A DNA stretch of 35,462 nt from contig CAYVAZ010000012.1 in assembly GCA_964449065.1 (NCBI GenBank), forward strand, positions 1-35,462, written 5' to 3'. A program made the position numbers and the translations under genes. Numbering within the stretch: the stretch's first letter is position 1; each line of letters opens with the position of its first letter. Below are positions 1 to 35,462 of the stretch, piece by piece. The stretch is from an uncultured bacterium (GTDB lineage Bacteria > Hinthialibacterota > Hinthialibacteria > Hinthialibacterales > Hinthialibacteraceae). The notes under the pieces are model-generated. The model searched no databases. It was given only the letters and a program-made list of their open reading frames with translations, and was not told where the DNA came from.

Positions 1-1704
1 GGCCCAGGAAGCAGTCGCCAGCGCTGCCACCGCGCCAAGAGCGCATCGCCCACCCACGCAGGACAATTCGCTGGTCCCTGTTGATATTAGGTTCGACAAA
101 TAACCCGAAAACAATTTATCTAATGATGTACGGGTGGAAATGGTGTATGCATAACCGCTGTGCAGTTCTGCGGTTAGTGCGTCCCAATAATTGCTTTTCA
201 GGTTGGATGAAACAACTTCGAATTCATGATTCTGCAGATTGTACTTCGCTTCGATCGAAAATGGGTCGATGGCAAGTTCCAGCGGTGGATGAAATGGATC
301 AAGAGCAATGCTGCCGGCATCAATCATCAGTTCAGCTTGATGGAGGCTGTTTGTTCCTGCCGCTTCTCCAGTGAGATTCGCGTTGGTGATTGCGATTCCC
401 GGATAGGCGGCATTTGCATCACGCCATTCAAATTTCGCTTTGTAATCGTGGACCTTATTCGCGTTGGATACGATTTCTAAATCCGCAAATAATTCACCCG
501 ATAATTGCGTGTTCGGCAGTGACCATTCCGCGGGTATCGATTTCATGACCTGATGGATGGGAACATTTTTTACCGCAATTATACTTTGCATGTTCATTGC
601 TGGATCAAACAAATTGCCGACAGATTCGATGGCCGCGGTCCCAAAGATGGTATTGTTCAAATTCAACCGCAACGCTTGCTCGGAGGAATTATTTCGGGTG
701 TATGCCATCGTAATTTCACCGGGGGGAATTTCTAAATTCATACTTGATTCCCGAATACGATTGTGCTTTAGTTGAACCGCAGAATTTCGTAAAACCAATG
801 CTTCGTCCAATACGGCTGTGGCATTTACGGCTAAGGGATTGGCGATTTCTACCGATAAGAACGAGGCATGATTGATGGTTGTACTCGCGCACAGAAGATA
901 CTCCGTTTGATGGGCCGATTGATGGTCCGATACATTCATTTCTCCATCGACAATTGCTTGTCCGGTGTACCCCGGTTCCATCCACGCAAATTCATTCAGT
1001 CTTACTTTTACATTGCGGATGAGGTTTGGAAATTTGTTCCAATTTATCGTGCATCGCAAGGTGCCATCGTTTAAGGGAGAAAATACCGTCACCCTCGCTT
1101 CTTCATTCTTGTCTTGAAGATTCAAATCGGCATTGACTCGAACGGTCACGTTCTGCCACGGAAGAGATACATCGACCTGGTCTATGTGAAGAGACTGAAT
1201 GGGGAACGGCATTTCTGATTCCACGTGACTTCCCTGTGTTTCAGAGGGTACCGCCAAAAGTGTTTTCCCATCTACCGTTGCCTGGGAAACGGTAATATTA
1301 AACCTCGGGTTTAACAATTCCCCGATAATTTCAATTTCACCGGCTTTCACCGTACCCCAAGGGGATGAGATTCCTTGAAAGCGAAGAGTGGGTTTCTCAT
1401 TCCATAATTGAGTGACGATCAATGAATTGATCGTTATCTCTACATTGGGAACAGGGGTTTGCATCACAACCAAAAGATGAGAAAGCGTCATTTCTCCGAA
1501 AGGTCCGATGAAAACCCAGCCGGATTTCTGTATATCCACGCCGGTAGTCGATTGCAGTTTGTCGACAATATAATCCCGCGTAACCGGTAAATTACTAATG
1601 ATGTTCAAACTCCCCCAAATCAAAACGTAGAACAGGAACACGTATATCAACCAATGTTTAACGTGTTTCCGTTTTTTAGGGGGCGCTTCCAAATTCATAT
1701 TCAT
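1..1704 (-). CDS. Large membrane-anchored protein, possibly AsmA/TamB-like; truncated by window edge (>568 aa)
   Basis: Not in the ORF track. Manual reading gives ATG at 1704 (in-frame TGA immediately upstream) and no in-frame stop down to base 1. Begins MNMNLEAPPKKRKHVKHWLIYVFLFYVLIWGSLNIISNLPVTRDYIVDKLQSTTG: basic residues, one hydrophobic anchor, then beta-strand-like sequence. The ORF is solid; the family is a guess. Confidence 0.7.
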   Translation of the reverse strand, partial: MNMNLEAPPKKRKHVKHWLIYVFLFYVLIWGSLNIISNLPVTRDYIVDKLQSTTGVDIQKSGWVFIGPFGEMTLSHLLVVMQTPVPNVEITINSLIVTQLWNEKPTLRFQGISSPWGTVKAGEIEIIGELLNPRFNITVSQATVDGKTLLAVPSETQGSHVESEMPFPIQSLHIDQVDVSLPWQNVTVRVNADLNLQDKNEEARVTVFSPLNDGTLRCTINWNKFPNLIRNVKVRLNEFAWMEPGYTGQAIVDGEMNVSDHQSAHQTEYLLCASTTINHASFLSVEIANPLAVNATAVLDEALVLRNSAVQLKHNRIRESSMNLEIPPGEITMAYTRNNSSEQALRLNLNNTIFGTAAIESVGNLFDPAMNMQSIIAVKNVPIHQVMKSIPAEWSLPNTQLSGELFADLEIVSNANKVHDYKAKFEWRDANAAYPGIAITNANLTGEAAGTNSLHQAELMIDAGSIALDPFHPPLELAIDPFSIEAKYNLQNHEFEVVSSNLKSNYWDALTAELHSGYAYTISTRTSLDKLFSGYLSNLISTGTSELSCVGGRCALGAVAALATASWA

Positions 1705-1918
1705 TCAATCGGCTCAGCAATCAGGTTTAACACAACGTTATCAACAAAACGCATGTTGATTGATGAACGATATAAACCTAGGATTCTCTGCGTTTGTCTT
1801 ATATTTTGGCTTGTAATTTTAGCAAAAAACAAGCTAAGAATCTATTATGAAATCGATGTTTTACTGTAGCTAATGTATTACATCCATATCAATCATCTAA
1901 GACGAGAAGCGATTCATA

Positions 1919-2560
1919 TTATATTTCAGCATTACAGGCCTTGATCGCATGGTACACCAATTTGAGGGTAGAATTCAATTTCATTTTCTTTTTCATACGG
2001 TTTATGTAAGTATTGATTGTTGGTATGCTGACATCCAATTTATCGGCAATTTCTTTTCTAGACATTTCGCTGCCTAGCATTTTAAATACTTGATATTCCT
2101 GTTCGCTAAAAAGGGCAGCATAATCCGTTTCGTATGATTGTTTTGGCGTTTGCAACGATTTCAGCACGATCGCCGTGACCGTTTCGCTGAGATGCTTCTT
2201 TCCCTCCAACAGATGCGCGATGGCTTGTTTGACGGCCGGGGTGTCTTCGCGTTTGGATACATAACCGTCTGCTCCCGCGTCCAAGGCTTGGTTGATCATG
2301 CGGCTGTCTTCGTGCATCGATACCACCAGCACTGGCACCTGCTTGTGTTTGCTTTTGATGGCGCGGATTAAGTCAAAACTCATCGCATCCACCAGTTGCA
2401 AATCCGCAACAATAAAATCAGGCACCTGATTGCAGATAAAGGCTTGCGTTTCGGCCACGCTATCGAGTTCCAAAAATTGGGCATCAGGATAGAGGTACTC
2501 CAACAACCCGCGCATGGAATTCCGGAATAAGGGATGATCATCCAACAGTAAAAACAACAT
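1919..2560 (-). CDS. NarL/FixJ-family response regulator (REC + LuxR HTH)
   Basis: LLDDHPLFR start, phosphoacceptor in FIVADLQL, GADGYVSK, C-terminal HTH EIADKLDVSIPTINTYINRMKKK; GGAGAG RBS upstream. Confidence 0.93.
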   Translation of the reverse strand: MLFLLLDDHPLFRNSMRGLLEYLYPDAQFLELDSVAETQAFICNQVPDFIVADLQLVDAMSFDLIRAIKSKHKQVPVLVVSMHEDSRMINQALDAGADGYVSKREDTPAVKQAIAHLLEGKKHLSETVTAIVLKSLQTPKQSYETDYAALFSEQEYQVFKMLGSEMSRKEIADKLDVSIPTINTYINRMKKKMKLNSTLKLVYHAIKACNAEI

Positions 2561-2818
2561 ACAAAACTCTCCACGGCACGTTGAATTGGATTAAATTAAA
2601 TAACAAACCGAATATAACAGATTTATTTCGTACAGATAGTGCGGGCAATAATATCACTATTGGGTAAAATTATGGAGTAAGAGAAGATGTGTAAACCATG
2701 TCCTTGATTGAAGGGATTCAACTTAAAAACGCACTCTCTTCTCCCTCCAAGTTTAGGAATACTAATGCCAAGTTGCGATAAGAATGTTGGTTCAAATCGA
2801 GTGAGCAGAGATGGTCAT

Positions 2819-2851
2819 GGTGGGCTGCGCTTCGTTTTGAGTACATCCTAC
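2819..2851 (-). repeat. Degenerate GTAG-type REP palindrome
   Basis: 28/33 identical by eye to the palindrome at 33422-33454; overlapped and followed by a duplication of CCTACAGTTTCA (2847-2858, 2860-2871). Confidence 0.75.
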
Positions 2852-2909
2852 AGTTTCACCCTACAGTTTCATTATCCCGTATGGTTGCGTGAAAGATTTA
2901 TCATTACCT

Positions 2910-4016
2910 CTAAGCATCATTTTGCAGTTTGCTCCACTCTTCGAACGTATTGCAGTTTTTCCAGCAGCGCTTTAATGATTCGGGGATTGCAATTTTCTCG
3001 ACCTTTGCATGAGTCAGCAGCGGTTGAACAGAAGAATTCCCGGAGCGCACCCCGGATTCGATTGTTGACAGAAATTGCGGTTCATATAGCGCTCCCAATG
3101 GATGCGAAAGAGCATTCTCTTCAGGAACAATTGCCCACCGGCCTAGTTTTCGCTGTGATACCAGCCAGCGAATAGCATCTGCATGAAACAAGGGCATATC
3201 ACACGCAAGAAACAACCATGAAACATGGGGGTTCCACCGCATTGCCGCGAGCATCCCGGCAAGAGGGCCTTGGCAATTTGGAACATCCGGTATTCGAGTA
3301 ATCGCGTTGTTTGTTATACGATGATTTCCTAACAATACGGTAGGCAGATTTTCCCGCGCGCATTGTTTGATTAGATGATCCATCAGGGTTGAATCGCCCC
3401 ATTGCATACGATGTTTGGGTTGTCCCATGCGCTTGCTTTGTCCCCCAAATAAGATGCCGGCGTACAGTTTTCTTTCGGCCCATTTCTTTGAGAAACAATC
3501 GATGATCAAGTGTGCCGCGTAAGACAGCCGGTCATTCTTCCAAGGTATCCTTTGAATAATATTATGAGTAGACGCAGGAGGATTGCCTTTGGAAGGATGT
3601 TCCAGCCATAGTTTCGGCCAGGGAGAATCTTTGTGTCCTTCAATCAGGATACAATCTACATTTCTTGAGAGGGATTGTATCCAATCCCCTAGAATAAAAT
3701 GGTCCTTTTTATGAAAACGAATAAAGCCATGTTTTTGATCATGTGCCATTACATAAGACGCTCCTGCTGAAAAAAAACGGCCGCTGTCTTTATGCGGATG
3801 GTCGAACTCCAGCCGGTGCGCATCATGCTTCATGACAGCGACGGTTATGTTTTTTTTGTGAAGAATCGGAATAAGATTTTCGATAAGCCAGGTTTTCCCG
3901 GAGCCGCTCCAGCCGCATATAGATAAGACCAGCGGTTCATCTTGTTCAGTCGGCACCCCCCAATCGATTGCTGTTGGGTTCCTTGTTGAATGGCATCCGG
4001 ACGCGCGAGAAGACAT
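2910..4016 (-). CDS. mobB-mobA: MobB-MobA fusion (molybdopterin-guanine dinucleotide biosynthesis)
   Basis: N-half has the MobB P-loop GWSGSGKT, KHDAH and LIEGHK. C-half has MobA motifs GILFGGQSKRMG, GPLAG, LACDMP, HPLGALY and NCNTFEE. Confidence 0.92.
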   Translation of the reverse strand: MSSRASGCHSTRNPTAIDWGVPTEQDEPLVLSICGWSGSGKTWLIENLIPILHKKNITVAVMKHDAHRLEFDHPHKDSGRFFSAGASYVMAHDQKHGFIRFHKKDHFILGDWIQSLSRNVDCILIEGHKDSPWPKLWLEHPSKGNPPASTHNIIQRIPWKNDRLSYAAHLIIDCFSKKWAERKLYAGILFGGQSKRMGQPKHRMQWGDSTLMDHLIKQCARENLPTVLLGNHRITNNAITRIPDVPNCQGPLAGMLAAMRWNPHVSWLFLACDMPLFHADAIRWLVSQRKLGRWAIVPEENALSHPLGALYEPQFLSTIESGVRSGNSSVQPLLTHAKVEKIAIPESLKRCWKNCNTFEEWSKLQNDA

Positions 4017-4454
4017 ATCAACCGCCTATTGCTGTCGTTATTTCTCTGGATTCAAACGAGGTATAATCGGCAATTAGGGTCGTCGTTGATTTTTTTGACA
4101 TGGCGGTTTCTATCCCGGCTCACGTTTTCCGCAAGCCGCCTGATTTAGAAGTAGAGTTACAACGCGCTTGTTGTGTGCGATTGAACCGTCTCGGTAAATA
4201 GGTCTATCGATTTTACTCGTTTTATTTATGAACCGTGGTGCTCCATGAGGCATACAAAAGTAAAATACCGGCGCCCCATACATTTTTTCTGATTGATTAA
4301 TATAATACCAACAATCCCCCGTTTTAAAATGGTTTGTACCGGATATGCTTCCAGGCAATCGGGTTTCGGTTGTTCTGACGTTTGGACGTGTAGTATCGTT
4401 CACTTGGACACTTGCCCGAACCAAAATTCACTTACATTTTTTTTTTGACGAGGC

Positions 4455-4733
4455 TTAATCAAAGAGATCGTCGATGTTGAACCATACGTATTAACCCTGC
4501 GATTTAATACCGGTGAGATCGTGAAAGTGGATTTGCAGGACAAATTACAAGAATGGTCGCAGACGCCGGAAAGCAAGTTTAAGCCATTGTAAGATGAGAA
4601 ATATTTCAAAACCGTTCGAATCGATCAAGAAGCCGAAACGATTTTTTGGGATAACGGAATAGACCTTTGCCCGGATGTTCTTTATGAGATGGGAGAGGTT
4701 GTAGAAAAAAATCGGCAAACAACCTCAGTATAA
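4455..4733 (+). pseudogene. DUF2442-family (antitoxin-like) pseudogene
   Basis: Manual translation LIKEIVDVEPYVLTLRFNTGEIVKVDL...KFKPL*DEKYFKTVRIDQEAETIFWDNGIDLCPDVLYEMG matches the DUF2442 pattern (L.L.F..G, W.NG.D.CPD.LY). In-frame TAA at 4590-4592 and no start codon. Confidence 0.8.
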
Positions 4734-4750
4734 TTCTTACAAAATGATTC

Positions 4751-5110
4751 TTACAAATATTCCCGGTAATCGGTATGGAAAGCGGCGGCGATTTTCTTGG
4801 CGAGTTCCTTGCCGATGGGGCGTTTGTTGTTTTCCATTTCGGAGATGTGATGCTGCTTTACCCCTAATTTATCTGCTAGTGTTTTTTGGGTAAGGTTGGC
4901 ATTCTTCCGGTGTACCTTCAGCGTAATGCCGGGTAGATATTCCCTATCGATATATTCGTTTAAGGCTTCCATTGCGTTAACCGGTTTGGCTGTTTCTTCA
5001 AACTGAAAGCGTTTTGCTGTCTGCAAGAAGTTATCTTTTTGTTCTTTTGGCCCATATAAGACTACTTTAACGTTGTTATCAGTAGGGCGCTTTTTCGTGA
5101 GTACCGGCAT
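4751..5110 (-). CDS. higA: XRE-family HTH antitoxin (HigA-like)
   Basis: C-terminal HTH_3 LTQKTLADKLGVKQHHISEMENNKRPIG; overlaps the 3' end of the upstream toxin gene by 32 nt. Confidence 0.82.
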   Translation of the reverse strand: MPVLTKKRPTDNNVKVVLYGPKEQKDNFLQTAKRFQFEETAKPVNAMEALNEYIDREYLPGITLKVHRKNANLTQKTLADKLGVKQHHISEMENNKRPIGKELAKKIAAAFHTDYREYL

Positions 5111-5369
5111 AGATAATCTCCACTAAACGAACTTCGTTTTCTATCACTTTCCAAACGGCAACATAAGTGGGCTTGCCCTTATGGAGATGGCAGTGATGCG
5201 TTTTGTTATCCAACTTAGAATAGTTTTTCCACTCACCTCTAACCGGTCCTCTATACGTTATATCCCGAACCAGAACCGCAAGCCTTTCCCGGATAGCATG
5301 CGGCAATTTGCGAAGTGATTTATGGACATTTGGACTGAATGTCACCGTCCATTCAATTCCTTTTGCCAT
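5079..5369 (-). CDS. higB: RelE/HigB-superfamily type II toxin
   Basis: 96 aa, basic; WTVTFSPNVHKSLRKLP N-terminus and VEIIYAGTHE C-terminus; toxin-first order with an XRE antitoxin. Confidence 0.8.
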   Translation of the reverse strand: MAKGIEWTVTFSPNVHKSLRKLPHAIRERLAVLVRDITYRGPVRGEWKNYSKLDNKTHHCHLHKGKPTYVAVWKVIENEVRLVEIIYAGTHEKAPY

Positions 5370-5375
5370 AGTGAT

Positions 5376-5403
5376 ATCATACCATTCAGTGGTATAATTT
5401 CAA
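5376..5403 (-). promoter_or_regulatory. Sigma70 promoter with operator palindrome for the higBA-like operon
   Basis: Minus strand TTGAAA-16 nt-TATGAT with a TGn extension, ending 6 nt before the ATG at 5369. Palindrome ATACCA-N5-TGGTAT (5379-5395) covers the spacer and overlaps the -10. Confidence 0.7.
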
Positions 5404-5502
5404 CCGGATATTTTTAGGGTTATTTTCAGTTTGTTATGTCGTGGACATAATATATTTCGCGGACAGCCTCAACCCAACAAACCCACTGCCTGAAAAAGTC
5501 GA

Positions 5503-5539
5503 TTGTCTCTTCAATCCGTTGTGCTATATTGAGTCAATA
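5503..5539 (+). promoter_or_regulatory. Putative vapBC promoter and operator
   Basis: TTGTCT(5503)-16 nt-TATATT(5525) with TGn extension; perfect palindrome TATTGA-G-TCAATA at 5527-5539. Confidence 0.5.
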
Positions 5540-5563
5540 ACACCAAATGCATTCGAGGCCATT

Positions 5564-5854
5564 ATGAACATCACACTCACACCGGAAATAGAAGAAGCGC
5601 TGGCCGAAAAAGCCAGCCAAGCGGGGGTTGCGCCGGAAGAATTGGCGTTGGATATCTTGCGGAAGCAGGTTGCGCCGCAGTTGGATGAAGAGAAACCTGT
5701 GAATAGCGGTAGGACAATGTATGATCGCTTTAAAGATCACATTGGAGTGATCAGTTATGGCAAACTCTCGGAAGATGGTACTCCACTTTCGATAAATTGC
5801 GGTAAAAAATTTGCTGAAGGTATGATGGAAAAATATAAACAAGGCAAATTATGA
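5564..5854 (+). CDS. Antitoxin, VapB-like (RHH-type N-terminus)
   Basis: Start moved from 5441 to ATG 5564 (GAGG RBS); MNITLTPEIEEALAEKASQAGVAPEELALDILRK; ATGA overlap with the PIN gene. Confidence 0.75.
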   Translation: MNITLTPEIEEALAEKASQAGVAPEELALDILRKQVAPQLDEEKPVNSGRTMYDRFKDHIGVISYGKLSEDGTPLSINCGKKFAEGMMEKYKQGKL

Positions 5855-6261
5855 TTCTCATCGATACCGGCCCTTTAATTGCATTATTGGACAATAGGGA
5901 TTTATACCACGAACAATGCTTAGAACTGTTTAATCAAAGGCCTGATCAAAATGCTATTACTACCTGGCCATGTTTTACAGAAACAATGTAATTCCTTAGT
6001 GAAGTAGGGGGATATCATTTTCGTTTAAAACTTTGGAAATTGTACTTTGATGGATTACTCAAACTGCATAATTTATCCCCAAATGAAATCAACCGAATGG
6101 CAGTTTTGATGGAAAAGTATCATGACACTCCAATGGATTTAGCCGATGCGTCCTTGGTGGCGATGGCGGAGCGGTTTTTCTTTAAGCAAATATTTGCGCT
6201 GGATAGTGATTTCAATATCTACCGGTTGGTAGATGGCAACGCGTTGGAAATTGTTCCATAA
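5851..6261 (+). pseudogene. vapC: VapC PIN-domain toxin with premature stop
   Basis: MILIDTGPLIALLD...TTWPCFTETM*FL...MDLADASLVAMAE...IFALDSDFNIYR. PIN acidic motifs are present; single in-frame TAA at 5989-5991. The track shows only the 3' fragment 6040-6261. Confidence 0.88.
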
Positions 6262-6272
6262 GTTGTGGCTGA

Positions 6273-6857
6273 TTATGAATACTTCGTTTTTGTTCCGAAT
6301 ATATTTGAAACAGAAATGGAGAAATCCGGGAAGGCTAGCGGGGTGATGGCGTCTTGATTTTTATGCGTTTTAACTTCTTGATACGTTTTTCCATTGGAAA
6401 AGCGAAAGGTTTGTGTTGTGTTGGAATTCAAATCCACAATCCAAAGGTCACTGATTTGTGATTTTGCGTATAGCGGAACTTTTATGGTTTTGTCATAAGT
6501 AAGGGAAGTATCCGCTACTTCGATGACCAGCAGTGCATCTTCATCCGACGGTCTTTTGGATTCGTAACAGTCTTCCAGGTATTTCAGCAAAACGATATCC
6601 GGTTCGGGTTCATTGTGGTTGTTGACGATCAATGGATCTTGCACACTGATGAGGGTTTGGTTGTTTTGGACGAGAGATGAAAACAGTTTAATTAAGCGTT
6701 TTACACATGCAGTGTGGCGCAATCCGATGGGAGACATGGATACGATTTTTCCCTCTATGAGTTCAACCCGGTCATCCTCATGTAAAATACCGGATTCACC
6801 CATACGGTGATATTCGTCAATTGTAAATTGTCTTTGTGTCAAAACTGATGTAACCAT
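6273..6857 (-). CDS. Uma2-family (DUF820) PD-(D/E)XK endonuclease
   Basis: FTIDEYHRM, RVELIEG, EPEPDIVLL, LVIEVADTSL, K.PLYA, WIVDL motifs. Confidence 0.93.
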   Translation of the reverse strand: MVTSVLTQRQFTIDEYHRMGESGILHEDDRVELIEGKIVSMSPIGLRHTACVKRLIKLFSSLVQNNQTLISVQDPLIVNNHNEPEPDIVLLKYLEDCYESKRPSDEDALLVIEVADTSLTYDKTIKVPLYAKSQISDLWIVDLNSNTTQTFRFSNGKTYQEVKTHKNQDAITPLAFPDFSISVSNIFGTKTKYS

Positions 6858-6952
6858 TTCTCTGCCTACATTGTGGATGTATTCAAATCATACCATAAAA
6901 ATGAGAATGTGGAGAGATTTACGTTTTTAATAATGGCAGACAAAAATAAAAA

Positions 6953-6986
6953 GATGGGGTTAGTGAAGGGTCTTAATCCATCCTAC
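6953..6986 (-). repeat. Degenerate GTAG-type REP palindrome
   Basis: Minus strand GTAG-GATGGATTAAG-N8-CTAACCCCATC, starting 5 nt after the stop codon at 6992. Confidence 0.55.
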
Positions 6987-6991
6987 AATCC

Positions 6992-7522
6992 TCAATTCTC
7001 GTAGTGATACCCCTGCTCAAAGGCTTCCAGGTTTTTGTCGACTGTTTTTGGGGGGACGGTCTCGGCGATGGCTTTTTGAATGGCTTCCTTTGATATGCTG
7101 GTGCATTGTTTGGACAGGCATCCCAGCATCACCATATTGAGCATCATGCGGCCGCCCAGTTCTTCTGCCATGCGTGTGCAGGGAATCCCGACGCGTTTGA
7201 CGGTTTCGTTGCTGTGGGGTTCAACCAAATCGCTTTCGTAAATCAACACGCCGTCACCGGCCAAATCGCGGTAATACTTTTCTTCGCTTGCTTTTGACAT
7301 GGCCAGCAGATAATCCAGATGGGTAACATAGGGATAGGTAATCGGTTCATCGGAAATTAAAAGCTGCGCGCTGCATGATCCCCCGCGTGCTTCGGGGCCG
7401 TAACTGCGGCTCATGCACGCATGTTGGTTGTCAAAAATAGCCCCGGCCTTGCCGAGGATGGTTCCGGCCATGATAACGCCTTGGCCGCCGAAACCGGCTA
7501 CGCGAATTTGGGTTAAGCTCAT
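6992..7522 (-). CDS. korC: 2-oxoacid:ferredoxin oxidoreductase gamma subunit
   Basis: Start reset to ATG 7522 (ATGA overlap with the beta gene); IRVAGFGGQG, SYGPEARGG, NMVMLG. Confidence 0.92.
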   Translation of the reverse strand: MSLTQIRVAGFGGQGVIMAGTILGKAGAIFDNQHACMSRSYGPEARGGSCSAQLLISDEPITYPYVTHLDYLLAMSKASEEKYYRDLAGDGVLIYESDLVEPHSNETVKRVGIPCTRMAEELGGRMMLNMVMLGCLSKQCTSISKEAIQKAIAETVPPKTVDKNLEAFEQGYHYEN

Positions 7523-8445
7523 ACCACGGCTCCTTGATACGGCACATATTGTTCGCCTAAACTTTGCTGCAATTGCGCTTCCATCGACTCTAAAAACGTG
7601 GGTTGTTCGCGGTCGATGAATTTGCCAATGATAATTTCTTGTCCGGGAATAATATGCGCGTCTTTGGGGTCGATACCGTTTTTGATTTTGCACACGTCTT
7701 TGAACATCTTCATTTCTTCCAACCCGGTCCGGAAATGATTGCGCCGCCCGTAAAGTGTGGGGCAGGGAGAGAGTACTTCGACGAACGAAAATCCCTTTTT
7801 GCTCATCATCTCTTTAAAGGTTCTTTGCAAGGATTTCGCGTGGTAGGTCGTCCAGCGCGCGATGTAGGTACCGCCGAAGGCATCGACCAAATGCGAGAGG
7901 TTGAATTGCTCTAAGAAAAAGCCGTAGGGTGTGGTGGATGCAATGGTCCCGCGCGGTGTGGTGGGGGCGGCTTGGCCTCCGGTCATGGAGTAGACGAAGT
8001 TGTTGATGCAGACCACTTTGATATCAAAGTTGCGGCGCGCGGCGTGCAGCAGGTGGTTGCCTCCAATGGCGGAAAGATCGCCGTCTCCACTGATGACGAC
8101 TACGTTTAATTTGGGGTTCGCCAGTTTCAAACCGATGGCGAAAGGGATGGCGCGGCCATGGGTGGTGTGAAATGAATCGAGATTGAGGTACCCCGCCACA
8201 CGGCCGCTGCAGCCGATGCCGGAGACCACGCTGATGTTGTTTTTCTCGATATCGGAATCAATCAATGCGCGGATGAAGACGTTGACCGCCGTTCCAATAC
8301 CGCAGCCCGCGCACCATATATGCGGTATGCGGTCCATACGCAGATACGATTCAAGTTGCTTGGAAAACGCATCCTCTTTTTCAATTACGGGATTTCCCAA
8401 ATGTTCTAATTTTTCTTCCGCTGCTTCTAACGACTTTCCAGACAC
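7519..8445 (-). CDS. korB: 2-oxoacid:ferredoxin oxidoreductase beta (TPP-binding) subunit
   Basis: PHIWCAGCG, SGIGCS, HTTHGRA, GDGD...GGNH...NN TPP motif, SPCPT. Confidence 0.94.
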   Translation of the reverse strand: MSGKSLEAAEEKLEHLGNPVIEKEDAFSKQLESYLRMDRIPHIWCAGCGIGTAVNVFIRALIDSDIEKNNISVVSGIGCSGRVAGYLNLDSFHTTHGRAIPFAIGLKLANPKLNVVVISGDGDLSAIGGNHLLHAARRNFDIKVVCINNFVYSMTGGQAAPTTPRGTIASTTPYGFFLEQFNLSHLVDAFGGTYIARWTTYHAKSLQRTFKEMMSKKGFSFVEVLSPCPTLYGRRNHFRTGLEEMKMFKDVCKIKNGIDPKDAHIIPGQEIIIGKFIDREQPTFLESMEAQLQQSLGEQYVPYQGAVV

Positions 8446-9602
8446 GATTCAGCCTCCATAATAGCGTTTACGATCTCTTCGGGACGGTGTACGGCACCGC
8501 CGGCGTTCAATACGGGAATGACCCGGCAGGCGCCATGCGCATGCCGTTCGACTTCCCGCAGCATTTGTCCCATATTCATTTCAACCATAACGATGGCTCG
8601 ACATTTCTTTGCGAGTTCCTGAACACGTTGTTCCGGGAACGGCCACGCGGTTTTGAGCCGCATCATGCCAATGCTGATCCCGCGGGATTTTGCGGAGTGC
8701 ATAGCCTGCATAGCCACCCGTGAACTGATGCCGTACGAGACCACAGCTATATCGGCGTCATCTAAATCGATCTCTTCCACTTCGATGATCTCGTGAGTGG
8801 ATAGGCGGATTTTATCCATCAAGCGCTGAACCAAGTCTTGGTGAACATCGGCTTGCATGGCAGGGTAGCCGCGTTCATCATGCGTTAAGCCGGTAACGTG
8901 GATGTTGTGGCCTAACCCGGCGCGCGTTATTTTTGGAACCATGCCTTCCATTTCGCTGTAGGGGTAGAATTCGCCGGGTTTGCGGCCGGTATAATGGCGC
9001 GGTTCGAGTTTGATATCATCCGCGGGAGGGATCACCACTTTTTCCATCATGTGGCCGATGCATTCATCCATCATCAGAAATACGGGTGTGCGGTATTTCT
9101 CGGCCAAATTGAATGCCTGGATGGTCATATCAAAGCATTCTTGCGGCGAATTGGGACATAGCGCGATGGTTTCGAAGTCGCCATGCGAACCCCAGCGAAC
9201 CTGCATCATATCCTGCTGGCCGGGAAGAGTGGGCAATCCGGTAGAGGGGCCGCCGCGCTGTACGTTAACGAACACACAGGGTGTTTCGGTCATGATGGCG
9301 TAACCGATGTGCTCCATCATGAGTGAAAACCCGGGGCCGGATGTCACGGTCATGGTTTTGGCGCCCCCCCATGCCGCACCGAGAATGGTGATGGAGGAGG
9401 CGATTTCGTCTTCCATTTGGATGAACATGCCGCCGATTTTGGGGAACCGTCTGGCAAGCAGTTCAACGACTTCGGTGGAGGGGGTGATGGGGTAGCCGGC
9501 ACAAAACCGGCATCCTGCCGCAATGGCGCCTTCGGCACAGGCGCTGTCTCCGTCTAGGAAGTGCGTGCCTGCGCGGACGGCTTTGGAGTCCGCTGATAAC
9601 AT
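8427..9602 (-). CDS. korA: 2-oxoacid:ferredoxin oxidoreductase alpha subunit (no fused gamma domain)
   Basis: GYPITP, QMEDEIAS, TSGPGFSLM, QRGGPSTGLPT, VEMNMGQ; start reset to ATG 9602 with GAGGT RBS. 2-oxoglutarate specificity is inferred, not shown. Confidence 0.94.
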   Translation of the reverse strand: MLSADSKAVRAGTHFLDGDSACAEGAIAAGCRFCAGYPITPSTEVVELLARRFPKIGGMFIQMEDEIASSITILGAAWGGAKTMTVTSGPGFSLMMEHIGYAIMTETPCVFVNVQRGGPSTGLPTLPGQQDMMQVRWGSHGDFETIALCPNSPQECFDMTIQAFNLAEKYRTPVFLMMDECIGHMMEKVVIPPADDIKLEPRHYTGRKPGEFYPYSEMEGMVPKITRAGLGHNIHVTGLTHDERGYPAMQADVHQDLVQRLMDKIRLSTHEIIEVEEIDLDDADIAVVSYGISSRVAMQAMHSAKSRGISIGMMRLKTAWPFPEQRVQELAKKCRAIVMVEMNMGQMLREVERHAHGACRVIPVLNAGGAVHRPEEIVNAIMEAESCLESR

Positions 9603-9671
9603 GATGCTTACCTCAGTTGCTTGCGCATACAATAAATATATTCATAAAAACGGTCGGGATTTTAAGCCGCT

Positions 9672-9905
9672 TTATGTAGTCAATTTCACGCCATGAATGG
9701 CAAAATCGGGGCAGTACTCGCCGCACTTGTCGCAGCCTAAACATTCTTCTTCGTGATAGGCGATAGGGTAGTGATATCCGCGGCTATTGTATTCTTGTGC
9801 CAATTGGAGCATATTCTTCGGGCAAAATTCAACACAAAAGCCGCATCCTTTGCACTGCTCTTGATTGATGGTGACTTTTCCCTTTTGTTTTTTGGTCCCT
9901 GACAT
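9672..9905 (-). CDS. korD: 2x[4Fe-4S] ferredoxin-like delta subunit
   Basis: CKGCGFCVEFCP and CLGCDKCGEYCPDFAI; start reset to ATG 9905. Confidence 0.9.
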   Translation of the reverse strand: MSGTKKQKGKVTINQEQCKGCGFCVEFCPKNMLQLAQEYNSRGYHYPIAYHEEECLGCDKCGEYCPDFAIHGVKLTT

Positions 9906-10172
9906 TGCACGATATCTTTCATGATCGATTTGGTTATTGATTATAAGTTTATCATAAATTCTGTTAATTGCAAACGCTAATTTCAATGAAATCAATGGAT
10001 TTAAAGTTGATTGAAAAAGTAAATATTTAAAAAAATATCTAGTTTACATCGTTGTCACATCTTGAATGCACGATGTGAATCGATAGTGTTTTCAGGAAAA
10101 AGATAAAACATGGAAAGCAAAAGAGAATGGATTTTTTGAAAGGAAAAACCAGCAACGTGTGTGGATGGTTAT

Positions 10173-10198
10173 TAATGTAACCAGATTTTGTTACATTA
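10173..10198. promoter_or_regulatory. Operator-like inverted repeat upstream of the kor operon
   Basis: Perfect TAATGTAAC-N8-GTTACATTA in AT-rich DNA; a second IR, TCACATC-N10-GATGTGA, lies at 10055-10078. Confidence 0.5.
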
Positions 10199-10278
10199 TT
10201 TTCAAAAAAAATAAAAAAACTGATATCAAATCTTCACTTCATATCGTAAGCGCAAGAGTTGATTGTCACAAATACTAG

Positions 10279-10607
10279 CCCAATGCTGTTGACTTAAAGA
10301 ACCTACTCATTTCTTTGACCCTTTCAGGGTCAGATTTTCTCTCACATTTCCAGGGGCGGCGTTCCCTTCGGTCACTCTGCCCCTGGCTATCATCTGTAAG
10401 CCATTGGGGTAAACGGCTTAACCGATTGCTTCGTTTGATTGCCCAGGAAACGACTTCTAAACAATCGGTTAAATCATTCTGGTTTATGGTTCTCTTCGCA
10501 CCCCCTCTGACCTCCTTGCGTCGGACATCTCCCCCAAATGCTTTGGGAAGGCAAAGCGTTGTTTTTCTGGTTGATTTCCTTCAGTCAATGACATTGCCCT
10601 GAAGAAC
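10279..10607. repeat. MITE-like composite repeat, copy 1
   Basis: 10411-10607 aligns with the copies at 12827-13235 and 23537-23715. Bounded by imperfect inverted motifs CCCAATGCTGTTGACT (10279) and AGTCAATGACATTGCCC (10583). Includes a CCAGGGGC...GCCCCTGG hairpin at about 10349-10386. Confidence 0.75.
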
Positions 10608-10992
10608 CTGGAACAACCGATAGCCAGCCGTCATTTTTCGATTGACACAATAGTAGTATTGTCTCAACGATTGATTGAAGGGTGTCGATCTCTCCGGGGA
10701 AAACAAAGGCAAGGCTACTATCAATTCATGTATGACGATGTACTAGAGTCCCTATAATGAGATGCCCAGAAATATTAGAGATTCGCTATTTCTCTTACGC
10801 CATTTTGATTTCAGATTGTTCAGAAAGAAAACCGCTAAGTCTCTCTTTCGTTGAGGCTTATCAGCATGATTACTCTACCGATATTACACATAAGATGATC
10901 GTTGCATATTAGAATCAAGAAACACTATTGGATAGTTTTATCCAATAGTTAAATCGTCTTACGCTTGCGGTTCATCTTATCAGAAATACTAT

Positions 10993-11020
10993 ATTCGCGT
11001 GGATTCGCGTTTATTCGCGG
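10993..11020 (+). repeat. Short tandem repeat, ATTCGCG core x3 with 10-bp period
   Basis: attcgcgtgg attcgcgttt attcgcgg read directly. Confidence 0.8.
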
Positions 11021-11047
11021 TTCAAACCAATGAATCAAAGGAACCTT

Positions 11048-12553
11048 ATGTCAGAACAACTCCAGCAGCTCCAGCAACTGAAACAAAAACTCAGCGAGAT
11101 CCACGATGTCCATGCGGCGGCTTCGCTCTTGCAGTGGGATCAGGAAATCTTCATGCCCCCCAAAGCCGCTCCGGGGCGGGGAAAGCAGCTTTCGACGCTC
11201 TCCACCATCGCGCACCGCATGTTTACGGATAAAGAGGTTGGCGACCTGCTTAAGGCGCTGCAAGATCAATCCGATAGTCTCACTGCCGATGAAAACAAAC
11301 TCGTCAGCGAAACCTGGTACGACTACGAACGCGCGACCCAACTCCCCAATGAGTACGTGCAGGAATTCGCCCTTGAACGCAGCAAAGCGTTTAACGCCTG
11401 GATCAAAGCCAAGAAAGAAAGCGACTATAAAACCTTCCGGCCGCATGTGCAAAAATTAACGGAATTGCTCCACCGCCGGGCGGAATATTTGGGCTATGAA
11501 GGTTCGCCCTATAATGCTTTGCTGGAAGACTACGAACGCGGCATGACAGCCGAGTCGCTTAAACCGGTGTTTGACCGCCTCGCGAACGAGCAATCCGAAA
11601 TTGTGAACCAAGTCATAAACGCACCCCAGCCTGATTTGTCATGGACACAGCAAGAATGGGATGAACAGGCGCAGTGGGATTTTACCCTGCGCGTCGTCAA
11701 AGATTTGGGCTTTGATTTCGAAGCGGGGCGGCAGGATAAATCCGTTCACCCCTTCACCACAGAGTTTGATTTGAAGGATGTGCGCATCACCACCCGCATT
11801 CGCAAAGACGATCTCTTTGCCGGGTTGATGGGGTCTATCCACGAATGCGGACATGCCTTGTATGAGCAAGGCTTTTTAGAAGAGGATGAGCGCGCCACTT
11901 TAGCCAAAGCCATCTCGCTTGGCATTCATGAATCGCAATCGCTGATGTGGGAAAACATCATCGGAGGCAGTTTGCCGTTTTGGAAACACTACCATTCCGC
12001 TATGCAAGAACAATTCAAAGGCCAACTCGACAGCCTATCCGCCGGGCAACTCTACCAAGCGGTAAACCGGGTGCAGCCATCCTTCATCCGTGTCGAAGCG
12101 GATGAGTGTACCTACAACCTGCACATCGTCCTGCGCTTTGAAATCGAACTCGCGCTATTTGAGGGAGAACTGAAGGTGGATGACATCCCCGCGGTGTGGA
12201 ACGAGAAGATGAAAACCTATCTCGGATTGGATGTCCCCAACGATGGATTGGGCTGCCTGCAGGATGTCCACTGGTCGCAGGGGTATATGGGATACTTTCC
12301 AACCTACGCGCTGGGGAACCTCTACGCCGCGCAGATGTTTGAGCGCATCCAAACCGATATTCCCAAGATATGGGATGAAGTGGAAGCGGGCAACTTCGGC
12401 GTTCTGCTCAACTGGCTGCGAAAGAACGTCCACCAAATCGGCCGGCGCAAAACCGCCCCCGAACTCATCCAAGACCTGACCGGTTCCCCTTTGCAGCCGG
12501 ACGCGTTTTTGAAGTATCTTCGCAGAAAATATGGGGAGCTTTACAAACGTTAA
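11048..12553 (+). CDS. Carboxypeptidase Taq, peptidase family M32
   Basis: HPF, DVRITT, HECGHALYEQ (HEXXH), HESQS, IRVEADE, GCLQDVHW, GYFPTYALG; AAGGA RBS favours ATG 11048 over 11030. Confidence 0.96.
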   Translation: MSEQLQQLQQLKQKLSEIHDVHAAASLLQWDQEIFMPPKAAPGRGKQLSTLSTIAHRMFTDKEVGDLLKALQDQSDSLTADENKLVSETWYDYERATQLPNEYVQEFALERSKAFNAWIKAKKESDYKTFRPHVQKLTELLHRRAEYLGYEGSPYNALLEDYERGMTAESLKPVFDRLANEQSEIVNQVINAPQPDLSWTQQEWDEQAQWDFTLRVVKDLGFDFEAGRQDKSVHPFTTEFDLKDVRITTRIRKDDLFAGLMGSIHECGHALYEQGFLEEDERATLAKAISLGIHESQSLMWENIIGGSLPFWKHYHSAMQEQFKGQLDSLSAGQLYQAVNRVQPSFIRVEADECTYNLHIVLRFEIELALFEGELKVDDIPAVWNEKMKTYLGLDVPNDGLGCLQDVHWSQGYMGYFPTYALGNLYAAQMFERIQTDIPKIWDEVEAGNFGVLLNWLRKNVHQIGRRKTAPELIQDLTGSPLQPDAFLKYLRRKYGELYKR

Positions 12554-12654
12554 AACGCAGGGGGTCGCGGTGTACCGGCTAGCCGTGACCATCTTAAAAG
12601 AATTATGGGCAGGATAGAGCGCACTCTACGGACACGATTGCGTCATGGGGAGCA

Positions 12655-12681
12655 ATCGTCCTCATCGTCCTCATCGTCCTC
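12655..12681 (+). repeat. Tandem 9-mer (ATCGTCCTC)x3
   Basis: Read directly in intergenic DNA. Confidence 0.8.
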
Positions 12682-12826
12682 CTCTCTTATCTTCTCCCAA
12701 AGGGCTGCTCTCCATACACAAATAATATGGTTTCAATTTAAATTTATTTTTGTGTGATGCGAATTCCTCCTTCAAGACTGAGGAGGATTGGGGTGGAATT
12801 GACCGTTCGATCATCAATCCCCCTCT

Positions 12827-13235
12827 AATACGATTTCCAATTTGGATTGTTCACGAAAATCAAAACGGCTTAACAGATTGCTTCGTTTGATTGCCAAGCA
12901 AAAAACTTCTTTAAAACAGGTTGAATCTTTATCCTAAAAACAGTGATTAGTGACGAGTGATAAGTCCAACGAATTCAAGAAATTCTACGATTAACCGCTC
13001 TCACCCTTTTGGTGATTATTTTTCAACTGCACCGCATTTCATAATTCTATTATATTCAAAAAGTTATGGCATACTTTTCAATATCAACTGCTTTTTTTAG
13101 GTTTATGGTTTATGGTTCTCTTCCAACCCCCTCTGTCCTCCTTACGTCGGACATCTCCCCCAAATGCTTTGGGGGAGACAAAACGTTATTTTTCAGGTTG
13201 ATTTTCTTATGTCAATGATATTGCCCCTGGAGAAC
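12827..13235. repeat. MITE-like repeat, copy 2 (interrupted)
   Basis: Shares AAACGGCTTAACAGATTGCTTCGTTTGATT and ACCCCCTCTGTCCTCCTT.CGTCGGACA with the other copies; perfect hairpin TCTCCCCCAAA-TGC-TTTGGGGGAGA; split by an insertion. Confidence 0.85.
12932..13102. mobile_element. 171-bp non-autonomous insertion nested in repeat copy 2
   Basis: Absent from copies 1 and 3; ends TCCTAAAAA...TTTTTAGGT; TTA on both sides (12929-12931, 13103-13105). Confidence 0.65.
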
Positions 13236-13267
13236 GATAGATTCTGTCTATCCAACTCTGAAACGCC

Positions 13268-14440
13268 CTAGTATTCCATCCCATTCCGCGACTGGTACGA
13301 CCGGTCATACAACGCCTCAAACTCACGTGTCATCCGTTCCGCGGAAAACAATTCCCGCACCCGCTTTTTCCCGGCTTCCCCCATCCGGGTTCGCATTTCT
13401 TCGTCGCGAAGCATCTCTTTTAATATAGACGTAAACTCGTCCTGATTCCCTGGTGTCGAGAGTAAACTCGTCTCCCCCGCCCGCGTAATTTCCGGAATTC
13501 CACCTGTCGCCGCCGCCGCAACCGGTAACCCGGCATTCATTGCTTCCATTACAGATACCGGTTCCCCTTCAACCTCCGACGGCAACCCAAAGATATCCAT
13601 CCCATACAAAAGCCTTCGCGCATCGGTGCGGAACCCTGCAAAGACCACACGATCTTCTATCCCCATCTCGTGCGCCATCGACTGCAGCGCTTGTTTCCGC
13701 TCACCTGTTCCTACAATCAACAAACGCAACTTTGGAAAAGAATCCTTTAACGCATACACGGAATTCACGAGAATGTCATGCCGCTTTGGCGGCCGCAACT
13801 GCGCCACAACCCCCACCACCAAATCCTTCGCGCCAAATCCAAACTCATGCCGAACCTCACGCCGCGCAAGATCAATATCCAGCGGGTCGTCCATCAACTG
13901 CACCCCGTTATGCACCAAAGCCAATTTCGTACCGGGCAGCCGAATCGCTTCCCTCACCTGCTTCATCCCCAGCCCGGAATTCACGCAATACAGGTCATCC
14001 ATAAAGTGTGTTAACCGCTCGATCCACGCGTACATCCTACCGTACCCTTCAACGGTGTAGACCGTGCTGATACCACCAAGCATGGCAATACGCCGCTTCC
14101 AAGCAAACGTAGTGAACCTGCCTAAAAGATTGGAATGGATCAGCAAACTTTGAATTAAATTCGGCTGCTGTTCATTCAAAAATGTTCGCCATCTTTGCAG
14201 CCCTTTAAAAAATGAATCTTCTTTCATACGCAGGTTGATTGCCGGATAGCCGAGTTTTTCTACCTCTTCCACCAAATCACCCGGACCAAAAAGCGTGACC
14301 ACCGAAGCGTTGTATTTGCTTCGGTTTAAATTGCGCAGCAGCGAAAGCAGGATACGCTCCGTCCCGCAAATTTCCGAATCGGTAGTGAGCATCAACACAT
14401 GCAGCGGATAAAGCCCTTGATTTTTTTGAAGTTTTGTCAT
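13268..14440 (-). CDS. Glycosyltransferase family 4 (GT-B)
   Basis: GTERI, VHNGV, QLRPPKRHD, FAGFRTD, PSEVEGEPVSVMEAM (EX7E), GGIPEI. Start taken at ATG 14440 (track: TTG 14452). Confidence 0.93.
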   Translation of the reverse strand: MTKLQKNQGLYPLHVLMLTTDSEICGTERILLSLLRNLNRSKYNASVVTLFGPGDLVEEVEKLGYPAINLRMKEDSFFKGLQRWRTFLNEQQPNLIQSLLIHSNLLGRFTTFAWKRRIAMLGGISTVYTVEGYGRMYAWIERLTHFMDDLYCVNSGLGMKQVREAIRLPGTKLALVHNGVQLMDDPLDIDLARREVRHEFGFGAKDLVVGVVAQLRPPKRHDILVNSVYALKDSFPKLRLLIVGTGERKQALQSMAHEMGIEDRVVFAGFRTDARRLLYGMDIFGLPSEVEGEPVSVMEAMNAGLPVAAAATGGIPEITRAGETSLLSTPGNQDEFTSILKEMLRDEEMRTRMGEAGKKRVRELFSAERMTREFEALYDRSYQSRNGMEY

Positions 14441-14560
14441 CAAGAATTCCAATTTTCAGTTGAAAATTTGGTTGAAATTTTCTAAAATTGCTATTGTAAT
14501 GGTACAACGTTTGTGCCGAATGGCATATTACCGAATCCTAGATGTTTTGAGGGATAGCAC

Positions 14561-15145
14561 ATGAAAATAAACCTTCATCCAACCGACCCGCAATGGCAAG
14601 AAACACTCCTGTCTTATTATGGCGATGCGTACCATGATTTGGAATCCACCTTTCAGCAAATTCTCGCGCGCGGATTCATGAAATCGTATTGGATTCCCGA
14701 ACCCATCGCGATGGATTATCTCTGCAAGATCATGATCCGCTTCTTGCCGGTCACCGGCGGAAAACACCTGATCGAAGAAGGCATTGCTCTTTGCACGGTC
14801 GATTCTTCCACCCCGCAAAACACCATCCGCTTTTACGAAAGCATCGGCGAAATGATTTTGTGGTGGACGGCATTGTATCACGAACGGATATACAAAGAAC
14901 ACGGCAAACGCATGTTCAGCATCGCGTATGAACATCTCCATGATGTGGAGTCATCGGCTGAGCCTTCCATCTTCATGCCCGGTCAGGAAGCAGACGGCGA
15001 AAGTCCGCGCTTGCGTGTCAATAAATTGTTCAGCGAACAATTCGATCACTTTTTGGATGTGCTGGAGCAATCCGAAATGATCAACGATCCGGGGTTTAAT
15101 TCCTTCCGGCAAAAATATATGGAAGGCGGAAACTCCATCCACTAA
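14561..15145 (+). CDS. Hypothetical protein (194 aa)
   Basis: GAGGGA RBS, protein-like composition, fills the gap between a divergent and a convergent neighbour; no function recognised. Confidence 0.8.
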   Translation: MKINLHPTDPQWQETLLSYYGDAYHDLESTFQQILARGFMKSYWIPEPIAMDYLCKIMIRFLPVTGGKHLIEEGIALCTVDSSTPQNTIRFYESIGEMILWWTALYHERIYKEHGKRMFSIAYEHLHDVESSAEPSIFMPGQEADGESPRLRVNKLFSEQFDHFLDVLEQSEMINDPGFNSFRQKYMEGGNSIH

Positions 15146-15223
15146 AACGGATGAATTTATGCCTCTTGAATTGAAGAGTGTCCGTGTTGATCGTTGTGTG
15201 GGCACAACCCTTTAAAAAGTATC

Positions 15224-15250
15224 ATTCCGTTTTTTGTAAAAAGCGGGAAT
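15224..15250. terminator. Possible bidirectional terminator hairpin
   Basis: Imperfect IR ATTCCGTTTTTT-GT-AAAAAGCGGGAAT between convergent genes. Confidence 0.3.
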
Positions 15251-15327
15251 ATATATTTTCGTATACCGCTTTTGTCTGGTAGCCCACCTGTGTGCCAGGC
15301 AGCATAAATTTTGAGTTTCCTTTGTTG

Positions 15328-16860
15328 TTAATTCTTTTCGTTCATCGAAGAAGATTTAATCACCGCGGGCTCATATCCAAGATCTTGCAAGGTCTTGCTG
15401 AGTCCGCGCATTTCGTTTTCTTCGACCGCAAAAAAACAATCGCCGATGCGGCCTCCCAGCCAAGGCTGCAAGGCTTCAATCTGCAAAAGCTCTTCCGCCA
15501 ACGCTTTGCTCTGGCATTCAAGCAACAGCACTTTTTTTAAGCGGATTTCCCCATACTTCCCGCACCATTCTTTAACGCTGTATAACACATTCTCCGGCAC
15601 CCGGTTTTGGCTGTGTTCTAAGATAAACGAGATCACTTCATCCTGGCTCCACCCTTTGCGCATCGCGTGCAGAATACTTCCCTGTGTCAAGCGAAAACGT
15701 GTCATCACATCGCGCTGCTCAAACTCGGCAATTTGATCAATTTTCCACAATTCGTCATACCCGGCCGTCGGCGGTATCAGCCAATCAAAATTCGGCTGCA
15801 GCATACCGGATTCTTTTTTGACCTTTTGGATAACCATTTCTTCCCGCATCAAAATACGCTGTCCCACATAGGTCATGCAAAACGATGCCGGGTTGTCCAG
15901 CGAATCGAATTCAATCAAGCCGCTGAATTCCAACAAGCGCATCCAAGTTTGTGCCGATTGATGCAGTTCCGAACCGTCGGGTAGGGCAGGATTAATCTGA
16001 TTGACAAATTCCTTCAAACACGCGGTGTATGCACATCGAAAGGACGCCCCGTCCTTTGTCAGGCACTGCGCGCGTAGAAACAACAAAAACTGCTGCAAAT
16101 CGCGCCGGGGATAAACCGCTTCCGTCAAAAAGAACCGCCAAAGTGAATGCAGCATGGTGTCTAATTTATTTTCAAACCATTCTCCCGTTATGGAAGAAGT
16201 CCGCAGCGCCCCGTTGTGCTCCACCAACAAATGCAGGTGGCGGCAAAAGTTCAGCGCGAACCAAAATTCGTCTTCCGTATACACCGCGCTGGGCAGCCGC
16301 TTCTGAAACATCTCCATTACTTTCCGGTGGATGTTCCCAACTTGGGTCAACGAAGCTTTTCGCCGGTCTAAAAAGCACAACAAGTGAAACACCAATTCCA
16401 ACATTCGAATCCGGCCGGCTAGGGGGGAACCGTCTGCCGTTTCTTCATTCAATCCCTTCACCGGTTTGGGTAGCAGCAGTCTCGATAACTCCGCGAACAA
16501 ATCATCCGGAATGATTACCGTATGCATTAACGCTTCATCTTTTTTAAAGAATAACCCTTTCTCAAAAAACAAGCGCAATGGATGCGGGTCTTGCCCGAAC
16601 CAGGCATTTAATAACGAAGCCGGAATCTCCGCGGTTTGATTTTTGAAGGGAACCAAGAAGATCACCGTCTGCAAAAACCCGCGGTGCGCTTCCGGCAGTT
16701 CCGAAATCAAGCGCGCTAAGAATCGTACATCGCGGTATTTCGCGCGGACATCTTGCAGCAGATTACGTGTGGATGGCGACATGCTCACCACGCCGAACTC
16801 TTCCGACAATTTCGTGAGTTGATCGTGTGAAAAACGGGATAGCATCTGATGTAAATTCAT
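15328..16860 (-). CDS. XPB-associated protein with C-terminal Helicase_C_3 (XPB/Ssl2 N-terminal-like) domain
   Basis: LQPNFDWLIPP...FRLTQGSILHAMRKG...VPENVLYSVKEW parallels the N-terminal domain of the adjacent helicase; ATGA-coupled to it. Confidence 0.85.
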   Translation of the reverse strand: MNLHQMLSRFSHDQLTKLSEEFGVVSMSPSTRNLLQDVRAKYRDVRFLARLISELPEAHRGFLQTVIFLVPFKNQTAEIPASLLNAWFGQDPHPLRLFFEKGLFFKKDEALMHTVIIPDDLFAELSRLLLPKPVKGLNEETADGSPLAGRIRMLELVFHLLCFLDRRKASLTQVGNIHRKVMEMFQKRLPSAVYTEDEFWFALNFCRHLHLLVEHNGALRTSSITGEWFENKLDTMLHSLWRFFLTEAVYPRRDLQQFLLFLRAQCLTKDGASFRCAYTACLKEFVNQINPALPDGSELHQSAQTWMRLLEFSGLIEFDSLDNPASFCMTYVGQRILMREEMVIQKVKKESGMLQPNFDWLIPPTAGYDELWKIDQIAEFEQRDVMTRFRLTQGSILHAMRKGWSQDEVISFILEHSQNRVPENVLYSVKEWCGKYGEIRLKKVLLLECQSKALAEELLQIEALQPWLGGRIGDCFFAVEENEMRGLSKTLQDLGYEPAVIKSSSMNEKN

Positions 16861-18563
16861 GATAGCGAAGATAACGGTGTAAGCGCCGCCGTGACGGGGT
16901 CTCCTTCATTGTGTATCGTATAGCGGTACCCTTGTTCCGCCAAAAAGCGCTGCCGCTTCTGGGCGAAATCCCCTTCGGAACTATCCCGCGTGACCAGCGA
17001 ATAAAAGTGGGCGGTACGTCCGTCTACTTTGGGACGCAATATACGCCCCAAGCGCTGTGCTTCTTCCTGCCGCGATCCAAACGAACCCGACAGCTGCACC
17101 GCGATATTGGCTTCCGGCAAATCAATCGCAAAGTTCGCCACTTTGGATACCACCAGTTGGTTGATCTCACCGCTGCGGAACTTGGCATACAATTCTTCCC
17201 GGTCGGCATTCGGCGTCTGTCCGGTGATGAGGGGAATCTTAAACAGTTCGGCCACGCTGTTCAGCTGCTTTAAATATTGTCCGATAATTAAAAGCCGTTC
17301 GTCTTTATACTGCTCCAATAATGTTTCTAATACTTCCAGTTTGATCGGATTTTCCGCCGCGATCCGGTATTGTGTCCGGGGCGGAGACGTGACATATTTC
17401 GGGCGCATATCCTGCGGCAATGGGACGCGAACTTCATGGCATTCCGCGGTAGCGATCCAGCCTTTTTTCTCCAACACCTTCCAAGGGATGTCATAACACT
17501 TCGGTCCGATCAGACTGAAGACATCGCTTTCATGCCCGTCTTCACGCACCAGCGTTGCGGTTAACCCCAGACGGCGCATGGCTTGAATCTCAGCCGTCAC
17601 CCGAAAGACCGGCGCGGGCAGCAAATGCACTTCATCATAGATGACCAATCCCCATTCCCCCGCTTCAAACAACTTCATGTGGGGAAATTCGTCTGACCCC
17701 TTTTTGTGATAGGTGAGAATTTGATAGGTGGCGATGGTGACTTCACGAATGTCTTTGTGTTCCCCGCTGTATTCTCCGATTTGCTCTTCAGTTAAATCGG
17801 TTTTATCCAGGATTTCACGCTTCCACTGGCGCAGCGCTACGATGTTGGTGGCAAGAATTAGCGTACGGCAGTTCATCCGTGCCATACAGCCAATGCCGAT
17901 GACGGTTTTTCCCGCCCCGCATGGCAATACAACAACGCCGCTGCCGCCGGATGTGCTTCCGTCACGATAAAACGATGCGATTGCCGATTCTTGATAATCA
18001 CGCATCCGAAACGGTTTGTTGGATGCCGTGGTTTCTGATAACTCCACCTGGAGCGGCTTGCCTTCACTGTACCCTGCCCTGTCGCATACCGGAAATCCAA
18101 TCTTAATCAGTTCTTGCTTCAGGTTCCCACGGTACCCACCGCCGATTTGAGCGGTATGATCATCCAGACGTTTTTCGATATAATTTTGCGTTTTTTTATG
18201 GCGGCTGATTTGATCCAACAACAAGGGATCTTGGCTCTTCAAAATTAATTGGCCATCTTCACGGATAAGATTTAACCGCCCATAGCGGCTCATAAACTCT
18301 TCAATATCCGTCTCCACGTTGGAGGGAACCGGGTATTTCGAGTAGGTCCGCAATTCTTCCAATACCCGCTCTACGGTCCATCCCGCGCTGGCAGCATTCC
18401 ATAATGACAACGGGCTTATCACATACGTATGGATATGCTCCGGACATTTGGTGAGTTCGGCAAACGCCCCCAAACTGTCGCGGGCGTCTTCAAATACGGG
18501 AGAATCCACTTCTAAAAATACGGTTTTATCGCTTTGAACTATGATCGGTTTATCGTTTGACAT
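16857..18563 (-). CDS. xpb: XPB/Rad25-family SF2 DNA repair helicase
   Basis: PIIVQSDKT, PEHIHTY, LPCGAGKT, DEVHLLPA, GLTATLVREDG, GSRQEEAQRLGRILRPK; start reset to ATG 18563. Confidence 0.96.
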   Translation of the reverse strand: MSNDKPIIVQSDKTVFLEVDSPVFEDARDSLGAFAELTKCPEHIHTYVISPLSLWNAASAGWTVERVLEELRTYSKYPVPSNVETDIEEFMSRYGRLNLIREDGQLILKSQDPLLLDQISRHKKTQNYIEKRLDDHTAQIGGGYRGNLKQELIKIGFPVCDRAGYSEGKPLQVELSETTASNKPFRMRDYQESAIASFYRDGSTSGGSGVVVLPCGAGKTVIGIGCMARMNCRTLILATNIVALRQWKREILDKTDLTEEQIGEYSGEHKDIREVTIATYQILTYHKKGSDEFPHMKLFEAGEWGLVIYDEVHLLPAPVFRVTAEIQAMRRLGLTATLVREDGHESDVFSLIGPKCYDIPWKVLEKKGWIATAECHEVRVPLPQDMRPKYVTSPPRTQYRIAAENPIKLEVLETLLEQYKDERLLIIGQYLKQLNSVAELFKIPLITGQTPNADREELYAKFRSGEINQLVVSKVANFAIDLPEANIAVQLSGSFGSRQEEAQRLGRILRPKVDGRTAHFYSLVTRDSSEGDFAQKRQRFLAEQGYRYTIHNEGDPVTAALTPLSSLS

Positions 18564-18801
18564 AAGGAAAAAATTTTCTATAGGCTCTCTAGTTTCGTTC
18601 AATTTGAAAACAACTAGTATACGACTTTCTGGGATGGTGTGTAAGAGAACAGTAGATTGTTTTCACGGTGGAATATGCAAGTATGCCCAAACAGGATTTC
18701 AAACAGGATTTCAGTTGACAAACTTGTTTCTACATCTTTGATATTTTCCGCTTCAACATAAAATTGGTACAAATCTCAAACCAGTCGTAAATGATAAAAT
18801 T

Positions 18802-19986
18802 ATGCATATTTTCCTATTACGCCTCTCTGAAGTTTTGATTCTATTATTTGTGTTATCGGGTTTTTTAACCATCATTACCACCGCAACCGGCAATCAAAAA
18901 TGGCAGCGCGTTCACGTAATCGCCATTCCCGTCTTGGCCATTATTCTGATGTTCACCTATTGGTACGCGCAAACCGGATACAGGGAAAACGACGCGGTAT
19001 TTTGGAGCCGCATGATGGCCGGCGATGGCTCTAAGTTGCTATCCTTCGCGTCGTTGGGGCTTATTCTCAGCGGCGGCTTCGCCCTGGCAGCGATGTCGTT
19101 GGGCAACCGTTTCACCGATCTGCTCATCGGCGCGGTATGCTTTGTCGCGTTGTGGGTCATCATTTATTGGCACCCCACTCCGCATTATGTCCCGCTGACG
19201 GAAACTCAAGACAACATAGTCTGGCTGGCATTACTTGCGGGCGCGGCAGCCGTTTGCATTTTGATCTATATCTTCCTGCAAAAATATTTAAAATCATTAC
19301 GTCCAATAGCCGCCGTGCTGGCTGGATTAACCGCCATGATGCCGCTCACGTTGGTTTTCGCCCATGTGCGCACCCTTACTCCCGTGAATTTGCGACCGCT
19401 TTCGGATGTGGAACGCATTCAAACGATGGGCTGTCTTTCCTGCCATACCATGAACGGCATGGGGCAAGAGGTACCCGGCGGCGCGATTGAATCGGTCGCC
19501 AGCCGGAATGAAGACGTGGTATTGGCGTTTATGCTTGAACCCACTGCCGAAAAAGCCGAAGAACTTAAAATCCGATCCGAAGCCACCGGTGAGATGGCCG
19601 GGGTAAAACTCACCGAAGAAGAAGCCAAACTGTTAACCGAAGCCATGGCCGGCCTGTTCGAAGTCAAACCGCCTACCATGCTTGGCCCTGGAAACGAACA
19701 CATTGAAACACTCTTGACACAAAACAATTGTCTCGCCTGCCACTCGGTGAAAGGCGAAGGCGCGCCTGAAGGCGGCTTAGGGAAAGCGCTGGAGTATGCC
19801 GCCGACCGGCCTTATGACATCATCGTCGAATGGATGATGGATCCATCTCGCGAAAAGGCCATTGAACTCGGCATTCGCGGCGAGATGGAAGCCATCGGTG
19901 CCATGGACGGCCTCGCCCTCAACCGCGAAGACGCAGAAGCATTCGCCGAATGGGTTCGCACCCTCGATCCGCCCAAAGAAGAATAA
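18802..19986 (+). CDS. Polytopic membrane protein with two C-terminal class I cytochrome c domains
   Basis: About 6 hydrophobic segments, then CLSCH (19432-19446) and CLACH (19729-19743), each followed by a candidate Met ligand (GEMAG, GAMDG). Confidence 0.85.
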   Translation: MHIFLLRLSEVLILLFVLSGFLTIITTATGNQKWQRVHVIAIPVLAIILMFTYWYAQTGYRENDAVFWSRMMAGDGSKLLSFASLGLILSGGFALAAMSLGNRFTDLLIGAVCFVALWVIIYWHPTPHYVPLTETQDNIVWLALLAGAAAVCILIYIFLQKYLKSLRPIAAVLAGLTAMMPLTLVFAHVRTLTPVNLRPLSDVERIQTMGCLSCHTMNGMGQEVPGGAIESVASRNEDVVLAFMLEPTAEKAEELKIRSEATGEMAGVKLTEEEAKLLTEAMAGLFEVKPPTMLGPGNEHIETLLTQNNCLACHSVKGEGAPEGGLGKALEYAADRPYDIIVEWMMDPSREKAIELGIRGEMEAIGAMDGLALNREDAEAFAEWVRTLDPPKEE

Positions 19987-20198
19987 AAAGCCCTACAAGG
20001 GAAGCCGTATCGAACGCATCTTGTAGCCCCACCGGTTTCTCACCCATCAATTATCAATTATCAAATCTCTCGGATTTGGTTATTTTTTTAACCACCATTT
20101 TTTTTGTATTTTTCATTTTTTTGCCCTCAAGTTGCCAATCTTTGTTATCATTTACGCAGGCGCATTTGCTTATAATTTTAGCGGTAGAGGAAACGTAT

Positions 20199-20654
20199 AT
20201 GATCACAGCCGACAACATTCAAGGTTTAGAGTTCTTTGACAGCATTTCACAAGATCAAGCAGAGAAGATCGCTGCCATCGCGTTTTTGACGAATTACAAA
20301 TCCGGCGATGTGATTCAAGCAGAAGGGGACGACTGCACAGACTTTTACTTTGTCCATGCCGGATTGGTGGCGTTGGAAATCTCCATGCAGCAGGAAAACC
20401 ACGTCACCATCGATACCATCAAACCCGGCGAACTGTTCGGCTGGTCGGCTTTTGTGCCGCCCCATCTAGTCACGGCAAAATCCGTATGCAAAGAAGATGT
20501 TACCGTCATTCAAATTCCCAGCGTCCCCTTTATGGAAATCTTGCGCAACGATGACAAACTGCGCGCCGATATTATGGAACGTGTGCTGTACATCGTAGCC
20601 AACCGGCTCAAGGATACCCGGTCGCAACTGAACTATTTACTGGCCTGGAATTAA
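20199..20654 (+). CDS. Stand-alone cyclic nucleotide-binding (Crp/Fnr effector) domain protein
   Basis: Start reset to ATG 20199 (GAGGA RBS); GDVIQAEGD, FYFVHAGLV, PGELFGWSA; ends without an HTH. Confidence 0.88.
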   Translation: MITADNIQGLEFFDSISQDQAEKIAAIAFLTNYKSGDVIQAEGDDCTDFYFVHAGLVALEISMQQENHVTIDTIKPGELFGWSAFVPPHLVTAKSVCKEDVTVIQIPSVPFMEILRNDDKLRADIMERVLYIVANRLKDTRSQLNYLLAWN

Positions 20655-20682
20655 CGATTGACAGCAAACTGCATAATAAATT

Positions 20683-20712
20683 AAGGGCAGACCATCACAT
20701 CTACCTTTTTTT
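20683..20712 (+). terminator. Possible intrinsic terminator
   Basis: Imperfect stem AAGGGCAGA...TCTACCTT followed by a T run, just after the cNMP gene. Confidence 0.4.
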
Positions 20713-20833
20713 ATGCCGATGCAAGTTGAGATGGTTGCGTGTTGAACACGGAATGTCTTTCTTTCGCCGGACTTATGCCGCGCTTATCAATCATGATTTA
20801 TTTAAAATGGGATTGATAAATTGCCGTACGATT

Positions 20834-20916
20834 GCAGGGGCTACTCTTCGTGGCTGCCCTGCGTAAGGGCCGGCACGTGAGATTGTCTCTACAAACCTAA
20901 AGTTAATGACATTGGG
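20834..20916. repeat. Degenerate REP doublet plus terminal motif
   Basis: GCAGGGGC...GCTGCCCT...TGTCTCTAC followed by AAGTTAATGACATTGGG, which resembles the motif at 10583 and 13210. Confidence 0.45.
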
Positions 20917-21231
20917 GTTCGGAGTATTGATTGGCTGTCAGTACGCTTTAATCCCATTGCTTCTCTGGAAGAATCTCTAATTACCGAGAGAGATGACACG
21001 CGCCACTTGGTAAATGTTGGCTTGCATTTCGTTATGTCCCGATCAAGATATAAAAATGGTTGAAATCCATTATACTGCCTCCAATGGAACAGAAAGAAAC
21101 GGAACCATTTATCCTGTGGGAAATCTCAAGAGAGTAAATGACGGATGACCATACGGATGACCACATTGTTTCATCCAATTGATCTGTTTAGGGTTTGTTG
21201 TTCATCAATTTTTATTAGGGGAGAATGTACG

Positions 21232-23478
21232 ATGCCTTACCTGAGTGTCTTGTTTCGCGTTTGTATTTCTTGTTTTGTATTGCTGGTTGCGGGGGTACAC
21301 CTTTTACCGGTTTCTGCCGCCACGCCCGGATTTCGCGTACACCGTATGGATGACCGAATCCAAAATACCGCCTGCGCCATTGGCCCTGATGGACATCTGT
21401 ATGTGATTTCTATGAATTACCACGAACAAACCGGGTCTGCCAAAGTCGTGCGGTACTTCTTGCAAGAAGATGGGTACCCAACCGGCAAAAAAGAAACCGT
21501 CTACGATTGGGGACCGGATTCCGCGGCTCAACCGATTGGACTAGCATTTGACCCTTCAGCGTCGAAAGACCATTTGATCGCGTGGATTGCTTTAGGAGAA
21601 TCATTGCAAGGCCACAGCGGTTGGTCAGACCCTTGGGCGGGAAGAATCTATCGTGCCGAATTCCCAACCGCCGGGTCATCAAACGAAACCTCGCTACAAC
21701 TTAAAATCACCCATTTACCGCACGCGTTTCATACCGTAAACAATATAACATTTGGGCCGGACAAACGGCTGTATATATGCACCGGCTCAACCACCACCTT
21801 GGGTTGGGAACCCCACACCACCGAAGTCTTGTTATCCTGCGCCATCCTGCAAGCCGATGTCGATAAGATCCAAGATGTGCTTGATGTCAAAACCTCCGAC
21901 GGAGGCACGTATAACCCCTTCGCGCCGGATGCGTTGGTCAAATTATATGGAACAGCCATCCGGCAGCCGTATGATTGCACATGGCATCCCAGCGGCCGGC
22001 TGTACGCCTGCACCAATCAAAATGATGTCAATGGAAATACCGGGGCAGGCGGGAGCATTCCTAATGTCGCGAATGTACGGCCTCCAGAATTTTTAGCCAT
22101 CATCGAACCGGGAAAGACGTATGGGTTTCCCAACGCTTCCCGGGGTGAATTTGTCCTGATGGGAGGAAACCCCACGGCAGGAGACGACGGATGGACTGAA
22201 ATTGAAGAATACCCGGTTGGAATCACCCCGCCGGATACCTTTGATGTCAGTCTTTTACACAAAATCGATGAAATTGGCGGCGGCAGCGCGAATGGGATCC
22301 TCTCTTACCGTACGCCGGGTGCCTTGCAAGGGCGTATTATCTGCTGTTTTTACAGCTCCGAAAAAATCTATACGTTTACCGTCAGCCAAGATGGACGCGT
22401 GATCGACCGTGAACCTTTAAACAATGAACACGGTGAACCCATGGTTATACAAAATCCTTTGGATATTTTTGAACATCCTACACAGGGACATCTGTATGTC
22501 GCCGCTTATGGGAAACAAGATAAAGGCGAAGGCGGGGCGGTATATTTTTTAGAACGCACCGAACCACTTCAGACGCGTCCTGAGTTGTACACCAACCCCG
22601 CCGTCATCATGGGTGAAATCATTGAAGGCGAAGAAAACTGGTCGAATGCAATTGCGGTTTATTCACGCACCAACCAAAGCGCTCAATATCAGTTAACCAC
22701 CAATGTGGAATGGTTGAAAATCGATCCACCATCGGGCACGATTCATGGTACACAAAACGTCAATGAACATCAGGTTTATTTAACCAAGCCACCAAAACCG
22801 GGAACCCATTACGCAAAGATAAAAATCTCATCAAATGATAAAACGGCTCAATCAGGAAGTCTAAACCTTTATGTGGAGCCGCTGAGCAACCAAAACCGCT
22901 TTTTTGTTTCCGCTGGAAATTCGTATGAGATAACTGCCGTTGATTTCCCTGTTAAACTGCCCTTGAAAGGCACCGTTATCAGCGCGGTTGACCAAGTAGA
23001 AGTCTCCTCCTTTTGGGAAGTAGAAAGCGGAAACCCTAATCAGATCACTTTACCAAGTGAAAATGTGCTGACAGGAACCGCGACAATTCACGCACCCGGC
23101 CAATACCGGCTGCGTCTTGTCGCAAAGCAAGGCAACCGCACCCGGCAAGCAAGAGTGACCTTCACGGTTGATGTGCCGAACAATAAAGCTCCCACTTTGA
23201 AACTAACCGCAAGCCGTAAGAAAGTGAAGATAGGAGAGGTGGTCCAATTATCCGCGTCAGCACAAGATGATGGGCTGCCGAAACAAAATCACACCCTCTC
23301 TTATCAATGGACACGGGAAGGCACAGGAGCGGGTATCGTGACATTTTCCGATCCGCAAGGGAAGTCAACCGAAGCCCGGTTCAGCCAAGCGGCCCCTTAC
23401 CGAATCCGGTGTACCGTATCGGACGGCGTACGCTCGACGCATCACGACATTGAAATGATGGTTGCCCCAGCAGAATGA
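21232..23478 (+). CDS. Secreted glucose/sorbosone dehydrogenase-like beta-propeller with BACON-like and PKD/Ig-like domains
   Basis: Signal peptide after ATG 21232 (GGGGAG RBS); HTVNNITFGPDKRLY, IRQPYDCTWHPSGRLY, GKTYGFP; then WLKIDPPSGT and DDGLP...YQW...TVSDG. Confidence 0.75.
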   Translation: MPYLSVLFRVCISCFVLLVAGVHLLPVSAATPGFRVHRMDDRIQNTACAIGPDGHLYVISMNYHEQTGSAKVVRYFLQEDGYPTGKKETVYDWGPDSAAQPIGLAFDPSASKDHLIAWIALGESLQGHSGWSDPWAGRIYRAEFPTAGSSNETSLQLKITHLPHAFHTVNNITFGPDKRLYICTGSTTTLGWEPHTTEVLLSCAILQADVDKIQDVLDVKTSDGGTYNPFAPDALVKLYGTAIRQPYDCTWHPSGRLYACTNQNDVNGNTGAGGSIPNVANVRPPEFLAIIEPGKTYGFPNASRGEFVLMGGNPTAGDDGWTEIEEYPVGITPPDTFDVSLLHKIDEIGGGSANGILSYRTPGALQGRIICCFYSSEKIYTFTVSQDGRVIDREPLNNEHGEPMVIQNPLDIFEHPTQGHLYVAAYGKQDKGEGGAVYFLERTEPLQTRPELYTNPAVIMGEIIEGEENWSNAIAVYSRTNQSAQYQLTTNVEWLKIDPPSGTIHGTQNVNEHQVYLTKPPKPGTHYAKIKISSNDKTAQSGSLNLYVEPLSNQNRFFVSAGNSYEITAVDFPVKLPLKGTVISAVDQVEVSSFWEVESGNPNQITLPSENVLTGTATIHAPGQYRLRLVAKQGNRTRQARVTFTVDVPNNKAPTLKLTASRKKVKIGEVVQLSASAQDDGLPKQNHTLSYQWTREGTGAGIVTFSDPQGKSTEARFSQAAPYRIRCTVSDGVRSTHHDIEMMVAPAE

Positions 23479-23536
23479 TTTCAACGCAAGCATGATAAAG
23501 GGTCAAGATCATACAGCCATCCGCATTTAAGATAAC

Positions 23537-23715
23537 AATACCATTTTCAATTAGGATCGATCACTCAAATCGAAACGGCTTAACAGATTGCTTCGTTTGA
23601 TTACCCAGGAAAATACTTCTTAAAAATCGGTTGAATCTTTCTGGATTATGGATCTCTTCGCACCCCCTCTGTCCTCCTTGCGTCGGACAACTCCAAAGCA
23701 TTGGTGGGAGACAAA
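23537..23715. repeat. MITE-like repeat, copy 3 (3' truncated)
   Basis: Aligns with copy 2 from its first base (AATAC.ATTT.CAATT.GGAT) and with copy 1; the terminal hairpin is eroded. Confidence 0.85.
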
Positions 23716-23905
23716 GGCTTTTGCAGGGAAGATGCCGATACTATTATAAAAACCCATTTTCCGTTCCGTCATTCATCGTGAACGTTTCTATTTGCAAATG
23801 GGATTATTGCCAGTCCCTCATCACTCTTAAGAAACATTTTGTTTCTGTTTCGGTCTATCCATCAAGGGTTTTGTTGAGGGTTCGGTGCTCGTCAGTCGCC
23901 GCGCA

Positions 23906-24991
23906 TTACGGCTTCACATATTCCACATCCGGATGATGCGAATACCACGCGAACTGGAAGGCATACATCACGCCGGCATCTTCAGGCAGGGAGGATTCAT
24001 CAAACACAACCGCGCACGCTTCCGGGAAATCGGTATACCGGATCACAACTTCATGCCCCCCAATCTGTGTGCGCCATTTGTTTTCATCTTTCTTGTTTTC
24101 CACAACTACCGGATACGGAACCGGGTACAAATCATCATCCCACTGCAATATCATCATCCCGGTTTTATTTTTATATTGATCTTCCGGCGGCATGGGTATG
24201 ACCTCAAACTGGAGCGTATCCATACTATGAAACCGCCCATATGGGTCCGCCTGATACTGCCGCATCTTAGAGGTGTTGGGCTTTATCACTTTCGAATCGG
24301 GATACCGCTCCTTCCAATCATCCCACCGCGACATTTCACACGGCAGCGTCTTGAGCGTGGTTCCCTTCTTCGCCTCCGGCCCGCTCACCGCCCGAAACTG
24401 CAACTGGCTCCACAAACTTTCTTGCGCGGGGTCTTCACGCCGGTCAAACATCAACAGGGTTGAGTTATACAATAACCCGCTCTCGGCAAACTCCAGCGTT
24501 TTTCCGTTCACCCGCCGGTCAAATACAACCACGCTGTCGCCAAAGGGGCTGTACGTTACCGCAACCGGAACCCCGCCCACTTCATCGTTAATCACTTCAT
24601 GCCACTGCAAAATGCGGATGGGATACGCGCGCGCATCCCCATTGATACGCAACCCAACCACCCGGTCGCGTGAAACTTGATACTTTCCCCGTATCTCTTC
24701 ATTGATCTCATCTACTGCGGCAATGGGGATGAATTCCGGATGGTCGAAATTCTCCAAGCCGTCTTTCGGCAGGCCGCTTACCGCGATGTTTTCTTTGGGA
24801 ACCTTGAGGTTGGCTAAATCAAACCCGTACGATTCAATGTGCACGCCATCCCCGATGGTCTTCTCTTTTTCCCGGTTCATAACGTTCATGATGTTGATAA
24901 TGATGCCAAAGGAGCTCAGTATCAATACACTGATAATTACAGGGATGATGTAAGACTTTCGCTGTGGAGGTGTCGGGACTGGAGCGTTCAT
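23906..24991 (-). CDS. DUF3179-domain membrane-anchored protein
   Basis: N-terminal TM; ARAYPIRILQWHEVIND, SGLLYNS.LLMFDR, SLWSQL...AVSGP, WKERYPDSKV, FAWYSHHP. Confidence 0.88.
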   Translation of the reverse strand: MNAPVPTPPQRKSYIIPVIISVLILSSFGIIINIMNVMNREKEKTIGDGVHIESYGFDLANLKVPKENIAVSGLPKDGLENFDHPEFIPIAAVDEINEEIRGKYQVSRDRVVGLRINGDARAYPIRILQWHEVINDEVGGVPVAVTYSPFGDSVVVFDRRVNGKTLEFAESGLLYNSTLLMFDRREDPAQESLWSQLQFRAVSGPEAKKGTTLKTLPCEMSRWDDWKERYPDSKVIKPNTSKMRQYQADPYGRFHSMDTLQFEVIPMPPEDQYKNKTGMMILQWDDDLYPVPYPVVVENKKDENKWRTQIGGHEVVIRYTDFPEACAVVFDESSLPEDAGVMYAFQFAWYSHHPDVEYVKP

Positions 24992-24997
24992 AATAAT

Positions 24998-25984
24998 TTA
25001 GTAGCGTGGAAATAACGGATGAAGGCTAACTTCCTGAACGGCATCGTTCGCTTGAGTGAGGGTATGCATAATCTGTTCCGGCTGTTCGCTTTTGTCGATC
25101 ACCATCAACCCAAGCAAAAACGGCAGGTAGATCAAACTGGCCAAAAACAATTTCCGCGCGTTCGCATTGTTCTTGGTTTGCATGAGGATCAATCCCTGCC
25201 ACAAAAAGTAAGCTCCTAAAATGACGCTGCCAATGGCATAAATAATCCCGGTATAACCAAAGAGAGTAAGGATCAACGCCAATGGAATCATCGCCACCAA
25301 ATAAAGTACAATCACCCGGCACGTCAATCCACCGGATTGATCCACAATCGGCAGCATCCGAAAACCGCCCCGCTCATAGTCATCTCGGTACAGCCACGCC
25401 AGCGCCATAAAGTGCGGAATCTGCCAGGCAAACAAGATCGCGCCCAGCAGCCATGCGCCCGCTCCCAACCCACCGGCCGCCCCTGCCCAGCCGATCATCG
25501 GCGGTACGGCGCCGCAGATCGCGCCTACCAATGTATTCATGGTGGAGAGTGGTTTCATGGGCGTATAAACCAATACGTAAAGCAGCACATTCAACAAGGC
25601 CAACCCCGCGGCAATGTCATTCACGTATAAAGATAAAATAAGGGTTCCTAAGATGGAGGCAGCGATGCCAAACCCGAACGCATACTGAGGAGACATATTT
25701 CCGGAAGGCAGCGGACGGTTTCGCGTACGGATCATTTTCGCGTCCCGGTTTACTTCAAACCATTGATTGAGGGCGTTCGCGCCTGCCGCGGCAAACCCTG
25801 TCCCGATCAAGGTCCAAAACAAGGCGGGCAATTGAAACAACACATCCGGAGAACCCAGGATGAATCCCACAAAAGTCGTCGTTAATACTAGCAAAGAAAG
25901 CCTTGCTTTCGATAACTCTAAATGAAGGCGATAGATTGACGGTGTTGCAGACAAAGATTTCGCGGCGTTGAATTCTACGGACAT
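24998..25984 (-). CDS. cyoE: Protoheme IX farnesyltransferase (heme O synthase)
   Basis: NALNQWFE..RDAKMIRTRNRPLPSG, YTPMK, GAVPPMIGW, WQIPHFMALAW.YRDDY..GG..MLP. Confidence 0.96.
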   Translation of the reverse strand: MSVEFNAAKSLSATPSIYRLHLELSKARLSLLVLTTTFVGFILGSPDVLFQLPALFWTLIGTGFAAAGANALNQWFEVNRDAKMIRTRNRPLPSGNMSPQYAFGFGIAASILGTLILSLYVNDIAAGLALLNVLLYVLVYTPMKPLSTMNTLVGAICGAVPPMIGWAGAAGGLGAGAWLLGAILFAWQIPHFMALAWLYRDDYERGGFRMLPIVDQSGGLTCRVIVLYLVAMIPLALILTLFGYTGIIYAIGSVILGAYFLWQGLILMQTKNNANARKLFLASLIYLPFLLGLMVIDKSEQPEQIMHTLTQANDAVQEVSLHPLFPRY

Positions 25985-26179
25985 GGTAAATTTGTACCTT
26001 AGTTGCCAATTAATTTCTTCTGGATTGTGTGAGAATAATGATACTTATTCTACATGGAAGGACAAGCGTAATGACATACGAACTTCGAACGCAACCATCT
26101 TGAAACGTGGTCAAACTTGCTTGAACCTGTATACTGAAAGAAATAATTACATATAAAATACAAACCGAGTTCATACACA

Positions 26180-27181
26180 ATGAATCGCTCTTTCTTTGCG
26201 CAAGCGGATTTCGATGGAACGTGGAAAGAAATATTGGATATATTCTTGCCGGATTTTCTCCGTCTATTCTTTCCGGAAGTATATAAGGATATTGACTGGA
26301 ATCAGGGATTTGAATCGCTGGAACAAGAACTGCACCGCATTGTGCAGGAGGCTGAAGTGGGGCAGCGGTACGTAGACAAGTTGATTAAAGTGTACCGAAA
26401 AAATGGAGAAGAAGCTTGGGTATGCATTCATATTGAAATTCAATCACAGCCGGACCATAAATTATCCGAAAGGATGTATATCTACAACAGTTCCATTTTT
26501 CTGAGATACAAGCAACCCGTGATGAGTTTGGCCGTATTGGGCGATGGAGACCCGAATTGGCGCCCGGAATCATTTTCGTATACACTGTGGGGAAGCCAAG
26601 TTCGGTTGACGTTTCCAACGGTGAAGCTGCTGGATTTTCAAGACCGAATCGAGGAGTTTGTTCAAACCCAAAACCCGTTCGCGTTTTTCGTCGAAGCGCA
26701 TTTGAAAACCATAGAATCCAAATCAAACATGCAGGAGCGCTTTAACTGCAAGGAAGAAATAACCAAACGGATGTTGGAACAAGGTCTGCCGGAACGGGAC
26801 GTGTATCATTTATTTAAATTTATTGACGCACTGATGACGTTGCCGCGTGAGTTAGAACAAGAGTTTATCAAAAGTATCCATCTTTATCAGGAGGAAAAGA
26901 ACATGCCGATCATCGCACCTTTTGAACAACTGGCCATGGAAAAAGGGATGGAAAAAGGGATGGAGAAAGGTAATTTACAAGCAACCCGATCCATCTTGCT
27001 GGAAATTCTCGCGGAGCGATTCGGCGAATTGCCGGCCTCTACGGTTCATTCCATCAACGCGGTTGAGGATGTCTCTGCTTTGCGGGCCATTTTAAAACAA
27101 GCATTTAAAGCCAAGTCGCTGGATACCATTCATCCATTCATTGTTGAGGCCACAAAAAATACAAGCAGCCAAGATAATTGA
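26180..27181 (+). CDS. Rpn/YhgA-like PD-(D/E)XK nuclease (recombination-promoting nuclease / putative transposase family)
   Basis: DGTWKEIL..F...FL.LFFP, YVDKLIKV, IHIEIQSQ, ERMYIYN, (MEKG)3 repeat and C-terminal RFGELP helical domain. Confidence 0.85.
   Translation: MNRSFFAQADFDGTWKEILDIFLPDFLRLFFPEVYKDIDWNQGFESLEQELHRIVQEAEVGQRYVDKLIKVYRKNGEEAWVCIHIEIQSQPDHKLSERMYIYNSSIFLRYKQPVMSLAVLGDGDPNWRPESFSYTLWGSQVRLTFPTVKLLDFQDRIEEFVQTQNPFAFFVEAHLKTIESKSNMQERFNCKEEITKRMLEQGLPERDVYHLFKFIDALMTLPRELEQEFIKSIHLYQEEKNMPIIAPFEQLAMEKGMEKGMEKGNLQATRSILLEILAERFGELPASTVHSINAVEDVSALRAILKQAFKAKSLDTIHPFIVEATKNTSSQDN
26903..27181 (+). CDS. Putative internally initiated small Rpn protein (RpnS-like antitoxin, 92 aa)
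   Basis: AGGAGG at 26889-26894, 8 nt before an in-frame ATG at 26903, directly ahead of the MEKG repeats. Confidence 0.6.
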   Translation: MPIIAPFEQLAMEKGMEKGMEKGNLQATRSILLEILAERFGELPASTVHSINAVEDVSALRAILKQAFKAKSLDTIHPFIVEATKNTSSQDN

Positions 27182-27211
27182 TCTTACAGCGCTAGTTTCG
27201 CAGGTGATAGG

Positions 27212-28315
27212 ATGCCCATGTCATCTCCACATAACCGAAGGCAAGCCTTTCGAGGAAACTTTAAATCCTTTCTATCAGAGTTTTCCGATCTAATGGATTT
27301 AAACGAACCGCTCGCCTTTTTAGGGTTCGACCGTTCCTACGTCAAACTTAAACGCGAGGCAATGGCAACGGTGTTTGAAGTGATCCTGCCAAACTATGAA
27401 TCCGTGCAAAAGCGCCGAGCCGCAACCATGCTGCTCGATGAAATCGACCGCGTTGAATCGATCTTTACGATATGGAAAGGCCGATCCGAACTCAAAATTC
27501 TCAACGAAACCGCCTGGAAAGAACCGGTCAAAGTCTGTGAGGATGTATTCGAACTTCTTGCCACCGCAAAGAAAATTCACGAATGGACGAACGGCGCATA
27601 CGATCTAACAAGCACACCACTGGCGAAATGCTGGGGCTTCTTTTACCGCGAGGGTAGAATGCCGCGAAAAGAAGAAATCGGAAATGCCATGAAAAGAATT
27701 GGAATGCAGCATGTCATTTTAGACAAAAACAACCAAACCGTATTTTTCGAAAAACGCGGTCTCGAACTTACCCCTGCCAGTATCGGGAAAGGCTTCGCCC
27801 TCGATAAAGCCGCCGCACTCGCGAAATCAACGGACTGCAAGACCTACATGCTGAACGCCGGCGGAAGCAGTATCTACGCTTCCGGCCACCCGGCTTGGAA
27901 AGACCGTTGGGCGTTCAATATTCGCAGTCCCTTCAACCGCAAAGAATCCATCGCGCAGTTTCGCGTCAAAGACAAAGGGTTTTCATCCTCCGGCTGCGAT
28001 GAACAACACTTTGAACACCAAGGCAAAACCTATGGCCACATAATCGATCCCCGCAGCGGCTATCCCGCTTCTGAACTGGTCAGTGTGAACGTTACAGCTC
28101 CCACAGCCGCCGAAGCCGAGGCACTTTCTACGGCATTTTACGTGCTAGGGGTTGAGCAAACGTTAAAATACTGTGAAAATCACCCTGAAATAGGAGTTTT
28201 GCTTATCTTACCTAAAGGCAATTCTAAGCAATCTTCGCTTATTATTAGCAATCTCAATGATCAGGAAGTGGAGGTCAAGGACGAATCGTGTCAACTTCAA
28301 CGGTATATGAACTAA
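27212..28315 (+). CDS. apbE: FAD:protein FMN transferase (ApbE family)
   Basis: AMATVFEV, SELKILN, TNGAYDLT, SIGKGFALD, GHIIDPRSGYP, AEALSTAF. Confidence 0.92.
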   Translation: MPMSSPHNRRQAFRGNFKSFLSEFSDLMDLNEPLAFLGFDRSYVKLKREAMATVFEVILPNYESVQKRRAATMLLDEIDRVESIFTIWKGRSELKILNETAWKEPVKVCEDVFELLATAKKIHEWTNGAYDLTSTPLAKCWGFFYREGRMPRKEEIGNAMKRIGMQHVILDKNNQTVFFEKRGLELTPASIGKGFALDKAAALAKSTDCKTYMLNAGGSSIYASGHPAWKDRWAFNIRSPFNRKESIAQFRVKDKGFSSSGCDEQHFEHQGKTYGHIIDPRSGYPASELVSVNVTAPTAAEAEALSTAFYVLGVEQTLKYCENHPEIGVLLILPKGNSKQSSLIISNLNDQEVEVKDESCQLQRYMN

Positions 28316-28938
28316 CTTCAGTACAAAAGTTTTTCTTCGCCATCCTGCGGATGGCGATCGGCTGGCATTTTTTGCGGGAAGGATATGTCAAACTCTCGCA
28401 AACTGACTGGTCTGCTTATGGGTACCTTGCCAACTCATGGGGACCTTTCGCACCGTATTTTAAGCAGATGGCAGAAGACCCTCAAATGCTGCAACTGGCT
28501 AATACAGGGATGCCTTGGGCATTAACTCTGGTAGGGCTTGGCCTGATGTTCGGTGTTTTTACCCGTCTGTCATGCCTTGGTGGAATCGTTTTATTGGCCT
28601 CCTTTTATCTTTCAGCGCCACCGTGGGGAGAGCCGCAAATCCCCTTGCCGTTTGTACAAGATACGGAATTCAGCTGGGGCTATTATGAAATGATGCTGAG
28701 TAACGCCACTTGGGCCGGCAACATCATGATCGGCTCGGAAGGCAACTATCAAATTGTCAACAAAAACCTGTTGGAACTCTTAGCTTTGGTCGCTTTACTT
28801 ACGACTAATAGTGGAAAGTTCTGCGGCTTTGACGGTCTGATTGGTTACTACATTTTCGGTTTCGGACGTTCAAAACAAGCAAAAGAACAATCCAGCGAAA
28901 CAGATTCGACACCGGAACTTCAACCCGCAACCGAGTAA
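28288..28938 (+). CDS. DoxX/DoxD-family membrane protein
   Basis: LRMAIGWHFLREGYVKL, WSAYGYL..S.GPF, GLGLMFGVFTR, IVNKNLLE, GFDG; GTG start overlapping the end of apbE. Confidence 0.88.
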   Translation: MSTSTVYELTSVQKFFFAILRMAIGWHFLREGYVKLSQTDWSAYGYLANSWGPFAPYFKQMAEDPQMLQLANTGMPWALTLVGLGLMFGVFTRLSCLGGIVLLASFYLSAPPWGEPQIPLPFVQDTEFSWGYYEMMLSNATWAGNIMIGSEGNYQIVNKNLLELLALVALLTTNSGKFCGFDGLIGYYIFGFGRSKQAKEQSSETDSTPELQPATE

Positions 28939-28986
28939 AAAAAATCTAAAATACAGAGAAAGAAATCGGGGAAAGGAAACAAGATC

Positions 28987-30414
28987 ATGCCAACATTAAC
29001 AGAAGGACAAAAGGCCATAGGCCGCCGTAACTTTTTGAAAGCCGCTGCCACCCTGCCGGTCGCGGCCGGGTTTGGAGCCACCGCGTTAAACGCAGGTCCT
29101 GTCAAAGCGGGGATTGTCGGAACCGGGATGGAAGGCCGTGTACTCATCGATTCCATCGATCCCAAATACATCAACTTGGTTGGATTGTGCGACATTCGGC
29201 CGGACAATTTGGCGGTAGGTGAATTTTGGGTCAAAACCAAAAACAAATTAAATGACAATCCAAAAACGTATCTTAAATACGAAGACATGCTTGCCGATCC
29301 GGAACTTGAAGCCGTCTTGATCGCGACACCCCTGTTCCTGCACGGCCCAATGACTTTACAAGCTTTGGATGCCGGCAAACACGTTTTTGTTGAAAAAACC
29401 ATGGCGTACTCGGTTGATGAATGTGTGCAAATGGTTGAAAAAGCCAGACAGAAAAACCTCAACCTGCAAGTCGGCCACATGAAGTTCTACAACCCGCTTT
29501 ACTGGGACACCTACCGCATGTTTAAAGAAGGCATGTTGGGCAATGTTTACCATGCCCGTATGGCATGGCACCGTAACACAGACTGGAACTATTGGATTCA
29601 TGTCCAACAACAACACTTCGACGCCTTAATGGATTTTGATCCGACTCCGTATGAGTATTCCGATCACGAAGAATTGGTGAACTGGCGCTGGTACAACCGC
29701 ACCTCACAAGGGATGTGGTCCGAACTTGCAAGCCACCAATTGGCTATCAGCAATTGGTTCTTCGGTGAAAACGGTAAAGATGTTCTTCCCACCGCAGTAC
29801 AAGGCCACCAAACCCACTCCAAATCCGTCTACGATTTGGAAGAAAAATACCGCGGATGGGATCCCGAAAAGTTGGAAATGAATAAAGTGTATGAAGGCGA
29901 TCCGCGCGACAGCAACGATCACATCTACGCGATTTACGAATATCCGGAAGGCCGTACCGTCACCTACTCCGCCATCCAAAGTAACGTGTACGATAAATCC
30001 TACGAAATGTTCATGGGCACGTGGGGTACGGTCATCCTGCAAAGCGAAGTCGAGTCTTACCTCTTCTGGGAACCGGGATGGGATGAGACCAAAGCCGCGG
30101 AAGAAGCCAAAGCCATCAAAGAAAATAACAGAACCGAAGTCGCCGTGGAAGAAGAAGGCGAAGAAGGTGAAGCAGCCATGGGCCACGCGACAGCCGGTGC
30201 CGCGACAGGCGGCGGCGGCGATACCGGAATGTCGATCTACCAGCCTTACACTTGGGAACTCGAAGGCTTTGCCCATACCATTCGTTCCGGTGCACCCAAC
30301 TTGTGCGATGGCGTCCGCGCCGGCAAAACCGCACTTGCAATCTACGCCGGAAAAGAAGCCGCCACCAAACACCAACGCGTCGAAATCGAAGACCCCTTTG
30401 CCAAGTTCGTATAA
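28987..30414 (+). CDS. Tat-signal Gfo/Idh/MocA-family oxidoreductase
   Basis: GRRNFLKAAA, GIVGTGMEG Rossmann motif, IATPLFLH, GKHVFVEKTMA, NWRWY, ELASHQL. Confidence 0.93.
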   Translation: MPTLTEGQKAIGRRNFLKAAATLPVAAGFGATALNAGPVKAGIVGTGMEGRVLIDSIDPKYINLVGLCDIRPDNLAVGEFWVKTKNKLNDNPKTYLKYEDMLADPELEAVLIATPLFLHGPMTLQALDAGKHVFVEKTMAYSVDECVQMVEKARQKNLNLQVGHMKFYNPLYWDTYRMFKEGMLGNVYHARMAWHRNTDWNYWIHVQQQHFDALMDFDPTPYEYSDHEELVNWRWYNRTSQGMWSELASHQLAISNWFFGENGKDVLPTAVQGHQTHSKSVYDLEEKYRGWDPEKLEMNKVYEGDPRDSNDHIYAIYEYPEGRTVTYSAIQSNVYDKSYEMFMGTWGTVILQSEVESYLFWEPGWDETKAAEEAKAIKENNRTEVAVEEEGEEGEAAMGHATAGAATGGGGDTGMSIYQPYTWELEGFAHTIRSGAPNLCDGVRAGKTALAIYAGKEAATKHQRVEIEDPFAKFV

Positions 30415-30439
30415 GCGGCAATCGTAAAGAATAGCCTTG

Positions 30440-30477
30440 AAAAGGGATAAGGTAATCAATCGCCTTATCCCTTTTTT
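30440..30477 (+). terminator. Intrinsic terminator (possibly bidirectional)
   Basis: Perfect stem AAAAGGGATAAGG-N10-CCTTATCCCTTTT plus T run, 25 nt after the stop codon. Confidence 0.85.
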
Positions 30478-30781
30478 ATACCAAATCTCTTATGTATACA
30501 AAAACCAAACCATACACAAAGCCAATTATTTTTATACCGTTTCATTGAAATAATATGCGGTGTGCGGTACCGGCTGGATGCCGATGCTCCCCTTTTATGG
30601 AGGAATCACACAGAATTTATTTGAATCCGTATTCCTTAAACGGTCAGCCGATATCAACAATTTGTCCGTCTTAGAAGTCCGGGGCTGTTAGTTCATTCCA
30701 ATCAACCCAATTTTTCGTATGGATTTGAGTCCATTCTTGGCTTTGCTAAATTGGTGGAATGAAAACCGGGAAGATCACTGT

Positions 30782-31279
30782 TTAAAACACAGGGGGGTCA
30801 CTCGGCGGTTCTAGTTTTACGGAAGACGGGTCTTTCACAAAGCGCCAGCGGCTGCGGGGAAACATAACACGGTCCACACCGATCCCCCCGCTTCCAACAA
30901 GAAATAACGTAATACACCCACCCATTAACACTAAATTATACTCAAACCCGCTGTTTTGCAGAAAAAAGCCGTTTTGACCGTGGACAAAATATATGGCGCC
31001 GGCCATAACCGCGGCAAGCAAGAATGAACATTCACGGGTAAACCACCCCAAAATCAAGGCGGCACCACCAAAAAATTCGACCAGAGCAACAAACCACGCG
31101 TTTAATGTTGGATAAAATATCCCCATCGATTCAAAACTTTCAATCGTACCTTCGATCCCTCCACCGCCGAACATCCCCAATAACTTTTGCGAACCGTGCG
31201 CCACAAAGACGATTCCTATGCAAAGCCGCAAAATCAGCAATGCAACCCCATAATACGAACCCATATGTTTTTCCAGCAT
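30782..31279 (-). CDS. DoxX-family membrane protein (classical small type)
   Basis: LRLCIGIVFVAHGSQKL.G.FGG.G, EFFGG...ILG.FTR, VH..NGFF...GFEY; AGGAG RBS. Confidence 0.92.
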   Translation of the reverse strand: MLEKHMGSYYGVALLILRLCIGIVFVAHGSQKLLGMFGGGGIEGTIESFESMGIFYPTLNAWFVALVEFFGGAALILGWFTRECSFLLAAVMAGAIYFVHGQNGFFLQNSGFEYNLVLMGGCITLFLVGSGGIGVDRVMFPRSRWRFVKDPSSVKLEPPSDPPVF

Positions 31280-31772
31280 CGTTGCTCCTTATCTCCTTAT
31301 ACTTAAATCGATATCAGAGGACAAATTCTAACGGCTCTTTTCTGTTTTTTCAATTTGCTTAAAAGAGTGTGCTTAAAAGAGTGATTCTACTATTGAAAAC
31401 GCGGGATGATTTTTACGGAAGTGCTTGAGGTGATTTTCTGCATTGAAAGTCCAGTTCGATTTGATTTGGCGTGAATCCCATACCGGTCGTTCCATCACCA
31501 CAAACCGGCAACCGCCGACCGTTTTTCTACTCATTCTTTTTAAGATGGTTCAGGAAGAAAACTGCTAAGCCGTTCTTTCGCTGAGGCGTATCGCCCCGCT
31601 CACTCTACAATCCAACCTGGAAACGGCATTGCCTATCGGATGGAAACGGCATCCGCGGTTTAACCATCCGCGAGGCCATGTATCCATACCAACCCAGTTT
31701 CGTCATGGCGGGATCAACACGTTTTCCGATTTTCATTTCTGCCGTATGATAGGAATAGAATCCCACATCCTT

Positions 31773-33401
31773 ATGACGGCACAACACATCATGTTAAAAC
31801 AAAACCGGCTTCGTGTTTTCTTTATCTTTCTCATTTTTTTCCTCGTTTACCTCGGTCTGCGTTCGCATACCGTTTTGGGCAGGCTGGTGCATGACGACGG
31901 TTTGTTTTTAGCGGGTTCGCAAGCCTGGGCGTATGGATACATCCCCTACATCGGTTTTTGGGATCACAAACCGCCCTGCGTGTTTTTATATAACGCTATA
32001 CCGCTTATTTTCTTTCCCTTCTCTCTCATAGCGGTTAAAGGGTTTCATTGCGTAGTGCTGGCAGGCTCTGCAGTACTTCTGTTTGAGTTCTGCAAGCGAT
32101 ATGTACATTGGGCCGCATCGCTCATCACATGCCTGTTTTACATCTACTTCACATCAATGCGCTATACCATCCAATCCGGCGGCTTAACGGAAGAAGGCGC
32201 TCTCATCTTCGTCATCCTGGCCTATTGGCTCCTAAGCGTCACCCAATCAAAACAATGGTGGATGACATTGCTGGCAGGCATCAGCATCGGCTTTGCGGTG
32301 CAGTTCCGGCAGACCTTTGTGGTGGAAGCCGGTTTTGCCGTTGGATTAATTTGGCTGAATGAGAAAACCGTAAAACAAAGCATTCCGCAAGTCTTATGGC
32401 TGGCGTTTGGGATGCTCATACCGGAGATTCTCTTCTCACTTTACTTTCTGATTTGCGGGGCTTGGTGGGATTATTTCCAAGCGAGTTATCTCTACAACTT
32501 CTATTACATCGGCCCTGCCCGTCCCGATACTAGTTGGGCGGAGATTTGGCAGCGGCAAAACGAGATCATTCACAATACCGGAATCTATTTGCTCTGCCCA
32601 TTCATCGCGGGGCTGTTTTGCGTTTGGATGAATTCCCTACTGCGGTGGATGTGCCTGTTTTTGGCAATCTCTTTCTTGGGCGATTTAATCGCGATTTCAT
32701 TAAGCGGTGAATATTACGCCCATTACTATGTGCAGGCATCGGTAACATGCGCCATCTTTTTGGCATTTACCATCCACACCATCATTCAAAGTTGGAAGAC
32801 CATTTCCCTTCAGTTTATGCCAGCAGTGAAAGTCCTTTCCATTCTGTTTGTCTTGCTTACCGCATATCTCGGCTATCAATCGGGGACACGCTGCTATTTG
32901 ACTTATAACCAAACACTGGCGGAACGCGAACAACCCAACAGCCAATACACCTTTCAGCGGGATGTGGCAAACGCGGTCAATCAAATCACTTCACTGAATG
33001 ATAAAATATTATTGATTGGAAGAGTCCCCAATTCGGTTTACTTCCTATCGGAACGGCTGATTGGCTCACGCTTTTATCATTACTCGCCGTTATGGAAACC
33101 CAGTTTAAAAGGAGCCTTGACAGAAAGGCAAAAGCAGAAGTTTTTGGAGGATATGCAAACCCACCAACCCACATTATTGTTGATGGATTTAACCCGACTG
33201 CGTAGTGACAATGGGTTAGACCGCGTTGAGCGCCATGTCCCATCCGCCCTGCCCTTTATTCAAGAAAACTACACCCGCTTGGATGAACTATACCCGGGCG
33301 TAATCACGCTATGGGATTGGTATGACATCCGCCTGCAAATCATGGTTAGGAACGAACAGGCAGATGAGGTTGTGGAGAGACTATCATCCCTATCAGAGTG
33401 A
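31773..33401 (+). CDS. GT-C glycosyltransferase (ArnT/PMT-like, family 39/83)
   Basis: First TM then HDDGLF, PY..FWDHKPP, TEE, many TM helices, YAHYY, C-terminal soluble domain. Start ambiguous (ATG 31773 or 31791). Confidence 0.82.
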   Translation: MTAQHIMLKQNRLRVFFIFLIFFLVYLGLRSHTVLGRLVHDDGLFLAGSQAWAYGYIPYIGFWDHKPPCVFLYNAIPLIFFPFSLIAVKGFHCVVLAGSAVLLFEFCKRYVHWAASLITCLFYIYFTSMRYTIQSGGLTEEGALIFVILAYWLLSVTQSKQWWMTLLAGISIGFAVQFRQTFVVEAGFAVGLIWLNEKTVKQSIPQVLWLAFGMLIPEILFSLYFLICGAWWDYFQASYLYNFYYIGPARPDTSWAEIWQRQNEIIHNTGIYLLCPFIAGLFCVWMNSLLRWMCLFLAISFLGDLIAISLSGEYYAHYYVQASVTCAIFLAFTIHTIIQSWKTISLQFMPAVKVLSILFVLLTAYLGYQSGTRCYLTYNQTLAEREQPNSQYTFQRDVANAVNQITSLNDKILLIGRVPNSVYFLSERLIGSRFYHYSPLWKPSLKGALTERQKQKFLEDMQTHQPTLLLMDLTRLRSDNGLDRVERHVPSALPFIQENYTRLDELYPGVITLWDWYDIRLQIMVRNEQADEVVERLSSLSE

Positions 33402-33421
33402 TTTTAAACATATCATCCAAT

Positions 33422-33454
33422 GGTGGGCTACGCTTCGCTTTGAGCCCACCCTAC
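33422..33454 (-). repeat. GTAG-type REP palindrome
   Basis: Minus strand GTAG-GGTGGGCT-CAAAGCGAAGCGT-AGCCCACC, perfect 8-bp stem, between convergent genes. Confidence 0.8.
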
Positions 33455-33459
33455 CCGTT

Positions 33460-35403
33460 CTATTCCACAATGATTTCGAGTACCGCTTCCCGCTCATAGA
33501 GGTACAAAAACCCGTCTTCACCCCCAACCAGCAAATCGCGGTTGCCATCGCCGTTCCAGTCCACAGTTGTGGGGCTGGTGGTGTGGCCTTGGAGCCGGTC
33601 GTAAGTCACATTGCCCTCATAGCGAAAGGTAATGTTCACGCCATCCTGCTTGATGTTCTCATGCCATGCGATGTTGCTGGTTTCTTTCGGGGCTTCGCGC
33701 GGGCTGTTGATCAGCAAATCCAAATCCCCATCGCCGTCCCAATCGGCCAAATCAATCTTCCGGCGGCCGCTTTTCCCCGCTTCTCTTGCATTTAAGCGTA
33801 ACGGTTCTCCATCTTCATTGAAAAAGACGCGTTCGCCGGGCAGAGTAATCAAATCACCGCCTTTTATGACTCGTTTGAAATAACTTAAATACCCCTCATG
33901 ATCGATGACGATTAAATCATTGTTCCCGTCTTGATTCAAATCATAAACGATTGGGCGGGTGCGCCATTGCACTACCAGTTCTTTCTCTTTCGGGTTCCAC
34001 CAATTCCATGCCGGTTTGGGCGGATTGTCTTCCCACTCAACTTTAACCGGCTTTGCGGGGGCCAATACCGGGTCCATGCGGCTTTCCATGCTTTCAAACC
34101 ATTCGATTTTCCCAACGATGGTGTTTACCAAAATATCTGGAAACTCATCCATGTTCCAATCGGCTACAAACGGTACGGTATAGCCCCATTTGGCTTCCGC
34201 GGGTCCTTGGATGGATAAGTTCTCACCCGCCATATAGCGAATCACTTCGCCCCCTGCTTTCAACCGCTTGGGAGCCGCCCACTTCGGCGATGCCGCGCCA
34301 TCCAGGTTTTCGATCAATTCGATGAACCCGGCGGTATTTCCGCAGATCAAATCTTCATCGCCATCAAAATCCCAATCAAAACTGCATGGCGTAACCAGCG
34401 CGCCGCACTTGATGTAATCCGCCTCTTGCTTGAAGTATTTTGGAGGCTCTAACTTCGCTTTCCCATCCGAACCAATGCCAAGATTCTCAATCCAAGCTAC
34501 CCGGCCGTCTTCTTTCCCGACGATAATATCGGGATCACCATCTTGATCCCAATCGAAAACAGTCACTTGCAGCATTTGCAGTTCCATGTGAATAGTTTCG
34601 CCACCGGATTGCAGGTAGCCTCTGCTGGTATACGCGGGTTCTGTGCGGGAACCGGTGTTTTCAAAATAGGAAATAGTATCTAAAAACGATCCGCAGATGA
34701 GATCGAGGTCGCCGTCGTTATCCCAATCCACAAAATTGGGTGAGGGGCAGCCGTATACATCGATCGGCTCGCCATCCGCTTCTACTTTTACAGCTTCGCT
34801 GTAGACAGGATTGTTATTCGTGCCGGTATTCTTCGCCCAATAAACATAACCGTGGATCTGATCATTCGTCCAATTGCCGCTTTCATCATAGGCATCGTCC
34901 CAGCCATAGTCGCGCCAATCGCTGACTCCGAATACCAAATCGGTAATCCCGTCTCCATCATAGTCGGCAAATTTCCACTGATTGGTGCGGCCGGAATAGA
35001 AGGTTTGCTCAAATGGAATCTCGACTGCATTCTCGTAACCATTTTGTGTAAAGTTGTCAAATTCCATTCCGGGAACCGTGACGCGAGGGTCCCCATTGGT
35101 ATAGGAAATCGTGATATTGCGCTTCCCTTCCCCGATTTTGACAGCCGGTTTGAAGGCTTCTTTCCCAACGTTTTCAAAAATGTAGGTTCCGTTTGATGGA
35201 ACATCACGGGTAGAGACAACCAGATCGTTATCGCCGTCGTTGTCGTAATCCATCGGCAAGGGAATCGCCCAAAGCCCGACCCCCAAATCCACAGTCAAAC
35301 CCGGATTGTTAAACGGTACTTTTCGCTTGGCATGTGTGGATTGAGTAAATGATTCTAAACTCACAAAAATTAATAATAGCAGAATAACCCCCGTACACTT
35401 CAA
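33460..35403 (-). CDS. Secreted FG-GAP/VCBS-repeat beta-propeller protein
   Basis: Signal peptide; many Ca-binding D[WY]DxDGDxDL repeats (DYDNDGDNDL, DYDGDGITDL, DWDNDGDLDL, DWDQDGDPDI, DWDGDGDLDL, DWNGDGNRDL). Confidence 0.9.
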   Translation of the reverse strand: MKCTGVILLLLIFVSLESFTQSTHAKRKVPFNNPGLTVDLGVGLWAIPLPMDYDNDGDNDLVVSTRDVPSNGTYIFENVGKEAFKPAVKIGEGKRNITISYTNGDPRVTVPGMEFDNFTQNGYENAVEIPFEQTFYSGRTNQWKFADYDGDGITDLVFGVSDWRDYGWDDAYDESGNWTNDQIHGYVYWAKNTGTNNNPVYSEAVKVEADGEPIDVYGCPSPNFVDWDNDGDLDLICGSFLDTISYFENTGSRTEPAYTSRGYLQSGGETIHMELQMLQVTVFDWDQDGDPDIIVGKEDGRVAWIENLGIGSDGKAKLEPPKYFKQEADYIKCGALVTPCSFDWDFDGDEDLICGNTAGFIELIENLDGAASPKWAAPKRLKAGGEVIRYMAGENLSIQGPAEAKWGYTVPFVADWNMDEFPDILVNTIVGKIEWFESMESRMDPVLAPAKPVKVEWEDNPPKPAWNWWNPKEKELVVQWRTRPIVYDLNQDGNNDLIVIDHEGYLSYFKRVIKGGDLITLPGERVFFNEDGEPLRLNAREAGKSGRRKIDLADWDGDGDLDLLINSPREAPKETSNIAWHENIKQDGVNITFRYEGNVTYDRLQGHTTSPTTVDWNGDGNRDLLVGGEDGFLYLYEREAVLEIIVE

Positions 35404-35462
35404 TGGTCTATCCTTTCTTGTTTGTTGAACCGTTCATGAATTGCGGTTAGGCAACGTGAATA

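Follow-up and report, generated by a model that had tools for sequence, protein, structure and literature searches.

An FAD:protein FMN transferase homologue (ApbE), a DoxX-like membrane protein and a sugar dehydrogenase of the Gfo/Idh/MocA family are encoded by three adjoining genes that form a conserved unit across bacterial phyla. From comparison with its relatives, it is in our judgement slightly on the probable side that the cassette encodes a system in which ApbE would attach FMN to the dehydrogenase in the cytoplasm, the flavinylated enzyme would then be exported by the Tat pathway, and the DoxX-like protein would serve as a quinone-side module.

Organisation and conservation of the cassette

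The cassette lies in a stretch of 35,462 nucleotides, the whole of which is referred to here as the window. The original prediction described three closely packed, co-oriented genes closed by a strong terminator, and every element of this description agreed with our analysis: the three ORFs were found on the + strand at the predicted positions, with an overlap of 28 nt between apbE and the DoxX-like gene, a gap of 48 nt between the latter and the Gfo gene, and a stable hairpin behind them.

27212..28315, + strand: apbE, FAD:protein FMN transferase homologue; 367 aa; PF02424, E = 1.4e-64; no signal peptide or membrane anchor
27236..27241, + strand: Arg9-Arg10 near the N-terminus of ApbE (NRRQAF), a conserved twin-arginine word not followed by a hydrophobic stretch
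28288..28938, + strand: gene of the DoxX-like four-helix membrane protein; 216 aa, GTG start; PF07681, 29.2 bits
28987..30414, + strand: gene of the Gfo/Idh/MocA NAD-type sugar dehydrogenase with Tat signal; 475 aa; PF01408, PF22725, PF02894
28987..29091, + strand: predicted Tat signal peptide, Gfo residues 1-35 (GRRNFLK followed by AAATLPVAAGFGATALNA), read directly from the sequence
30139..30234, + strand: disordered Gfo insert, residues 385-416, with the drifted flavinylation-like site AAMGHAT402AGAAT407GGGG (from model pLDDT and alignment to relatives); codons of T402 at 30190-30192 and of T407 at 30205-30207
30439..30476, + strand: intrinsic terminator ending the operon, a 15-pair stem followed by a T run

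The terminator hairpin has a folding energy of -21.1 kcal/mol (z = -5.5), and none of 200 shuffled sequences folded equally well. A simple terminator scan overlooked this element, which is visible in the sequence and was recovered by folding.

A survey of gene neighbourhoods, suggested together with the original prediction, bore out the conservation of the trio. DoxX-like relatives are present in 29 of the 35 genomes of the window's phylum, and 40 of their 42 loci were retrieved and classed. The complete apbE-doxX-gfo trio was found in 22 of these 40, covering all 19 other genomes of the window's family and both genomes of family f2; nine loci are doxX-gfo second copies, each in a genome that also carries the trio, six are apbE-doxX pairs, and three hold DoxX-like fusions. 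In the species genomes as a whole the DoxX-like protein has at least 580 relatives. When the 80 best of these loci were inspected, the Gfo gene adjoined a separate DoxX-like gene in 54 of 57, and an ApbE gene also lies within 2.5 kb on the same strand in 29 of the 57 (25 of 28 in Acidobacteriota, where the order is apbE-gfo-doxX, 2 of 3 in Gemmatimonadota and both of those from the window's own phylum), although such counts overstate the support, as related genomes are not independent.

The three proteins and their partners in the genome

The cassette ApbE matches PF02424 with 218.7 bits (cut-off 25.6) over profile positions 1-265 of 266, and with 139 bits against the required 498 it is not an equivalog of the E. 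coli enzyme by the NCBIfam model. Solved FMN transferases align to residues 42-339, the His of H-I-I-D-P being matched; in the alignment with 7esa and 1vrm, HIIDP corresponds to HILDP and IGKGF to IAKGF, and Glu stands in place of Asp ahead of LSTA. We take the His of H-x-x-D-P, the Lys of x-K-G and the acidic residue before L-S-T-A to be the active-site residues. No secretion signal or lipoprotein anchor was found on this protein: there is no hydrophobic stretch ahead of the core, and the twin-arginine pair lacks an h-region. The word RRx[FLVM][FLMV] occurs in 27 of the 29 ApbEs that adjoin a DoxX-like gene in the window's phylum (RR-Q-A-F in the window), and the sequence behind it differs from that of the Gfo Tat signals, with a median best 12-residue hydropathy of 0.76 versus 1.76 and a median longest uncharged run of 8 versus 21 residues. 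Since ApbE has no signal peptide, the flavin is likely attached in the cytoplasm, ahead of Tat export, and not outside the cytoplasm.

No match to FMN_bind was found in the window, in line with the original prediction, and none of the three cassette proteins contains an FMN_bind, DUF2271 or DUF3570 domain. In the whole genome, which is 87% complete, a six-frame search returned a single FMN_bind match, RnfG on contig C240; DUF2271 had no match there, and neither had DUF3570, for which the control matched in no genome either. A canonical client elsewhere in the genome thus exists. However, there are three ApbE paralogues, of which only the copy on contig C50 has a membrane anchor (best 12-residue hydropathy 3.05). 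Given RnfG together with this separate anchored ApbE, Rnf does not account for the cassette ApbE and was rejected as its explanation.

In the ApbE tree, the cassette enzyme falls in a clade of DoxX-adjacent ApbEs. The clade of the window's phylum takes in one Acidobacteriota trio, L153, whose Gfo is closer to that of the window (36% identity versus about 26%), and the Acidobacterial ApbEs cluster with an ApbE of the window genome itself, encoded on contig C156, where the Gfo has the Acidobacterial DV[RQ]E[ST] loop. In these sequences, then, ApbE clades correspond to Gfo loop types. The C156 locus is a sister module in which a multihaem cytochrome occupies the DoxX-like position.

The Gfo protein matches PF01408 (E = 1.2e-19, 71.6 bits versus 24) and both C-terminal domains, PF02894 and PF22725; G45, G47 and G50 of the GxGxxG Rossmann motif and E136 are invariant and K137 is nearly so. 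Its N-terminus, GRRNFLKAAATLPVAAGFGATALNA, holds the twin-arginine word GRRNFLK followed by 21 uncharged residues, and both arginines (R13, R14) are nearly invariant across 61 relatives; the enzyme is predicted to be a Tat substrate. An AF2 model built from the 61 sequences (pLDDT 89.8) gave fold matches at the maximal probability score, glucuronide 3-dehydrogenase, levoglucosan dehydrogenase and GFOR among them, and the closest solved sequences are DgpA and 8tdf/8tdh.

The middle gene product is a weak match to DoxX, its 29.2 bits lying just above the cut-off of 23.6, and falls below the cut-offs of Pfam DoxD (14.3 bits versus 22.7) and NCBIfam DoxD (21.6 versus 300). Its subfamily words are GWHFxxEGxxK and EGxYxxVNKNxxE; 33 columns are invariant in 17 relatives, including H27, E31, K35, T92, E151, Y154, N158, K159 and N160. 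The protein has a long periplasmic loop, a conserved W-[ST]-[AS] word, and T92 in a predicted cytoplasmic hairpin. The His of GWHF had been put forward as a possible haem ligand; on this reading, a haem on the protein would relay single electrons to quinone. GWHF is present in the window protein and its H27 is invariant in all 17 aligned relatives, but it is the only invariant His of the protein, the searches returned neither a haem motif nor a match to a haem family, and neither the Bacteroidota nor the Acidobacteriota forms have the His of the window's Gfo loop. A haem in this position was rejected as highly improbable.

It is also conceivable that the DoxX-like protein is itself the client or partner of ApbE, or that the two together make up a membrane unit that handles flavin, the dehydrogenase being a mere neighbour or a donor without covalent flavin. 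The apbE gene overlaps or abuts the DoxX-like gene in 28 of the 37 separate DoxX-like loci of the phylum, and six loci of family f6 keep this pair alone beside glnE while their Gfo orthologues lie elsewhere, a split that fits poorly with a simple pairing of enzyme and client; the invariant T92 in the predicted cytoplasmic hairpin and the conserved W-[ST]-[AS] word also speak for this reading. Yet the DoxX-like protein shows no conserved word resembling [S/T]GA[S/T], and none of its non-fused forms gave a pattern match, the canonical motifs of relatives being located on the Gfo enzyme or in the periplasmic linker of fusions. Together with the gene order of Acidobacteriota, this makes such a reading unlikely. 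The fusions mentioned are built alike: in all 23, the DoxX-like domain is followed by RR plus a helix and by a periplasmic TIM barrel, and a flavinylation motif lies between helix and barrel in 16 by pattern, with near variants recognised by eye in 6 of the other 7. The motif in these proteins would tie the membrane domain to a tethered flavin. None of 12 longer DoxX-like relatives (eleven of 503-520 aa, of the TIM-barrel fusion type, and one of 393 aa) was fused to a Gfo or ApbE Pfam domain, which is weak evidence against the preferred reading.

A flavinylation-like insert in the dehydrogenase

Within the otherwise confident model of Gfo, residues 385-406 have a pLDDT below 50. The insert to which they belong reads AAMGHATAGAAT in the window and gives no match to the canonical [S/T]GA[S/T] or Dxx(s/t)gA(T/S) pattern; over residues 385-416 it aligns with canonical DAVTSAT-type motifs of its relatives. 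Such canonical ApbE motifs are found on Gfo enzymes that adjoin DoxX-like genes in Bacteroidota, Gemmatimonadota and Calditrichota, where [DE][AGS][IVLM][STA][SGTA][AP][ST] occurs in the same insert of 19 out of 20, two out of two and one out of one protein, respectively, whereas a stricter canonical pattern gave no match in the 41 Gfo homologues that lie elsewhere in these loci. Because the relatives beside DoxX-like genes carry these motifs in the same insert, the oxidoreductase appears to be the best candidate client of ApbE. The original suggestion that it is the ApbE substrate thus gains from its relatives, but not from the window's own motif. When all ORFs of at least 100 aa in the genome were searched with the strict pattern, two matched, one in a flagellar export cluster, which was taken as chance, and one a secreted 261-aa protein; RnfG was missed because it lacks the Asp.

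As judged from the alignment, the window's site has drifted from the canonical motif and is not canonical itself: relative to the published [S/T]GA[S/T], the Asp is lost and a His replaces the small residue. Loop alignments are unreliable, and both T402 and T407 are candidate sites. With these replacements flavinylation may have been lost in the lineage, the enzyme being no longer modified, its insert retained only as a docking arm and ApbE for some other purpose. Besides the missing Asp and G/S of the canonical word, this would agree with the absence of the second Thr from several close orthologues and with the ApbE frame of one relative, L051, which is split in two. Against such decay, ApbE is retained beside the module in 22 loci and forms a clade of its own, and the otherwise low-complexity, disordered loop preserves A-[FM]-x-A-H-x-[ST], the H-x-[ST] part being kept in 27 of 30 close Gfo orthologues. 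Furthermore, the insert of family f6 reads AAVTHST, an intermediate form with canonical spacing. We therefore regard loss of the modification as quite unlikely.

Proposed electron path and its relation to known systems

From these comparisons we infer the following route. The signal-less ApbE would attach FMN to T402, or else T407, in the flexible insert of Gfo before export. The exported enzyme would oxidise a hydroxyl of a sugar or glycoside in the periplasm, passing the electrons to its bound NAD(P). From NAD(P)H they would move on to the tethered flavin and then to the DoxX-like protein in the membrane, which is predicted to reduce quinone and so to feed the respiratory chain. Of the chain originally drawn, from sugar through NAD(P), flavin and DoxX to quinone, the succession of carriers is supported by comparison only, and the haem part is not supported. 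It speaks against this route that we know of no earlier case of a Rossmann-type NAD enzyme bearing a flavin.

The proposed system resembles the ApbE-flavinylated extracytosolic systems surveyed by Meheust et al. (2021, PMC8238504), namely those of the FMN_bind proteins NqrC and RnfG, of NosR, PplA, DUF2271 and DUF3570. As far as the main text and supplements of that survey go, the likeness extends to an ApbE gene beside a presumed client and a membrane component, to a site of the [S/T]GA[S/T] type, here in relatives of the cassette, and to a proposed role in coupling extracytoplasmic redox reactions to the membrane. In contrast, the client here would be a Rossmann-type NAD dehydrogenase and not an FMN_bind, DUF2271 or DUF3570 domain, and the membrane partner is DoxX-like, unlike the five membrane classes described there (NapH-like, MsrQ-like, PepSY-like, DsbD and NQR/RNF-like). 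According to the same text, the survey dropped genes that lacked a signal peptide or lipidation site, so that the signal-less cassette ApbE would have escaped it.

Modification in the cytoplasm has a parallel in Klebsiella pneumoniae, with the difference that the presumed client of the present system carries a Tat signal and would be exported once modified. The Klebsiella client, a fumarate reductase, is cytoplasmic and has an FMN_bind-type domain. In the available text of a review of ApbE (PMC12052999), this soluble enzyme is flavinylated by a cytoplasmic ApbE, and as in the window genome, a signal-less paralogue with a dedicated client exists alongside a secreted one.

The DoxX-like protein shares with the DoxD/DoxA thiosulfate:quinone oxidoreductase and the DoxX family its small four-helix architecture and the weak Pfam DoxX match, and differs in its low NCBIfam DoxD score, its own words GWHFxxEG and EGxYxxVNKN and its long periplasmic loop. 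The quinone link of DoxD/DoxA comes from the Acidianus enzyme; in the cassette it is only predicted.

Zymomonas GFOR and BT2158 (8tdh/8tdf; PMC8121099) resemble the dehydrogenase in fold, in the Tat signal and in a bound NAD(P) that needs re-oxidation outside the cytoplasm, in so far as the available part of that paper covers them. They are nevertheless distant relatives: with the BT_2158 glycoside 3-dehydrogenase equivalog model NF058561 the window protein reaches 47.6 bits where the cut-off is 750 and is not a member, and the alignment with the solved chains stops near residue 380 of a relative that bears the motif, leaving the insert uncovered. The accessible text describes no flavin or DoxX partner for either enzyme. 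To re-oxidise the cofactor of BT2158, the authors of PMC8121099 went no further than to propose a second sugar, which they had not identified. By analogy, the cassette might involve no electron chain at all, NAD being used transiently as in GH109 enzymes or recycled by a GFOR-like swap of electrons between two sugars, with the synteny caused otherwise; GFOR and a GH109 enzyme are indeed among the sequence and fold matches, and the two-sugar scheme has been proposed in the portion of PMC8121099 just cited. We find this very unlikely, as it leaves unexplained the conserved ApbE, the flavinylation motifs of relatives, the DoxX-like partner and the C156 sister module with its multihaem cytochrome in the DoxX-like place.

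That no characterised system of this make-up was known agreed with our literature search, which found no paper describing an apbE-doxX-gfo module; among the matches listed, none joins ApbE or flavinylation with DoxX, Gfo/MocA or a 3-dehydrogenase, and none treats DoxX and MocA together. Neither the main text nor three supplementary files of PMC8238504, whose large gene-cluster tables lie outside this scope and could bear on novelty, mention Gfo, DoxX, Tat or PF01408, and PMC11334425 does not use the terms Gfo, MocA or Rossmann.

Tat-exported Gfo/Idh/MocA enzymes carry along a tightly bound NAD(P) whose re-oxidation has to take place outside the cytoplasm. If our preferred reading is true, a covalent flavin on a mobile arm, acting with a DoxX-like partner on the quinone side, would let sugars oxidised outside the cytoplasm feed the respiratory chain directly. 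Tentatively, and aware that this broader proposal may well fail, we suggest that the signal-less ApbE, the drifted His-containing site, Tat exit of the holo-enzyme and the DoxX-like protein, which would then represent a sixth type of membrane conduit for flavinylated proteins beside the five described, could together constitute a general re-oxidation route for the locked-in NAD(P) of periplasmic sugar dehydrogenases. For ApbE biology, the flavinylated dehydrogenase would mean a new client fold, a new membrane partner and flavinylation that can come before Tat export; the DoxX family, of which little is understood, would gain a definite function. The module is widespread, the DoxX-like relatives counted above coming from species genomes of phyla that live in soil, sediment and gut. 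In the window's lineage, drift of the site goes together with a separate ApbE clade, which would offer a natural test of ApbE specificity.

The operon and its conservation

As the original prediction described, the window carries three co-oriented, tightly packed genes, which were borne out by ORFs, Pfam matches and folding:

27212-28315, + strand: apbE, 367 aa (Pfam PF02424, E 1.4e-64, full length)
28288-28938, + strand: DoxX-like gene, 216 aa, GTG start (weak match to Pfam PF07681: 29.2 bits, cut-off 23.6)
28987-30414, + strand: Gfo/Idh/MocA (Gfo) gene, 475 aa (Pfam PF01408, E 1.2e-19, and both C-terminal domains)

The apbE gene, preceded by a Shine-Dalgarno-like AGGTGA, overlaps the DoxX-like gene by 28 nt, and a 48-nt gap separates the latter from the Gfo gene. 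The operon is closed by a terminator at 30439-30476, a 15-pair stem followed by a T run (-21.1 kcal/mol, z -5.5; 0/200 shuffles folded equally well), which was detected from sequence and folding and was not picked up by a consensus scan.

DoxX-like relatives were found in 29 of 35 species genomes of the phylum: with the window's genome excluded, in 19/19 of its own family (f1), 2/2 of f2, 7/7 of f6 and 0/6 of f3-f5. Such places outside the window number 42, and at 40 of them ORFs were classed by phmmer; those left out were G012:C128, which has an internal stop, and G032:C11. Twenty-two of these loci were apbE-doxX-gfo trios in the gene order of the window, including one with a Gfo cut by the contig end and L051 with a split ApbE frame. 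Nine were doxX-gfo pairs lacking ApbE, each from a genome that has a trio elsewhere, and three were DoxX-like fusions. The remaining six, all from f6, were overlapping apbE-doxX pairs adjoining glnE, the f6 Gfo orthologues being located elsewhere, mostly as tandem pairs. Tandem Gfo genes were observed in L051 (5081-6448, - strand), L061 (10332-11693, + strand) and the f6 loci L157-L164. In such pairs GR[RAV]xF is retained in one copy, but a charged stretch replaces its Tat h-region; this copy may be a partner subunit exported along with the signal-bearing one.

A pattern scan of species genomes yielded at least 580 loci encoding DoxX-like relatives, and profiles derived from proteins of the phylum were used to analyse the best 80. 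Among these 80 were 23 fusions and 57 separate DoxX-like genes; a Gfo gene lay directly beside 54 of the 57, and 29 of the 57 also had a same-strand ApbE gene within 2.5 kb (Acidobacteriota 25/28, Gemmatimonadota 2/3, own phylum 2/2, Bacteroidota 0/22), counts that are descriptive only because kin are not independent. The order in Acidobacteriota is apbE-gfo-doxX, and such recurrence of the trio, with gene order shuffled, in distant phyla argues for a functional unit. The gene-neighbourhood survey proposed with the original prediction thus found the trio conserved together, in the 22 phylum loci and again in Acidobacteriota and Gemmatimonadota.

Upstream of apbE, at a distance of 30 nt, is a gene (26180-27181, + strand) named Rpn/YhgA-like nuclease or transposase on weak matches in Pfam and NCBIfam. 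None of the 40 related loci has an equivalent, which gives it the look of an insertion separating ctaB from the trio. The divergent neighbours (23906-25984, - strand) are ctaB, encoding heme o synthase (289 bits, exceeding the cut-off), and a DUF3179 gene. They recur in 14/40 and 10/40 loci, respectively, which may reflect no more than conserved synteny. Converging on the terminator is another DoxX gene, this one canonical (30782-31279, - strand, 165 aa, PF07681 E 7.7e-24) and without counterpart among the 40 loci.

Flavinylation motifs in Gfo proteins and DoxX-like fusions

ApbE attaches FMN to Ser or Thr within a site whose longer form is Dxx(s/t)gAT. When Gfo proteins adjoining DoxX-like genes were aligned with one another, those of Bacteroidota, Gemmatimonadota and Calditrichota displayed words such as VDAVTSATE, VDAVTGATA and VDAISTATS. 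Judged by sequence, these motifs match the site [S/T]GA[S/T] as given in the text of PMC8238504 and PMC11334425. A relaxed pattern was found in 19/20 Bacteroidota, 2/2 Gemmatimonadota and 1/1 Calditrichota Gfo proteins beside DoxX-like genes, and a stricter canonical pattern in 0/41 Gfo homologues located elsewhere in the same loci and in 29 of the 1,977 ORFs of at least 100 aa in those loci. A strict form occurs twice among all ORFs of the window's genome. Acidobacteriota Gfo proteins have another conserved word, [AV]-D-V-[RQ]-E-[ST], at the same place (27/28), and a Gfo on contig C156 of the window's genome shares it (GDVQET).

The Gfo of the window has an insert at residues 385-416, ...EGEAAMGHAT(402)AGAAT(407)GGGGDTGMS. 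In its AF2 model (61 sequences, pLDDT 89.8) residues 385-406 form the sole long disordered stretch, and the remainder adopts a sugar-dehydrogenase fold, as in glucuronide 3-dehydrogenase, levoglucosan dehydrogenase or GFOR. The nearest solved proteins by sequence are DgpA, 8tdf/8tdh; 8tdf/8tdh and BT2158 are related only distantly, and in NCBIfam the protein falls in no named equivalog. Although the loop is of low complexity, A-[FM]-x-A-H-x-[ST] is kept in 27/30 close orthologues; two of the other three are variants (AYVS, AHTAS), and the single one without the word is a copy also lacking the Tat h-region. The f6 loop is an intermediate form with canonical spacing: canonical D-A-V-T-S-A-T, f6 A-A-V-T-H-S-T, window A-A-M-G-H-A-T. 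By this alignment the window loop is homologous to bona fide flavinylation motifs, and T402 falls at the flavinylated position. Alternatively, if V-S-G-E-A-T is aligned with V-S-G-A-T, the site would be the Thr before GGGG, T407 in the window; T402 is favoured since the first hydroxyl is better conserved. Under either reading the site of the window has drifted and does not match the canonical one.

The DoxX-like protein has four hydrophobic helices; from charge distribution, both termini are predicted to be inside and two long loops, with W-[ST]-A-x-G-Y-L, SWGPF, PPW and EGNYxxVNKN, outside. This topology is supported by the fusions: in all 23 among the best 80 loci, the DoxX-like domain is followed by RR and a hydrophobic helix, and then by a TIM-barrel-like domain related to a Tat protein encoded on C156. 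A flavinylation word, e.g. DGFSGAT, DAVSGAT or DTLSGAT, lies between helix and barrel in 16/23 by pattern; six of the other seven, inspected by eye, carry close variants of it. The 40 phylum loci include three DoxX-like + motif + TIM-barrel-like fusions:

L070, 6771-8357, - strand
L071, 7980-9509, + strand
L074, 1798-3327, + strand

These three and the 23 of the 80 loci L077-L156 encode proteins of 500-585 aa. The ApbE genes beside the phylum fusions, one with a lipoprotein-like N-terminus, group with an anchored paralogue on contig C50 of the window's genome.

Cassette ApbEs and a second module

Some 300 residues of the window's ApbE can be aligned with solved FMN transferases, and both the HIIDP His and the IGKG Lys are retained. 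By sequence it has no export signal, and the Gfo N-terminus, GRRNFLK and then 21 uncharged residues up to ALNA, is a classical Tat signal. A signal peptide or anchor is absent from all cassette ApbEs of the phylum and, by inspection of rows with the ORF start near the core, from those of Acidobacteriota. An N-terminal twin-arginine word is nevertheless retained in 27/29 phylum ApbEs by pattern (NRRQAF in the window, 27236-27241, + strand; [NST]RRxF[FL] in orthologues of L035-L073). Past it the sequence is charged, with a median best 12-residue hydropathy of 0.76 and a median longest uncharged run of 8, compared with 1.76 and 21 for Gfo Tat signals.

A FastTree of 61 ApbE sequences used only the final 330-340 residues per ORF, which drops spurious N-terminal extensions; ORFs below 250 or 270 aa and the already represented own-phylum loci L077 and L078 were left out. 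The tree, midpoint-rooted and with local support values only, contained three groups: Acidobacterial cassette ApbEs with that of C156 (support 99), the phylum's DoxX-adjacent ApbEs, joined by that of a single Acidobacteriota trio, L153 (support 98), and anchored ApbEs with two from Gemmatimonadota. Gfo loop type tracks these groups, as enzyme-client co-evolution predicts; with few independent lineages, the match is only suggestive.

The window's assembly (515 contigs, 87% complete) has three ApbE paralogues: that on C50, with a hydrophobic N-terminal anchor, is of the ordinary, outward-facing kind, and those of the window and C156 have no anchor. Six-frame searches gave a single FMN_bind match, RnfG (site SLSGAT) in an rnfD-G-E-A cluster on contig C240; DUF2271 was not matched in this genome, nor was DUF3570, although the DUF3570 control gave no match in any genome. 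The original prediction would have fallen if a canonical FMN_bind substrate elsewhere explained the window ApbE; RnfG is a canonical substrate, but the anchored C50 ApbE is present to serve it, so RnfG does not explain the window ApbE. A secreted 261-aa protein with GDGVSSAT (contig C349, L167, 1034-1819, + strand), whose gene adjoins one that by eye encodes an FtsX-like permease, may be an ordinary client for the anchored ApbE.

A second module lies on C156 (L075) at 3921-9503, - strand, and within it are:

Tat TIM-barrel-like protein, 321 aa
Tat Gfo/Idh/MocA, 445 aa, with the Acidobacteriota-type loop
multihaem cytochrome c, 632 aa, with several CxxCH
small membrane protein with four helices and His, 135 aa
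signal-less ApbE, 306 aa

Here the place held by the DoxX-like protein in the window seems to be taken by cytochromes. With this module, the genome links a Tat-type Gfo enzyme to a signal-less ApbE at two separate places.

A possible exported electron-transfer chain

The families, the operon structure and the cross-phylum linkage confirm the three-gene module. The original prediction interpreted it as an exported chain from sugar or polyol through NAD(P), flavin and DoxX to quinone, with the oxidoreductase as ApbE substrate. This interpretation is partly supported: the conserved trio and the canonical motifs of related Gfo proteins speak for it, and the drifted motif of the window itself against it. 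In such a scheme, the signal-less ApbE would use cytoplasmic FAD to place FMN on T402 (or T407) of the folded Gfo precursor, which Tat would export with NAD(P) and flavin on board. In Rossmann folds, an Asp that closes the second strand generally points to NAD rather than NADP, and the nearly invariant D69 at this position suggests NAD as the Gfo cofactor. Export of GFOR together with its NADP by Tat, described in PMC8121099, is a precedent. The exported Gfo would then oxidise a hydroxyl group on a sugar or glycoside, and electrons from its bound NAD(P)H would be shuttled by the flavin arm to the DoxX-like protein, which would reduce quinone.

The nearest known kind is the ApbE-dependent extracytosolic electron-transfer systems, for which the main text of Meheust et al. 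(PMC8238504) lists five membrane classes, with no mention of DoxX, Gfo or Tat, and notes that unidentified clients remain. The screen described there dropped genes without a signal peptide, which would hide an ApbE of the window type. In Klebsiella, according to the text of a review (PMC12052999), a cytoplasmic ApbE has a cytoplasmic client, whereas the presumed client in the window carries a Tat signal. Our search, which covered the main text of PMC8238504, found no published link between ApbE or flavinylation and DoxX or Gfo-type dehydrogenases. New here are a drifted site that contains His, a clade of signal-less ApbEs with an RR tag, a Gfo whose Rossmann fold directly follows the Tat signal, and the sister module with cytochromes. 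Through either gene order or fusion, the DoxX-like membrane domain has repeatedly been joined to a periplasmic enzyme predicted to carry a tethered flavin.
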